DNA of 64,000 nt, from assembly GCA_963674705.1 (NCBI GenBank), contig OY771506.1, positions 928,001 through 992,000 on the forward strand. Reading direction: 5' to 3'. Shown piece by piece: positions 1 through 64,000 of the stretch. The translations under genes were made by a program, and so were the position numbers. The DNA comes from Phycisphaeraceae bacterium (lineage in GTDB: Bacteria; Planctomycetota; Phycisphaerae; Phycisphaerales; Phycisphaeraceae). Each line of letters opens with the position of its first letter. The first letter of the stretch is position 1. The notes under the pieces were generated by a model. That model made no database searches, was not told where the DNA came from, and worked only from the letters and a program-made list of their open reading frames with translations.

Positions 1-922
1 GGTTATTCGTGTACGTTTCGGCGGTACGCGCACCGTTATCAGAAGCGAAGAAGATATAGGTGTTATCATCTAATCCAAGATTACTTATCGCATCCAACAA
101 CCGGCCGAAAGCCGTATCCAGATCTTCAATCATCGCGGCGTATTCAGGCACATCGTGCCGGACGCCCGGTGTTAGATTTTCATACTTCTCGATCGTCGCC
201 GCTTTGGCTTCAATGGGGGCGTGAGGCGCATAATAGTTCACCTGCATATAGAAAGGATTTTCCAACGCCGCCTGATCTTCGATAAAACCGATGGCCGCAT
301 TCGTTACACGTTCGACACCCCGGGCGTCCTCTTCAAGGTACGGATCGCCCAATCCCCACAAGTCATAACCCTGCGAGCTTTCCGTGCCCACCGTAGTGTC
401 GGTGGAATAATTAAGGTGCCACTTGCCCAGGTTGGCGGTGGCATACTCAGAATTAAGTTCTTTGAGATACTCAGCTATTGTCGTTTCGGATTCCGGCAGG
501 CCCGGATAGATCGCCGGCGGGGTCAACGACCACCCGGTATAGCCCTCGTAGTACCAGGGCGTCGTAACGTCTCCCCCGGTGTGGATGTCGGTGAACTGCA
601 ATTGCGCGGGCGATTTGCCCGTGATGATCGAGGCTCTCGTCGGCGAACATGCCGCGGCAGGCGCGTAGGCGCTACTGAAAACCATCCCCTCGGCCGCCAA
701 TCGCTCCAGGTTGGGTGTCTGGTAGAAGTCGCTCTTCGAGTCAGCGATAGCAGGGTCCATCTGCACAGACGTGCCGGTCCATCCCTGGTCGTCAGTAAGC
801 ACGACGATGATATTAGGCGCTTCAGGCGTTTGTGCAGGCACAACCGACGTGAGCCCGCCGGATACGCCGATTAGCAGGACCACTAATTGCACACGCCCCG
901 GCCGCAATGCATAGAACAACAT
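1..922 (-). CDS. Sulfatase (arylsulfatase A-like), N-terminal part; runs off the left edge
   Basis: Absent from the ORF track (no stop in window). Manual translation from ATG 922 gives a signal-like N-terminus, PNIIVVLTDDQGW, TPNLERLAAEGMVFSSAY, the formylglycine motif CSPTRASIITG, and NTYIFFASDNG near the edge. Confidence 0.93.
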   Translation of the reverse strand, partial: MLFYALRPGRVQLVVLLIGVSGGLTSVVPAQTPEAPNIIVVLTDDQGWTGTSVQMDPAIADSKSDFYQTPNLERLAAEGMVFSSAYAPAAACSPTRASIITGKSPAQLQFTDIHTGGDVTTPWYYEGYTGWSLTPPAIYPGLPESETTIAEYLKELNSEYATANLGKWHLNYSTDTTVGTESSQGYDLWGLGDPYLEEDARGVERVTNAAIGFIEDQAALENPFYMQVNYYAPHAPIEAKAATIEKYENLTPGVRHDVPEYAAMIEDLDTAFGRLLDAISNLGLDDNTYIFFASDNGARTAETYTNN

Positions 923-1165
923 TAATGACGCTCCCGCAACAAGGTCCTGTAGACCTGACTTTCCTATTGTTAATACACCCCAGAACCCCGGCAGGATGCA
1001 GGACTCACAATACTAAACACCTTTTCATTATTCAAGACATGATGGGCCTACAGGCCCAAATACTGTTTCCCATTCAATTCTATTAATGCTGCTTTGCCTG
1101 TCTTACCACCGTGTACAGCCCACAAATTACCCAAACTCGCAACACCGACAAACAAGTGGTATCAC

Positions 1166-1197
1166 AAAAAAGAAGCCCACGTTTTTAAACGTGGGCT
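1166..1197 (-). terminator. Rho-independent terminator of amtB-glnK
   Basis: Palindrome AGCCCACGTTT-TT-AAACGTGGGCT followed by TCTTTTTT on the minus strand. The same GCCCACGTT..AACGTGGGC stem recurs at 47647, 48332 and 51652. Confidence 0.7.
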
Positions 1198-1246
1198 CCC
1201 GCGCAATGAATGGTAGTGCTTTTGAAACTGTTTAAAACATTTTTGT

Positions 1247-1585
1247 TTACAGAGCGTCGTTGTTCATTTCGCCCGTACGGACGCGGACAACCTTGCTCAG
1301 TTCGTAGACAAAGAGCTTGCCGTCGCCTACTGAGCCGGTGCGGGCCGATTCGGTGATGGCATTGATGGTGTTCTCAAGGTCTTCGCTCTTGACCGCGATC
1401 TTCAGGAGGACCTTGGGGACAAACCCCACGTCCATCCGGGCCCCACGGTAGCGTTCGGTGTGCCCGCGCTGCTTGCCGTAGCCTTTGCATTCCAGGGCGG
1501 TCATACCCAGGATGCCCAGCTCTGTCAGCCGCTTCTTCAGCGGGGCTAAGGCCGCGGGCTTGATGACTGCTTCAATCATGTGCAT
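1247..1585 (-). CDS. glnK: P-II family nitrogen regulator
   Basis: 112 aa with IEAVIKP, GYGKQRGHTERYRGA, PKV, ARTGSVGDGKLFV and RVRTGE motifs; adjacent to an ammonium transporter. Confidence 0.93.
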   Translation of the reverse strand: MHMIEAVIKPAALAPLKKRLTELGILGMTALECKGYGKQRGHTERYRGARMDVGFVPKVLLKIAVKSEDLENTINAITESARTGSVGDGKLFVYELSKVVRVRTGEMNNDAL

Positions 1586-1698
1586 GGTCTAAATCTCCAA
1601 GGTGTTTCTTTGCTTGCCGTGGGCCGCCCGATGGGTGGGAGCTTAGGATCACCCACCGGCGGCGGCACGGACGAGATTCTCATATAAGGAACGATTAA

Positions 1699-3246
1699 TC
1701 AAGCCTCGCGTAACTGGTAGCTCTTGATGGTGGTCTGCTGGAAGTCCGGGTAAGCCGCCATATCGTGCTCGCCCAGGTCCAGGCCTTCGGCCTGCTCGTC
1801 GTCGGAAACCCGCAGCCCCATGACCGCCTTGATGGTTCCGCCGACGATCAGCGTGAAGATCACGGTGAACGCACCCATCGCGATGATGCCCGCAAGCTGG
1901 TAGCCGATCTGGGCAATACCATCGCTGTTGATGCTGATGAACCCCTGGTTCACATGGCCGACCTGGATCAGGCCCATGTTGCCGAACAGACCCACCGCCA
2001 GTGTACCGAAGATACCGCAGACCAGGTGGACACTCGTCGCACCGACCGGGTCGTCGATCTTCAACACGCGGTCGAAGGTGATCACCGCGAAGTAAACCAG
2101 CACACCCGCGATCGCACCAATCAGGAACGATTCTACGATCGTCATCTGGTCCGCACCGGCGGTGATGCCGACGAGGCCGGCGAGGATACCGTTCAATGCC
2201 ATCGACAGGTCAGGCTTGCCCGCGGCTGCCCAACTGGTCATCCCGGCTGCGACACCACCGGCGGCGGCGGCGATCGAGGTCGTGACCAGGGTCAGGGAAA
2301 CCAAGGCCGGATCAGCACTCAGCACCGAACCACCGTTGAACCCGAACCAACCGAACCACAGCAGGAACACACCGATCGCGGCTAGTGTCATGTTGTGACC
2401 GGGGATCGCGTTGCTCGAACCGTCGGCGTTGTATTTGCCCAAACGAGGTCCCAGCAGGATCACCATCACCAAGGCAGCCCAGCCACCGACCGAGTGAACG
2501 ATCGTCGAACCGGCGAAGTCGTAGAAGCCCAGGACGTCCAACCAGCCGCCGCCCCACTTCCATGCACCCGTGATCGGGTAAGCGATCATGACAAACAGCG
2601 TGGCGAAGATCAGGAAGCTGGAGAGTTTGATACGTTCAGCCACCGCACCGGACACGATCGTGCAGCAGGTCGCGGCGAACATCGCCTGGAAGAAGAAGTC
2701 GGTGTACCAGGTGTAGGCGGCATAATCCGGGCCGAACAGGCTCAGGTCACCCATATCCGCCGTGATAAAGCCCTTGATGGCATCAACATCCAACCAGCCG
2801 GGGATACCGATCACGGTGGCGACCCCCGCATCATCCGTGAACCCGGGATACATCAGGTTGAAACCGATGAACGCGTAAGTCAGAACACCGATACAGACAA
2901 TGAAGGTGTTCTTGAACAGGATGTTGACGGTGTTCTTGGCACGGGTCAGGCCGGTTTCGAGTGTGGCAAACCCCAGGTGCATGATGAACACGAGCATCCC
3001 CGCGATCATGATCCACAGGTTGTTGGCAGTGAACATGGCATCAACCGGGGTCCCGGTCGATTCCACCGCATCTTCCGCCGCATCCGCTGCTGTATCTACA
3101 GCTTCGGCCACAGTCTGAGCCGCCGTCGCGACTGCTTCTTCCGCGCCCGCGGTGTCCTGTGCATACACACCCTGTGAAAACGCCAGCAGGCTCAGGGCGA
3201 GAATGATCAGGGCCATGGGCTTAGCGCCGCTTGCTATCCACCTCAT
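1699..3246 (-). CDS. amtB: Ammonium transporter Amt with signal peptide and acidic N-terminal linker
   Basis: FIMHLGFATLETG, FQAMFAAT, IVSGAVAER, DFAGSTIVHSVGG, LWFGWFGFNGGS and DDPVGATSVH (both channel His present). Start set at ATG 3246 behind a GGAGA RBS. Confidence 0.97.
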   Translation of the reverse strand: MRWIASGAKPMALIILALSLLAFSQGVYAQDTAGAEEAVATAAQTVAEAVDTAADAAEDAVESTGTPVDAMFTANNLWIMIAGMLVFIMHLGFATLETGLTRAKNTVNILFKNTFIVCIGVLTYAFIGFNLMYPGFTDDAGVATVIGIPGWLDVDAIKGFITADMGDLSLFGPDYAAYTWYTDFFFQAMFAATCCTIVSGAVAERIKLSSFLIFATLFVMIAYPITGAWKWGGGWLDVLGFYDFAGSTIVHSVGGWAALVMVILLGPRLGKYNADGSSNAIPGHNMTLAAIGVFLLWFGWFGFNGGSVLSADPALVSLTLVTTSIAAAAGGVAAGMTSWAAAGKPDLSMALNGILAGLVGITAGADQMTIVESFLIGAIAGVLVYFAVITFDRVLKIDDPVGATSVHLVCGIFGTLAVGLFGNMGLIQVGHVNQGFISINSDGIAQIGYQLAGIIAMGAFTVIFTLIVGGTIKAVMGLRVSDDEQAEGLDLGEHDMAAYPDFQQTTIKSYQLREA

Positions 3247-3457
3247 GTCATAGGTCTCCAAGTTGTTAGTTGAAAGGCCGAACCCACGACAGGCTCGGCC
3301 CGTACCATCCGTCGCTTTGCCCGGTGGATCCGGCCTCCCTTGGAGAGAGAGGCCGGATGCCGGGTCTTGGAATTGAGTGGACGTCGTTTCTGACGCCCAC
3401 CCATCCCTCTACTCACGCAGTAGAGGGTGGCTTGTGTCATGGTTATGCCCCTCTAAA

Positions 3458-3473
3458 TGCAAGCATCGTGCCA
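3458..3473 (-). promoter_or_regulatory. Sigma54 (RpoN) -24/-12 promoter of amtB-glnK
   Basis: Minus strand reads TGGCACGATGCTTGCA, matching TGGCACG-N4-TTGCW, about 210 bp upstream of amtB. Confidence 0.88.
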
Positions 3474-3604
3474 GTGATCTGATAGCGCGCCCAAACCTGA
3501 TCGCCAACAGGCCAAAAACGCCTTTTGCAAGACGCCAGGGGGGATAAAAAGCTTTAAAACACGCCTAAAATTCTCCTGCGACTGCCCACATGCAGTCCGG
3601 AAAA

Positions 3605-3652
3605 CGCGCATTAAATAGGCATTTGGCCTTCCACTAGCACAAAAATGGTCAA
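3605..3652. promoter_or_regulatory. Candidate tandem NtrC-type enhancer sites
   Basis: AGCACAAAAATGGTCAA (3636-3652) resembles TGCACCAWWWTGGTGCA. TGCCTATTTAATGCGCG (minus, 3605-3621) resembles TGC-N11-GCA. Centres are ~31 bp apart, 130-180 bp upstream of the sigma54 site. Confidence 0.5.
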
Positions 3653-3996
3653 CCCGCGCGCAGGAATGTCTATGTGTTATGCAATCTTGCAAGTGTTTTT
3701 AAAAGATGGGCTTATGCTCGAATTGCACTTTTTGCCCCCCGCAACACCCGGCGATGAACACCGCTCATGCCAGCGATTTCGCAGCGCGACGCTTCATTAA
3801 GCATCGATTGAACTGGCCGCTAACCGCTCAGCAAATCTTCTGGATGAAATGATCTGAGCCGCAGGTGCGACTTGTTAACGCTTGCGGTAAAATAGCTCGG
3901 CCCCGGACCCCATGTCCGCCCCGCCGACGTGCGTAACCTTTACCCCCCACCCCGATCGCACCACCGGGACGGTCTGAAACACTTGAGGAGTGACCG

Positions 3997-6900
3997 ATGG
4001 ACGCCACCGTGCGAACGCCTGTCGTGACTGCCGCACTGTTGCTATCCCTGTGTTTGGCGTGCTTCACCGCACTGCTGCCGGCCCGCGCTCAGTTGGCGCC
4101 CAACAACACAGACCTGCCGCAAGAGCCGAACATCGATCTGGACATCGATGCGCTGCTCAACAACAACCAGGTCTTCGAGGAATCAGTCAACAGCAGCATC
4201 TGGGACATCGCCGCGCAACCCGGACGAAGGCTTATCCAGGTCCCCATCACCGTCAAACCCAAGAGCGAAGAAACACGCCTCGGTACACCGTCCATCAAGT
4301 TGCGAGGCGGACGCTTCATCGCCTGGCGCATCGTCGCGGATGAAACAGACAACAGCAACAACAGAGGCGGCGGCCGATACTCAAACGAAGCCTCATACGA
4401 TCCCTACAGCAACCCGACCTCCGTCGGATCGCTGCGTAACTACGGCGAAGAGGAGCTAGGGAATATCGATCAACCAAACTACAACGAATCATCACGCTCC
4501 GCACAGATGGGCCAACAGCCAACCGATGATATCCCGCTGATAACACGCGATATCACTGTTTCGCCGCAAGGCATCATCCACTGGGAACTGGATCGCGCCA
4601 TCCCCGGCGGGGAACTCAAGAGCGGCGACACGGGCTACCTGCTCAAGCTTCGGCCCGATCGGCTCAACGAACTCCGCCCCGAGCCGCCCGGCCGCAACAC
4701 GCGCTCAACATCCTCTTCTCGCTCCTCGCGCGGTATCGGTGGTGAAGCTCCAACCGGTCGAACCACCACCACGAGGCGCCCCTCCGGCAATGATGCACGC
4801 GAAGCCGCCGCACGCCAACGCGCTGAAGAACTGGAATACCGCGAAAAACTCAAGGAATACAACGACCTGCGTGAACATATCCGCGATCTGCCCGACGAGT
4901 TCCAGGCGCCGTTGCCCTCCAGGCTCTGGGCGATCTACGAAGTCTCCGACCGCATGGACGAACTGGAATTCACGGGCGAACCACCCTTGCCATGGAGCAT
5001 CAGGCAAGCGGACATCGAGGCGCTTAACAACCTGACGTCTCGCTCCCGTGGCGGTGATAACCTGACCGCTGAAGACTTCACGGTTATCTCGCAGATGACG
5101 ATCATGCTCGCCAACGAGCACCCATTGACCGAACGCACCGTCGCCAGCTCACTCAGCGCCGCCGGCATGCTCGGCCGATCACAACAAGGTGATGCGCTCT
5201 ATCGCCTGATCGCTCGACTGCTTAAAAGTAAAGATTCACAAACCGTGCAGATCACGGCCGCGGGCCTTGCCGCCAATGTGCCGCCCAGCCCCGCAACGAT
5301 CTCGCTGCTGCGCGGTGCGTTCGACGATCTCGACCCCGCCTCCAAACTTATGGCGCTTGGCGGCCTACTTACAACTGAAGGCAACGACCCCATCGCTCAG
5401 CGGCAGATGGTCGACACCGCCAACCAGATCATCGCAGACCCCAACGGCCCGGGCGTCGTCCACGTCCTGAATCAGCTCGTGCGTGCACTTGCTGACAATC
5501 CGGATGCAACCAAACTCGTCGGCGCGAGTATCAAGTTCGACGACCTTAAGCCCGAAGCCCTCGACAATGCGATCATCTACATCGCCGAGGCCGCCGGCGA
5601 CAGCCCGCTTGCTTCGGAATGGATGGAGCACGGCCTGCTCGGTTCGACCAACCCGCAAACCGTCAAACGAACCGTCGAACTGCTCGCAACAAGCACACGC
5701 GGCGACGGCATCGTCTCCCGGTCCACACGCTCCCTGGTCATCGCCACCTTCGGCCCGGGGGCCCCGCTTTCACCGACCCGCCAAACCGCGCAGATGCACC
5801 GTGTCGGACGCATCCCGATCAACTCGACCGGCCACAGCATCTATCGCGTCCTCAACGCCGGCGATCCCGAGCTGCGCAGCCTCGGCTGGCAGGCCCTGCG
5901 ACACTTCCAGGTCCCCTCGAACAACCAGCGCAACAACCGCAGCATGCCGACGATGAACCCCGGCGAAGGTGAACAAACCGACCGCCTCAAACTCATCCTC
6001 GACGCCGCGTTCAACGAAACCGTTACACCGCCGCAACTCGTCAGCTTCCTCGTCAACCAGGAAGATACCGAGCCCGCAACCGAAGCGCTCGTCCGCATCG
6101 TCGTCGAAGGCCGCGGCCCGGCGATCACACGCGCCGCCCGCGCGCTGGTCCGCTCCGGTCGACGCATCGATCAATCGCTGCAGCAGCTTACGCCCGAACA
6201 GCGAGGCTCGTTCGCTTCAAGACTCTACGAGGCCGTCACCGGCTCGTCCCCCATGGTCGCCGGCTTGATGCGCATCAACGATTCCCGCTCGCGCGTCGTC
6301 GGTTGGTTCGCTCAGCAAGTCACGACCACCGGCCTGCCGCAAGCTTCCGAATGGGCGTCGGCCATGAACGGCGAAGACGCACTGCTCGGTTTAGCTTCAA
6401 ACCCCGATCCCGAACTCGCCGACGCCGCCGTCGCCAGCCTCGTCGCTTCGGTCGGCGGAGATGAAGTCGTCGCTCGCGACCTCGCCCGGCAAATGAGCAA
6501 CGCAACCGACCGCTCACCAAGCGGCCTGGGTGACATCTGGAGCGAAGCCAAGCAGGAAATCTACGCCGGCAAACTTCAATCCGCCGCCGGCAGCTACCGA
6601 CTCATCATCAACGTCCGCGGTAACAACAATTCCAACACCGGCTACGACGCACCCGGTGGATATGACTACGGCGGTTACGACGGCGAATTCGAAGGGGAAT
6701 ATGGCGGAGGGCTTGGTGGATACGGGCCCGACCCCAGCACCGAACTCGCCAGCGTCGCGGCACTCCCACTGATCAAGAGCATCAACCTCGCGCTGATCGA
6801 ACTCCGCGCCGATGGCACAAGCATCGAACTGGCAAGTGGTACGCTCACACTTTCCGCTTCCGATCAGCGCCTCGCTATCGTCATGCAGGACCCCAAGGAA

Positions 6901-7053
6901 CTCAACGACTTCGGCAACAACGAAGTCTCCGATCTGCCGATCGAAAACCTCAACTCGCCCATCGAATTATTGCCACAACCCGGCAACGTATGGCGAGGCG
7001 CAGCATCCCTGGGCGACGGCCGTAGCATCGAAGTCATCTTCGACCCCCAGTAA
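3997..7053 (+). CDS. Large exported hypothetical protein, probably alpha-helical solenoid with low-complexity inserts
   Basis: 1018 aa, GAGGAG RBS, signal peptide ending ARA-Q, Leu/Ala-rich helical middle, Gly/Tyr/Asp-rich tract near the C-terminus. Confidence 0.8.
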   Translation: MDATVRTPVVTAALLLSLCLACFTALLPARAQLAPNNTDLPQEPNIDLDIDALLNNNQVFEESVNSSIWDIAAQPGRRLIQVPITVKPKSEETRLGTPSIKLRGGRFIAWRIVADETDNSNNRGGGRYSNEASYDPYSNPTSVGSLRNYGEEELGNIDQPNYNESSRSAQMGQQPTDDIPLITRDITVSPQGIIHWELDRAIPGGELKSGDTGYLLKLRPDRLNELRPEPPGRNTRSTSSSRSSRGIGGEAPTGRTTTTRRPSGNDAREAAARQRAEELEYREKLKEYNDLREHIRDLPDEFQAPLPSRLWAIYEVSDRMDELEFTGEPPLPWSIRQADIEALNNLTSRSRGGDNLTAEDFTVISQMTIMLANEHPLTERTVASSLSAAGMLGRSQQGDALYRLIARLLKSKDSQTVQITAAGLAANVPPSPATISLLRGAFDDLDPASKLMALGGLLTTEGNDPIAQRQMVDTANQIIADPNGPGVVHVLNQLVRALADNPDATKLVGASIKFDDLKPEALDNAIIYIAEAAGDSPLASEWMEHGLLGSTNPQTVKRTVELLATSTRGDGIVSRSTRSLVIATFGPGAPLSPTRQTAQMHRVGRIPINSTGHSIYRVLNAGDPELRSLGWQALRHFQVPSNNQRNNRSMPTMNPGEGEQTDRLKLILDAAFNETVTPPQLVSFLVNQEDTEPATEALVRIVVEGRGPAITRAARALVRSGRRIDQSLQQLTPEQRGSFASRLYEAVTGSSPMVAGLMRINDSRSRVVGWFAQQVTTTGLPQASEWASAMNGEDALLGLASNPDPELADAAVASLVASVGGDEVVARDLARQMSNATDRSPSGLGDIWSEAKQEIYAGKLQSAAGSYRLIINVRGNNNSNTGYDAPGGYDYGGYDGEFEGEYGGGLGGYGPDPSTELASVAALPLIKSINLALIELRADGTSIELASGTLTLSASDQRLAIVMQDPKELNDFGNNEVSDLPIENLNSPIELLPQPGNVWRGAASLGDGRSIEVIFDPQ

Positions 7054-7093
7054 CCCCGAGTCGATCCGCGCAGTTTGCAAAATACTCCCTCCA

Positions 7094-7350
7094 AACGCCG
7101 GTCCTGAGCGCAGCGAAGGTCCGGGCGGTTTGTATGTTCAATGTTCGAGCTTCAATGTTCAATCTGAAGCCCGTGCTAATCGCTAACGGCTAACGGCTTT
7201 GCCCCCCCCCAACGCCGGTCCTGAGCGCAGCGAAGGTCCGGGCGGATTTAGAGCAGTAGATGGTTGAACAGGAGAGCAGGAGACCAGTATCGGGTATCGG
7301 ACAGATTGTATTGCTAATGGCTAATCGCTAACGGCTAACGGCTTTGCCCC
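7094..7350 (+). repeat. Two copies of a 32-bp REP-like unit (AACGCCGGTCCTGAGCGCAGCGAAGGTCCGGG) among GCTAAYS, TTCAATG and CGGGTAT heptamers
   Basis: Copies at 7094-7125 and 7211-7242; variants at 32708, 34782, 40642 and inverted at 56428-56459. Confidence 0.85.
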
Positions 7351-7411
7351 ATCCCACCCCCATCCTGTAAAATCACACCGCATCACCCGCCCCATCCAAA
7401 AGGAGACACCC

Positions 7412-8104
7412 ATGAAGTTCCGGACGTGGTTACTCGTGTCTGTACTTATCTGCCTGCCAAATCTTACCCAGGCTCAGGTTGTCATCAGTGAAATCATGTA
7501 CAACCCCAGCAGCAACGAAGGTTGGGGACCCGACCCGAATAAGCCGGACGACAAGGGCAAGCCCAACAGCGTCGAATGGGTCGAGATATACAACGCTTCA
7601 GACACCGCCGTCGACATCTCCGGCTGGTCGCTTGCCGATGAAGACGGGACAACTAAAACCATCCGCGACGGCGCGGTGCTCGAACCCGGCGAAGCCGCGG
7701 TCATCGTCCCCGGCAGCATGACACCCGCCGGCTTCCACGCCGCCTGGAGCGGCGCCTTCGCCGTCTATCCCGTCCAGGGCTGGGGCGACGACGGGATCTA
7801 CAACCTGTCCAACGGCCCAAGCGAAACCAACGAAATTCTCCGCCTCGTCGACGCCGACGGCGCTACTATTGATGAAGTCAACTACGACGACGAGGGCGAC
7901 TGGCCCAGCGACCGACCCGACGGCGCAAGCATCTACCTGCCTTACGAGATGCTGAACGCGGAATTGAACGATCAGGGCGCCAACTGGAAACTGTCGACCA
8001 ACGGCACAGACGGCGCAAAGAAAAACCGAACCACCAAAGACTTCAACGGCGAAGACCTCGGCTCGCCCGGCAAAGTCCCCGAACCAAACACCGACAACAA
8101 ATAA
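7412..8104 (+). CDS. Secreted lamin-tail-domain (LTD) protein
   Basis: AGGAG RBS, signal peptide, VVISEIMYNP, EWVEIYN..AVDISGWSL, LSN and terminal GSPG, typical of bacterial LTD domains. Confidence 0.8.
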   Translation: MKFRTWLLVSVLICLPNLTQAQVVISEIMYNPSSNEGWGPDPNKPDDKGKPNSVEWVEIYNASDTAVDISGWSLADEDGTTKTIRDGAVLEPGEAAVIVPGSMTPAGFHAAWSGAFAVYPVQGWGDDGIYNLSNGPSETNEILRLVDADGATIDEVNYDDEGDWPSDRPDGASIYLPYEMLNAELNDQGANWKLSTNGTDGAKKNRTTKDFNGEDLGSPGKVPEPNTDNK

Positions 8105-8121
8105 GTACAACAAACGGAAAC

Positions 8122-9069
8122 ATGATAATGAAGAATCGGCCCCTCATTCACGCCGCCTTGCTTCTTTCAACCCTGCTCATCGCAACGCCCACCAATGCCT
8201 GGCACGACGAGGGCCACTACTATTCCGCACGCGCCGCCGTCAATGCGCTGCCCGAAGATGTCCCAGAGTTCTTCCGGCAAGGCGTCGGCACCGTCGCACA
8301 CTGTTCGCTCGACCCCGATGTCTTCAAAGTCCGTGAATTGCCGCAGCTCAATCACAGCGAATACCCCGAACACTTCCTCGACATCGAATTGCTCAAAGGC
8401 AAGCCACTGCCCGCACAGCGATCCGAATTCCTCAAGCTCTGTTACGACAACGATCTCGACCCGAGCAAGGTCGGCACACTGCCGTATGCCATCACCGAAT
8501 GGACGCAGAAGCTGACGATGGCGTTCGCCGAATACCGCCAGCACCCCGACAACCCGCACATCCACGCCAAGTGCCTCGTCTACGCGGGTATTCTCTCGCA
8601 TTACGCAGCCGACCTGCACATGCCGTTGCACACGACCGTCCACTGGGACGGCCGATACGAGCAAAACATGCCCTACACCCGCACGGGCATCCACACCAAG
8701 GTCGACGCCCTGCCGACTTTCATCCCATACAACGACCTGTACGCCGAACCGCTGCCGACCCCGCTCGCCTCATCGGACATCTTCAGTTTCACGAAGGAGG
8801 AATTCGACAAGAGCCATAAGCTGGTCGACAGCGTTTACAAACTCGAAGACAAACTCCCCACCACGTGGGACCCGCGGATACACAACGACGAAGTCCGCGA
8901 CTTCACGATCGAGCGCATGCGCGCCGCCGCCGCCTTCACCGCCGACCTCTACCTAAGCGCCTGGCGCAACTCCGCCAACATCGAAGTCCCCGACTGGATG
9001 GACCGCACCATCTTCGACGACGACTTCGACCCAACCGTCGTCCCCCCACAACCCGATCGTCAACGCTAA
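8122..9069 (+). CDS. Secreted S1/P1 nuclease / Zn-dependent phospholipase C family protein
   Basis: Signal peptide, then mature N-terminal W-H-D-E-G-H, PD, HFLD, GTLPY, HYAADLHMPLH and IH Zn-ligand pattern. Confidence 0.8.
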   Translation: MIMKNRPLIHAALLLSTLLIATPTNAWHDEGHYYSARAAVNALPEDVPEFFRQGVGTVAHCSLDPDVFKVRELPQLNHSEYPEHFLDIELLKGKPLPAQRSEFLKLCYDNDLDPSKVGTLPYAITEWTQKLTMAFAEYRQHPDNPHIHAKCLVYAGILSHYAADLHMPLHTTVHWDGRYEQNMPYTRTGIHTKVDALPTFIPYNDLYAEPLPTPLASSDIFSFTKEEFDKSHKLVDSVYKLEDKLPTTWDPRIHNDEVRDFTIERMRAAAAFTADLYLSAWRNSANIEVPDWMDRTIFDDDFDPTVVPPQPDRQR

Positions 9070-9075
9070 CTGCAA

Positions 9076-9362
9076 AGCCGCGACCATCGGTCGCGCTCTT
9101 ACACCCTCTCCCCTCGGGAGAGGGCCGGGGTGAGGGCCGTACTGATTGTGTAATCAATCACAAATAAAAAACCCGCGACAACATCGCAGGTCTTTCACAT
9201 AGCCCGAACATCTTGGTCGGGTTTCTTCATTCCCACACACACCCGTTTAGCTCCGCAGCTCGCTGCGGAATACGGCCCGCCAGGGCCGCTCAAATAAACA
9301 CCCGACCCAATCAGCGAATGTGTTGTCATAAAAAAACCCGACCAAAATGGTCGGGCTATATG
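9076..9362. repeat. Cluster of REP-like palindromes between convergent genes
   Basis: GCCGCGACCATCGGTCGCG, CCCTCTCCC..GGGAGAGGGCCGGGGTGAGGGCC, CGTTTAGCTCCGCAGCTCGCTGCGGA and an inverted pair ATAGCCCGA.CAT.TTGGTCGGG. Most units recur at 16480-16800, 17947-18078 or 22132-22252. Confidence 0.75.
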
Positions 9363-9395
9363 AACCGTGCGACTCATGGTCGCGGCCTTACAAAA

Positions 9396-12300
9396 TCAAT
9401 TCGCGCCCGAATCCATATCATTCGCCGGCCCGGACGCCGAAGTGATATCCGGCTTGATCTCGGTGATTAACTCGGGCGTATCCAGCCAGGCCCGCAACGA
9501 CTCGCGCGTGTCGCGATCGATCAGCGAAGTCAGTGCTTCCGTGGCCTTGTCCATCTCGTCCGGGCTGCGCCAGCAGAAGCTCGACCAATCGACCTGCTTG
9601 AACTCATCCGCCCACTCCCACGCTGACGGGCCGATCTTGTCGACCAGCATTCGCAGCACGTCCGCCTGCATCTCCGGCTTCACATCGAAGTACAGCTTGC
9701 GGAACTCCGCATCCGCCAGTTTCTGTACCGCGCCGGGGTCCTGTTCATACACGAGCACAAGAAGCGCGTCCGTTACCCATATCAATTGCTGCGGTGTGAG
9801 TCGTTGACCTTCTCTCTCGATCAGATCGTCCAGCGCTTTTGACGCAACGGCAAGCGACCGCTGTTTGTACCGAAGCCCCTCCTGGTTGTTCATCTGCGCC
9901 AGCAGGTCCGCAACCAGGTACGTATGGAACGGCACGGGCAGGTTCGGGATAGCCAGTCTGCCGTATCGGCCATCCTCCACACCGAACAGTTCAGCCTTGA
10001 GGAACGGCTCGGCATAAGCCGGGTTCACTTCCTTCCACGCGTGATACATCAACCACGGCCGCGCCTGGTATGCCTCGGACAACGCCTCGCGGTAGTTGAT
10101 CATCGTCTGCTCGGCAGCGCCCATCGGGAAGAAGTCCCGGATGCACAGCGCCGCCGGCGAAATACGCAGTGTGCCCGCGTTCGCCGGGATCTCGTCTTCA
10201 CCCGTGAACAGGTGTTTGCCACGAACGATCAGGTGCGGTTTGATCGGCTGTGGATTGGCGTATTGTAGCCGCGCGATCTGTTCAAAACCCGCCAGGAAAG
10301 ACTCGACATCCGCCTCGACATACTTCGCATACATCTTCGCCCATTCATCAAACATCAGCGGATACTGCGGCGCGACATACGGCCGCAACGCGTACAGCGG
10401 GTCTTCTTCCTCGCGCTCACTGATCTGCTGCACACCCGCCAGCGCCGACGGCAACGGGATGCCGAACGACAACACCGGACGATCGTCTTCAACCGTCGCG
10501 CCGATGCCCGACATCGACATGGTGCTGGATAGATCGTTGCGATCCTTCGCCAGCGCCTCACGCAACACCGGATTAATCAGGTCCAGCGAGCTTTCTCTAA
10601 CCATCAGAGGAGAATTGAATGTCGACCCCTGCGTCGCGGGCAACTTCAACTGCCCGCACCACTGCACAAACTGATCCGTGCTTTCCTTCGTGACCTGCTC
10701 GGTCGTAAACTCGTCGATCAATTGCCCGCTAATAGCGTCGATCGCCTGCAGGCATACACCCGCCGTCGCGCCTTCACCGGTCCATGCACGGCCGACGATC
10801 AACACCGTGCCCGTCATCGTGCGGTGATCGATCGACCGCGGGTCTTGCCTCGTATCATCCAACCAGAAGCGGCGCGTCACGATCGCCATGTCACGATGCG
10901 CCTTGTCCGCCGCTTCGGTCAGGCTCGCCGTCAACGCTTTCGTCTGGTAATACATGCCCAGTTCATCGACCGGCAGGATCGGACCAACCACCAGCAACCG
11001 CGGCGCTTCGCCCGAAACTTCGGCGACGGTGACATCTTCAGGTAATCGCAGGTCCAGATAGTTGCGCAGCGCCGCAACAAACAAATCAGTTTTGTTTTCG
11101 ACCTGGTCCGCTTCGGCACGCGCCAACAGACGCGATCGCCCGGTCGACAAATCCGTCACCCACAGCGACAACACGTTGCCGCCGGGACCGGTCGAATCGA
11201 CGACACGCAAGACTACTTGTGCAGGCGTACCACACACATCATCCATGTGACCGACCAGGGCCTTGCCTTCATCAATATCAACAAAAAACCTTAGCGCCAT
11301 CCGGTCCACGACCGTGATACCGGGCGCATTCTTAAAAGATGCGAGCAGACGTTCGAGCAGGATCGCGGTAGGCTTACCCGTGCCTGCATAACTCAACTCA
11401 GGCATGCCGATCGAAACGTAAAGCCGATCAAGCCCCGGACTCGGCACCACACCGGCGGTTGTCTGGACGCCCGCACAAGGCACCATCACCGGGATCGTGC
11501 CGTAACCATCCACCCACGCATCGGCATGGATCAACGCGTCGGCAGAAGAAGTCCCCGCACGGACCAGTGAAAGCTCATACGAAACAGGTTGGCCGTTGCT
11601 GACATCGGTATCGGTGATGCCCGTGCTGTCGGCAGGCAGCAGCGCAACCTTCGCCACGCTGCCATCGGCATCAATACGATGCACCGCGATCTGCACTTCG
11701 CCTTCGTATCGGTCACGCCCGGCGATCAGGCCCGTGCTGTCCCAGCCGACGTGAACGTTGCCATCGTAAGGCGTCGCCGAAACACCCGTCACGATCGGCG
11801 GCGCCATCGCCACCAGCGTCTGGTCGCGCGATGATGCCGTGGCAAACGTCACCGCACGACTCGCACCGTTTGATCCCATGATCACCGAATGCGCAATCCC
11901 GTTGAACTTCGCTTCGCCCGGGACAAACTTGTAATCCAACACGCCGCCCGCTTCCACAGGCACCACGCCGACCACTTCGCTTCCTGCTGTACCCGTGCGA
12001 CGAAGCAACTGGTTTTGCCATTGCACACGCCAACGGCCGACGCCCTGACTGTCCAGCACGATCCCCGTCGGCACAGATACCGCAGACTCGACAACCACAG
12101 GCAAATCGTTCGGCAAATCAGGCAACACCTGATCGATCGAGCCCGCCGCGGACGCCTGCCACAACAAAACATTTTCCCAACCCGGGGCATCAAGCCGCGC
12201 CTGCAAACGCATCGCCGGCGCTGGTTTGTCCTTCACACCAAGCGTCCAGGTAACACGATCGCCCGCGACCTTCGGTTCAGGCACATGAGCGAAACTGCCG

Positions 12301-13232
12301 GCCGGCGTATCAAACAAACGCTTGCCTTCGCTATCAAATCCTGTCAGCCGATAGTAAAGCAGATTCGCGCCGACAACTTCAGGCACATCATCAAACACTT
12401 CAAACGTCAGCGAACCGGTTGCACGGTTGAATCCATCAACCTTCGCGCGATCGATCTGCTTGAACGGGCCTTGCTCATCCAATGCGCGATAAAGCACAAC
12501 CGAAGTTGCCATGCTCAACCGACTGTCACGAGCACTGGAAGCCGGTTTGAACTCGACGTTGAACGTGTAACGAGAATCATCTGATCTTTCGACATCGATA
12601 TGCACGCCATCCATCGCAACGTCGCTGACTTCGGATGCGCTTGCAGCCGCCCATGTCATGTTGTTGTCTACCGCTTGCTTGCGTGCTTCGACGACAACCG
12701 GTTTGGAATTGTTGTCTTCAGCGACTTCGCCATCACCTACGCCGTACTCCGTCTTGAGCACCTGCACAGCGATCACGATGCCGATGCCGATGGTCAGCAC
12801 CGCGATCCCCAGGCCGATCAACAGTTTTAACTTGCTGCCACCACCGGTTTTAATGCGCATCTCTTTGCCGGCGTACACCTCGTACAGCCGGGTCATGCGG
12901 TCGTCGACTTCCTGTGAAATCGCCTGATCGCTGGATGTGCCGTCGCCCATCGTCGAGCCGCCGCTAGTCTCGCCGCTGCCGCGCGATCGCAGGCGGATAG
13001 AACTTCGGCCCGCGGTGGCGTCACGGGAGCCGGTAGACTCCAAAGCGTCGTTTTCAAGCGATGTGAGGTCGCCGAGGTCCGGTTCGGGCCCTGGGGCGAG
13101 CTGAGGGCTGGTATCCCCAACCTCGGGCACCGTGAGCGTCTTGCGGCAGGACGGACAGCGGACCATCTGCCCTGCCAACTGGTCCGGTGCAGCGAACACG
13201 GATCCGCAACTGCAGGTCACTTGTATCTTCAT
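9396..13232 (-). CDS. Zn-ribbon / single-TM / large extracytoplasmic multidomain hypothetical protein
   Basis: 1278 aa: N-terminal IQVTCSCG..GQMVRCPSC, disordered linker, one TM (LLIGLGIAVLTIGIGIVIAV), then beta-rich FN3-like segments (VHVGWD...ITDTDV..G..VSYEL). Confidence 0.85.
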   Translation of the reverse strand: MKIQVTCSCGSVFAAPDQLAGQMVRCPSCRKTLTVPEVGDTSPQLAPGPEPDLGDLTSLENDALESTGSRDATAGRSSIRLRSRGSGETSGGSTMGDGTSSDQAISQEVDDRMTRLYEVYAGKEMRIKTGGGSKLKLLIGLGIAVLTIGIGIVIAVQVLKTEYGVGDGEVAEDNNSKPVVVEARKQAVDNNMTWAAASASEVSDVAMDGVHIDVERSDDSRYTFNVEFKPASSARDSRLSMATSVVLYRALDEQGPFKQIDRAKVDGFNRATGSLTFEVFDDVPEVVGANLLYYRLTGFDSEGKRLFDTPAGSFAHVPEPKVAGDRVTWTLGVKDKPAPAMRLQARLDAPGWENVLLWQASAAGSIDQVLPDLPNDLPVVVESAVSVPTGIVLDSQGVGRWRVQWQNQLLRRTGTAGSEVVGVVPVEAGGVLDYKFVPGEAKFNGIAHSVIMGSNGASRAVTFATASSRDQTLVAMAPPIVTGVSATPYDGNVHVGWDSTGLIAGRDRYEGEVQIAVHRIDADGSVAKVALLPADSTGITDTDVSNGQPVSYELSLVRAGTSSADALIHADAWVDGYGTIPVMVPCAGVQTTAGVVPSPGLDRLYVSIGMPELSYAGTGKPTAILLERLLASFKNAPGITVVDRMALRFFVDIDEGKALVGHMDDVCGTPAQVVLRVVDSTGPGGNVLSLWVTDLSTGRSRLLARAEADQVENKTDLFVAALRNYLDLRLPEDVTVAEVSGEAPRLLVVGPILPVDELGMYYQTKALTASLTEAADKAHRDMAIVTRRFWLDDTRQDPRSIDHRTMTGTVLIVGRAWTGEGATAGVCLQAIDAISGQLIDEFTTEQVTKESTDQFVQWCGQLKLPATQGSTFNSPLMVRESSLDLINPVLREALAKDRNDLSSTMSMSGIGATVEDDRPVLSFGIPLPSALAGVQQISEREEEDPLYALRPYVAPQYPLMFDEWAKMYAKYVEADVESFLAGFEQIARLQYANPQPIKPHLIVRGKHLFTGEDEIPANAGTLRISPAALCIRDFFPMGAAEQTMINYREALSEAYQARPWLMYHAWKEVNPAYAEPFLKAELFGVEDGRYGRLAIPNLPVPFHTYLVADLLAQMNNQEGLRYKQRSLAVASKALDDLIEREGQRLTPQQLIWVTDALLVLVYEQDPGAVQKLADAEFRKLYFDVKPEMQADVLRMLVDKIGPSAWEWADEFKQVDWSSFCWRSPDEMDKATEALTSLIDRDTRESLRAWLDTPELITEIKPDITSASGPANDMDSGAN

Positions 13233-13529
13233 AATTCACCCGGCAAATTCGATTTAAAAAAATGACACCACCCCGAGCCTGAAAACTGGAGGCACAATAT
13301 GGGTCCAACCAGCCAAGGTCCCGTACACCGCCTCACCCGGCGCACGGATTATACCGGCTACACATCCCCACTTACGGGCATCTAGAGACCTACGTTCGAT
13401 ATTTTGGGGTTTATATTACGTTATCCCCTATTTTACCCAACTTTACATCTCCACACCCCTATGACGTTTAACGTGGGTAAGTGTTCAAAAATTTCATCCA
13501 TGAAGTTCCGGTTAGACGGTCTGATCCGG

Positions 13530-13557
13530 TTGTATTCGCTCAGATATCGTGTACAGT
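13530..13557 (+). promoter_or_regulatory. Putative sigma70 promoter of the GGA-rich RNA
   Basis: TTGTAT-N16-TACAGT ends ~6 nt before the purine-rich tract begins. Confidence 0.5.
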
Positions 13558-13562
13558 AGACA

Positions 13563-13796
13563 AAGCAGGGAGTGGAGAAAGACCCCCTGGGAGGGAAGCT
13601 GAGAGGAGAAAACCGTTCTTTTGGGAGAAAGACGGATCGGGAGAAAGTTAGGAGACGGAGAAAGCGCAGGAGGCGGAGAAAGCAGGAGTGGAGAGAGTAG
13701 GAGAGGAGAAAGGCAGGGAAGCACCTTGGGGAGAACAAGCAGGGATGCCCAACTCAGCTTCCAAGACCCTCGGCGAAAGCCGAGGGTTTTTCTTTT
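13563..13796 (+). ncRNA. Candidate CsrB/RsmZ-like multi-GGA small RNA
   Basis: 19 GGA motifs, 7 exact GGAGAAA, mini-hairpins such as GCAGGGATGC, closing helix GGAAGCTGAG(13594-13603)/CTCAGCTTCC(13753-13762), and an intrinsic terminator; no credible protein. Confidence 0.7.
13766..13796 (+). terminator. Intrinsic terminator
   Basis: ACCCTCGGC-GAAA-GCCGAGGGT followed by TTTTCTTTT. Confidence 0.9.
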
Positions 13797-14144
13797 GTCA
13801 ACCCCAACGACTTATCCACCACCCAACAGGCGCACAGCCCTGTCGTGATTGAACGCTATGCGCACGTTGAGGACAGGCACAAAACACCGTTGATGGATGC
13901 CCTTTTACCGGGTTCATGCGCGCAGCCTGTCACACGCACTCGACTTGCTCGCGAGGATCGTATAGTGCATGGCCGCCACGATGAAGTGGCGATCGTAAAG
14001 GATGTCATTGCTTATATGGCTTGAGGTGCTGGGGTGTCGGGTGATACATCCCGGTTATGCGGCAGTGATGGGTGTGTGGCCGTATGATGATTGGTATACT
14101 CGCTAAGAGATTTCAATACTCGAACACAACACCGGGAAAACCGA

Positions 14145-14597
14145 ATGGAGCCGAACTCTTTAGGTGACTCAATCCATCAACAGATAGAGGACCTTTGCTC
14201 CCTTGGGGACAGCCAGGTTGAACAAGGCAACCTGAAGATAGCACTTAAGTCATATCATGATGCACTTCATTTGCTACCTGAACCGGTCGAAGACTGGGAG
14301 GCCGCCACTTGGATCTACACGGCCATTGGCGACCTGTATTTCCAAGCAAGACAATTTTCAGATGCGATAGAAGCACTCAAGGCGGCGGTGCGATGTCCGG
14401 GTGGATTAGGCAATCCATTTATTCATCTGAGGCTTGGTGAATCACATTATGAATTGGGTCACGAGGATCTGGCAGCAGACGAATTAACCAGAGCATATAT
14501 GGGGGCCGGACGAGATATATTTGCAGCCGAAGACCCTAAGTACATAGACTTTTTAGCCACGCGGATTAAACCGCCTACCGGACAAGAACATTTGTAA
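14145..14597 (+). CDS. TPR protein of the kind found in polymorphic toxin/immunity loci
   Basis: LPEPVEDWEAATWIYTAIGDLYF, GNPFIHLRLGE..YELG and ELTRAYMGAG TPR helices; start set at ATG 14145; AT-richer than flanks. Confidence 0.8.
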   Translation: MEPNSLGDSIHQQIEDLCSLGDSQVEQGNLKIALKSYHDALHLLPEPVEDWEAATWIYTAIGDLYFQARQFSDAIEALKAAVRCPGGLGNPFIHLRLGESHYELGHEDLAADELTRAYMGAGRDIFAAEDPKYIDFLATRIKPPTGQEHL

Positions 14598-14691
14598 CTG
14601 GATACGGTAATAATCGGGAGATGTACTTTATCAGTTTGTGAACACAGTGTGGCACCCGACTAAACAGCGCCGCAAACCAGGGGCAATTGAA

Positions 14692-15171
14692 ATGCAAGGG
14701 TTGGAACAGATAATTGAGTTGATTAAAGAAAATCAGGGTATCGCAGAGTTCGCTAACTTTGGTGACGGAGCTAGTGATGAATGGATTACCAAAGCCGAAG
14801 AGGCGATCGGTTGCCCCTTGCCCGATAGCTACAAATGGTGGTTTGCGAAATACGGTGGCGGAGAGATTGGAGGCGAAGAAATCTTCAGCGTTTATGAAGA
14901 AGACTTCGATGAGGTTGTAGGTGGAGACGTGGTTTACATGTATCGCCTCGATGCTGAAGAGAATAAGCGAAAATACAGAATCCCGATCTGCCACAGTGAC
15001 GTTGATGGAGTCTTTGCTTTCAACGTTCAACAAGGAGTTTCAAATAACGAGTATTCAGTGGTGAGTGAAGCAACCGGAACGAAATACGCTGAGAATTTTT
15101 TGGATTTTTTGGTTAAGCGAATTGCATGCTTCAAGGAACGACGCGGGCTCTGCCCCTCCCCGCTTTCGTGA
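14692..15171 (+). CDS. SMI1/KNR4 (SUKH) family immunity protein
   Basis: GASDEWITKAEEAIGCPLPDSYKWWFAKYGGG and terminal YAENFLDFL are SUKH hallmarks; start set at ATG 14692. Confidence 0.88.
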   Translation: MQGLEQIIELIKENQGIAEFANFGDGASDEWITKAEEAIGCPLPDSYKWWFAKYGGGEIGGEEIFSVYEEDFDEVVGGDVVYMYRLDAEENKRKYRIPICHSDVDGVFAFNVQQGVSNNEYSVVSEATGTKYAENFLDFLVKRIACFKERRGLCPSPLS

Positions 15172-15222
15172 TGTAAGGGCCGAGGACATAGATAACAGTT
15201 AAATTCCTGCGGTAGACGCGCA

Positions 15223-15531
15223 ATGGAAAAATTTGATTTAGATTGCGGCAGTGCAACGCCGGAGGCGTACGACGATGTGAGCAAAGAGGCGCTGCACATT
15301 CTCAATGTATACTTCATCGACGATGTGAACAGGAACCGAGTGGTCAATTTCGCCTGCGCAAGAGTCTTGCACTTTCACAAACACCTACCCAAAGGCAGTT
15401 CTCAAAGAGTTATATTCGATCTGAGGGGGCAACCGGTTGGTAACAATAATTTGGAATCGGCGCGAATGGCGATTGAACAAGAAGCTGTGAAGTATGGAAT
15501 CCGAATCTCCGTCGAATTCTTAACGAGTTAG
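15223..15531 (+). CDS. Stand-alone, degenerate REase-fold toxin C-terminal-like domain
   Basis: GS.TPE...NRVVN...HLPKGSSQRVIFDLRGQ recalls polymorphic toxin tips of the GSxRPD..EVKNY..NLPxG..Q..IIDxRGQ type (recalled similarity, unverified). Confidence 0.5.
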   Translation: MEKFDLDCGSATPEAYDDVSKEALHILNVYFIDDVNRNRVVNFACARVLHFHKHLPKGSSQRVIFDLRGQPVGNNNLESARMAIEQEAVKYGIRISVEFLTS

Positions 15532-15533
15532 TT

Positions 15534-15833
15534 ATGGCGTATAACTTTACCGCTGAGAATCTTGGCAAGCAGGACCTACATGCCCTGGGAAAACGACTGT
15601 CTGAGTACAGCTTAATCGAGTTTTTTCCTGTTGAAGTATCCGCCGCGTCGCTTACATTGGGAATTTCTGTCCCGTTCAAAGCAATAGGCGATCCGGGATT
15701 TAGAACAGAGATCGAAAATGCGATGAGCTATTTGGTGACGGAGCAAGGATTCGTAGTAACCGATCTCTACACCGGCAACACAATCGCTCCCAGCGATATC
15801 CCCGGCTTGGCTCAACAGATCTCAAGGGGATAA
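15534..15833 (+). CDS. Small hypothetical protein, probable cognate immunity protein
   Basis: 99 aa starting 2 nt after the upstream stop; C-terminal GFVVTDLYTG. Confidence 0.6.
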   Translation: MAYNFTAENLGKQDLHALGKRLSEYSLIEFFPVEVSAASLTLGISVPFKAIGDPGFRTEIENAMSYLVTEQGFVVTDLYTGNTIAPSDIPGLAQQISRG

Positions 15834-15912
15834 CGAGCGATAATAGCAGAGATAACGAGGCCTGACCTCGTTCAACTAGCTGATCGAAGTGAAGTATGAT
15901 ACCCGCTCAATT

Positions 15913-16398
15913 TCAAGTAACCACAAAATGATTTTTGTGTGATGCCGGCGTGAAAAGTCGCCAGTGCTCGGAATGGTTGCTGCCGTCGGGGAACACATCC
16001 AGCCTGTAGTCATCGCTGAGCGCCATCGAAAAGCCGCCGACATCATCTACGGTGTAAGAAGTGACCTTCGGCGGGCTCATCTTGAATCTTTCGCGAAGTG
16101 ATGAGGCCTGCTGGTCGAATAGGCTCTTGCCGATCACATCCCAATCTTTGAGCACTTCGCCTTCGGGGCTGCAATAGTAATCCTGGCATGCAACCCGGAT
16201 GCGGCCTTGCTGACAAAGTCGCCAAGCACACTGAACGTGAATAGCCCATTCACCGACCGTCCTCACACCACCTCCGCGTGCAGCCACCTCGTGCATCTCA
16301 CCGAAGTGCAACCAAAGCAAATCAGCCGCACGACCGATCGTACGCAGCGGTAGTCCAACCAGAGGCGTCAGGGCTTGTTCGATCGTTTCTTTGTTCAT
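15913..16398 (-). CDS. Conserved-type hypothetical protein
   Basis: 161 aa with ATG; LHFG, GEWAIHVQCAWRL, LDVFPD and EHWRLF motifs; globular composition. Confidence 0.75.
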   Translation of the reverse strand: MNKETIEQALTPLVGLPLRTIGRAADLLWLHFGEMHEVAARGGGVRTVGEWAIHVQCAWRLCQQGRIRVACQDYYCSPEGEVLKDWDVIGKSLFDQQASSLRERFKMSPPKVTSYTVDDVGGFSMALSDDYRLDVFPDGSNHSEHWRLFTPASHKNHFVVT

Positions 16399-16479
16399 GA
16401 TAGTAATCGTAACTTATAAAAAAGCGTGGATTTAATCCCCGGGCAGGGTGCGGTTAAGTGCAGCTTACATGCAAATATT

Positions 16480-16802
16480 CTCCCTCTCCCCCCGGGAGAG
16501 GGCCGGGGTGAGGGCCGTTGTGGATTACATGCACGGTGTTTTGTATGCGATCATCATTGTTTGTTGTATCAGTTGTTCTGATCTTTACGCATAATCAATC
16601 CGGGCCCTCACCCTAATCTACTCCGGGGGCTCCCGAGGGGAGAGGGGACAAGAGCGCGACCGGTGGTCGCGGCCATACAAAAATGCGGGGACAGATTGGG
16701 GCTGTCCCGCTGAAGTGGGTTTGTTGATCGGCCCGGATGGGCCGATATCCGCAGCGAGCTGCGGAGCTAAACGGGGTAAGCGTAGCGTGGGATTTTTGTG
16801 GG
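16480..16802. repeat. REP/BIME-like cluster
   Basis: Inverted pair of CCCTCTCCC..GGGAGAGGGCCGGGGTGAGGGCC units, CGCGACCGGTGGTCGCGGC, and an inverted copy of the ~9243-9278 unit. Confidence 0.75.
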
Positions 16803-16863
16803 CAACGAGAATGCGAGTGGAGATTGATTGATTGTTGCGGGGATTTCGTAAAATGGATTCATC

Positions 16864-17796
16864 ATGACGAATGCGAATACACAGCCGTACCTTCTTGGCC
16901 TTGATGTAGGTGGGACGAAGTGTGCGGTGATTGTGGGGGACCGCGGGGGGCATGTGTTGGATCGTGTGGTTTGGGCGTCGGACGTGGCGCGTGGGCCTCA
17001 CGCGATGATTGATGAACTTTGTGAGAAGGCGCAGGTGTTGATTGCGCGGCACGGGGGGACGCAAAACTTTTCGGGTGTGGGGATTTCGATTGGTGGGCCT
17101 TTGGATGCGGCGGAAGGGATTGTTTATGAACCGCCGAACTTGCCGGGGTGGGCTAGTGTTGCTTTGCCGAAGATGGTCAGCGAACGGTTAGGTGTTCATG
17201 CGAAGATGGAGCATGATGCGGCGGCGTGTGCGTTAGCGGAGACTTTGTGGGGAGCGGGGCGTGGGTTGTCGCGTGTGGCTTATCTGACATGCGGGTCGGG
17301 ATTCGGCTGCGGATTAGTAGTTGATGGAAAGATTTATCGCGGGGCGCGAGGGCGCAGCCCGGAGATCGGGCATGTGCGGTATCGCGCGGATGGGCCGAGC
17401 GCGTTTGGGAAGGTGGGATCGTTTGAAGCGTACGCGGCGGGCAACAGTCTGCCGAAGCTTGCGGCGTGGATGTTTGCGCGGCGCTGGAAAGATGATCCGC
17501 CAAGCGGTAAGGCGCTAGCGGAACTTTGGCGAGCCGGAGATAAAGATGCGGAAGCGGTCATCATGATGAATGCACGCGCGACGGGTGATGCGTGTGCGTT
17601 GGTTGGGGATCTACTGATTCCGGATGTGATTCTGCTTGGCAGCCTTGCGCAGTATCTGGGGGATGTGTGGGTGGAAGCTGTTAAGAGACAGTTTGAGTTG
17701 GAAGTTACGGAAGACGTGGCGCGGTACTGCGGGGTGCGGGCAGCGGGATTGGGGGAAAGGTTGCAGGATTGTTCGGCGTTGGCGGTGGGGATGTGA
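16864..17796 (+). CDS. ROK family sugar kinase
   Basis: LGLDVGGTK, GISIGGPLD, PPNLPGW, EHDAAACALAE, GSGFGCG and EIGH motifs. Confidence 0.9.
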   Translation: MTNANTQPYLLGLDVGGTKCAVIVGDRGGHVLDRVVWASDVARGPHAMIDELCEKAQVLIARHGGTQNFSGVGISIGGPLDAAEGIVYEPPNLPGWASVALPKMVSERLGVHAKMEHDAAACALAETLWGAGRGLSRVAYLTCGSGFGCGLVVDGKIYRGARGRSPEIGHVRYRADGPSAFGKVGSFEAYAAGNSLPKLAAWMFARRWKDDPPSGKALAELWRAGDKDAEAVIMMNARATGDACALVGDLLIPDVILLGSLAQYLGDVWVEAVKRQFELEVTEDVARYCGVRAAGLGERLQDCSALAVGM

Positions 17797-17946
17797 GTGC
17801 AGCCGGAACTCTATAGGCATTGGCAAGAAGATATTAGCCACAGATGAACACGGATTAACACAGATAAGAAAAGCGTGTTTTTATATATGTCTGAGATGCT
17901 TGTTGTAGCTTTATGAATGGTGATGAATCTGATCGTGTAATGAATC

Positions 17947-18078
17947 CGGCCCTCACCCCGGCAACTTCCGGGGGCTCACGAGGGGAGAGGGGGTAGGAAT
18001 TTGTGTATAGCCACGACCAGTGGTCGCGCTCGTTCGTATAACAAACAAATTCAGCGCGACCGATGGTCGCGGCTATAC
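17947..18078. repeat. REP-like cluster between convergent genes
   Basis: GGCCCTCACCCC..GGGGAGAGGG plus the inverted pair GTATAGCCACGACCAGTGGTCGCG / CGCGACCGATGGTCGCGGCTATAC. Confidence 0.75.
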
Positions 18079-18113
18079 ATGTTAAAACGCGCCGGGATGG
18101 TTGGGTTATGCGG

Positions 18114-19565
18114 TTATATGACGACCGATGCGCCGGGGTCGATGGTTTTGGGTAGGTTGGCGGTGGCGAGGTCTTCGGGGGCGATGGCGGTTTGCAGGCT
18201 GACTTCGATGACAGCGTCGACGTTGCCGTTGGCGTCGCGGGGGGCTTTTAGGCCTTGGGTTTCGAGCCAGCGGGCGGCGCGTTCGGTTTGTAGTTGTTTG
18301 CTTGTTGCAGGGCAGTCAACGGCGCCGGGGCTGTCGGCGTTTTTGATCGGGGCGAATTCTTCGACGCGGTCGGTTTCGTAGATGATGGATTCATCGCATA
18401 AGGGCAGTGCATCGAACACGAACGTTTCGAGCTTGACGGCGTTGGGCTCACTTGGATCGATCGGTTCGGCGGTGTCGATATCGATGCAAGGCACTTTCTT
18501 TTCGGCGCGGTGGAACGGCAAGCCGAAGCCTTCAGCCGAAGTGTTGAGGTCTTCGACGAAGGAGGTGCTGATGATGTGGATGGCGATGGAGCCGGCGCGG
18601 AAGCGCAGCTCGCCATCGTCCGTGCGTTGTTCGGCAAGTTCATCGGGCAGGTCGGAGTATTCGATGACGGTCATCTTGCCGTCGGCGAGACAGAAGTTGC
18701 CGAGCTTTTCTTTGGGGCCGGTCTTGGGCAGCATCTTGGAAGACATCTGCGCTTCGTCGAGCGCGTGCAGGCCGATGAATAGCGGATCGACGACATGGAC
18801 GGTGGGGTTGTCGACCTGCATGTAGCTGAGTTGGGTGACGCCGCGTTGTTTCATGTCGTCGATGGCGCCGCTGGTGTAGAGGGCTTTGAGCGATCCGCCG
18901 TGGCCGTTGGGCGAGAGTGCGAGTGAATCCTTGGCGGCGAGCAGGACCTTGCCGCGCTGCGCACCGGTCAAGCCGATCGCGGGCATCATGGCCTGGGGGA
19001 AGTGTTTGACGTTTTTCGGATCGAGGCCGAAGTAGTTGTTTTCCTCGAAGAATTTAACGGTGGGTTCGTGGTTGACAGGGCTGGTCATGACGTACCAGGG
19101 GATGGTGCTGCCGTATTTTTTCTGTGCTTTGATGATGTAGTCGGCGAAGACGCCGAAGAGCGGCCGGCCGGTGATGGGCGTTGCGGGGAAGGTGCCTTTG
19201 GGTGCGTCCCAACCGAGTCGTGTGCCTTGCCCGCCTGCGACGGTGAACGCGGCGACCATGCCTTCGCCGATTAGTTTTTCGCCAAGCGCTTTGGCTTCGC
19301 GGTATTTGCTGATCTGTTCATCGGTCGCTTTTTGCGGGTAGAACGGCGCGGGCTGGATGTTTTTCGGCAGGTGCAGTTCGGGGGATTGGAGCACGTGCGA
19401 TTCGATCAACCGCCCCACCTCCGGCCAGTCGATGCCTTCGATCTGCGAAAGCAACTGCTCGCGCTGCGGATCGCTCAGTTCATCGTAGAACTTCAGGACA
19501 TGGGCTTGATTCACAGCGGCAAGGGTTTTGGTGGCGGCGGCGTGTCGTTCGGTAAGCGTAGGCAT
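18114..19565 (-). CDS. UDPGP type-1 family pyrophosphorylase (UDP-GlcNAc pyrophosphorylase-like)
   Basis: VAGGQGTRLG..PKG, IPWYVMTS, SPNGHGG, QVDNP, IEYSDLP and KLETFVFDALP, EEFAPIKN; start set at ATG 19565. Confidence 0.92.
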   Translation of the reverse strand: MPTLTERHAAATKTLAAVNQAHVLKFYDELSDPQREQLLSQIEGIDWPEVGRLIESHVLQSPELHLPKNIQPAPFYPQKATDEQISKYREAKALGEKLIGEGMVAAFTVAGGQGTRLGWDAPKGTFPATPITGRPLFGVFADYIIKAQKKYGSTIPWYVMTSPVNHEPTVKFFEENNYFGLDPKNVKHFPQAMMPAIGLTGAQRGKVLLAAKDSLALSPNGHGGSLKALYTSGAIDDMKQRGVTQLSYMQVDNPTVHVVDPLFIGLHALDEAQMSSKMLPKTGPKEKLGNFCLADGKMTVIEYSDLPDELAEQRTDDGELRFRAGSIAIHIISTSFVEDLNTSAEGFGLPFHRAEKKVPCIDIDTAEPIDPSEPNAVKLETFVFDALPLCDESIIYETDRVEEFAPIKNADSPGAVDCPATSKQLQTERAARWLETQGLKAPRDANGNVDAVIEVSLQTAIAPEDLATANLPKTIDPGASVVI

Positions 19566-19775
19566 GGGGTTGTTTCGGGGTTGGGGATTTGGGTTTGGGG
19601 GTTGGTGTTCGGTGTGCTCAACAGCATAACGGGCAATGCCCGGGGGATGGTCGGTATTCCGCAAGGTTCGGTCCGCCAACTTAAGCCGGCAACAGCTAAC
19701 GGCTGTTTGGCTAACAGCTTAACGGGCGGGGTATGTTGCGGCAAAATGGCGGGGATTTGATGCGTAAATATCCGG

Positions 19776-20531
19776 TTAAATCGTGCTTGGATAGCGCAGG
19801 ATCGCGGCGGCGGTGGTGGCGGCGGTTTCGATTCGCAGGATGTAGGGGGCGATGCGCCACGGGTGGCAACCGGCCCGGGTGGCGGCATCCAGTTCCTCAT
19901 CGCTCCAGCCGCCTTCGGGGCCGATGAGGGTGAGGACTTCACTGGCGTTATTCAACTGATTCTGCAGGTCGGGGAATGTTTCGGCGGCCGGGGCGGCTAG
20001 GAATTTGAGGTCGTATTGATTGTCTTGCCAGACGTCGTTGGGGAAAGCGGGTTCTTCGATCTGCATGAGCCAGGTTCGGCCGCACTGCTTGGCGGACTCG
20101 ATGGCGGCGCGGCTGAACTTTTCGATCTTGTTTTCCTTGGGGACGGCAACGCTGTGCTCGCATTTAAGCGGGATGAAGCGGTCGACGCCGAGCTGGGAGA
20201 GCTGATCGATCATGGCATCGGCGCGCGGGCCCTTGGGGACGGCGGAGGCGACGGTCAGCGTGGGATTCGGCTTCGGCTGATGCGTGAGGTTGTCGAGCCG
20301 ACAGATGATGCGTTTGGCTTCGGTGGCATGGAGGGTGGCGGTAGCCAGGGCGCCTTGACCATCGAATAATACGAGTGGTTCGCCGACCGATAAGCGCATG
20401 ACGTGCAGGGCGTGGTGTGATTCGGGTTTGTCGAGTTTGTAGAGGGAGTCCGATACTTGCGAGGATTGGGCGTTGGCAAGCGAGGGGCAGAAGAATCGAG
20501 GTGCGTGATGTGTTGGATTTGGCTCGTTCAT
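19776..20531 (-). CDS. rsmE: 16S rRNA m3U1498 methyltransferase
   Basis: HHALHVMRL, LFDGQG, AIESAKQCGR, IGPEGGWS and ILRIETA motifs. Confidence 0.93.
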   Translation of the reverse strand: MNEPNPTHHAPRFFCPSLANAQSSQVSDSLYKLDKPESHHALHVMRLSVGEPLVLFDGQGALATATLHATEAKRIICRLDNLTHQPKPNPTLTVASAVPKGPRADAMIDQLSQLGVDRFIPLKCEHSVAVPKENKIEKFSRAAIESAKQCGRTWLMQIEEPAFPNDVWQDNQYDLKFLAAPAAETFPDLQNQLNNASEVLTLIGPEGGWSDEELDAATRAGCHPWRIAPYILRIETAATTAAAILRYPSTI

Positions 20532-20686
20532 CGGATTCTCATGCGATTAACTGTGGAGCGGGCTTGAGTCGGGTGTCGTGTGCGTCGATAAAGCCGGATG
20601 TAACGGTTAGGTAAAGCCGTATGGCCGCATGATGGCAGAAGCATGGGGCCAAGGCCAATCAGCGGGATCGCATCGGACGTCTACCA

Positions 20687-22078
20687 GTGACTGACAAACC
20701 TGAAAACAAAGACAGCGACAAGAACACTCAGGACATGGATCTTGAGGCCCAGCTTGACGCGTTGCTCAGCGACCTGGAAGAGGTGGACCCCCAGAGTGTG
20801 CCGGCCGACCTGCGAAAGAAGCCGGGTAATGCGGGAGCCAAGCCGGTTGAGCCGAGGCCGGAACCCGAACCGGTAGCTGAAGCGGAACCGGAGGCGCAGC
20901 CCGTGGCGGCTGATGCCGAACCTGTCCCGGCCCCGACGACCGAGATAGAAGAACAAGAAGAAGAACCACCGGCTCAACCCATGGCGGCGTCGGAAGACAG
21001 CAGCCAAGCCAAGAAGCCGAAGATGGGTCTGGACCTGGAGACGATCGCGTCGATGGCGTCGAATCTGCTGGACGAGCAGATCGAGTCGACGATCGAGTCG
21101 GCGTCAAATGTGATCGATCGCGTCGAAGGTGAAGCCAAGGCTGAAGCCGATGCCGCCGCAACCGAACAAGCAGCCAAGGAATCGACGGAAGCGGCGTTTG
21201 AATCCAAGACGGGCGGAGCGGTAGATAATGATGTGCTGGGCGAGCAGCTCGCGGCGCTGATGCAAGACATGCAGACGATGAACAGCGAAACCGAAGCGGA
21301 GGCCGAGCAAGCCGAAGCCGTCTCGCAAACGTCAGCGGTTGTTGAAGCAAGCGTAGAAGCCGACGATCTGACGGCATCGATGGAATCTGCATCGGAATTG
21401 GAAGACGAACCCGGCGCGGTATCGATCGAACAGATTGACGCGATGCTGGCAGAGTCCGCGGAGCAGGCGTTGGCATCGGGTGATGAAAGCGATCAACCCG
21501 TTCCGGGCACGGATGAGATTCTAGCGGCGCAGGCGGAAGCGGAAGACAGGGCGGCGGAAGAATCGGCCCAGGCGATGGCAGCGGTTGAGGCGCAGCCCGA
21601 ACCGGTTACAACCGGGCAAGTAGCCGAACCCGAGCCGGCGCCGATTCCCACCGAGGCGGTTACCGAAGCGGCCGAAGCGCCGCAGCCGGTTCCCGTGCAG
21701 AGCTTCGATGCCTCGGCAGAAGATGTGGCGCGCGAGCTTGATAATGACAGCGCGGCAGAAACCAAGGCGGCAATCCCCGCGCCTAAGCCGGTGCCGGTCG
21801 CCGCACAGGCGGTTGCATCAACGAACGTCTCGCAGCAAGCCGTAGCCGATGCGTCGGATGATAACGCCGGGCAGGAGCAGGACGGACCCGTTGAATCGGA
21901 AATGGTCATCAAAGAAAGCGGCTTAGCGAAGGCGGAGCGGATGTTGCTGCGTCTTTGCCGAAGGATCAATCATCCGCTGCAACGGTTGTCGCCCGAGATG
22001 CGTGACACGGTGGGATATGTGGGGATTCTGACGACCGCGGTGGCGCTATTCATGATTGCGTTTGGGTTGATTTTCTAA
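20687..22078 (+). CDS. Acidic, disordered, C-terminally membrane-anchored hypothetical protein
   Basis: 463 aa rich in E/A/P/D; single hydrophobic segment at the extreme C-terminus. Confidence 0.75.
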   Translation: MTDKPENKDSDKNTQDMDLEAQLDALLSDLEEVDPQSVPADLRKKPGNAGAKPVEPRPEPEPVAEAEPEAQPVAADAEPVPAPTTEIEEQEEEPPAQPMAASEDSSQAKKPKMGLDLETIASMASNLLDEQIESTIESASNVIDRVEGEAKAEADAAATEQAAKESTEAAFESKTGGAVDNDVLGEQLAALMQDMQTMNSETEAEAEQAEAVSQTSAVVEASVEADDLTASMESASELEDEPGAVSIEQIDAMLAESAEQALASGDESDQPVPGTDEILAAQAEAEDRAAEESAQAMAAVEAQPEPVTTGQVAEPEPAPIPTEAVTEAAEAPQPVPVQSFDASAEDVARELDNDSAAETKAAIPAPKPVPVAAQAVASTNVSQQAVADASDDNAGQEQDGPVESEMVIKESGLAKAERMLLRLCRRINHPLQRLSPEMRDTVGYVGILTTAVALFMIAFGLIF

Positions 22079-22256
22079 CCTTCGTAGCCGAAGCGCTGCG
22101 AGGATTCCAGATACAAATCTGCAAATGATGTTTAGCCGCGAGCAGTGGTCGCGCGTTTTGCAATTCTCAGTTCGCGTAATCAACCCGGCCCTCACCCTAG
22201 CCCCCACCCGGGGGGAGAGGGGATAAGAGTGCGAATGATGGTCGCGGCTTTGCCGT

Positions 22257-22670
22257 TTATTGATTAAGTTGTTCGAGGAAGGCGCGGAGGATGTTGGCGG
22301 CGGCGAGGGCGTCGCGGCGTGCTTTTTTCTGGCCGTGGGTCAGACCGGTCTGGGCCATCTGTTCATCGGCGGCGGCCGAGGTGAGACGCTCGTCGAACAG
22401 GTGCACGGGGAGATTGAAACGCGTTTGCAGTTCCTTGGCGAACGTTTCGGCTTTCTGTGTGCCGGGGCTTTTTGTGCCGTCCATGTTGAAGGGCGCTCCG
22501 ACGACCAGCGCGGCGGGGCCTTGATCTTCGATCGCGCGGGCGATTGTCTTGAAACGTTCTTCGGCGCTGGCGGTTTGAATGACATCAAGCGGCGAAGCGA
22601 TGCCGGTGATGTCATCGCCGACAGCCAGGCCGGTCCGTTTTTCACCAAGGTCTATCGCGAGGTAGCGCAT
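22257..22670 (-). CDS. ruvX: Holliday junction resolvase-like / pre-16S rRNA nuclease RuvX (YqgF)
   Basis: LAIDLGEKRTGLAVGD, VVGAP.NMDG, DERLTS and DALAAANIL motifs. Confidence 0.93.
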   Translation of the reverse strand: MRYLAIDLGEKRTGLAVGDDITGIASPLDVIQTASAEERFKTIARAIEDQGPAALVVGAPFNMDGTKSPGTQKAETFAKELQTRFNLPVHLFDERLTSAAADEQMAQTGLTHGQKKARRDALAAANILRAFLEQLNQ

Positions 22671-22847
22671 GGGGGGATTGTACTTGATGCTGAAGCATTA
22701 GCCGCAAATGAACGCTAATAAACGCGATTGGGGATTGGGGATTGGGCAGAGGATACAGCAATCACAAAAATTAGCGATTAACGATCAGCAATTAGAAATG
22801 GCTAATCCCATTCGCGTGTATTTGCGTTGATTTGCGGCTAAAAATTC

Positions 22848-23945
22848 TTACAGCAATTCTTCGCCGAACTTCTCGCCGACCAGTTGGTGCAACTTCTTGA
22901 TGTGTTCGGCCTGGTTGGCTTTACAGACTAACGTGGCTTTGGGCGTGTGGATCACGACCATGTCGTCGCAGCCGATGGTGGCGATAAGGTGGTTCGGATC
23001 GCTGCCGGCGACGAGGGTGTTATTGGTGTCGTAAAGCAGCGTCTTGCACCCTGCGGCGGTGTTGCCATCATTGTCCTTGTTCAAGGTCTGAGCGAACTGA
23101 GGCCAACTGCCGACGTCCAGCCAGCGTAGCGGCATGGGTACGGCCAATACACGTGCGCGGTGGTCACGGCTGGCGGGTTCCATCACGGCGTAGTCGACAC
23201 TGATCTTGTCGAGCGTCGGGTAGACGCGTTCAAGCACTTCGTTGCGCTGGTCGGAGTCCCAGGCGTCGACGACTTCGCTGATGCCGAGGTAGTTATCCGG
23301 GCAGAAGCGACGGATGCAATCCATCAGGGCGCTTGCGCGCCAGACAAACATGCCGGAGTTCCAGAGGTATTTTTCCGAGCCGTCTTTGTAATAGCTTTCG
23401 GCAGTTTGCAGGTTGGGTTTTTCTTTGAAGGTGTCAACGGTGTGCGCCTTGCCGCAGGTGGTGGCTTTGCCGAGTTGCAGGTAGCCGTAGCCGGTCGCGG
23501 CGTGAGTCGGTGTGATGCCGAAGGTCACGAGCGTGTGCGGTTGCTCTTCTGCGAGGGTGTAGCCGGTCTCGACAACGGAGCGGAACTTATCTTCCGGCTC
23601 GATGATGTGGTCGGCGGTGAAGACGGCGATGATGGCGTTTTCATCTTCCCGCCCAAGCACCGCGGCGCCGAGGCCGACGGCGTTGAGCGTGTCACGGCCA
23701 CAGGGTTCACCGATGAAGCGGTCGGGCGTGAGTCCCGGAATGCGATCAAGCATCACCTGCCGCTGGGCTTCGCCGGCGCAGATATAGATCTGATCCTCGG
23801 GGACGAGCCCTTTGAGGCGCTTCATCGCGATTTCGAGCAAGCTCTTGCCGTTGATGAAAGGGATAAGTTGCTTGGGCAACTCACGCGTGGACATCGGCCA
23901 CAGCCTGGTGCCGGAACCACCTGCAATAATAAGAGCGTAGCGCAT
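22848..23945 (-). CDS. manC: Mannose-1-phosphate guanylyltransferase
   Basis: IIAGGSGTRLWPMS...PKQ, EP.GRDT, ADH, TGYGY, FKEKP, WNSGMF, SVDYAVME and WLDVGSW motifs. Confidence 0.92.
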   Translation of the reverse strand: MRYALIIAGGSGTRLWPMSTRELPKQLIPFINGKSLLEIAMKRLKGLVPEDQIYICAGEAQRQVMLDRIPGLTPDRFIGEPCGRDTLNAVGLGAAVLGREDENAIIAVFTADHIIEPEDKFRSVVETGYTLAEEQPHTLVTFGITPTHAATGYGYLQLGKATTCGKAHTVDTFKEKPNLQTAESYYKDGSEKYLWNSGMFVWRASALMDCIRRFCPDNYLGISEVVDAWDSDQRNEVLERVYPTLDKISVDYAVMEPASRDHRARVLAVPMPLRWLDVGSWPQFAQTLNKDNDGNTAAGCKTLLYDTNNTLVAGSDPNHLIATIGCDDMVVIHTPKATLVCKANQAEHIKKLHQLVGEKFGEELL

Positions 23946-24154
23946 AGGAGGGGTCTGGGGTCTGGGGTCTAGGGTCTAGGGTATCTAAAGCATAACAAGC
24001 AGCATGACAGCCATGAATCGTTGAGAGATTATTGTGTTATTTCATTATAAGGGTAACGGCGTATCAATGGGTGGGGAAGTTCCGATGGTTTGCTCCTGAT
24101 GCGTTATGATCTCAGGCCAGACCCCAGACCCTAAACCCCAGCCCCAAGCCAGCC

Positions 24155-25390
24155 GTGCGTTCTATCAGGTTCCAATACTTCCTCGGATATGCCGTTCTCG
24201 GCAGCGCGGCGCCGTATATGTCGGTGTACCTGGGCTGGCGGGGGCTGGATGACAGCCGGATCGGCTGGGTGATGAGCATTGGCGGGGTCTCGGCGTTGCT
24301 GATCCCGACGATCATGTCGCTGCTGGCGGACCTGAAACTGGAAAATAGAGTACTGCTTCGGTGTACATTCCTGTCGGCGGCGGCGGCGCTGGGCCTGATG
24401 CTGTTGACAGGCGGGTTCTGGTGGCTGATCCCGGCGTTCCTGGTCTGGGCGCTGGCGATGGCGCCGATGATGTCGTTGGTCGACGGCTTATTGTTCAGCG
24501 TGCGGGGATTGCGTGAAGCGGAGGGCAAGCCGACGCCGCCGTATCACCGCGTCCGCGTTTTTGGGACACTCGGTTTTATCGCGCCGTCGTTCGTTCTGTA
24601 TTGGTTGATGAAAGGCGGCGACGCTTCTCTGATCCAACTCGCGCCGGCGTGCGCGCTGGTGGTGGCGTTGATCGCGGCGGCGAACACGTTTTTGCTGCCG
24701 CACACGCGCGGGTCGCTTGGGGAAACGACGACGCCGATAGAGGTTCCCGATCCGCACCCCCCTGCCAAAGACGGCGACCACATGCCGACGAAGCTGGCGC
24801 TGAAGTGCATGTTGCAGCCGGACATGGCGCTATTCTGCCTGACGATGTGGCTGGCGCACGTGGCGACGGCGGCGTACTACACGTTTTACCCGCTGTACCT
24901 GACGCGGGTGATCCAGGTGAAAGAAGAATGGATCGGCTTGATCTCGTCGGTGGGAGTGACGTTTGAAATTGCTTACGTGCTTTTGTTCGGGTGGCTTTTG
25001 CGCAAGCTGGGGGCGCGCTGGCTGTTGATGTTTGGCATCGCGGCGGTCGGGCTGCGGCTGGCGTTGCTGTGGCTTGCGCCGACGTTGTTTGTCGCGGTGG
25101 GCACGCAACTGCTGCACGGGCTGACGGTGCTGGCGCTGTTTGTCTTGCCGCCGTTGTACCTGAACCACCGCGCGGAACCCGCGTTCCGCAACTCGATACA
25201 GGGGCTGTACGCGATGGTCGTGTTCGGCAGCGGACGGATCGTGGGTAACATCTTTGCCGGGCAGGTCTCCACGATGTTTGACGGCGATATTTTGGTGGTG
25301 TTCGGCATCGCGACGGGTATCGCGGCCGGGGCGTTCGTGCTGCACGCACTGTTTTTCCGGGACCGCAGCGGGAAAACCATCGAGCCGTGA
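24155..25390 (+). CDS. MFS transporter (nucleoside/phenylpropionate permease-like)
   Basis: About 12 hydrophobic segments; YHRVRVFGTLGF, QLLHG and QGLY motifs. Confidence 0.85.
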   Translation: MRSIRFQYFLGYAVLGSAAPYMSVYLGWRGLDDSRIGWVMSIGGVSALLIPTIMSLLADLKLENRVLLRCTFLSAAAALGLMLLTGGFWWLIPAFLVWALAMAPMMSLVDGLLFSVRGLREAEGKPTPPYHRVRVFGTLGFIAPSFVLYWLMKGGDASLIQLAPACALVVALIAAANTFLLPHTRGSLGETTTPIEVPDPHPPAKDGDHMPTKLALKCMLQPDMALFCLTMWLAHVATAAYYTFYPLYLTRVIQVKEEWIGLISSVGVTFEIAYVLLFGWLLRKLGARWLLMFGIAAVGLRLALLWLAPTLFVAVGTQLLHGLTVLALFVLPPLYLNHRAEPAFRNSIQGLYAMVVFGSGRIVGNIFAGQVSTMFDGDILVVFGIATGIAAGAFVLHALFFRDRSGKTIEP

Positions 25391-25444
25391 GGCCCCAAAA
25401 CAGGCCACTTTCCGCGACACCCGCTTGAGGCTATCTTCTGCATC

Positions 25445-25978
25445 ATGACAGACGAACAACTGATCCAACGGATAAAAGATTCGGCCCTGCTGCACGGGGA
25501 CTTCACGCTGCGTTCGGGCCGAAAGAGCAAATATTACCTGGATAAGTACCTGTTCCAGACGCAGCCGGACATTCTAGAGGCACTGGCGCAGCGGTTTGCG
25601 AAGAAGATCGAGGCGCTGCCGGGCAAAGTGGACAAGCTTGCCGGGGCGGAGCTGGGTGGGATCCCGATCGTCAGCGCGACCAGCATCGCGGCGAACAAGC
25701 CGACCGTGCTGATCCGTAACCAGAAAAAGAACTACGGCACAGCCAAACAGGTCGAGGGCAAACTCGAAGCCGGCGAACACATCGTCATCCTCGAAGACAT
25801 CGCCACCACCGGCGGGCAGGTGCTGGAAGCAGCCAAGAGCCTGACCGACATGGGCGCGACGATCGTCGCAATCATCGCCGTGATCGACCGCCAGGAAGGC
25901 GCAAGGGAGAACGTCGAAGGCGCGGGGTATGTGTTTGACAGTCTGATGACGAAGGCGGACTTGGGAATATCTGAGTAA
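25445..25978 (+). CDS. pyrE: Orotate phosphoribosyltransferase
   Basis: GDFTLRSGRKSKYYLD, KNYGT and PRPP motif VILEDIATTGGQ. Confidence 0.95.
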   Translation: MTDEQLIQRIKDSALLHGDFTLRSGRKSKYYLDKYLFQTQPDILEALAQRFAKKIEALPGKVDKLAGAELGGIPIVSATSIAANKPTVLIRNQKKNYGTAKQVEGKLEAGEHIVILEDIATTGGQVLEAAKSLTDMGATIVAIIAVIDRQEGARENVEGAGYVFDSLMTKADLGISE

Positions 25979-26119
25979 TTCACGAACTTCGAATGCACGA
26001 ATGACGAAAGAATGTCAAATGCTCAAATGTTCAATGACCCGTCTACAGCGGTTTCGTCATTCGTTATTTGAGCATTGATTCGTCATTCGTGGATTCGTCA
26101 TTCGAGCATTACCCCCTCC

Positions 26120-28375
26120 CTACCCGATCATCTGCGCGCCGCCGGCGGGTTGATCGGGGTCGGGCTTGTTGCCGTGGACGATGACGGGATCGATCTGGCC
26201 TTCGATGGTGACGCGGCCGTGGTGGTCGATGACGCAGACGGGGATCTTGCCTGCTTTCCAGTCGGCGAGGGGGAGCAGCGGCCAGCGTTGTGGCTTGTGG
26301 CGGTCGGGGTCGACGGTGATGTATGCGCCGCCGGGCGCGCGGCGGTCGATGATGAGACGTGGCGCGGCGAGCAGGTGGCCGATGACGGTGATGCCCCTTG
26401 GGCTGTAGGCGATGTAGTTATTGATGTAGGCGTCGGTGTAGCCCATGGAGTTGGGGCCGGTGTTGCTCATGACCTGCATGTCCCAGTAATACTGGGAGGA
26501 CATGGGGCGCAGGCGGATGTACTGGGCGAGCGTGTCGCGCCAGAGGTTCTGGCTGACCCAGACGTTGTCGGACTCGGCCGAGGTGTGGCCGCAGCCGTAG
26601 CGTGATGCATTTTCGCGTTGCGAATTAGCGACATCGGTGCGTAGCCGGCGGCGTTCGAGCAGGTCGGGTCGGCCGACCATCATCGGCAGCAATAGTCCGT
26701 TGCCGGTGTAGATCGAGTAGGCGTCCCAGCCGGGCAGTGTTTCGTAAGGCAGCGGCCTACCGGTCCAGGCATCGGTGATGCCGACAGCCGATTTATCGAT
26801 ACAGACCGCGTAGTGATCGCTCAGCCAGGCGGCGGATTCGACTTTGGCAAGGTCACCCTCGGCAAGTGTTTCGCAGGAGCGCGCCAGGTCGTCGTGCCCG
26901 CCACGGATCGAGAGCAGATCGGCAATGGCCTTGAGCGCGGCGATGCGTTTGACGGCGAGGTAGGTTTGCTTGCGCGAGAACTGCATGGCCGGGCTCGCGT
27001 CATCGATCGTGTTGGCGACGCCCATCGAGGGGAAGCCCGAGCCGTCGCGGTCGCTCCAGACGAGATAGCGAGCGAGGCGTACGATCAGGTCGGCGTGTTT
27101 CTGGAGGATGTCGTCTTTGCCGGTCCAGTGTGTGTAAGCCTGGAGCAAAAGCAGGAAGTTGCAGTTTTCCTCGACTTCCATGTCGTGCTGGTAGTACTGG
27201 CCGGTCGCGTTGACGCCGGCGCCGAGGTCGTGACAGATGAAACTGCCGGATGAAGGGGCGTGTTTGCGTTCCTGCTCGGCCCATTGATCGAACTGCATCC
27301 CCAGCAGCTTTGGCCAGAGCGTGAGGTAGATCAGCGAGATGTTGTATTCGACGTCGAGCGTGCCGATGTAGGCACACGAGCCTTCCCACGCGCTGAACCA
27401 TTGCGGGGGGACCGGCTCATCACCGACGATGTCGCACCAGAAGGTGTTGCTTAGCCAGGCCTGGAAGCTCTGTGCAAGCAGGTGGGATTGTGCGGTGTCC
27501 ATCGGCGCCTGCTCGAGGAGTTTTTCGAATCGGCGCGACAGTGCGAGCCGGACGTCGCGTGTCTCGACGGCTTCATCGATCACTTCATCGAGGCTGTTCC
27601 ATGCGTGGTTGTAGCGGAAGACGGCGTCGCGAATTTTACCTTCGTGTTTGACTTTCAGGACGGGTTCGCGGACGTGCGCGCCCCAGACGAGGCGCCACTT
27701 GATACCGCTGCCGGCGTCGGTGACGGGCAGTTCGAGCATGAGCCCTTGCCCGCATTCGGTGGCGGTGCAGCCGGGGTTAAGGCTGACGATGCGTTCGTGT
27801 ACCTGGACCGATCGCTGCTGGGCCGGGTCGTTGTCGGTCGGCATGGCGAACTCTTCGTTGTGTGGTTTCAACGAATTGCTGTAGGCCATATTGATCGAAC
27901 AGAGTTCACCTTCTTCGATGCCGGGTTTGACGGAGATATCCGTGTCGGGCCGTTTCAGGCGGATGAAGAGCTTGACCTTTTCGGGGACTTCTTCGGATTC
28001 GTACCAGCGCACGCGGTGCACGGGATTGACGCGCATCTCCAGGTAGAAGGCGGGCATGATGCACAGCCGTTCGTCCTGGGGGTAGAAGACGGCGTGGACA
28101 TTGAACTCGAAGCGCAGGTTTTGTTTTTCGCTGTAGCCCCGATAGGTGATGGAGTTGATGCGTTCGAACTGTTCGCAGTTGGTAAGCGTTCGGCCGTCGG
28201 TCGTGAAAGGCAGCACGCGGTGGGTCCCGTCGGATTCCACCAGTCCTACTTTCAAGTCCAACGGCTTATCCAACAATCGGCCCATGGCCGAATGCATCAC
28301 ACGGTTGCGGTAGGGCTCGAACAGCAGATTGAACCGACTGCCCAACCGTGAAATCGTCCACGTCATCGACTGCAT
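26120..28375 (-). CDS. Glutaminase-A-like / six-hairpin glycosidase domain protein (DUF4965-like)
   Basis: GTLDVEY, HDLG, MEVEENCNFLLL and TIDD..QTYLAVK motifs resemble the GtaA/DUF4965 family. Confidence 0.65.
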   Translation of the reverse strand: MQSMTWTISRLGSRFNLLFEPYRNRVMHSAMGRLLDKPLDLKVGLVESDGTHRVLPFTTDGRTLTNCEQFERINSITYRGYSEKQNLRFEFNVHAVFYPQDERLCIMPAFYLEMRVNPVHRVRWYESEEVPEKVKLFIRLKRPDTDISVKPGIEEGELCSINMAYSNSLKPHNEEFAMPTDNDPAQQRSVQVHERIVSLNPGCTATECGQGLMLELPVTDAGSGIKWRLVWGAHVREPVLKVKHEGKIRDAVFRYNHAWNSLDEVIDEAVETRDVRLALSRRFEKLLEQAPMDTAQSHLLAQSFQAWLSNTFWCDIVGDEPVPPQWFSAWEGSCAYIGTLDVEYNISLIYLTLWPKLLGMQFDQWAEQERKHAPSSGSFICHDLGAGVNATGQYYQHDMEVEENCNFLLLLQAYTHWTGKDDILQKHADLIVRLARYLVWSDRDGSGFPSMGVANTIDDASPAMQFSRKQTYLAVKRIAALKAIADLLSIRGGHDDLARSCETLAEGDLAKVESAAWLSDHYAVCIDKSAVGITDAWTGRPLPYETLPGWDAYSIYTGNGLLLPMMVGRPDLLERRRLRTDVANSQRENASRYGCGHTSAESDNVWVSQNLWRDTLAQYIRLRPMSSQYYWDMQVMSNTGPNSMGYTDAYINNYIAYSPRGITVIGHLLAAPRLIIDRRAPGGAYITVDPDRHKPQRWPLLPLADWKAGKIPVCVIDHHGRVTIEGQIDPVIVHGNKPDPDQPAGGAQMIG

Positions 28376-28443
28376 GAGTGGTTTACCTCGTCCTCGTAAG
28401 AATACCTATTGTGCGACAGGACGGGCTTGAGGTAAAGCGCGGG

Positions 28444-29646
28444 TTATCCATGGGGCATTAATCGACCCAATCGACCCACGACTTCGGGGATCAATTCCAG
28501 CGCCCGGTCCATTGCCTGGTCGGTTGTTTCCCGGCCCAATGAGAAGCGGATCGAGCCGTGAGCCACAGCTTCGGGCACCCCCATCGCTAATAAAACCGGC
28601 GAAGGTTCGAGCGATCCGCTGGAACACGCTGCGCCGGCCGAGGCGCAGACGCCGCGTTCGCTGAGGCCCAGCAGGATCGCCTCGGCTTCAATGCCGGGAA
28701 AACCGATGTTGCTCGTGTTCCATAGCCGAAAAGCCGGGCTTTTATCCTGCGGAGCGTTGATGACGGCGCTTGGAATACGCTCAAGCAAGGAGGATTCGAA
28801 ACGGTCACGCAATGCTGTCAACGCGATTAATTGCTGGTCATCTATCAGAAATTTTGCGGCCAGCTCCGCTGCCACACCGAATCCGATGATCGCGGCGGTA
28901 TTTTCCGTGCCGCCTCGGCGCTGCAATTCCTGCGGGCCGCCGTGGATTTGCCGTTTTAATCGTAACCCGCGATGAACATATAGTGCCCCCACGCCTTTGG
29001 GGCCGTGAAACTTGTGGGCGGAGAGCGTTAATAAATCAACCTCGACCTTGCTGACATCGACGGGCATCTTGCCCACCATCTGGCAGGCATCGACGTGCAG
29101 GTAGATGCCATGGCGTGATGAAGTTTGTTCACGGGCTTGTTGCACGACTTGCACAATCTGCTCGATGGGCTGGATCGCGCCGGTTTCGTTATTCGCCCAT
29201 TGGATGCTGATGAGTATCGGCCCGGCCGCGTCTTGATATTCACGGATCGCATCAGCGACGGATTGCGGATTGATCACGCCACCATCAGCGATCGGGAGCC
29301 AGACGGTTTTACCTATCTTGCCAAACACCTCCGCCGGTTCGCGTACAGCCGAGTGTTCAAGCTTGCTGGTGATGAGCACAGCGTCGGCTGAATCCCCGAG
29401 GACGCCGCGGATCGCAAGGTTGTTGGACTCGGTCCCGCCGGAGGTGAAGACGATCTGCCGGGGATGTGCGTTGATCAGGGATGCGACCGAAGCACGGGCC
29501 AGCTCGACCTGCTGACGGGCAAGCTGGCCCTGGCGGTGGATGCTGGACGGATTGGCCCAGAACTGCTGCTGCGCCTGCTGCATGGCTTCGATGACCCGCG
29601 GATCGGGTCTGGTGGTGGCATTGTTGTCGAGGTAGACGAGGTCCAT
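28444..29646 (-). CDS. iscS: Cysteine desulfurase (IscS/NifS type I)
   Basis: YLDNNATT, ANPSS, FTSGGTESNN, SAHKFHGPKG (PLP Lys) and SAGAACSSG motifs. Confidence 0.9.
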   Translation of the reverse strand: MDLVYLDNNATTRPDPRVIEAMQQAQQQFWANPSSIHRQGQLARQQVELARASVASLINAHPRQIVFTSGGTESNNLAIRGVLGDSADAVLITSKLEHSAVREPAEVFGKIGKTVWLPIADGGVINPQSVADAIREYQDAAGPILISIQWANNETGAIQPIEQIVQVVQQAREQTSSRHGIYLHVDACQMVGKMPVDVSKVEVDLLTLSAHKFHGPKGVGALYVHRGLRLKRQIHGGPQELQRRGGTENTAAIIGFGVAAELAAKFLIDDQQLIALTALRDRFESSLLERIPSAVINAPQDKSPAFRLWNTSNIGFPGIEAEAILLGLSERGVCASAGAACSSGSLEPSPVLLAMGVPEAVAHGSIRFSLGRETTDQAMDRALELIPEVVGRLGRLMPHG

Positions 29647-29806
29647 GGGGGGATTTTAGGCGATTGGGGATTGGGGGTTAGGGATTGGGGTGTAGGGATT
29701 TTAATCGCTGATTTTTAATCGTTAATCGCTAATAGCCCCCTCCCTAAGCCGCGCGATAGCTGCGAAGCAGCTTTCCGCGGGTCTCTTCCAAGGGATCAGA
29801 AGGATT

Positions 29807-30415
29807 TCATTTCCTGCTTTTCTGCGATTCCTGCGTTTTCTGCTTTTCTTCAATCCCAGCCAGCCACGCATTCAGGACTCGGCGGCTTCTGAAGCGGATG
29901 CGTCGTTGGTGGGCGTGGTTGGGGTCGTTGAAAAGCTCGGTGTATCGGGTGCGGTTTGAGCGGTAAGTGCGCAGGGCCCAGAGGAGGATCGAATCGGTAG
30001 AGAACAGGGACAGGCGGAAGCTCTCGCGGTTGCCGTGCCAGAGTTCCTCCTGCGTCCAGGCCCGGCGGATCGTGCGCTTCAGAAGCTGGGGAAGCACGGT
30101 ACGCAACGGCAGGTCGAGCCAGATGAGCGTGTCGACGCGGTCCAGCACCAAGGCGTTCTTGGCTTTGGTAGCTGTGCCCAGGTTGCCATCGAAGGTCCAG
30201 GCTTCGCAACAGGTAGCCTCGTCATAGCCGGCGAGTTGCTCGTCAGACGACTTCAGCGTCCAGTTGGGCCCCCAGAGGATCGCATCACTACAGATGTAGG
30301 GGATCTCCAGCAGTTCGGCCAAGCGTTTGGCGACAAACGTCTTGCCGCTGCCGCACGTGCCGAGGACGGCGATCCGTTTGCCGGGTTTGGTCGGTGTATC
30401 GATGGCTTGTCTCAC
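29807..30415 (-). CDS. Adenylate-kinase-like P-loop protein (FlaR/topology modulation type)
   Basis: GTCGSGKT, WTFDGN, DTLIWLDLP and GNRES motifs. Confidence 0.85.
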   Translation of the reverse strand: MRQAIDTPTKPGKRIAVLGTCGSGKTFVAKRLAELLEIPYICSDAILWGPNWTLKSSDEQLAGYDEATCCEAWTFDGNLGTATKAKNALVLDRVDTLIWLDLPLRTVLPQLLKRTIRRAWTQEELWHGNRESFRLSLFSTDSILLWALRTYRSNRTRYTELFNDPNHAHQRRIRFRSRRVLNAWLAGIEEKQKTQESQKSRK

Positions 30416-30430
30416 AGCTATAACCTTGGT

Positions 30431-31006
30431 TTATTCGGCAGTCTCACGTCTGACAGAGGCGAGCCAGGTATTGACCTGCTTGCGTCGTGTCAGTCGCAAC
30501 TTTCTGATGCGTGCGTGTGCCGGATCATTAAACAGGGACTGATTGCGTTGCTTGCGGCTGGCGTAGCTTTTCATCGTCAGGATGAGGATAGATTCTCGGG
30601 AGAAAAAGGTCTTTCGCCAACTTTCCGTATTGTTGTGCCACATCGGCTCTTTGGTCCAAACGCGCTTGATCGACCGGCCTAAGGCTTGCGTAAAAACCCG
30701 CCAACGGGGTAGATCAAGCCAGATGATCGTGTCGGCACGTTGCAGGAATACGGGGCCTTTGTTGATCATCCCATCGATATTGCCATCGAAGGTCCAGGTT
30801 TCGGCACGGGTGGCTTTGTCATACTCAGCGAGTCGTTGCTCCAGCGGGGCCGTCGTCCAATCAGGCCCCCAATAAATCCAGTCATTGCTGATATAGGTCA
30901 CCCCCAGCAACTCAGCGAGCCTCTTGGCGACGTAGGTTTTGCCGCAGCCACTATTGCCAACAACGCAGATCCGTTTGCCGGGCTGGAATGTGCTGGGGTC
31001 AGACAT
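30431..31006 (-). CDS. Adenylate-kinase-like P-loop protein, tandem paralog
   Basis: GNSGCGKT, WTFDGN, ADTIIWLDLP and NNTES motifs. Confidence 0.85.
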   Translation of the reverse strand: MSDPSTFQPGKRICVVGNSGCGKTYVAKRLAELLGVTYISNDWIYWGPDWTTAPLEQRLAEYDKATRAETWTFDGNIDGMINKGPVFLQRADTIIWLDLPRWRVFTQALGRSIKRVWTKEPMWHNNTESWRKTFFSRESILILTMKSYASRKQRNQSLFNDPAHARIRKLRLTRRKQVNTWLASVRRETAE

Positions 31007-31035
31007 TTGACTTTGTGTTATACGGGAGAAAATAT

Positions 31036-31245
31036 CGCCCCGCAGGGGCGGCGGGTTGTAGCCACGGGTGGAGCGCAGCGGAACCCGTGGTGGTCGAGTC
31101 GTTTTATGTTGCCCACCCCGGAGGGGTGGAGGAAGTACTCACACTCCTTCGTCCCTGCCGGGGCGACTAAGATACAAAGCCCCCTTCTATCCACGGGTGG
31201 CGCTGCGCTCTACCCGTGGCTACATGCCGTGGCTCCTTTGGAGCC
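31036..31245. repeat. GTAG-type REP doublet (palindromic MITE-like element)
   Basis: 34-bp arms at 31057-31090 and 31191-31224 are inverted copies (31/34 match), with additional short GC hairpins. Confidence 0.8.
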
Positions 31246-31333
31246 CGAAACGGCAATCTCTGCTCCACAGTTTACCCGCTGGATTACGGGGCTATGATGT
31301 CGGACTTGACGCATTGTTATAGAAGGATCCGAC

Positions 31334-32629
31334 ATGGACTCATTTACGTATCGTGATGGCAGGCTCTTCTGTGAAGACGTGGCGGTGGATGACATCATGG
31401 CCAGGGTCGGTTCGCCGGTCTATATCTACTCTAAAGAGACATTTCTCCGGCATTACAAGGCGCTGACCGGCGCGTTTGCGGAGATCGACCCGATCATCTG
31501 CTACTCGATCAAGAGTTGCGGGAACCTGAACATCATCAAGCTGCTGGCTGAGCAAGGCAGCGGGATGGATGTGGTGTCGGGCGGCGAGATCTTCCGCGCG
31601 CAGCAGGCCGGGGCGGACATGAGCAAGGTCGTGTATGCGGGCGTCGGCAAGACGGACGCGGAGATCGAGCTTGGCATCAATGCGGGGATCGGCTGGTTCA
31701 ACATCGAATCGGAAGCCGAGTTCGAGAACATCGCTGCGATCGCGAAGCGTCTGGGCAAGAAGGCGAACGGCGCGCTGCGCGTGAATCCTGATGTGTACGA
31801 TGCGAAGACGCACGCCAAGACAACGACGGGCAAGAAGGAAACGAAGTTCGGCGTGGACATCGAACGCGCCAAGCGGTTCTTCCAGTCGTACGGCCACAAC
31901 GAACACTGCCGACTGACCGCGATTCACCTGCACATCGGTTCGCCGATCTATTCGCCCGATCCTTACGTGCAGGCGATCACCAAGGCGATCGAGCTGATCG
32001 ACGGTTTGCGCGCAGAAGGTTATACCGTGGATACGCTGGATATCGGCGGCGGTTACGCTGCGGATTACGAATCGGGCAAGAGTCCGGCGTACACCTCCTA
32101 TGCCGAGGCGATCATCCCGCTTGTTAAGGATAAGGGGTTGAAGGTCATCATCGAGCCGGGCCGAACGATCGCGGGCAACTCGGGCGTGCTGGCGTGTCAG
32201 GTGCAGTACATCAAGACCGGCGGGAGCAAGACATTTGCGATCGTGGATACGGGGATGCACCACCTGATCCGGCCGTCGTTCTACGAAGGGTTCCACTTCG
32301 CCTGGCCGACACAGGTCGCGAAGGAATACGAGCCGAAGAAGCGAGCGATGGAGATGGATATGCCGGGCCTGCAGGCGTACGACGTGGTCGGGCCGATCTG
32401 CGAAACATCCGACACGCTGGCGAAGGACCGGAAGCTGCCGCCCTTGAAGCGTGGCGACGGTTTGTGCTTCTTTACGGCCGGGGCGTACGGGATGGTGATG
32501 GCGAGCAACTACAATGCCATGCCGCGTCCGGCGGAGATCCTGGTCGATGGGAGCGAAGCCACGGTCATCCGCCGACGGGAAACCTACGACGACCTGGTCG
32601 AGCAGGAACGGGACGTGGTTAGGGTATAG
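31334..32629 (+). CDS. lysA: Diaminopimelate decarboxylase
   Basis: YSIKS (PLP Lys), DVVSGGE, HLHIGS, DIGGG, EPGR, VVGPICE..D and AGAYG..MASNYN motifs. Confidence 0.96.
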   Translation: MDSFTYRDGRLFCEDVAVDDIMARVGSPVYIYSKETFLRHYKALTGAFAEIDPIICYSIKSCGNLNIIKLLAEQGSGMDVVSGGEIFRAQQAGADMSKVVYAGVGKTDAEIELGINAGIGWFNIESEAEFENIAAIAKRLGKKANGALRVNPDVYDAKTHAKTTTGKKETKFGVDIERAKRFFQSYGHNEHCRLTAIHLHIGSPIYSPDPYVQAITKAIELIDGLRAEGYTVDTLDIGGGYAADYESGKSPAYTSYAEAIIPLVKDKGLKVIIEPGRTIAGNSGVLACQVQYIKTGGSKTFAIVDTGMHHLIRPSFYEGFHFAWPTQVAKEYEPKKRAMEMDMPGLQAYDVVGPICETSDTLAKDRKLPPLKRGDGLCFFTAGAYGMVMASNYNAMPRPAEILVDGSEATVIRRRETYDDLVEQERDVVRV

Positions 32630-32772
32630 GGTGTGGGGAATTGTATTTATGATTTGGGATTGATGATTTGGGATTTGTGCTAATGGCTAACGGCTTTCCC
32701 TCCCCCCAACGCCGGTTCTGAGCGAAGCGAAGGGCCGGGTATCTTCTCGGGTATCGGGCGTCGGATATCGAG
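32617..32772 (+). repeat. Composite heptamer/REP intergenic module, copy 1
   Basis: GGGTRTA/GGGTGTG units, ATTGTATTTATGATTT.GGATTGATGATTT, GCTAATG units, the 32-bp REP and CGGGTAT units, in the same order as at 34641 and 40507. Confidence 0.85.
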
Positions 32773-32898
32773 TCCATTTTATTCCACCGACTCACCTGCT
32801 CGACCCCCTCCTGCTTTAATCCTGGGTGTCGGAAGGATTCTATTTCCAGTTTTTTACTCCCCTGCTTTCCTCCCCCTAACCGGTTACAATGCGTGACC

Positions 32899-34638
32899 AT
32901 GGCGCATTTAGAAGTTCATACCCGATCGGGCGTTAAACGCTGCAATCTTGCTGCCAACAAGGTTACGATCGGTCGGCACGCCAGTAATTCGGTCGCTATC
33001 GAAGACGACAAACTCATCAGCCGACACCACTGCCAGATCGAATGGTCGAACAACGGTTACGTGCTGCGCGATCTGGATTCGCGTAACGGCACGAAGATCG
33101 ACGGGCTGGATATCGTCTCGGTCGTGCTGCGCACGGGTACGGTGTTCCAGGTCGGGACCACGAGCGTAAAGTTCATTGATGATGGCCAGACGGTGCAGGT
33201 CGCTGCGAACCAGTTGCCGCATGCCGATCCGAGCAAACGGCGTGGCAGCCTGTCGGACACGATGGCGGACAGCATGGAAGCGATCGACATCGAGGTCGGC
33301 GAGCCGGTGATTCTCGACGAAAGCGAAGGACCGGTGCCCGGCAGCTACGGCATCGGTTCATTTACGGCACTGCTGAAGGTCGGCAAGGATGTGCCTTACG
33401 GGCTATCCAAGGTCGCGTTGATCAATGCACGCGGTCAGACGGTGCACAGCGCGGTCGGCGCGGAAAAACGCGGCGCGTCCAGTGCCGAGGCGCTGGACAT
33501 CATGCGGCTATTGTTGATGGGCTGTATCCGTTCGGGCGCATCGGATATCCACATGGAGCCGAAGCGTGAGGGCGGGCTGGTGCGTTTGCGCATCGACGGC
33601 GCGATGGTCGAGGTCTCGAAGGTGGATACCGAGACGTATCGCCGACTGTCGAGCCTGGTGAAAGTGCTTGGCGATATCGACATCGCGAAGCGCGGCATCG
33701 TGCAGGAGGGCCACTTCTCCGTGCAGGTGCCGGACAGGCGGATCGACTACCGCATCAGCTTTACGCCTTCGATGTTCGGGCAAAAGCTGGTTGTGCGTGT
33801 GCTGGACCCGAAGAACGCGCCGCAGCACCTGACCGATATGTACCTGCCGGACTGGATGTACACACGCATCCGCGATTTGACCCGGCAGAACACCGGCATG
33901 CTGCTGAACTGCGGGCCGACCGGCTCGGGCAAGACGACGACGCTGTACGCGGCGCTGCGTCAGATCGATTCAAACCAACGTAACGTGATCACGATCGAAG
34001 ACCCGGTCGAGTACGAGTTGGCGGGTGTGACGCAGATCCCGGTGGATGAAGATCAGGGGCAAAGCTTCCATCAGCTATTGCGTTCGTGCTTGCGGCAGGA
34101 CCCGGACATCATCGTGCTGGGCGAAATCCGCGACCGCGACACCGCAACCGCTGCGATGCAGGCGGCGAGTACCGGGCACCTTGTTTTGTCGACCGTGCAC
34201 GCGAAGGACACGATCGGCACGATCTTCCGTCTGATCGATCTTGGCGTTGAGCCTTACTTGATCGCTTCGACGCTGAACCTCGTGCTTGCCCAACGTCTTG
34301 CACGACTGCTTTGCGAGTACTGCAAGGTGCCCAAGCGCCCGACGCCCGAGCAGGTGATGCGTATGGGCCGAAGCACGACCGGGATCGAAACGGTCTACGC
34401 GCCCGGCGGCTGCGCCAAGTGCTTCGGCACGGGCTACCAGGGCAGGCAAGGTGTGTACGAATTACTGACCACCAACGACGCCCTGCGCGATGTCATCATG
34501 AAAACACCGGACATCGGCGCGATCCGCAAAGCCATCGACCTGACCATGTTCACCAGCCTCAAAGAAGCAGGCTACGACATGGTGATCCGCGGCGAGACGT
34601 CACTGGAAGAGATCGAGCGTGTGATCGGGATGGATTGA
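32899..34638 (+). CDS. FHA-domain-fused GspE/PulE/PilB-family assembly ATPase
   Basis: FHA motifs IGR, SRHH and DLDSRNGT; ATPase motifs ASDIHMEP, GPTGSGKTTT, EDPVEY, LRQDPD..GEIRD, TGHLV.ST.H and a CxxC..CxxC pair. Confidence 0.92.
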   Translation: MAHLEVHTRSGVKRCNLAANKVTIGRHASNSVAIEDDKLISRHHCQIEWSNNGYVLRDLDSRNGTKIDGLDIVSVVLRTGTVFQVGTTSVKFIDDGQTVQVAANQLPHADPSKRRGSLSDTMADSMEAIDIEVGEPVILDESEGPVPGSYGIGSFTALLKVGKDVPYGLSKVALINARGQTVHSAVGAEKRGASSAEALDIMRLLLMGCIRSGASDIHMEPKREGGLVRLRIDGAMVEVSKVDTETYRRLSSLVKVLGDIDIAKRGIVQEGHFSVQVPDRRIDYRISFTPSMFGQKLVVRVLDPKNAPQHLTDMYLPDWMYTRIRDLTRQNTGMLLNCGPTGSGKTTTLYAALRQIDSNQRNVITIEDPVEYELAGVTQIPVDEDQGQSFHQLLRSCLRQDPDIIVLGEIRDRDTATAAMQAASTGHLVLSTVHAKDTIGTIFRLIDLGVEPYLIASTLNLVLAQRLARLLCEYCKVPKRPTPEQVMRMGRSTTGIETVYAPGGCAKCFGTGYQGRQGVYELLTTNDALRDVIMKTPDIGAIRKAIDLTMFTSLKEAGYDMVIRGETSLEEIERVIGMD

Positions 34639-34640
34639 GA

Positions 34641-34900
34641 TGGGGTGTGGGGTGTGGGGTGTGGGGTGTGGGGTGTGGGGTGTGGGGTGTGGGGATTGTA
34701 TTTATGATTTTGGATTGATGATTTGAGATTTGTGCTAATGGCTAATCGCTAATCGCTAAAGGCTAATGGCTCTTCCCCCCCAACGCCGGTTCTGAGCGAA
34801 GCGAAGGGCCGGGTAGTTTTCGGGTATCGGGTATCGGGTATCGGGTATCGGGTATCGGGTATCGGAAATTGTATTGCTAATGGCTAAAAGCTAACGGCTA
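34641..34900 (+). repeat. Composite heptamer/REP module, copy 2; interrupted by IS630 and continuing at 35944-35990
   Basis: (TGGGGTG)7, shared AT-rich core, REP at 34782, (CGGGTAT)6 and GCTAAYG units. Confidence 0.88.
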
Positions 34901-35941
34901 GAGCATCTTCCACGCCTCTGTAGCGCCCTTGTACACAAGTGATTATGCTGTGCCTTCAAGCAAGGAGGCTTTGATGAAGGCATACTCAATGGATCTGCGG
35001 AAGCGGGTGTTGGCGGCGTGTGATGCCGGGCACGGCACGCGTGAGGTGGCCAAGCGGTTCTCGGTCAGCGCCTCGTGGGTGCGTCGGCTCAAGCAACGGC
35101 GTCGTGAAGGCGAGGGGATCGCGCCGCGGCCTCAGGGCGGCGACTACGTCAGCCGGTTCGCCGGCAAAGACCTGCAGCGTGTACATGCGATGCTCAAGCA
35201 GAAGCCGGACACGACGCTGGATGCGTTGCGTGTGCGTTGCGAGCGTGAGCTGGGCATCCGTTGCGGGCTGGGCACGATGTGGCGGACGGTGCGTTGGAAG
35301 CTGGGGTGGACGTTTAAAAAAAGTCATTACGGCCCAGCGAGCAGGACCGCGCGGATGTGAAGCGTCAGCGTGTGAACTTCCGCATCGCCACGCGGTTCAT
35401 CGAGCCTAAGCAGCTTGTGTTCCTGGATGAATCGGGCGCGAGGACGAACATGACCCGCCTGCGGGGCTGGGCCGGACGCGGTTGCCGGCTGGACGCCGCG
35501 GCGCCGCACAGCCACTGGCGTACGACGACGATGCTCAGCGCGATCGGTTGTGAGGGTGTGATCCAACGGGCGACGCTGGCCTTCGACGGCGCGACGGATG
35601 CGGCGCTGTTCCGCGGCTACGTCGAGCGTTGCCTGGCCCCGGCGCTGAAGCAAGGCCAGATCGTGGTGATGGATAACCTGGCGTCGCACAAGGTGCGCGG
35701 GGTGCGTGAAGCGATCGAAGCGGCGGGCTGTGACCTGTGGTACTTACCGCCGTACTCACCGGACTTCAACCCGATCGAAAAGATGTGGAGCAAGGTCAAA
35801 GCCCTGCTGCGTGCCGCCGCCGCGCGGACCAGCGACAAACTGATTGAGGCGATCGGCCGGGCGTTGCGTGCGGTATCCCTGGACGAGTGCCGCAACTACT
35901 TCCGCAGCTGCGGGTATGCTACATGAGATTGGAAGACGCTC
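34901..35941 (+). mobile_element. IS630-family insertion sequence (~1041 bp) with TA target duplication
   Basis: Imperfect terminal IRs TAGAGCATCTTCCA..TGTAGC / TAGAGCGTCTTCCA..TGTAGC (20/26 including TA); TA at 34899-34900 and 35942-35943. Confidence 0.93.
34974..35926 (+). CDS. IS630 transposase, two ORFs joined by a -1 frame change at TTTAAAAAAAG (35313-35323)
   Basis: AAGGAGG RBS; MKAYSMDLRKRV HTH; -1 frame continues KSLRPSEQDRADV; DDE motifs VFLDESG, VVMDNLASH and PPYSPDFNPIE. Confidence 0.92.
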
Positions 35942-36001
35942 TAATGGCTTTTCCCACCCCACGCCCTACACCCCAAACCCCAAACCCTATATCATCCTCC
36001 C

Positions 36002-37039
36002 ATGGCCACCGAACGCATAGTCTCCGGCAAGACGCGCACGCCCGGCGAAGAGGCGCTGAATCTGTCGCTGCGCCCGACGCTGCTGGATGATTATGTGGGC
36101 CAGCCCAAGCTGGTAGAGAAGCTGCGGATCACCCTGGAGGCGGTCAAGCAGCGCAACGAACCGATGGAACACGTGCTGCTGCATGGGCCACCGGGATTGG
36201 GCAAGACGACGCTTGCGCATGTGATCGCCAATGAGATGGATGCGCACCTGACGGTAACGAGCGGGCCGGCACTGACAAAGCCGGGCGACCTGGTGGGATT
36301 TTTGACGAAACTCCAGCGTGGGGATGTCTTGTTTATTGATGAGGTGCACCGTATGCCGGTGTCGCTGGAGGAGTATCTCTATTCCGCGATGGAGGATTTT
36401 AAGATCGATGTGACGGTCGATCAGGGGATGCACGCCAAGACAATCACGCTGCCACTTCAGCCGTTCACATTGATCGGCGCGACGACGCGCGCGGGGTTGA
36501 TCTCCGGGCCCATGCGTTCGCGGTTCGGCTTGACGCATAACCTTGACTTCTACCCACAGGATGACTTATTGCAGATACTGCGGCGCAGCGCGGGCCTGCT
36601 GGATATGAATCCGACGAATGAACCTTTGCAGGCCATCGCCTCGCGCTCGCGCGGCACGCCACGTATCGCTAACCGACTGCTTCGGCGAATCCGCGACTAC
36701 TCACAGGTCAAACACAAAGGCAAACTCGATGCGGCTATCGTCGACGATGCGCTGAAACTCGAAGGCGTCGACGACCTGGGCCTCGATGAACTGGACCGCA
36801 AGTACCTGCGCGTCATCGCCGAAACCTACGAGGGCGGCCCCGTCGGCGTCGAAGCCATCGCGGCCACACTGGGTGAGGATTCGGGAACACTGGAAGAAGT
36901 CTGCGAGCCTTACCTGTTACAGATCGGCTTCCTGGCCCGCACACGCAAGGGCCGACAACTCACCAAGGCCGCGGCGGAACATCTGGGCATACAATTGGCT
37001 GTGCATGAAACAGACAACGATCTGTTTGAACAGACCTGA
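36002..37039 (+). CDS. ruvB: Holliday junction branch migration helicase RuvB
   Basis: LRP..LDDYVGQ, GPPGLGKTTLA, FIDEVHR, ATTRAG, RGTPRIANRLLRR and GGPVG motifs. Confidence 0.97.
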   Translation: MATERIVSGKTRTPGEEALNLSLRPTLLDDYVGQPKLVEKLRITLEAVKQRNEPMEHVLLHGPPGLGKTTLAHVIANEMDAHLTVTSGPALTKPGDLVGFLTKLQRGDVLFIDEVHRMPVSLEEYLYSAMEDFKIDVTVDQGMHAKTITLPLQPFTLIGATTRAGLISGPMRSRFGLTHNLDFYPQDDLLQILRRSAGLLDMNPTNEPLQAIASRSRGTPRIANRLLRRIRDYSQVKHKGKLDAAIVDDALKLEGVDDLGLDELDRKYLRVIAETYEGGPVGVEAIAATLGEDSGTLEEVCEPYLLQIGFLARTRKGRQLTKAAAEHLGIQLAVHETDNDLFEQT

Positions 37040-37061
37040 TACTCAAGATAAGGGCGGAAAA

Positions 37062-37772
37062 ATGAAATACAGGAAAATGCGTGCTGTCGTATGCCTGTTG
37101 GCGTTGCTTGTTTGCGCGGTGGCTGCGCCGGTCGCGCAGGCAGGGAAGTCGGACGGGCAGAAACTCGCGAAAGAGGTTGCTCGAGTGTACGGCCTGAAGC
37201 AGTGGGATAAGGTGGCGGAGGTGAAGTACACGTTTAGAGTAAAGACGGAGACGCGTGATGTGGCGCGGCACTGGACGTGGCGGCCTAAGGATGATCTGGT
37301 GACGCTCGAAGAAGAAGGCAAGCCGACCATCATGTATAAGCGCAGCGAACTCAATGAAAATACATCCGAGGATGTGATTACCGCGGACAAGCGGTTTATC
37401 AATGACAGCTACTGGTTCCTGTTCCCGTTCCAGTTGGTATGGTCGAACCCGTCGTTTACGGATGAGGGGATGACGAAGTTGCCGATGGGCGAGGGCGAGG
37501 GGCGGAAGCTGATCGTACAGTATCCGGACGAGGGTGGGTATACGCCGGGCGATGCGTATGACATTTATCTGGATGAGGACCACATGATCACGCACTGGGT
37601 CTTCCGCCGCGGCGGCGGCGATGAGGGCGGCGCGATGACGTGGGAAGCGAACAAGCAGCTCGGACCGATCAAGGTCTGTACGGACCATCACAATCCGGAG
37701 GGGACGTTCAGGTTGTTTTTTGATGGGATCAGTCTGACGACGGTGGATGGGAAGATGTACGAACCCGAGTGA
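37062..37772 (+). CDS. Secreted hypothetical protein
   Basis: Signal peptide from ATG 37062; FINDSYWFLFPFQL and GGYTPGDAYD motifs. Confidence 0.8.
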   Translation: MKYRKMRAVVCLLALLVCAVAAPVAQAGKSDGQKLAKEVARVYGLKQWDKVAEVKYTFRVKTETRDVARHWTWRPKDDLVTLEEEGKPTIMYKRSELNENTSEDVITADKRFINDSYWFLFPFQLVWSNPSFTDEGMTKLPMGEGEGRKLIVQYPDEGGYTPGDAYDIYLDEDHMITHWVFRRGGGDEGGAMTWEANKQLGPIKVCTDHHNPEGTFRLFFDGISLTTVDGKMYEPE

Positions 37773-37895
37773 TACGTTTTCAGGTGGCAATCAAAAAAAA
37801 GCCGCACGCGGAAGTGTGGGGGTTTTTGTTATGCCTGGTGTTGTGGTTGTGTTATGGGCGAGCAAGCTCGCTCGCTAAACGGGAGGAGTTGTGCC

Positions 37896-38417
37896 TTACT
37901 CACGAATATGTCGCGCCTCGTTGATCCATCGTTGATAGATGGGGCGTGCGCCGGGTGGGTATTGCGCGCAATCCAGTACTTCATTTACATCAACTAGTCG
38001 GCGGTCGGTTGTCTCGTGTTGTGATTCCCATGGCAAGAGGGTCACGTTTGCACACCACAGGGCGCGGACGAGTACGAGCCCCTGTTCGTGGCCTTGAACA
38101 CATTCACCTTGTACGAAACCCAATAGCGTTGCGTGTTCCAAACGCGCACATGCTTCCTCGTTGACTTCCCGTTCAAGTGTCGTCAGCCAGTCTTCATCGT
38201 CGATCGGTCGGCCGCCGGGAAAGCCCCATGTGTTGCCATGATCCGAACTCACGAGCACGATCTGATTGTCGGGCGTGAAACAAACGACTGCTGAGCCGTG
38301 GCGTTTGCCGTCGGGTGGACCTTCCTCGGGTGGATACCAGATAGCGATCCATTGCTGACCCGTATCGTTGAAACGGATGACTTGTTTATCTTGCGCGATG
38401 ATAGGTTTGCCACTCAA
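37896..38417 (-). CDS. NUDIX hydrolase
   Basis: Nudix box WGFPGGRPIDDEDWLTTLEREVNEEA. Confidence 0.85.
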   Translation of the reverse strand: MSGKPIIAQDKQVIRFNDTGQQWIAIWYPPEEGPPDGKRHGSAVVCFTPDNQIVLVSSDHGNTWGFPGGRPIDDEDWLTTLEREVNEEACARLEHATLLGFVQGECVQGHEQGLVLVRALWCANVTLLPWESQHETTDRRLVDVNEVLDCAQYPPGARPIYQRWINEARHIRE

Positions 38418-38435
38418 GATTTTTGCTCTTCACGA

Positions 38436-39311
38436 TCAACTCTTACTCACAAACGCGTCGCCGAAGGTGGAGGCGTCGATGTTTGGGGGGAGGCTGCGGT
38501 TGGTGGCGAAGTTGAAGAGCAGGGCTTTGAAGACGACGCCGGCGGCGCTGTTGACGGCTGTGCCGATGGCGAAGAGGACGACGGCGACGGCGATCGCGGC
38601 GATCAGGCCGCCCGGGCCCATGGATTTGGTCGCGAGCCAGATCAGGCCGCCACCTATCAAGACGATGGGCAGGATGACGAGCATGCCGAGGAAACCGAGC
38701 GAGAACCCGCCGACCAGCGCGGTCCCCCACTGCTTCTTGAGTGTGCCGACGGATTGTTTGAAGGCTTCGACCGGACCCGCGCCGTCCACGACGATGACAG
38801 GCACGACGAAGTAGGTCAACGCGGTCCAGGCGCTGCCGAGGATGGCGGAGATGATCTGGCCGGCTTTTTCGTGTGCGTTTTCGATGATCTGCAGGATGAC
38901 GCCGACGATCGCGGAAACAAACGCCCAGGCGATGATCTGCGGCAGACGTTTGAAGGCCATGGCTAAACCGTCACCGATACTCGCGTCTTCGCCGTTGATC
39001 ACGCGCATGGCGCAGGCGGTCAGTGCGGAGTTGAAGAAGACGATGACGAAGTAGTTGCAGAAGTAGAACGCGAAGAGGATGACGTAGAGCAGGATGTTGT
39101 TGGCCTGTGACTGCGCCGCCTGTGGATCGTCGGTTGCATTGGCAAGTTGATCGAGCATGCCGCTCGTCCACAAGGGCAGCAGGAAACTGGCGATCACGAT
39201 GATGGCGGCGATGGAGGAGAGGATCGGGAAGATGACCAGTTGCTTGTTTTCCCAGATCACACCGTAACTGATCTTGGCGTATTCCCAACTACGGCTGAGT
39301 GTTGCAAACAT
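38436..39311 (-). CDS. Multi-pass membrane protein (DUF6159-like)
   Basis: SRSW..K.S..V...NKQL..FP, FFNSAL, YFVVPVIV and TLKKQWG motifs. Confidence 0.8.
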   Translation of the reverse strand: MFATLSRSWEYAKISYGVIWENKQLVIFPILSSIAAIIVIASFLLPLWTSGMLDQLANATDDPQAAQSQANNILLYVILFAFYFCNYFVIVFFNSALTACAMRVINGEDASIGDGLAMAFKRLPQIIAWAFVSAIVGVILQIIENAHEKAGQIISAILGSAWTALTYFVVPVIVVDGAGPVEAFKQSVGTLKKQWGTALVGGFSLGFLGMLVILPIVLIGGGLIWLATKSMGPGGLIAAIAVAVVLFAIGTAVNSAAGVVFKALLFNFATNRSLPPNIDASTFGDAFVSKS

Positions 39312-39397
39312 GAGATGTCCCCTAAACGGATAGTGTTATCGATTTAACAAGCCTTTACATGAATAGCATACGCTATCTTGTCTTCGTCAGGAAGAAG

Positions 39398-40504
39398 TTA
39401 ATGGCTTGAACCTTGCAGGGAGGCGATATAGCCGATCGCCGTGTAGGCGATGTACATGACAACCAGCGGTGCGCCCATCCAGCGGGAGAAGTTGCCCACT
39501 TTTGTGGCGCGGCTGATGTAGATGCGGAAGAGCGCCAGCATGATGAGCATGGTCGGCAGGTGCAGCCAGAGGAAGATGTGTGATGCGCTTACCGCTTCAG
39601 CTTCAACGATGGGCAGCGGTTTGGCGAGCGAAGCTGCGCCGATGACGAACAGGACATTGAGGATGTCTGCGCCGATGACGTTGCCGACGAGCAGTTCGGC
39701 GTGGCCCTTGCGGATGGCGGTGATGCCGACGACCAGTTCGGGCAGTGATGTGCCGAAGGCGACGAGTGTCGCGGCGATCACGGCCTGCGGGACGCCCCAG
39801 TAGACCGCCACTTCACTGACCGAAGATACCAGCGCATCGCCCGAGACAATGACGATCGCGAGGCCGATCAAACCCGTCACGATCAGCATGGGCATTGATT
39901 TTGGCGTATCGGGGACATCGGTGGCGGGGACGTGTTCGGTGGCGTCGTTGCCGATGTGGTCGATCAGGTGCGGCGCGCCGTGGGCGTGTTGCCTGCTCCA
40001 CTTGACGGACATGTACATGTAGACGACAAGCAACGTGACCAGTAGCGCGCCGACGGATCGGCCGAGTTGTGCGGCATCCCGTTGCACGGCAAATAAGATG
40101 TAACAGATCGCGGCCAGCAACACGGCAGAGCCGAACTGCACCCAGCCCTGGCGGTTGAGCACGAACTTGTCGGCGGGCAGTTGCGTCATCAGGCATCCCA
40201 GACCGAAGATCAGACCGGTGTCCGCGATGATGGAACCGACGCCATTACCCAGCGCAAGGCCCGCATCCCCCTGCCACGCGGCAAGCACGGACACAGCCGC
40301 CTCGGGGCTGGTCGTGCCCAGCGAAACGATGGTCGCGCCGATGATGACCTTGGGCATACCTAGCCGTGACGCGATCCCCGCAGCGCCATCCACAAGCCAG
40401 TCCGCGCCCTTGATAACGCCGGCCATCGCGACGACGGCGATGAAAAGTAAGAGCCATTGGTTTTTGTCGGCAAACCAGTATTCGGGGAGGATGGCAAGGG
40501 TCAT
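39398..40504 (-). CDS. Calcium/sodium antiporter (YrbG-like)
   Basis: Alpha repeats GATIVSLGTTSPE..GNGVGS and AFGTSLPE..GNVIGA. Confidence 0.9.
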   Translation of the reverse strand: MTLAILPEYWFADKNQWLLLFIAVVAMAGVIKGADWLVDGAAGIASRLGMPKVIIGATIVSLGTTSPEAAVSVLAAWQGDAGLALGNGVGSIIADTGLIFGLGCLMTQLPADKFVLNRQGWVQFGSAVLLAAICYILFAVQRDAAQLGRSVGALLVTLLVVYMYMSVKWSRQHAHGAPHLIDHIGNDATEHVPATDVPDTPKSMPMLIVTGLIGLAIVIVSGDALVSSVSEVAVYWGVPQAVIAATLVAFGTSLPELVVGITAIRKGHAELLVGNVIGADILNVLFVIGAASLAKPLPIVEAEAVSASHIFLWLHLPTMLIMLALFRIYISRATKVGNFSRWMGAPLVVMYIAYTAIGYIASLQGSSH

Positions 40505-40506
40505 GG

Positions 40507-40782
40507 TGGGGTGTAGGGTGTAGGGTGTAGGGTGTAGGGTGTAGGGTGTAGGGTGTAGGGGATTGTATTTATGATTTAGGATTGATGATTTAGGATTTGT
40601 GCTAATGGCTAACAGCTAAAGGCTAATGGCTTTGCCCCCCCAACGCCGGTTCTGATCGCAGCGAAGGGCCGGGTGGTTTTCGGGTATCGGGTATCGGGTA
40701 TCGGTTTTCGGGTATCGGGTATCGGGTATCGGGTATCGGATTTTATTTTCTGTGTTTTCTGCTTTTCTGCGTTTTCTGCTTT
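40507..40782 (+). repeat. Composite heptamer/REP module, copy 3
   Basis: (GGGTGTA)7, shared AT-rich core, REP at 40642, ~8 CGGGTAT units, then TTTTCTGY units. Confidence 0.88.
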
Positions 40783-41694
40783 TCACTCCGGGGGTCCGAC
40801 GACGCCGATGGCGAAGGCGCTGCGGATGAGGCGATCGAGTTTTTCGCGGCCGCAGAGCAGTTCACTGCGTTTCCAGAGCCATTCGGCGAGTTCCCGTCGG
40901 CCGGCGCGTTTGGCGGAGGCGGTGAGCATGGCGTGCATCGCGCCGCAGTGTTCGGCGGGCATGAGTTCAGCCATCAGGAGTTTTTGGCGGATATCGTGCA
41001 GCGCGGCGCGGTCGTGGCCGCCGAGTACTTCGTAGCGTGTCTGGATGGCTAGGCGTTGCAGACGTTCGGCGATGTTGAGCGGTTCGCCTTGCAGGGCCGA
41101 GAGCGCCATGTATGCGCCGTAAAGATCGTGGCACTGCATGCTGGCTTCGGCGAGCATCAACAATAGCGAACCGCGCTGCCGGCGTGCGGGACCGAGCGGT
41201 TTACTGAGTACCGCCTGGCAGATCATGGCCGACTCGGCGAAGCGGTGCTGGCGGTGGCGGATCGCGGCGAGCCGGTGATACAAGAGTAAGCGCAGCCAGG
41301 GCATCAGCGGGTACTTGTTCAACATGTTTGCCAGGTGCGCTTCTGCCGCGGCGGGGTCCTGGCCGATCATCGCGGTCACGTGCGGCAGCATGCGCCATAC
41401 ATTTGCGCCGATCGAACCAATTCCCATCCACAGGAACAACACCAGTATCACGAGCATCAGACCGAGTGTTGTATTGGACTGATCGAGGATGAGCAGAAAC
41501 AATAACGCCAGCAGCGCCAGGACCAACATGCCCCGGCGCAGGACCAGGTCGATCAGGCATTCGCGCTCGAATCGCTCGGGCGAGAAGGTAACCGAATCGC
41601 GCGGTGCATCTTTGGGAGCACGATCATGCTGCGCGGTTTCATCGCTGTTGCCTTCGTCTTGCCGGGGCGGTTCTTGTAACGGTTGTTCGCTCAC
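40783..41694 (-). CDS. Two-TM, TPR-like hypothetical protein
   Basis: GTG 41694 overlaps the upstream TGA behind GGAGA; two TMs then Ala/Leu-rich helices. Confidence 0.75.
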   Translation of the reverse strand: MSEQPLQEPPRQDEGNSDETAQHDRAPKDAPRDSVTFSPERFERECLIDLVLRRGMLVLALLALLFLLILDQSNTTLGLMLVILVLFLWMGIGSIGANVWRMLPHVTAMIGQDPAAAEAHLANMLNKYPLMPWLRLLLYHRLAAIRHRQHRFAESAMICQAVLSKPLGPARRQRGSLLLMLAEASMQCHDLYGAYMALSALQGEPLNIAERLQRLAIQTRYEVLGGHDRAALHDIRQKLLMAELMPAEHCGAMHAMLTASAKRAGRRELAEWLWKRSELLCGREKLDRLIRSAFAIGVVGPPE

Positions 41695-42581
41695 GGCATC
41701 TCCGTCAAGGGCGCCAGTTCGGGGTAACGCTGGAGCAGGGTTTTCGGCGGCAGGAGCAGGGTTGCACGGTCCCACCAGAGCCGGGCTTTTTCGTGCGTCT
41801 GCGGCTCGGTTGTTTGCAGTGCTTCAGCCTCGGTTGGGTAGTGGTAATGGCAAAGCGCCATCAGCGCGTGGCCGTAGCCGGCTTCAACACCGAGCGGCCG
41901 CAGCGCCTCCAGGAGGTCATCATTTTCATTAACCGCTTCACTGAAGTGGTTGGTCCTTACCTGCTGCGCGAGCTGCGCCAATCGGTAGGCGGCACTGATC
42001 GAGGTATCGGGGAAAGCTTCAACCGCGCCGCGCAGTCGGCGTATCGAGTCGTCGGCATCGGATAAGCGTTCAGCGCCGAGCACGGCGTTGGCGCGGCTGA
42101 CACCGATGTGTACGGCGATGGGTTCACCGGGGGGCAGGCGCTGAAGCAAGTAGTCGTAGCCGACGATCGCGGCGTCGTATGCGCCCAGTGAATCCAGGCA
42201 GTGTGAAATCATCGCAACCGTCTGGCTGTGCAGGTTCGGCGCGGGGGTGGTTTGAGGTAGCAATCGCCAGGCCTGGCGTAATGCGGCAGGATACCGGCGC
42301 GTCATGGCGACCTGTTGCGTGTCGCGCACGCGGGCTTCGAGGTTCATGGCTCGCTGGGTGCGCGACCAGTTACTGCCGAAGAGGATACCCAGGCCGATCC
42401 AGGGAAGCAGTGCGGCGGCTATCCCGGTTGTTGCCAGACCCATCCCCAGGAAGATAGCCGCGACGATCAGCGGCGCGCGCAGTTGCCACTTGGTCGGCGG
42501 GCTGGCCGGGTTCGCCTGCAGCAGCGACTCGAACTGCTCGGCGCTGGGTGGCGCGAATCCGATTTTGGGAATATCAGGCAT
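41691..42581 (-). CDS. Two-TM, TPR-like hypothetical protein
   Basis: 296 aa; two TMs then TPR-like helices. Confidence 0.75.
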   Translation of the reverse strand: MPDIPKIGFAPPSAEQFESLLQANPASPPTKWQLRAPLIVAAIFLGMGLATTGIAAALLPWIGLGILFGSNWSRTQRAMNLEARVRDTQQVAMTRRYPAALRQAWRLLPQTTPAPNLHSQTVAMISHCLDSLGAYDAAIVGYDYLLQRLPPGEPIAVHIGVSRANAVLGAERLSDADDSIRRLRGAVEAFPDTSISAAYRLAQLAQQVRTNHFSEAVNENDDLLEALRPLGVEAGYGHALMALCHYHYPTEAEALQTTEPQTHEKARLWWDRATLLLPPKTLLQRYPELAPLTEMP

Positions 42582-42627
42582 AAGAAACAGCCATTATAGT
42601 TGTTTATGGGTGTGCCCGGAGCTTTGT

Positions 42628-43305
42628 TTATTCCTGCACCAGTCGGCGCAGGTCGGCCAGCAGTTGGATGCGGCCGGCTTCGCTGAGCCCGTCGTAGTAG
42701 CCACGGATCACGCCGGTGCGGTCGATCAGCACAAGATTACCGCTGTGAAGGATATTCAACTCATCACCGGGCGGCCCCGCCTCCACGGGCAGCTTCAACC
42801 CGCCTTCAACCAAGGGCCAGACAACGTCCTGCTCGCCGGTGAGGAACTTCCACTGTGCGGGATCGGCTTTGTAACGCTGGGCAAATTGCCGCAAGATTTC
42901 CGGGCTGTCGTGTCCACCATCAAGACTGATACTGACAAGTTGCACTTCGGCAGACAAGATGCCGTCGTTCTTGATGACGGCTTGGATGTCGCGCATGCCG
43001 CTGGTCAACGTTGGGCAGATGGCGCTGCATCTTGTGAAGATCGTGTCGACAATCCAGACCTTGCCGCGCAGGTCGTTAAGGCCGAAGGGATTGCCTGATT
43101 GATCGGTCAATTCGAATACGGGAAGCAGATCGAAGCGTTGCAGTGATTCACTGGTTTCGGCCTGTTCATCTGCGTTGACCAGTGCCAGTTGTATGACGTT
43201 GTCGGGCTCGCCAATCGGGCCGAAGGTTAAGACGGTGATGGTGATCGCCACCGTCGCCAGCCACGAGAACACCGCCACCATTACCAGCACAGTCTTGGAC
43301 ACCAT
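42628..43305 (-). CDS. SCO1/SenC family copper chaperone
   Basis: N-terminal TM, FELTDQSG, FTRCSAICP (CxxxC), LHS (Cu His) and IRGYYDG motifs. Confidence 0.92.
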   Translation of the reverse strand: MVSKTVLVMVAVFSWLATVAITITVLTFGPIGEPDNVIQLALVNADEQAETSESLQRFDLLPVFELTDQSGNPFGLNDLRGKVWIVDTIFTRCSAICPTLTSGMRDIQAVIKNDGILSAEVQLVSISLDGGHDSPEILRQFAQRYKADPAQWKFLTGEQDVVWPLVEGGLKLPVEAGPPGDELNILHSGNLVLIDRTGVIRGYYDGLSEAGRIQLLADLRRLVQE

Positions 43306-43307
43306 TT

Positions 43308-44168
43308 TCAGGTCCCGTCCCTTCTGGGCTTGCCGACCAGTCTTACCGCGAAGATGAGCATAACAAGGGCGAACAGGCCCATGAACGTTGCATCAAGCCA
43401 GATGGGCAGCCCCGTCTGCACGGTGTCGCGACCTAACAATGAATATGACAAGGCTGATTGTTCATAGGTCAGCGGGTTGATCCACATCAAGACGCGCAGC
43501 CAGGGCATAGCAGTTGAAACGGGGAACAGCGCGCCGCTTAGGAACCACATCGGCATCAATAAGAGCATCATGATCGCATGGAACGCTGAGGTGGAGTCCA
43601 TGGGCCAGGCGATGCACAGGCCGATCGTCGTCATGGTGACGGCGGTCACCACGATCGTGACGGCAGAGAGCAGGATGGTCATCACGTGCGGATGGGGCCC
43701 GATGAGCGGCCAGAAGATCATGAATAAGAGCGCCTGTGTGACCGCGATGCTTGTTCCGCCGAGTACTTTGCCGAGCACGATGGCAAGGCGCGGTACGGGG
43801 GCGACGAGTACGCCCTGCATGAAACCTTCGCGTCGATCCTCGATCACGCTGATGGAGGAGAAGACGGCGGTGAACATGACGATCATGGTCAGTGTGCCGG
43901 GGAAGAAGTAGGCCATGTAACCGGAAGCGGGTGCGTCGGATGTCGTGCCATCGGTGACAAAGACGTTGTGCAGCCCTGCGCCGAGCCCGATCCAGAGCAA
44001 TACGGGCGTAAGCAGGACGCTGGCGATGCGGCTGCGCTGCCTGAAGAAGCGAACCATCTCGCGGCGCCACAGCGCCGAGGTCGCTGGCCAAAGCCGGCCG
44101 TACGCCACATCATCCGCTGGAGACGATGACGCCTGCCCCGGAGCAAGTTGATAATCTGCCTGACTCAT
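43308..44168 (-). CDS. ABC-2 type exporter permease
   Basis: REMVRFFRQ, FFPG, EDRREGFMQGVLVAPV, FLSGALFP and INPLTY motifs; start set at ATG 44168. Confidence 0.9.
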   Translation of the reverse strand: MSQADYQLAPGQASSSPADDVAYGRLWPATSALWRREMVRFFRQRSRIASVLLTPVLLWIGLGAGLHNVFVTDGTTSDAPASGYMAYFFPGTLTMIVMFTAVFSSISVIEDRREGFMQGVLVAPVPRLAIVLGKVLGGTSIAVTQALLFMIFWPLIGPHPHVMTILLSAVTIVVTAVTMTTIGLCIAWPMDSTSAFHAIMMLLLMPMWFLSGALFPVSTAMPWLRVLMWINPLTYEQSALSYSLLGRDTVQTGLPIWLDATFMGLFALVMLIFAVRLVGKPRRDGT

Positions 44169-44478
44169 TTGATTACGCCACCAAGGCCCACACGAGGCCG
44201 AATAGGTCATCTTAGACACCCCCTCCGCCCCAGCCAAGCCGGTTGCCTATCTTCACGGCCTGCCGATGGTCAGGGCCCAGCGATCCGTTTGTGAAACGGC
44301 GACCTGCGATCGTACGCTAAACGGGCTTCAAATCGGGTATTTATTTGTGAAGTTGATGATTTCTACTGCCCGATCACTAGAACTGGGCCCGGAATCCCTA
44401 TTCTTTGCCCTTCCAGCCACACCGGCTACAATCTGAGCCGAAACTGATATCCGCACCAGAAGCAAGGAAGCGACACGA

Positions 44479-45108
44479 ATGCCTTATTTAGTCCCCACGG
44501 TGATCGAGAAAACCGGCCGCGGCGAGCGGGTGTACGACATCTACTCGCGCCTCCTCAAGGACCGCATTATTTTCCTCGGCGGCCCCGTCACCGACGACAC
44601 CGCCAACCTCGTCATCGCCCAGATGCTCTTTTTGTCCAATGAGGACGCCAAGAGCGATATCCATTTTTATATCAACAGCCCCGGTGGGTCGGTCTCGGCC
44701 GGGCTGGGTGTATATGACACGATGCAGTTCATCCGCCCGAAGGTGGCGACGTATTGCATCGGGATGGCGGCGAGCATGGGGGCGGTGCTTTTGATGGCCG
44801 GGGAAAAGGGTAAACGGCACGTGCTGCCCAACAGCCGGGTGTTGCTGCACCAGCCGTTGATGGGCGGTGTGGTTGAAGGCCAGGCCACCGATCTTGGCAT
44901 CCAGGCCAAGGAAATGCTCCGAACGCGTGAGCGTCTGTACCGGATCATGCAGCAGCACACCGGCAAAGATGCGGAAACGATCACGCGGGACTGCGAACGC
45001 GATAAGTGGCTCGACGCCCAGGAAGCTGTGGACTATGGCTGCGTTGACAGCTTGCTGCAGCATATCCCGGAAGCAATCTCTGAAGGCCACGAATCCGAAG
45101 ACGAGTGA
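44479..45108 (+). CDS. clpP: ATP-dependent Clp protease proteolytic subunit
   Basis: [32 protein letters not shown] and RD catalytic motifs. Confidence 0.96.
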
Positions 45109-45122
45109 TCCATTCATCGCCT

Positions 45123-45785
45123 ATGACCCACGTAAACCAACACGCACGGACGCCCCGCTCTGCCAGGATCGGACATGGCAGGTGGGTGTTTGCGTTGGCG
45201 GTGGTCGGGCTGTGCCTGATGCATGTCGGTTGCGGGCCGAAGAACTTTCTGAATGAAAACGACACGCTGCGGGCCGAGAACCTCAAGCTCAAGCAAGAGG
45301 TTGAAGATCTGAATAAGCAGATGGAGCTTCGGCTCGGTGAGATCGAGGCGCTGCGGGCCCAAGCTTCAGACAAGCAGGCGATCAAGGAAGCGACGCCGCC
45401 GATTCTGGTGAAGCTGAACTTCGAGCGCTACAGCGGCGCGCTGGACACCAACAGCGACAAGAAGGACGACCTGGTCCGCATCTACCTGCAACCGCTGGAT
45501 CAGCACGGAAGAGTGCTACCCGTCGCGGGGCGCTTGAAAATGCAGATCGTGGCGATCCAGGCTGATGCTCCTCCGTCTTTACTCACGGAGCGCACGTACG
45601 AACCCGACGAGTTCGACGCCGCGTATCGCACCAGCTTCATGAGCTATCACTACACCATCGACCTGCCCCTGCCGGAAAGCATCGACCCCGCGATCAGAAG
45701 CGTTACCGTCAAAGCCTTCTTCACCGAAGCGGTCACGGGAAATGAGCTCAGCCACGAGCAGGTCATCCCGATCGACAGGCAGTAG
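45123..45785 (+). CDS. Hypothetical lipoprotein with a coiled coil
   Basis: Hydrophobic stretch ending in lipobox-like HVG-C, then ENDTLRAENLKLKQEVEDL coiled coil. Confidence 0.72.
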   Translation: MTHVNQHARTPRSARIGHGRWVFALAVVGLCLMHVGCGPKNFLNENDTLRAENLKLKQEVEDLNKQMELRLGEIEALRAQASDKQAIKEATPPILVKLNFERYSGALDTNSDKKDDLVRIYLQPLDQHGRVLPVAGRLKMQIVAIQADAPPSLLTERTYEPDEFDAAYRTSFMSYHYTIDLPLPESIDPAIRSVTVKAFFTEAVTGNELSHEQVIPIDRQ

Positions 45786-45863
45786 ATATCTGCCTGGCTC
45801 CCGGGCTCCGGACAAATGAGCGGATCAGCTTAGCCATCACGACGTCGCACGCGCTGTTCATTT

Positions 45864-46760
45864 TCACTTCCGAGATATCAGGTGGGCCTTGTACGCGGGG
45901 GTCCGTTCGAGCAGTTCAAAGTCGATCATCGCGTACACCGGTCTGCCGGCGCGATGCAGCAGCGCGTCGCCTGCCCGGCGGACGATGACGTGATGCGGCT
46001 TGTGGTCATACACGACGAACCCCTTGGCCTCCAGATCACGCGCGACTTGACGCGTGAACAAACCGACGTCCTCGGCACCGACCAAGCCCTGGTCACACGC
46101 CTGCTGCAGGCTCAGGCCGTGGATCCAGTGATAGAGCACCACGTACACGCGTCCCTCGTCCAATGTCACCGGGTGCTCAGCGGCGCGCTGGTCATCGGCC
46201 AGGTGGGACTTGAAGTATTGCAGATGGCTGGCCTGCCGGCCCAGACGCCAGGCCGGCTCGGGTCGCGGCACCCGGTAAATCGCCAGCGGGTGTTTCGTGC
46301 GGATCGTCAAATCCCTCGGGCCGAACCGGCCTCGACGCAGGTCCCACAGCACGCCGAACTCCTCGAACGGATCGTGGAAACGCGCGTCGCGCGCCGACTC
46401 TTTGCTGATCGCGCCGTCAAAGGTCGATTGCACATCCACAGGCACATCCTGTGCGAACCGCGAGAACTTGACCACCATGTGGACCGGCCGGGCCCGGTCC
46501 TCGATGATTGGCACCCGGTACACGTGTCCGGTGCCGGCGGTCAGCCGCTGGCCGTGGCTGGCATAACGTCGGTTGTTGAACCAGTGATCGGGCCAGAGGT
46601 GTGAAAGCAGCGGCAACCCGTAGCGCGTGACGTACAACGCACCACCGTCGTCGGCTTCGAATACCTGATAGTCCACGCCATACACCCGCGCCGACTGTCG
46701 GGTCCAGCCGACCCTGCCTTGCGATGCCGGTGGTTCGGGTTGCTCGTGGTGTGCGGTCAT
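45864..46760 (-). CDS. Protein-kinase-like fold hypothetical protein
   Basis: AGTGHVYRV, VVKFS, VYDHKPHHVIV and AMIDFE resemble Gly-loop, Lys, DxK and DFE motifs; start set at ATG 46760. Confidence 0.6.
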   Translation of the reverse strand: MTAHHEQPEPPASQGRVGWTRQSARVYGVDYQVFEADDGGALYVTRYGLPLLSHLWPDHWFNNRRYASHGQRLTAGTGHVYRVPIIEDRARPVHMVVKFSRFAQDVPVDVQSTFDGAISKESARDARFHDPFEEFGVLWDLRRGRFGPRDLTIRTKHPLAIYRVPRPEPAWRLGRQASHLQYFKSHLADDQRAAEHPVTLDEGRVYVVLYHWIHGLSLQQACDQGLVGAEDVGLFTRQVARDLEAKGFVVYDHKPHHVIVRRAGDALLHRAGRPVYAMIDFELLERTPAYKAHLISRK

Positions 46761-47100
46761 AAGAACATCAAGGCCTGATTGATGCACAGAGTGTATAGGA
46801 AAGCGACGCCACACGAGTGAAGAGCGGATCGTAGATCGGGTGCATACCACTTGCATCGCGAAGTCACGCCCTCTGAGTCCGGCGCTGCAATGCTCTACGA
46901 TTCATGCCTGTAGGTCCCGGCCCACCCCGACGGTGTATTCGGCCATGACCTGTGGGCATTCTCTTCGTTCGCAAGGCTTTGCGACGCAAGCAATTGCTAC
47001 AACACAGTAGCTTTCTTCATCGAAGTGATCACCGGAAATGAGCTGACGCACGAGCAGGTAACTTCGATCCGGGTGGAAAACCAGCCGGGGGCGTGGTGAT

Positions 47101-47555
47101 TCATTCGATATACATCAGGCGTTCGAGCGGTTTCCATTGCTCGGCGGTGGGTGTGCCAGTCAGGCGGCGTTGGCAGTTATCCGTGATGGGCCACCACTTA
47201 TCGCGCGTGGTTGGGTCGGTTGCGATGGAGGCCATGTCTTTTGCCAGGTTGTCGCCGGTGTATTCCATGAAACTGAAGAGGTACTTCTTGCCTTCAATCT
47301 CAGCGAGGTAGATGTTGTAGTTGCGGATATTCGCCTTCTTGATCGCCGCCACGACCTCGGGCCAGACGTCGGCGTGGAGTTTGCGGTAGAGTTTTCTTTG
47401 TGGGGTTTGAGTTCGATCATCGAGCCGAAGCACTGGACACCGTCGGCAGGAAGCTGCGCGGGGTCGGGGTTTGTTGTGCCGTAATAGGGCTTGTGTCTGA
47501 TTTGTTTTCGCCCAATGGTTCCGTTGAATCGTGTGCGAAGTCCTGAACCAGACAT
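47101..47555 (-). pseudogene. L-rhamnose mutarotase-family gene with a frameshift
   Basis: N-part (..VQCFGSMIELKPHKE) and C-part (LYRKLHADVWPEV..IRNYNIY..LFSFMEY..WW) are in different frames; the junction is the A4 run at 47392-47395. Confidence 0.75.
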
Positions 47556-47749
47556 GGTCAACTCCCAAGATCAAAATCAAAAACGCTTATAAACCGGTAG
47601 TGTAACTACACAGCTTGTTTTGATACATCACTTCAAAAAAGAAAATGCCCAAGTTCGATGAACGTGGGCTTGGGGGATAGTTGCAATGTTGTACTTCGTG
47701 GTTGCTGGTCATGCCTTGAGCGGCGGCTTATCCGATCCGGGGCGGCAAG

Positions 47750-48313
47750 TTAATCAATCCCATACCAGTAGTAATTGGCTTGTTTAGTATTCAAATCGTA
47801 AATGAGAACCGCTTCTTCTGTAGCAAATCCTTTTTTGTTCACCTCTGATCTGTAACACTCGGGCCAAGTTCTCGCGGAGCCAAGCAACCACCAATCGGGC
47901 TCCTCGTCCCATATAATCTGTGGGTTCGGATCGATCGTCATGCTTTGTGAAGCGATCAGTAAATCAATTGTTGCGCGATCACACTTAAATTGCATGAATA
48001 CATGGCCCGAATCAGCAAAAGTGTAGAGTTCGGACTTTATGTCCACGACATCGGCCGGCGGAGGATTTCCGAAAGTATTTTCAAAAACCACGCTCGGCCT
48101 TGTGCTGTACCAGAATATTCCGACAATACCCGTAACATATAACAGGCCAACAAGCGGGGTGGCATAAAACGTCGCCCGCCACTTACGTTTGATCTTTAAT
48201 ATGAAGATCGCTGGTATCCACACCGTTAAGAAAATGGCAAACACGATGATTGCGCCGGCGATCAAAAGAAGCAGAAAAAAGAAGGCGGCCAACACGTGCA
48301 TAACACGCATCAT
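47750..48313 (-). CDS. Membrane-anchored hypothetical protein, low GC
   Basis: 187 aa with two N-terminal TMs; flanked by direct-repeated palindromes. Confidence 0.7.
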   Translation of the reverse strand: MMRVMHVLAAFFFLLLLIAGAIIVFAIFLTVWIPAIFILKIKRKWRATFYATPLVGLLYVTGIVGIFWYSTRPSVVFENTFGNPPPADVVDIKSELYTFADSGHVFMQFKCDRATIDLLIASQSMTIDPNPQIIWDEEPDWWLLGSARTWPECYRSEVNKKGFATEEAVLIYDLNTKQANYYWYGID

Positions 48314-48413
48314 ACACTCTCAATGAAAAAAGCCCACGTTCGATGAACGTGGGCCTGGGGGTAGTTGGTTGCAGCGTGGTTACCCACGGCACCCGGGGGC
48401 TAACGATGTGGTC

Positions 48414-49949
48414 TTACGCCTTGAGTTGCGGGCGATCTGCTTCGGGCCAGTCGATGTGGTAGAACTGGCCTCGCTTCTTGTCGGTGCGTTCGTAGGTGTG
48501 GGCGCCGAAGTAGTCGCGTTGGCCTTGCAGGAGGTTGGCGGGCAGTACGGCGGAACGGTAGCCGTCGAAGTATGCCAGCGCTGACATGAACGCCGGGGTC
48601 GGCACGCCGTGCTCGGCCGAGAGCGCCACGACCTTGCGCCAGTTCTTCTGGCTGTCGTGCAGCGCTTTCTTGAAGTACGGATCGAGCATCAGGTTCTGCA
48701 GCTTCGGGTTCTTAGTGTAGGCCTCGGTGATCTTCTGGAGGAAGCGGGCGCGGATGATGCAGCCGCCGCGCCAGATCTTGGCGATCTTGCCGAAGTCGAG
48801 TTTCCAGTTGTATTCGTTCTGCGCTTCTGCGATGAGCTGGAAGCCCTGGGCGTAGGCGCAGATCTTCGAGCAGTAAAGCGCATCGTGGATGGCCTTGACG
48901 AGTGCGGGCTTTGAGCCTGTGTAACGCTTGCGCGGGCCCTTGAGCTGCTTGCTTGCGGCGACGCGCTCTTCCTTGATGGCGCTTAAGAACCGGGCGAACA
49001 CGGCCTCGGCGATCGCGTTGGCGGGGATGCCCATGTCCAGCGCGTTGCTTGCGGTCCATTTACCCGTGCCCTTTTGGCCTGCGGTATCGAGGATCTTGTC
49101 AACGAGGAAGCCCTTGGCGTTCTCGGGGTCGCGCTGCTGGAGGATGTCGGTGGTGATCTCGATGAGATAGCTGTCGAGGTCGCCCTTGTTCCACTTGCCG
49201 AAAACCTTGCTCATGTCCCCGGCGCTCATACCCAGAACATCTTTCATGAGCATGTAGGCTTCACAGATGAGCTGCATGTCGATGTATTCGATGCCGTTGT
49301 GCACCATCTTGACGTAGTGGCCCGCGCCGTCGGGACCGATGTGGAACGTGCAGGCTTCGCCCTTCTTGACGGGTTTGCCCGCTTCGTAATCTTCGTAAGG
49401 CTTGCCGGTCTTCTTGTCGACCTGCGCGGCGATGGCGGTCCAGATCGGCTTGAGACTCTTCCATGCTTCCTTCGAGCCGCCGGGCATAAGCGACGGGCCG
49501 AAGCGTGCGCCGAGTTCGCCGCCGGAGACACCGGAGCCGACGAAGTTGATGCCCTTCGCGGTCAGGTCTTTTTCGCGGCGGATGGTATCGGTCCACAGCG
49601 CGTTGCCGCCGTCGATCAGGATGTCGCCCTTCTCCAGGAGGGGTACGACCGAATCAATCGTGGCGTCGGTGCCTTTGCCGGCTTGGACGAGCATGATGAT
49701 CTTGCGCGGGCGCTTGATGCTTTGGACAAAATCCTTGAGCTTCTCGAAGCCGATGACGCGCTCGTGCGAGGGCTCGCGCTGTTTGCACTCGGCGATGAAG
49801 TCGGTCATCTTGCTGGTGGTTCGGTTGAACACCGAGACGGTGTAGCCGTGGTCGGCCATGTTAAGCACGAGGTTCTGGCCCATAACAGCCAGGCCGATCA
49901 GGCCGATGTCGGACTTGCTGCTAGCCGCGGTTTGCTTCTTCTTCGCCAT
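48414..49949 (-). CDS. gnd: 6-phosphogluconate dehydrogenase, decarboxylating
   Basis: [49 protein letters not shown] and [10 protein letters not shown] motifs. Confidence 0.97.
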
Positions 49950-50105
49950 GTCTGATTATCCGTTTCTGGTAGTAACTGGGGGTGCAACGTCTATGGACGC
50001 CAAGTGGGAAACGTCCGGGATAGAGTTAAACACTTTAAGCGAGATTGCCCGCCGGGGAAAGCGGCGTCGAGCCAAACGGCTTGAATTAATGGGGCGTGAA
50101 TAAAG

Positions 50106-50133
50106 AAAAAACCCGGTGAAATAACCGGGTTTT
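50106..50133 (-). terminator. Intrinsic terminator (possibly bidirectional)
   Basis: AAAAACCCGGT-GAAATA-ACCGGGTTTTT downstream of the DUF4139 genes. Confidence 0.7.
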
Positions 50134-50189
50134 GGAGTTTGCATTTGGCGACAGTGCCATGTCTTGAAAAGAAACGAATTATTATGAAT

Positions 50190-51608
50190 TTATTCCAGCC
50201 AGGGCACGGGCGCGGGGTCGTCGGCTTCGATCTCGACACGGTCCTGTTTCTGGTTGCTGCCCATCCGCTGGACCACTTCGTAAAACAGAGCCTCTTTTTC
50301 GCTCGGTTCGACGCGGGCGGCGTATTGCACGGTGTGTACGTCGTAACGGGTGGGTTTAAGCCTGCTGATAAAAACCGCGTCCCCACCGAAGGGGCGGCAG
50401 ATCTCGAGATCGATAGGTTTATCAGTGTAGTTGCGGATGCGTTGGGCGTAGACGGTGTGTTCGTCCCAGCCCTCGACCCGGCCGCGGTCTTCGATGCGTA
50501 TGCCCGGCTCGTCGAACTGTCGTCGGACGGCGGCGCCGATCGTGCCCCAGATGTTGTCGCGGAAAACGCGCAGGCTGATTAGTTCAAATACGACGTTCGG
50601 GTCGTTGCCGAGGTTCAACTCGATCTTGTCACCGATCGGGATGTACTTGATCCACTGCTGCGTGAGGTAGGAAAGCGGGCCGGATTCATTTTTGCGGAAC
50701 AGGCGCACGACGCCGTCGGGCAGCGGGCTCTCGCCGAGGCCGGACTTATCATCGTTGGTCAGCAGGAACATGCGAACGAGCTGGTCGCCGTATTCGTTGA
50801 GTCGATAGCGGTACTGCACCTTGATCGGCACTTCGCCGGCGTCGAAGCTGCGCATGCGCTTGGCCCAACGGTTCGGTACGGTTTCTGTGCCTTCAATCGT
50901 GAAGATGAAGTATTCGCTCAGGCCTTCCTTGACGATCTGTTTTTCTTCAGCCATGTCCGAGTCGGCAAACATCAACTCGGCCTCAACGACCGCGCTTTGA
51001 AGGGCTCTGCGGCGCAACATCCTCTTATCCGCCGGGCGACCCGCCATCGGCGGCGGGGCCACGCCCTGCTGCGCGAGTTGGGCGATCTTTTCTACAAGGT
51101 TAATCGTGCCGACGACCAGGCGCACCTGTGCGTTTTCGTAGTCTTCGCCGGAGTTGTTCGTGACGGTGACGAAGCCTTCCAGCCGCATGGTGGATTCATC
51201 GGGCTCGGCGATGCCGGTGTAGTCGGCGCTCCAGCTTATGCCGGAGGTGAAGTAGGTGATTTCGACCTTGGCTTCGCCGGAGAAGTCGCTGGCGACGTTC
51301 CAGTAAAGCATCTGGGGTTTGTCGTGCGGATAGGTCGTATCTAGCACGGTCAGTTCGTCCGGGCGGGTAAGGAACCTAAGCTCAACCGACGTAGGATCGA
51401 TCAGCGTGTTGGCCCAGGAAAACTGAAGCGAGTTGTTGCCTTGCTTGAAGGTTATCACGCGCGTCTCGCGGACGAGTGTGAGGTCTTCAGCATTATAGAT
51501 CGTCAGTTGCACGGTGTCGCGAGGGGGGACAGTCGAGAGGTCGATGTTCTTCGCGAACGTCGGCAGCGCGAAGCTGAGCATGAGTATCAGGGCAAGCAGG
51601 CGTTTCAT
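50190..51608 (-). CDS. Secreted DUF4139-like protein
   Basis: Signal peptide; LTIYN..LTLVRETR, IDPTSV, Y.TSGISWSADY, N.SGEDY.NA and PLPDGVVR motifs. Confidence 0.8.
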   Translation of the reverse strand: MKRLLALILMLSFALPTFAKNIDLSTVPPRDTVQLTIYNAEDLTLVRETRVITFKQGNNSLQFSWANTLIDPTSVELRFLTRPDELTVLDTTYPHDKPQMLYWNVASDFSGEAKVEITYFTSGISWSADYTGIAEPDESTMRLEGFVTVTNNSGEDYENAQVRLVVGTINLVEKIAQLAQQGVAPPPMAGRPADKRMLRRRALQSAVVEAELMFADSDMAEEKQIVKEGLSEYFIFTIEGTETVPNRWAKRMRSFDAGEVPIKVQYRYRLNEYGDQLVRMFLLTNDDKSGLGESPLPDGVVRLFRKNESGPLSYLTQQWIKYIPIGDKIELNLGNDPNVVFELISLRVFRDNIWGTIGAAVRRQFDEPGIRIEDRGRVEGWDEHTVYAQRIRNYTDKPIDLEICRPFGGDAVFISRLKPTRYDVHTVQYAARVEPSEKEALFYEVVQRMGSNQKQDRVEIEADDPAPVPWLE

Positions 51609-51692
51609 GGCTTGGTCCTCTGTGAATGAATGCGATGCGAAACTAGCAGACGCCCACGTTCGGCGAACGTGGGCTTCGGGGGTATCTATGCG

Positions 51693-52892
51693 TTAAAACT
51701 GATTGCGGAACACGAGGTGCAGCTTGTGCACGATCTTCTCTGCTTTATCGCCCTTGCGTGCGGGCAATTCGGTATGGAAGAGTATGCGCTGTTGGCTGGA
51801 CTCGTCCGGATCGGGCTTGCCTTGGAAGGTTGTCTGGTCGCCGATCAACCATTCGCTCTGCATGTTGGACGGGGCGCCCGCCTCCATCCGCACGCTGTTG
51901 ACATGTTCGGCGATGTCCAGCACAACTGGCGCATCCTTGAAGTTTTCGATCTCATACTTCACGACGACATCGTAATGCGACAGGTTCCCACCGACCTTCG
52001 TACGGTCGACCCGTTCGATGGTGCGTTTGACGACGATGTCCTGCGCGACGCCGAGGTAGAGCTTCATCTTGTCGTCGATGGGTGTGAACTGGCCCCAGTC
52101 TTCGCCGGTGAACGCGGTGGTGCCGGCGCTGTCTTTCTGGAAGATGCGGACCTTGCCGTAGGGTAGAGCCGCATCACCGAGCTTGTGGTCTTTATCATTG
52201 ACAAGGACGTAGTGCATCGGCACGCGAACCTTCTTCTGAGCAAGATCGAGGTAGCCGAATTGTGCGAGGTCGCAGGTGTAGGTCTTCTTGATCGGGACGC
52301 CGGGTACTTTTTCGAGCAGGATTTCTTTTGTTTCGTTGAGCCCGATGGGTTTGCTGAAGTTGCCGCCGAAGCCCGCGGTGATCTGCGTGTCTTCATATTG
52401 TTCGTTGGCAAAGTTTTGTACGCGGATGTACTTAGAAAGCGTCAGCGTTGACTCGTCGCGTTCGGCAACCGCGCGGTAGTTGTAGCTTTTATCCAGACCG
52501 CCCAGCAGGTAGCTGATGCGTACGCGCACCGGACCGGAGTGTGAACTGGAGATATCCCAGATAAGGGCGTTTTCGCCGGGCGGGTAGTTGACGCTTAAAA
52601 CATTCACCTCAGGCGCTTTGCCGGAGACGCGCCCTTCGTACCCGATGACGCGGAACACGATCGTGCCGGGATCGATGTTCGTGTTCGCCCAGGAGAAGTC
52701 GACCTGGTTCGTGCCGGCGACAAGCGGGACGATGCGTTCTTCCTCGACCAGCGTCGCGTCTGCATGATCGAGTTGCACCTCGACACGCTCACGCACCGGC
52801 AGCGTGATGAGTTTAACCCGTGCAAGTGTCACCGTCGGCAATACCAGCGCAATCAACAAGGCCGGGATCGGCCACAACATCTTTTGTCTCAT
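51693..52892 (-). CDS. Secreted DUF4139-like protein (paralog)
   Basis: Signal peptide from ATG 52892; TLVEEER, FSWANTNIDP, ISYLLGG and LPYGKVRIFQ motifs. Confidence 0.78.
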   Translation of the reverse strand: MRQKMLWPIPALLIALVLPTVTLARVKLITLPVRERVEVQLDHADATLVEEERIVPLVAGTNQVDFSWANTNIDPGTIVFRVIGYEGRVSGKAPEVNVLSVNYPPGENALIWDISSSHSGPVRVRISYLLGGLDKSYNYRAVAERDESTLTLSKYIRVQNFANEQYEDTQITAGFGGNFSKPIGLNETKEILLEKVPGVPIKKTYTCDLAQFGYLDLAQKKVRVPMHYVLVNDKDHKLGDAALPYGKVRIFQKDSAGTTAFTGEDWGQFTPIDDKMKLYLGVAQDIVVKRTIERVDRTKVGGNLSHYDVVVKYEIENFKDAPVVLDIAEHVNSVRMEAGAPSNMQSEWLIGDQTTFQGKPDPDESSQQRILFHTELPARKGDKAEKIVHKLHLVFRNQF

Positions 52893-53071
52893 GATAAAGC
52901 TCCCGTGTTTGGGCAATGTCACCCGACTGAGTATAGACGAATGAGGATGTGGGTTGTTCCAGGGGGAATTGGGGAATTTTAAAATCAGAAAAGCAGGAAA
53001 ACAGAAAAGCAGAAAATACGAGCCCCCTATACCGAATATTGTTCGAGCTTTAGAATCTAATTTTCTGCTTT

Positions 53072-54481
53072 TTACCCCCACCCCAGCAGCCGTGCGGCCT
53101 GGGCGACGACGAAACAGACCGCGAAGGCGATCGCCAGTGGGCCCAGGGTGGCCAGCGTGGTCCAGCGTAGGCTACGGGTTTCTTTCCAGATCGTGATGAT
53201 CGTGGTCGCACAGGGGTTGTGCAACAGCGAGAAGAGCATGAGGTTGATCGCAGTAAGCATCGTCCAGCCGTGCTGATCGACCAGTACGTGGCGGAGGTGA
53301 TCCTGCGAGACGTCCTCGGTCATCATGCCCGTGCCGAGGTAGACCATAAGCATGGTAGGCACAACGATTTCGTTGGCGGGGATGGCGATGATGTAGGCGA
53401 GCAGGATCACGCCATCGAGCCCGAACACGTGGCCGAACGGATCGAGGAAGTCGGAGATGTGTGTTGCCAGTGATGCATCGGCGACGTTGATGTTGCCCAG
53501 CAGCCAGATGGCCGCACCGGCGGGCGCCGCGGTGGCGATGGCGCGCATCAACACGAAGAACGTGCGGTCGATCAGGGACGTGTAGATGATGCGCGGGATG
53601 TTGGGCCGACGGTAGGACGGCATCTCGAGCGTGAACGCGGAGGCCTCGCCCTTGAGCACAGTCCGCGATAAGAACGCTGAGACGATCAGCGTGGTAATTA
53701 CACCAATGACGACGATGGTCAGCACGGTGCCCGCCGCGATCGCTGAGGCGACGGTTGCGTTGTGGCCCGCCGCGACGAAAACGATCGCGATCATAATGAG
53801 CGTGGGGAATCGGCCGTTGCAGGGAACGAAGTTGTTGGTGAGGATCGCGATCAGGCGCTCGCGCGGCGAATCGATCACACGACAGGCGATCACGCCGGCG
53901 GCGTTACAGCCGAAGCCCATACTCATGGTCAGTGCCTGCTTGCCATGGCCGCCCGCTTTCTTAAATAGCCAGTCGAGGTTGAACGCGACGCGCGGCAGGT
54001 AGCCGAGGTCTTCGAGGATCGTAAAACATGGGAAGAAAATCGCCATCGGCGGGAGCATCACAGCGATGACCCACGCAAGCCCGCGATAAGTGCCGTGCCA
54101 GACGAAACCGGTGAGCCACCACGGCGCACCGAGCCAATTGAATAATGCTGCGCCTTTCGCTTCTACCCAGAACAAACCGGTCGCGAGCAACTCGGATGGG
54201 TAATTCGCGCCGACGATCGTCATCCAGAAGATCAGCCCGAGCAGCAGGATCATCAGGGGCAAGCCGAAGATCGGCGAGAGCACGATCTTGTCGATGAACA
54301 GGTCCAGGTCAAAGCGTTTGCCTACGCCACGCCTGACACTGCGGCCGGCGATGTCGGTGGCGTCGCGATAGATGCTTTCCACGACGCGGTCGCGGAAGCC
54401 TTCACCCAATGTGTGGCGCACACCTTCCGTGGCTTGCAGCAGATCGGCGACGGGTCTGGGCGCATAAGGGTCCAACTTCAT
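53072..54481 (-). CDS. feoB: Ferrous iron transporter FeoB, membrane (gate) half
   Basis: LEDLGYLPRVAF, GFGCNAAG, SPRER, VPCNGR, LEMPSYR and PANEIVV, PC motifs. Confidence 0.9.
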   Translation of the reverse strand: MKLDPYAPRPVADLLQATEGVRHTLGEGFRDRVVESIYRDATDIAGRSVRRGVGKRFDLDLFIDKIVLSPIFGLPLMILLLGLIFWMTIVGANYPSELLATGLFWVEAKGAALFNWLGAPWWLTGFVWHGTYRGLAWVIAVMLPPMAIFFPCFTILEDLGYLPRVAFNLDWLFKKAGGHGKQALTMSMGFGCNAAGVIACRVIDSPRERLIAILTNNFVPCNGRFPTLIMIAIVFVAAGHNATVASAIAAGTVLTIVVIGVITTLIVSAFLSRTVLKGEASAFTLEMPSYRRPNIPRIIYTSLIDRTFFVLMRAIATAAPAGAAIWLLGNINVADASLATHISDFLDPFGHVFGLDGVILLAYIIAIPANEIVVPTMLMVYLGTGMMTEDVSQDHLRHVLVDQHGWTMLTAINLMLFSLLHNPCATTIITIWKETRSLRWTTLATLGPLAIAFAVCFVVAQAARLLGWG

Positions 54482-55281
54482 TGCGAACCCTCCAGCGCCA
54501 TCTTTCGGCTGAAGCGTTCGGTGGGTGCTTTCTGCTTTTCTGCAATCTGTGAGAGTTCGCCATCAATCAACGACTCGCGCACGCGCCAGTCGCCATCCAA
54601 TAGACGCATCGCGACCCAGCGCGCGTTCGGTAAACCCGGAGCGATTTCTTGAATCTTGGGCACCAGTTGATCCAATGCGTTGTTAACCTCGTCGCCGAGA
54701 TCGACGTGGTGCGCGTGTGTTTCGATTTCGCCGTTGATGACACCCGCTACCGTTTCGACCAGATATGACAAGCCGCGGCCGGAGCGCGCAGTCGCTGTCA
54801 CGACGGGTACGCCGAGGTCTTGCGATAACTGCTCGGCATCGATCTCGATACCTTTGCGCTTGGCTTCATCCATCAGGTTGACGCAAACCACGACTCGGTC
54901 GCTGATCTCAAGCACTTGCAGTATGAGGTTCAGGTTACGTTCGAGGCAGGTGGCGTCGGCGACGACGACGGTGCAGTCGGGCTGGCCGAAGAGAATGAAG
55001 TCGCGTGCGATCTGTTCGTCTTCAGAAGCGGACAGCAGCGAGTAGGTGCCGGGCAGGTCGACGAGTTTGTATGTTTTGTTGTCGTGGGTGAACCGGCCCT
55101 CAGCACGGGCGACGGTTTTGCCGGGCCAGTTGCCGGTGTGTTGACGCATGCCGGTCAGGGCGTTGAAGACGGTGCTTTTGCCGGTGTTCGGGTTGCCGGC
55201 GAGCGCGACGACGCCGTCGAAGTTTACGGGCGTTTGTCCATCGGCTGCGCCGCAGGTATTGCAGGTATCGCAGCTACTCAT
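54478..55281 (-). CDS. feoB: FeoB GTPase half (separate ORF)
   Basis: G1 GNPNTGKS, GNWPGKTV, G3 DLPGTYSL and G4 variant NLMDE; stop overlaps the next ATG (ATGA). Confidence 0.9.
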   Translation of the reverse strand: MSSCDTCNTCGAADGQTPVNFDGVVALAGNPNTGKSTVFNALTGMRQHTGNWPGKTVARAEGRFTHDNKTYKLVDLPGTYSLLSASEDEQIARDFILFGQPDCTVVVADATCLERNLNLILQVLEISDRVVVCVNLMDEAKRKGIEIDAEQLSQDLGVPVVTATARSGRGLSYLVETVAGVINGEIETHAHHVDLGDEVNNALDQLVPKIQEIAPGLPNARWVAMRLLDGDWRVRESLIDGELSQIAEKQKAPTERFSRKMALEGSQ

Positions 55282-56306
55282 GACGCTACCCCCGTCCTGC
55301 TTTCAACATTGGCCGGCGCCGCTTCGATCAGGACTTTGTCTGCTTGTTCACGGCGGAGTGCGACCAGTGTGCCGCGTACGCGATAGGCTTTGGGATCGCG
55401 GAACATGCTTTGCCGTTCGGCGCGGATCGGTGTGCCGGGTGTCAGGCCGAGGTCAAGCAAACGCCTGCGATGAAAACCGCGCAGGCTCGGGTCGAATCCG
55501 CTGATGATCCCGTCCTGCTGATATGTCAGGGCGCTAAGCCGACGCACATCCGGCTGAACTTGCACCTCGGGTTTGACCGCATCGACGTACACATTACCCG
55601 CGATGACCGGCGGGACGACGCATTGGCGGTCATCAAAGGAAACCTGCAAGCCTTCGGAGGTCGCGCCATCGACGACCACGGTCTGCCCAGGAAGTAAGCC
55701 CAGGGCGATGATCTGGTTGAACACGCTGGGGGGCTCGTCTTCGAGGTGCGTGATGCGTGCGGCTTTGCCGCAGGGCCAGTCGGTGAGTGGTTTGCCGGCG
55801 AGCGCAGCGAGTCGGCCGTCGGCGGTGGGGATCGGGTCGCCGTGCGGGTCGTGACGTGGATGGCCCAGCGCGGCGTCGAGTTGGTCGACCTGTCTGCCAT
55901 CGCGTTGATGTTCGCGACGGTTGGCCTCGGCGTGGACACGGCTTAAAGGCATACCCGCCTCGTCCGCCAAGTATCGTTCCCACAAACGGTGGGCACGGAT
56001 CACGCTGACCGCAAGTTGTTTGCCGTCTTCGGTCAGTTCCAGACCTTTTGAGGTGGAGCGGATCAGGCCGTGCCGTTCGACATCCTCGATCACCTTAACG
56101 GCCCGGTGTGTCGACCAGCCGATCGCCCCAGCCGCGGAAGCAGCGGACGCGGCCTGCCCCTGCTGCTGACACGCGTGGATGTGCTTGAGCAGGTCTTCGA
56201 CGGCGTGGCGCTTCCGGCGTTGCGAGAAGCCGGAGAGCCAGCCCAGCAGGCGCCTGTAGCCTTTGGGTGGTGGGTTAACCGAATTTTGATTAGTCAAAGT
56301 TGCCAT
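55278..56306 (-). CDS. DtxR/MntR-like regulator fused to two FeoA domains
   Basis: EDLLK, RAHRLWERYL, EH and DPHGDPIP, then ALGLLPG and LLDLGLTPGT..DP.AYRVRGTLVALR FeoA motifs. Confidence 0.87.
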   Translation of the reverse strand: MATLTNQNSVNPPPKGYRRLLGWLSGFSQRRKRHAVEDLLKHIHACQQQGQAASAASAAGAIGWSTHRAVKVIEDVERHGLIRSTSKGLELTEDGKQLAVSVIRAHRLWERYLADEAGMPLSRVHAEANRREHQRDGRQVDQLDAALGHPRHDPHGDPIPTADGRLAALAGKPLTDWPCGKAARITHLEDEPPSVFNQIIALGLLPGQTVVVDGATSEGLQVSFDDRQCVVPPVIAGNVYVDAVKPEVQVQPDVRRLSALTYQQDGIISGFDPSLRGFHRRRLLDLGLTPGTPIRAERQSMFRDPKAYRVRGTLVALRREQADKVLIEAAPANVESRTGVAS

Positions 56307-56509
56307 TTCGATAGTACGATATAATCTATGGGGCATAAGTCAAGCGCCTGGATATAAAGTCGGCCCAAAGAAGGTGGATATGCCTGTTTTATGCCGGGAT
56401 AGCCGGATACCTGGCCCGCCGGATCCCCCCGGACCTTCGCTCCGCTCAGGACCGGCGTTGGATGGATGTGACTGACCAGACCCTGAACCCCAGAGCCTAG
56501 ACCCTAACT

Positions 56510-57172
56510 ATGCCCACAAGTACTGTTGAAGACTACCTTAAACAGCTCTACCTGCTGCAACAGGGCGGGGACCTGGTGCCGATGGGCAAACTCGCGACGG
56601 CGGTCGGCGTGACACCCGGGACGGCGACGTCCATGGTCAAGACGCTCAGCGAAGCGAACCTGGCGGAGTACGAACCGCGGGCAGGTGTGCGGCTGACGCC
56701 GTCCGGGATGAAGCTGGCGCTACAGGTGCTGCGCCGGCATCGACTGGTTGAGCTATTCCTCGTGCAGACGCTGGGACTCGACTGGTCGGAAGTTCATGAT
56801 GAGGCGGAGGAATTGGAGCACGCGATCTCGGACAAGGTGCTTGAGAAGATCGACCTCCTGCTGGGCCATCCCGATACCGACCCGCACGGCGACCCGATCC
56901 CCCCCGCTTCCGGCAGCAGGCCCAGGAATCAGAAACTCACGCCTTTGAATCAGTGCGCGGTTGACAGTATCGCGTGCGTTGCACGCATTACCGACCAGGG
57001 CGTCGACTACCTGCAATTCATCGACCGCCACGGCCTGATGCCCGGCGCGCGATTCACCGTCATCTCGCACACACTATCCGCCGACGCCATCACCGTTCAA
57101 CCAGACGGATGTGATCCCGTCACACTCGGATCGTCCGCGGCGATGAAGATTATGGTGAAGGTGGAGGAATAG
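56510..57172 (+). CDS. DtxR/MntR family metal-dependent regulator with a FeoA-like C-domain
   Basis: VEDYLK, RRHRLVELFL, VHDEAEELEH and DPHGDPIP motifs. Confidence 0.92.
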   Translation: MPTSTVEDYLKQLYLLQQGGDLVPMGKLATAVGVTPGTATSMVKTLSEANLAEYEPRAGVRLTPSGMKLALQVLRRHRLVELFLVQTLGLDWSEVHDEAEELEHAISDKVLEKIDLLLGHPDTDPHGDPIPPASGSRPRNQKLTPLNQCAVDSIACVARITDQGVDYLQFIDRHGLMPGARFTVISHTLSADAITVQPDGCDPVTLGSSAAMKIMVKVEE

Positions 57173-57344
57173 TGGTTAATGTCGAATGCGCGAATGTCGA
57201 ATGACGAAAGAATGTCGAATGCTCAAATAACAAATCAGTTAGCTTTTTTGACATTTGTCATTGAGGTATTCTTTCGACATTCGTGGATTCGTCATTCGTG
57301 CATTCTCAGGGCTCGCCCTCTTGACTTCTTAAATAGAGAAGTGG

Positions 57345-58862
57345 TCATCCCCGCAGTTTTTGGATAATCATCTGCGTGACGAGTTTGGGATTGGCCTGGC
57401 CCTTGCTGAGTTTCATGATCTGGCCCATCAGAGCGCCGACGGCTTTGTCTTTGCCCCCCCGGATATCTTCGATGGCTTTACTATTCTTTGAATCGGCGAG
57501 CACCTGGTCGACGAAGCCTTCCAGTGCGCCGGTGTCGGAGACCTGGAGCAGGCCTTGTTTTTCGGCGAGTGCTTCGGCGCTTTCATCGCTATCACAGCAG
57601 TAGGCGAAGAGGTCGGCGGCGGCGCTGGAGCCGATTTTGTCGGCAGCGGACAGGTCGGCGATGCCTTTGATCTGTTCGGCGGTGATGCCCAGTTCGTGCA
57701 CGCCGAGGTCACGTTCGTTGGCGAGTTTGGCTCCGTAGTTCAGGAGCATGGCAGCGGCGCGCTTGGCGTCCGTGCCGGCTTCGACACAGGCATCGAACAG
57801 GCGCGTCATGCCGGGCTCATCGAGGATCGTCGTGGCGTCGACATCAGAAAGCTTGAAGTCCGTGGTGTAGCGTTTTCGCTTGGCTTCGGGCAGTTCGCCG
57901 ACGGTTGCCTTGATATCGTTGAGCCGATCTTCATCGATCACGACGCTGACAAGGTCGGGGTCGGGGAAGTAGCGGTACTCATCGGCGTCTTCTTTTTCGC
58001 GCTGCGGGGTGGTGACACCTTTAGCATCATCCCAGCCTCGCGTGCTCTTGGCGCGGGCGCCCATCACCTTGCCGGTCTTGAGCCATTCTTCGACCTGGCG
58101 TTTATATTCGTGCGAGATCGCGCCGTGGACGGCTTTGAACGAGTTGAGGTTTTTAATCTCGACGACGGGTGTCTTGTAAACCTGGCCGTCCTTCTCGATG
58201 TGGACGTTGATGTTGGGTTCGAATCGCATGTGCCCGCGCTGCATGTCGCCCTCTGACACGCCGAGGTGCCGGCAGATATGGCGCAGCATTTGACCGAACG
58301 TGACGGCTTCATCGGGTGTGCGGAAGTCGGGTTCGGTGACGATTTCCAATAGCGGCGTGCCCGCGCGGTTCAGGTCGACAATCGAGTGGTCAATGGGGAT
58401 ACCGCCCGGCGCTTCGTGCATGAGTTTGCCGGCATCCTCTTCGAGGTGGGCACGCGTGATACGGATCGTACGCTTGTTGTCCGGATCGCTGCCGTCACCT
58501 GCGGGGATTTCCAGTGCGCCTTCGCCACAGAGCGGTTCATCGTACTGGCTGATCTGGTAGTTCTTGGGCAGGTCGGGGTAGTAGTAGCTCTTGCGGTCCC
58601 ACTTGGTTTTCTTCGCGATTTTGCAGCCCAGGGCCAGCCCGACGCGGACGGACATCTCGACGGCCTGTGCATTCATCACCGGCAACACGCCGGGCATGCC
58701 GATCACGACCGGGTCGAGCAGTGTATTGGGTTCGGCTTCGAAGTAATCTTTATGGGCAACGTTGGGGGCGCTGGTCCACATCTTGGAACGCGTAGCGAGT
58801 TCGACGTGGATTTCCATCCCGACAACGAGGGTGGTCTTTAAATCAGCAGGTGCGGTAGGCAT
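57345..58862 (-). CDS. gatB: Asp/Glu-tRNA amidotransferase subunit B
   Basis: GMEIHVEL, YPDLPKNYQISQ, HLEEDAGK, DLNRAGTPLLEIVTEPD, YRYFPDPDL and GQANP motifs. Confidence 0.97.
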   Translation of the reverse strand: MPTAPADLKTTLVVGMEIHVELATRSKMWTSAPNVAHKDYFEAEPNTLLDPVVIGMPGVLPVMNAQAVEMSVRVGLALGCKIAKKTKWDRKSYYYPDLPKNYQISQYDEPLCGEGALEIPAGDGSDPDNKRTIRITRAHLEEDAGKLMHEAPGGIPIDHSIVDLNRAGTPLLEIVTEPDFRTPDEAVTFGQMLRHICRHLGVSEGDMQRGHMRFEPNINVHIEKDGQVYKTPVVEIKNLNSFKAVHGAISHEYKRQVEEWLKTGKVMGARAKSTRGWDDAKGVTTPQREKEDADEYRYFPDPDLVSVVIDEDRLNDIKATVGELPEAKRKRYTTDFKLSDVDATTILDEPGMTRLFDACVEAGTDAKRAAAMLLNYGAKLANERDLGVHELGITAEQIKGIADLSAADKIGSSAAADLFAYCCDSDESAEALAEKQGLLQVSDTGALEGFVDQVLADSKNSKAIEDIRGGKDKAVGALMGQIMKLSKGQANPKLVTQMIIQKLRG

Positions 58863-58924
58863 GGGGTGGTCAGGGTGTAGGGTGTAGGGTGTTCGGATTT
58901 TATCTTAACGGCGGGATCTAATTT

Positions 58925-60277
58925 TTATTGACTGCTGTATCGATTGCTGTCGATTTTTTTGCCTTCGATCAGGTCTTCGATATCCAGCGGGTGTCGGGGT
59001 GAGCCGGACATCAGTGCATTTTCTGTAATAAGCATGGGCAGCAGTGTCTGCTTGGAAACTTTGCCCAGCAGCGCGTAGATGCGCGTATCCAACTCGATCC
59101 GGTCGGCGATCCAGTCGTCCTCCGCCCCACGATCCATCTCCTTGTCCTCTTGCGTATCAAGCAACTTCCGGGCCTCTATCCGCGCGCGGGCGGGGGTGCG
59201 CTTCTGCTCATCCGTAATAAGAATCTTGTCGAACTCGGCCCACTTCTCCGGCGCGATGCGCCAGACGGCCAGCGAAGTCTTCGCCAAGTCACATGAATAT
59301 CGGTTGGTGGGGCTGGTATGCCTGACCAGCTTGTTGCATTTGCTATCCAGGGGCACGGGCAGGTAGACGATGGCAAGCTCGTTGCCATACTTTTGCTTGG
59401 TCTTCTCCAGCATCTCGTGAGTTTCACGGCAATGCGGGCAATTGTAGTCGAAGAGGATGACGATCACCTTTGGTGCATACGGATCACCGATGATCGGGAC
59501 TTTTGTCGTATCGACCGCGAACTTCCCGCCATAGAAGTTCAGCTTGCGTGGCTTGAGGTTGGCAGGCCGGGGATTGGTTCCGGTTGTATCCGTGTTGTCC
59601 GGTTCGTCCGACGAATCGAGTTTGAATACGTCCTCGTCGGCAGCATGACTGAGAGGATCGCCCAGTAGTGTGTCCGGCAAGTCGTCCAGTGCTTCTATTG
59701 AATCCAGGTCGACCGAGCTGTCGGCGTAATTAATAATCGCGTCCGCCCGCTCCGGGCCATTACCCATCACCTGGCCGACGATGAGCACCACAACCGCTAG
59801 TAGCGCCGCACCGGCCGCCGATGCAAAGCCTTTAACCCAACTCAAAGGTTGAACCATCAACAGGCACATCACGCCCGCCGCAGCAGCAGCCACGTGTGTC
59901 GTCATGCAGTAGATACAGAACATACGCATGATCCCGAATTGCACGACCGTGAACCATGCCGCCGCGATAATCGCTGTTATGCTACCAAATAGCAGCACCC
60001 AGTCGATTGCCCGTTGCGGGCGTATCGACTCCGGGTCTCGCATGACGGCTGTGCAGAGCATCGCGACGTACACACCCATCGCGAAGAGACTCACCGGGAC
60101 GCCCAGCCAACTCGACCACTTGCTGGTCAGTACCGTGTCGCAGCTCGATCCCCCGCCGCAGCCGGGCAATGCTTCGAGCGTCTGCGATTGATACAGCAAC
60201 AGGCCCGCGAACCCAGCAGCCAATGCCGCCAGGGCCACGGTTGTCCACTTCGCCGCCGCAGAAGTCCTGAAGTCCAT
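58925..60277 (-). CDS. VKOR-DsbA/thioredoxin fusion protein
   Basis: GC....SCDTVLTSKWS, FCIYCM (VKOR CxxC), acidic linker and FDYNCPHC; start set at ATG 60277. Confidence 0.88.
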   Translation of the reverse strand: MDFRTSAAAKWTTVALAALAAGFAGLLLYQSQTLEALPGCGGGSSCDTVLTSKWSSWLGVPVSLFAMGVYVAMLCTAVMRDPESIRPQRAIDWVLLFGSITAIIAAAWFTVVQFGIMRMFCIYCMTTHVAAAAAGVMCLLMVQPLSWVKGFASAAGAALLAVVVLIVGQVMGNGPERADAIINYADSSVDLDSIEALDDLPDTLLGDPLSHAADEDVFKLDSSDEPDNTDTTGTNPRPANLKPRKLNFYGGKFAVDTTKVPIIGDPYAPKVIVILFDYNCPHCRETHEMLEKTKQKYGNELAIVYLPVPLDSKCNKLVRHTSPTNRYSCDLAKTSLAVWRIAPEKWAEFDKILITDEQKRTPARARIEARKLLDTQEDKEMDRGAEDDWIADRIELDTRIYALLGKVSKQTLLPMLITENALMSGSPRHPLDIEDLIEGKKIDSNRYSSQ

Positions 60278-60473
60278 AAGGCCTACGATTATAGGGTAAA
60301 ACCCGGGCAAACCAATGGCATCGACAATTGAAACAGAATAACCACCGATGGACACAGATAAACACCGATTTTTGCCACCTGTTAAGTTGGGATAGCCAGT
60401 GTAAGACTTAAGTTAACCGAGTGATATTCAAACCAATTCGTAGGCTTTGAATCTGATCCGTGTTTATCCGTGT

Positions 60474-61706
60474 TCATCTGTGGCTAATAACACCTGCTCG
60501 AAAATCGACCTCGAATCCGGCAGCTTCCAAGGCTTGCTTGAGCGATTGGATATGGTCGGCGTCCCGCGTCTCGACGAGGCAGTGGACGTTGACGCTGGAC
60601 ATGTCTTCGCCACTGAAAATCCGGTCGTGCGCAACCTCTTTGATCGACACGCGAGCTTCCGCCAGCACGGCCGTGAATCGGTTCAGCCCGCCGGGCCGAT
60701 CGCTGACTTTTGCGACAAACCGGCACAAGCGCCCGTCCGCCGCCAGGCCGTGCTCGATGACGCGGCCGAGCATCGTCGAATCGATATTCCCACCACACAA
60801 CGGCAAGACCACACGTTTGCCTTGCAGCTCCGGCAGTGCCCCCGCGATCAATGCCGCCAAGCCCGCAGCACCCGCCCCTTCGACCACACTTTTTTCTAAT
60901 TCGATACAGCGCAACACCGCCAACGCGATCGAGTGCTCATCAATGGTCACAACTTTGTCGACGTATTGCTTTGCTACCGCGAATGCGTTGTCGCCGACCT
61001 TGTTCACGAGCAGGCCGTCGGCGAGCGTTGATTTGGTGTCTACGCATACGGGTTTACCCGCTTTAAGCGCCGCGGTGAAACTCGGTGCGTTGGCGGGTTC
61101 AACGCCGAATACTTTCACATCGGGCTTTAGTGATTTAACCGCCAGTGCGATCCCGGCGATTAATCCCCCACCACCGATCGGGACAACGACGGCTTCGAGA
61201 TCGGGCACCTGTTCGACAATCTCGATACCGATCGTGCCTTGTCCTGCGATGACGGCCGGATCATCAAAGCCGTGTACGTGCGTTAATCCACGTTCTTTAG
61301 CCAGTACATCCACGTGTTCGCGTGCTTGTGCGTAGTCCTCACCATGCAATACAACCTGCGCGCCCATGGCCCGGCAACTGGCGACCTTGTTGATCGGCGC
61401 ATGCACCGGCATCACAACAGTTACCGGCACGCCCAACTTTTTGCCGTGATAAGACAAACCCTGCGAATGGTTCCCCGCTGACGCCGCGATGACGCCCTTC
61501 TTCTTCGCTTCATCGCCCAGCAGCATCAACGCATTGCGAGCGCCGCGTTCTTTAAAGCTGCCCGTGCGCTGGAGGTTTTCCAGCTTGCAATAAACATCGC
61601 ATCCCGCAACCTGCGATAGCGGTTGCGACTCCGGGCAAGGCGAAAGATATATCCCGCCGGCGATGCGTTTTGAGGCGTCTTGGATGTCCTGGAAGGTGAT
61701 AGGCAT
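60474..61706 (-). CDS. ilvA: Threonine ammonia-lyase with a C-terminal ACT domain
   Basis: KLENLQRTGSFKERGA, ASAGNH, GQGTIG, PIGGGGL, GGNID and DRPGGL motifs. Confidence 0.9.
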   Translation of the reverse strand: MPITFQDIQDASKRIAGGIYLSPCPESQPLSQVAGCDVYCKLENLQRTGSFKERGARNALMLLGDEAKKKGVIAASAGNHSQGLSYHGKKLGVPVTVVMPVHAPINKVASCRAMGAQVVLHGEDYAQAREHVDVLAKERGLTHVHGFDDPAVIAGQGTIGIEIVEQVPDLEAVVVPIGGGGLIAGIALAVKSLKPDVKVFGVEPANAPSFTAALKAGKPVCVDTKSTLADGLLVNKVGDNAFAVAKQYVDKVVTIDEHSIALAVLRCIELEKSVVEGAGAAGLAALIAGALPELQGKRVVLPLCGGNIDSTMLGRVIEHGLAADGRLCRFVAKVSDRPGGLNRFTAVLAEARVSIKEVAHDRIFSGEDMSSVNVHCLVETRDADHIQSLKQALEAAGFEVDFRAGVISHR

Positions 61707-61863
61707 CTATCCATTATGGATAGCGTTGGTCTAAAAACCAAATGTGAAGATTTAACAGGGTTGAACACGGATACTCAGATAAGATCAGATTATTGGATTA
61801 AATTCACATCCGTGTTTATCTGTGTTCATCACTGTTAATAGTGAATTCTGTGATAACGGGAAT

Positions 61864-62589
61864 TCATGGTCGCCAATCATTGCCGTACCACTTCACCATC
61901 GCCGGATCGTTTTGGCCTATCTGTTCAAACGCGCGGATGCGCAGCAGGCAGGAATCACAATGGCCGCAGGGTCTACCCGAGTTATCCGGATCGTAGCAGG
62001 AGTGGGTCAGGCTGTAGTCGACGCCGAGTTCCAGGCCTTTCTGGATGATGTCGGTTTTGGGCAGGTCGATCAGGGGGGTGTGGATGTTGAGTTTGTGGCC
62101 CTCGACGCCGGCCTTGGTGGCGAGGTTGGCCATGTGCTCGAAGGCTTTGATGTATTCGCCGCGGCAGTCGGGATAGCCGGAGTAATCCACCGCGTTGACG
62201 CCAATGAAAAGGTCCGTGCTTTCAAGCACCTCGGCGACGGCGAGGGCGTAGCTGAGGAAAATCGTGTTGCGTGCGGGGACATAGGTAACGGGGATGCCGT
62301 GGCTCATGGCTTCGCCGTCGCGGTCCTTAGGCACATCGATCGCATCGGTCAGCGCCGAGCCGCCTAAGCTGCGCAGGTCGATATTGATCCAGCGGTGACT
62401 GACGACGCCAAGCTGGTCGGCCACGCGATGAGCCGCGTCGATTTCAGTTTTATGCCGTTGGCCGTAGTCGAAACTCAGCGCGTGGCAGGCGTAGCCCTGC
62501 GCGTTGGCGATGGCGAGGCAGGTCGCGGAATCGAGCCCGCCGGAGAGGAGGACGATCGCCGGGGGTGATTGTGAATCTGTTGATTTCAT
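61864..62589 (-). CDS. queC: 7-cyano-7-deazaguanine synthase
   Basis: [28 protein letters not shown] and SCY..CG.CDSC motifs. Confidence 0.96.
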
Positions 62590-62683
62590 GACAGTAAAAA
62601 TCTGGAAACCTGGAAACCTGGAAAACTAGAAATAAAGAATTTTCACCTGTACCGCATTGTACTATTTCCAGTTTTCTAGTTTT

Positions 62684-63739
62684 CTAGCATTTGTTTTCCC
62701 CCGTCATCTGCACCGCCAGCCTGATCGCGGCCTTCATGCTGCCGGCATCGGCCTGGTTTTTACCGACGAGGTCGAACGCGGTGCCGTGGTCGGGGCTGGT
62801 GCGGATGATGGGCAGGCCGAGTGTGACGTTGACGGCCTCATCAAACCCTATCAGTTTGACGGGGATCAGGCCCTGGTCGTGATACATCGCGACGACGAGG
62901 TCGTACTGGCCGGCGAGGGCGGACATGAAGATCGTGTCGCCGGGGAACGGGCCGCGCGCGTCGATGTCGTGGCTGCGCGCCGCTTCGATGGCGGGCGAGA
63001 TGATGCGTGCTTCCTCGTCGCCGAACTGGCCGTTCTCTGATGCATGAGGATTTAATCCGCAGACTGCGATGCGTGGTTTTGCGATACCAAGCCGCTGACA
63101 GAACTGATTGCCGAGGTCGATCGGGTTGTAGACAGCGCCGATGGTCAGCGTGTTGCGCAGGTCCATCAAGGGCAGGTGCACGCTCGCCAGCGCGACGCGG
63201 AGCTTGGGTGACTCAAACGCCATGACGACGCGCTTGGCTTTGGTGCGCTGCGCAAACATCTCAGTGTGACCGGGGAATCGGCAGCCGGCCATCTTCCAGG
63301 ATTCCTTGCAGATCGGCGCGGTGACGACGGCATCGACCCCCGCCTCATCGATCGGGCGCTGCGCGGCAGCGATGGCGTCGTCGATAAAGTTCAGGCTCGC
63401 TTGTCCTCCCTGGCGGGTCGGCCGATGCACCGCGGAACCGAGCTGGCTGTATTCATCGTAATCCAGCACGACGATGTCGTGCGTCAGGCTGAACTCAGTG
63501 CGCGGGGAGTCGTGCTGGATCCGCCACCAGAACGGCTCGATCTCCGCGAGGTCGGCGGCGTAGGCCAAAAGTTCATTCATCCCGAAGATGACATAACGGG
63601 CGAGTTTTCGGATCTCCGGGTCCGCCAGTGCTTTGACCACGACCTCGGGGCCGATCCCCGCCGGATCGCCCATGGTGATACCGATCACGGGTTTTCGCCG
63701 CGCGGCCGCTGATTCAGGCTGATTCGTTGCTCCAGACAC
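62684..63739 (-). CDS. pdxA: 4-hydroxythreonine-4-phosphate dehydrogenase
   Basis: TMGDPAGIGPE, TAPICK, PGHTE, GLNPHA, AMYHDQG and RTSPDHGTAFD motifs. Confidence 0.95.
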   Translation of the reverse strand: MSGATNQPESAAARRKPVIGITMGDPAGIGPEVVVKALADPEIRKLARYVIFGMNELLAYAADLAEIEPFWWRIQHDSPRTEFSLTHDIVVLDYDEYSQLGSAVHRPTRQGGQASLNFIDDAIAAAQRPIDEAGVDAVVTAPICKESWKMAGCRFPGHTEMFAQRTKAKRVVMAFESPKLRVALASVHLPLMDLRNTLTIGAVYNPIDLGNQFCQRLGIAKPRIAVCGLNPHASENGQFGDEEARIISPAIEAARSHDIDARGPFPGDTIFMSALAGQYDLVVAMYHDQGLIPVKLIGFDEAVNVTLGLPIIRTSPDHGTAFDLVGKNQADAGSMKAAIRLAVQMTGENKC

Positions 63740-63877
63740 ATATACATCCTAACAGCATGCGTCGATTACGGGGTAACAGGCGTACTAAAGGGTTTTGGCG
63801 GGTGTTATGTAATCTGTTTTCCCGCCGTTCTATTATTCCCGTTTTCCTGCTTCTGTCCGATCCCCTACCATGTGGGT

Positions 63878-64000
63878 ATGACAGACAACCTTAAAGATGC
63901 CGGTGCGCCACCGGTCGCGGTGATTGGTGTTGGGCGGATGGGCAAGCACCACGCCCGCACGTATAAGCAGATGCCCGAAGCCGATCTCGTGGCGGTGGTT
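63878..64000 (+). CDS. Gfo/Idh/MocA oxidoreductase, 5' part
   Basis: Manual translation MTDNLKDAGAPPVAVIGVGRMGKHHARTYKQMPEADLVAVV; runs off the right edge. Confidence 0.85.
   Translation, partial: MTDNLKDAGAPPVAVIGVGRMGKHHARTYKQMPEADLVAVV

Follow-up and report, generated by a model that had tools for sequence, protein, structure and literature searches.

The window analyzed, a stretch of 64,000 nt from the genome of a Phycisphaeraceae bacterium (G000), contains a real stand-alone small RNA (sRNA) gene of about 230 nt. Its parts are collected in Table 1, with the divergent upstream gene and two further loci of the same genome. The earlier note on this DNA, made from the sequence alone, had described a candidate promoter TTGTAT-N16-TACAGT and a strong terminator bracketing 19 GGA motifs, among them seven exact copies of GGAGAAA, and a perfect 10-bp helix closing the array. 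All these elements were found again: both counts agree, the two arms of the helix are exact reverse complements, and both promoter hexamers are kept with their 16-nt spacing in all 12 homologs. The promoter fails a generic sigma-70 scan; transcription would start at about 13563-13564. The columns of the conserved upstream box are kept in at least 10 of the 12 homologs. A matrix derived from the 12 sequences, with the site of the window itself among them, gave this site 28.2 bits, the top score in G000, followed by 21.2 bits for the next one. The matrix scan yielded no second convincing site in G000 that could make the box a regulon marker.

Table 1. Features of the sRNA locus (positions in the window) and related RNA loci elsewhere in the genome (G000:C1 coordinates).
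Feature	Position	Strand	Remarks
Divergent 1278-aa gene, N-terminal CxC..CxxC motif	9396..13232	-	No Pfam hit; context, outside the RNA
Conserved upstream box AAGTTC..TTA..G	13501..13521	+	Candidate regulator site
-35-like hexamer TTGTAT	13530..13535	+	TTGTA[AT] in 12/12 homologs
-10-like hexamer TACAGT	13552..13557	+	16-nt spacer after -35; TACA[GT]T in 12/12
Predicted sRNA, ~230 nt	13564..13796	+	Model R1, E<1e-50 in 12 genomes
5′ hairpin, loop presents GGAGAAAG	13566..13589	+	MFE fold; 88% of cells paired
Closing helix (10 bp), 5′ arm	13594..13603	+	Invariant in 12/12
Hairpin with UGGGAG loop	13613..13635	+	Consensus fold; pairs invariant
Array of (GGA/GGAG)-N1-3-GGAGAAAG units	13632..13712	+	Variable copy number, largely unpaired, period 15-19 nt
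GC-AGGGAA-GC, putative canonical CsrA-type hexaloop 1	13713..13722	+	GCA-N-GGA-N-GC in 12/12
GC-AGGGAU-GC, putative canonical CsrA-type hexaloop 2	13739..13748	+	12/12 homologs
Closing helix, 3′ arm	13753..13762	+	Exact reverse complement of 13594-13603
Intrinsic terminator, 12-bp stem with T tail	13763..13796	+	3 pairs with compensatory changes
Second stand-alone RNA	G000:C1:1321634-1321811	+	TTGCGT-N17 promoter, terminator
Third RNA candidate, terminator-ended	G000:C1:~2301830-2301992	+	Invariant GGAGGGGAGA, 5/5 relatives

The DNA of the sRNA matched all 10 other genomes of the genus. A covariance model (R1) built from 12 sequences was run on 144 genomes of the family and recovered the full-length sRNA (E<1e-50) in 11/11 genus genomes and in G082; the 151 genomes of the order added no full-length copy. 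At E≤0.05, there were matches in 26/144 family and 9/151 order genomes, full-length in those 12 genomes only; the weak matches inspected were discarded as terminators, coding tails or non-alignable GGAGA-rich tracts. The homologs, matched over 190–227 nt, contain 13–19 GGA and 8–12 GGAGA each, and conserve promoter, body and terminator in a single-copy element. A pattern scan of genome contigs gave at least 122 stretches; most of the 22 examined were coding sequence or tandem repeats, and the scan was thus uninformative on the wider distribution. A loose triple-GGAGA pattern run on 14 genomes stayed near the control level except in the repeat-rich G013 and G071.

The divergent 1278-aa gene is the upstream neighbour at 10 of the 12 homologous loci, and the gene located 3′ of the sRNA varies, being convergent in G006, G007 and G082. 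No ORF is conserved across the 12 loci; the earlier note had named a conserved ORF over the tract as evidence against its proposal. The variable or convergent downstream gene and the lack of a conserved ORF indicate that this is a stand-alone RNA gene. As is typical of the Csr/Rsm class, it appears to be a non-coding transcript with its own promoter and intrinsic terminator. It is very improbable that the element does not act in trans, being instead a 5′ leader or attenuator, a small-peptide gene or a neutral purine-rich repeat. The genome does hold many purine-rich intergenic repeats, e.g., GGGGATT and GTAGGGT tandem arrays, and hairpin 2 contains an ATG with an upstream GGAG. Against this, the element is single-copy with conserved ends, the ATG is missing in G010 and its frame covers 19–137 aa, running through the terminator, while a TTG frame has lengths of 36–172 aa among homologs. 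Both the conserved-ORF and the leader readings were rejected, as no ORF is kept and the downstream gene varies.

In G117, G084 and G016, the ortholog of the upstream gene is directly followed by an ORF, which we take to be xylose-isomerase-like, with no GGAGA tract there. The sRNA was apparently inserted at its present site in the genus lineage. Downstream of the sRNA, at 14091-17064, there are a TPR protein, an immunity-type gene (SUKH/SMI1-KNR4) and small AT-rich ORFs (G000, G004); in G007 and G082, the sRNA directly abuts a homolog of 18114-19679.

Concerning expression, a small share of the window was present in 10 metatranscriptome (RNA) runs, of which four, from four studies, were aligned; the small shares in the other six do not count as evidence. 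Three runs gave one contig each, of 171–181 nt, end to end within 13577-13757, with 90–99% identity to the sRNA and a depth of about 3; these contigs are sequences of relatives, without strand or DNA control, from runs picked by their match to this window. The fourth run gave two short contigs inside the sRNA and, for the upstream gene, one loose-ended partial match. Uncovered flanks in such alignments do not show absence of transcription. The contigs provide a weak hint of a discrete, abundant sRNA transcript.

The earlier note had taken the RNA for a CsrB/RsmZ-like sponge, with ANGGA units as the signal and GGAGAAA as linker. No other 240-nt segment of the 5.54-Mb genome contains seven GGAGAAA (the runner-up has two), while 19 GGA in 240 nt is tied second genome-wide, behind a tandem repeat. 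Compared to 1000 dinucleotide shuffles, GGAGAAA (7 versus a mean of 0.33) and GGAGA (11 versus 3.2) were never as high (0/1000 each), GGA was modestly enriched (19 versus 14.1; 29/1000 as high) and ANGGA was not enriched (6 versus 4.8; 343/1000 as high). The enriched motif is GGAGA(AAG), not ANGGA. So, GGAGAAA is to be regarded not as a linker but as the core motif, in units of the form GGA-N0-8-GGAGA, and it matches the ribosome-binding sites (RBSs) of PEP-CTERM surface-protein genes. The sponge proposal keeps in its favour a conserved non-coding RNA gene, CsrA homologs in the genome and 3′ ANGGAN hairpins, and loses ANGGA as its main signal.

Within one unit, the two GGAs are 4–6 nt apart, and the units follow each other with a period of 15–19 nt after a first gap of 31. 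One CsrA dimer bridges sites 10–63 nt apart, best above 18 (PMC7652899). The spacing inside a unit is below the 10-nt minimum, so that a unit is probably one extended site. The loading of both faces of a dimer, as suggested in the earlier note, is thus improbable within a unit and more likely between successive units.

The folding z-score of the sRNA, terminator included, was −3.8. In the 12 homologs, 9–14 of the 13–19 GGAs per RNA had a predicted unpaired probability >0.5, i.e., the models place multiple GGAs in loops or single-stranded regions, as expected of the Csr/Rsm functional class. The repeats are not mainly ANGGAN or CAGGA(U/A/C)G loops, as there are only two canonical hairpins. The covariation check gave two-sided, compensatory changes confined to the terminator (3 pairs); as the closing helix is invariant in 12/12, covariation neither supports nor refutes it. 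Changes in the 5′ hairpin were one-sided only, and the UGGGAG-loop hairpin tolerates a 1-nt insertion in 3/12 homologs. The number of array units differs between homologs. The distinctness of the 5′/core module from the 3′ hairpins lends some support to the suggestion of the earlier note that two different proteins may be bound.

The match of the array to PEP-CTERM RBSs was evaluated with genes from our own simple caller (4114 genes) and PEP-CTERM tails recognized by pattern. At least 323 genes of the genome (about 8% of those called) are PEP-CTERM-like, and there are three exosortases. Of the 36 genes with GGAGAAA at the RBS, 21 are PEP-CTERM. The bipartite form GGA-N0-8-GGAGA occurs at 41/323 PEP-CTERM starts versus 24/3791 other genes, and the difference persists among genes with a GGAG Shine–Dalgarno (SD) sequence (41/175 versus 24/935) and among stand-alone ATG genes (34/245 versus 14/2403). 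The PEP-CTERM count was 25/109 after protein clustering and 36/341 with SD-blind choice of starts; the 41 cases compare with 7.8±2.6 in leader shuffles. About 11–13% of PEP-CTERM genes carry the bipartite motif. Exact 12-mers in common with the sRNA were found in 5 PEP-CTERM leaders versus 6/3791 others. In PEP-CTERM leaders, the upstream GGA lies mostly 3–7 nt before the SD, similar to the 4–6 nt of the sRNA units.

The same match could have another origin. If the sRNA were a ribosome decoy, its strong SD-like sites without start codon would store or titrate 30S subunits, through the anti-SD or S1, and the PEP-CTERM genes would resemble it just by having strong RBSs. The 16S tail is the canonical CCUCCUUUCU; bipartite PEP-CTERM leaders pair with it at a median of −11.7 kcal/mol versus −11.0 for GGAGG SDs, and segments of the sRNA pair down to −13.5 kcal/mol; the motif may thus amount to no more than a strong SD. 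On the other hand, the repeated motif is GGAGA rather than GGAGG. In the ribosomal-protein cluster examined, GGAGAAA occurs in no leader and the bipartite form in one (4931805-4932221), and the latter is carried by only 6 of the 400 non-PEP genes with the strongest codon bias. The decoy would also leave unexplained the two invariant ANGGAN hairpins that the sRNA shares with csrA1 leaders. It seems reasonable to consider it unlikely.

In the cross-genome comparison, in which kin genomes are not independent, the bipartite RBS appeared at 6/27 sampled PEP-CTERM loci of G010, which has the sRNA, at 1/30 of G016, at 0/25 in six other genera of the family and at 0/21 in three genomes of other orders. 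In genomes without the sRNA, PEP-CTERM leaders often contain plain GGAGA (9/30, 5/25 and 6/21); therefore, only the bipartite form is informative. G141 is a counterexample, with the RBS motif at 6/25 PEP-CTERM loci and no match to models R1 or R2, hence without the sRNA.

Some loci with related motifs or genes deserve mention. In G000:C1:1822247-1829691, six PEP-CTERM genes are preceded by a sigma-54 activator, a receiver-like protein and a 67-aa ORF that belongs to no known family and had no match in the atlas search. The leader of the 67-aa homolog of G007 carries five GGAGA(R)AAG units, and G006 has seven of them, flanked by a PEP-CTERM gene and a homolog-like secreted gene. At G071:C1:362691-362720, three GGAGAAA units are found in the leader of one gene, presumably a helix-turn-helix regulator-like one.

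Concerning candidate ligands, the search for csrA paralogs and fliW called for in the earlier note found three CsrA-family genes (PF02599 hits) and FliW; a search for Hfq gave no match in the genome. The RNA-binding surface appears intact in the three proteins, judging from R44 and L4, both present in CsrA1-3. At least one CsrA is encoded by 143/144 genomes of the family, and most have two. FliW occurs in 10/11 genus genomes, so that sRNA and FliW are together in 10/11. The csrA1 gene sits between fliW and a flagellin gene, and CsrA1 is closest to the FliW-bound CsrA of 5DMB. It carries Asn55 in 33/33 family sequences, a residue required for FliW binding (bioRxiv 2020.07.02.184341), as expected of a FliW-regulated CsrA. 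In CsrA2, Asn is found at the equivalent position in only 1/22 sequences (22 of 23 loci parsed), this one alone having the FliW-regulated signature. CsrA2 retains R6, P37, R44 and E46, has Asn in place of H43, and scores below the NCBIfam csrA cut-off. Its gene is located away from the flagellar cluster and is present in 11/11 genus genomes and family-wide. It extends to three families of the order and was not found in 105 genomes of other orders (class sample, E≤1e-12); named close homologs, 74–82% identical, are labelled Phycisphaeraceae or Planctomycetota. A metagenome scan with CsrA2 added nothing on the sRNA. G006, with sRNA and CsrA2 and without CsrA1/FliW, was considered as a natural test and rejected, because flagellins are present and the absence is probably an assembly gap.

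The 3′ hairpins of the sRNA resemble sites of csrA1 itself. GCA-N-GGA-N-GC occurs twice in each of the 12 sRNAs, and the same decamer is in 22/33 csrA1 leaders (33 distinct sequences from 39 loci, with duplicates merged and one unparsed; shuffled mean 0.2). In these leaders it would be the expected autoregulatory site, and it fits the ANGGAN hexaloop consensus for CsrA sites (PMC7652899). In 11/11 genus genomes, the csrA2 leader conserves a pair of short hairpins whose loops contain AGGA, one of them covering the SD, so that csrA2 may be autoregulated. A third, more divergent CsrA-like gene lies at G000:C1:3577816; among the other genus genomes, only G004 has three CsrA hits.

Could the ligand of the array be another purine-repeat RNA-binding protein that controls PEP-CTERM leaders, with only the 3′ hairpins, or nothing, binding CsrA? 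GGAGAAAG is non-canonical for CsrA, the sRNA is genus-limited while CsrA2 is family-wide, and GGAGAAAG arrays occur also in leaders at PEP-CTERM-associated loci of G006 and G007. Yet every unit contains a GGA, a FliW-independent CsrA paralog without known antagonist is at hand, and the analysis gave no Hfq match and no other candidate protein. Such a protein is an improbable alternative.

An intergenic GGAGA-cluster scan of the genome yielded two more terminator-ended loci (Table 1), both found in 5/5 relatives tested, with conserved GGAGGGGAGA and GGGAGAAAG, and both without Rfam match. In the second RNA, GGGAGAAAGAC is conserved, one hairpin has a UCCCU loop and the terminator loop bears GGAGGGGAGA; the model of this RNA gave full-length copies in the same 12/144 genomes as the main sRNA. 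The additional RNAs recall the redundancy of Csr/Rsm sRNAs. Non-alignable GGAGA-rich tracts of other genera (G089, G076, G015, G101, G106, G117 and G103) are possible analogous sponges; several end in a terminator, that of G089 has a similar promoter, and those of G015 and G106 lie directly after PEP-CTERM genes.

The UCCCU loop of the second RNA, which is largely conserved, raises the case of an RNA-RNA sponge, in which the array would capture a base-pairing, CU-rich sRNA directed at GGAGAAAG RBSs, in the way RosA sponges RoxS/FsrA in Bacillus. In G000, six intergenic [CT]TTCTCC sites are followed by a terminator-like hairpin. Nevertheless, 8–12 motif copies are, on general grounds, better suited to a protein sponge, and the failure to find Hfq also weighs against base pairing, which leaves this reading with little credibility.

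Among known systems, the sRNA resembles CsrB/CsrC of enterobacteria and vibrios in being a stand-alone sRNA with its own promoter and intrinsic terminator, with CsrA in the genome and with apparent redundancy; it has 19 GGA versus 22 in E. coli CsrB (PMC7652899). It differs in its repeat, GGAGAAAG instead of CAGGA(U/A/C)G, in its location in Planctomycetota, in the presence of FliW and in the long-range helix that closes the array. With RsmX/RsmY/RsmZ of Pseudomonas and Legionella it has in common ANGGAN hexaloops on short stems, partly redundant RNAs and several CsrA paralogs, but most of its sites are unstructured bipartite purine tracts. The Rfam comparison advised in the earlier note gave no CsrB/CsrC/RsmX/Y/Z match: in E-value mode the best was RsmY, with 12.1 bits (E 7.7) versus a gathering threshold of 57, and in gathering mode nothing reached threshold in 15 further related loci, two homologs included. 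BarA-UvrY/GacS-GacA acts through the 18-bp box TGTAAG-N6-CTTACA (PMC4682653); no UvrY/GacA box was found, within 2 mismatches, in the 250 nt upstream of the sRNA in 11 homologs and in 59 nt of the twelfth. Judging from its different repeat, the lack of Rfam match and the lack of UvrY box, the sRNA falls outside the CsrB/Rsm families.

The fliW-csrA1-flagellin cluster and the N55-bearing CsrA1 recall the FliW-CsrA-flagellin switch of Bacillus subtilis and Campylobacter jejuni, for which no dedicated sponge sRNA is described (PMC7366521); unlike there, a sponge-like RNA and FliW co-occur here in 10/11 genus genomes. A common cis motif upstream of many PEP-CTERM genes is also known in the PrsK/PrsR/sigma-54 control of Proteobacteria. 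That motif is a DNA enhancer/promoter, reported only in Proteobacteria, with further regulators expected (PMC1569441), whereas the planctomycete motif coincides with the RBS and has a trans RNA as its counterpart.

Considering all this, the most probable reading, with a probability of about 0.6, is that the sRNA is a convergently evolved CsrB/RsmZ-like sponge for a CsrA-family protein in a FliW-containing lineage, whose core would titrate a protein that represses translation of PEP-CTERM genes. Directly observed are the gene and its conservation, along with the motif matches and the anatomy of the paralogs; the binding of CsrA, the paralog involved and the effect on PEP-CTERM translation are what we infer. 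An abundant stand-alone sRNA would act as a molecular mimic, in which the closing helix holds open an array of RBS-like sites that titrates a translational repressor of the CsrA family. The GGA-N-GGAGAAAG units of the core would copy the RBSs of a subset of PEP-CTERM genes (exosortase-sorted, exopolysaccharide-associated), so that these genes would be freed for translation when the sRNA level rises. The core would most likely target CsrA2, which is not the flagellar paralog and should escape inhibition by FliW, and the two 3′ ANGGAN hairpins could also bind the flagellar CsrA1. Several points speak against the sponge: its dominant motif is non-canonical (not ANGGAN) and ANGGA is unenriched; part of the GGAs are not predicted to be mostly unpaired (9–14 of 13–19 are); CsrA2 departs from the canon in its Asn for H43 and its score below the csrA cut-off, and is family-wide while the sRNA is genus-limited; and only about an eighth of PEP-CTERM genes bear the motif, which G141 has without the sRNA.

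A more elaborate version of the sponge can be advanced only tentatively. There, the sRNA would be a two-module sponge and one of three redundant RNAs; its ANGGAN hairpins would titrate CsrA1 and its GGA-N-GGAGAAAG units a FliW-blind CsrA2 of shifted specificity, thereby coupling flagellin control to the translation of dozens of PEP-CTERM proteins.

The literature places these readings in context. sRNA mimicry and FliW have been called "two mutually exclusive mechanisms" (PMC7366521), and the joint action of both antagonists in one species "remains to be determined" (PMC7652899). Planctomycetes are predicted to use FliW (PMC4682653), and CsrA is widespread in Planctomycetota, diverging in specificity (PMC13443453). 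Rsm sRNAs have been predicted, unvalidated, in Geobacter and a Gram-positive species (PMC5568370), so that predictions of Csr/Rsm sRNAs outside the gamma group exist already. Neither this sRNA, nor any Csr sRNA from planctomycetes, nor regulation of PEP-CTERM RBSs by CsrA turned up in our literature search, which covered few subscription journals and no supplements; the sRNA could be listed among the motifs of large ncRNA screens.

CsrA decoy RNAs have hitherto been established in the E. coli/Pseudomonas group alone. The locus is a concrete CsrA-sponge candidate outside Gammaproteobacteria, in FliW-bearing genomes, which would be convergent in origin and for which a candidate regulon, the PEP-CTERM proteins, can be named. 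If the sponge reading is true, it would provide a function for an order-wide, uncharacterised CsrA paralog together with a new recognition motif. If the two-module version were also true, FliW and sRNA antagonists would act in one cell, and Planctomycetota would have a post-transcriptional swimmer-to-floc switch.
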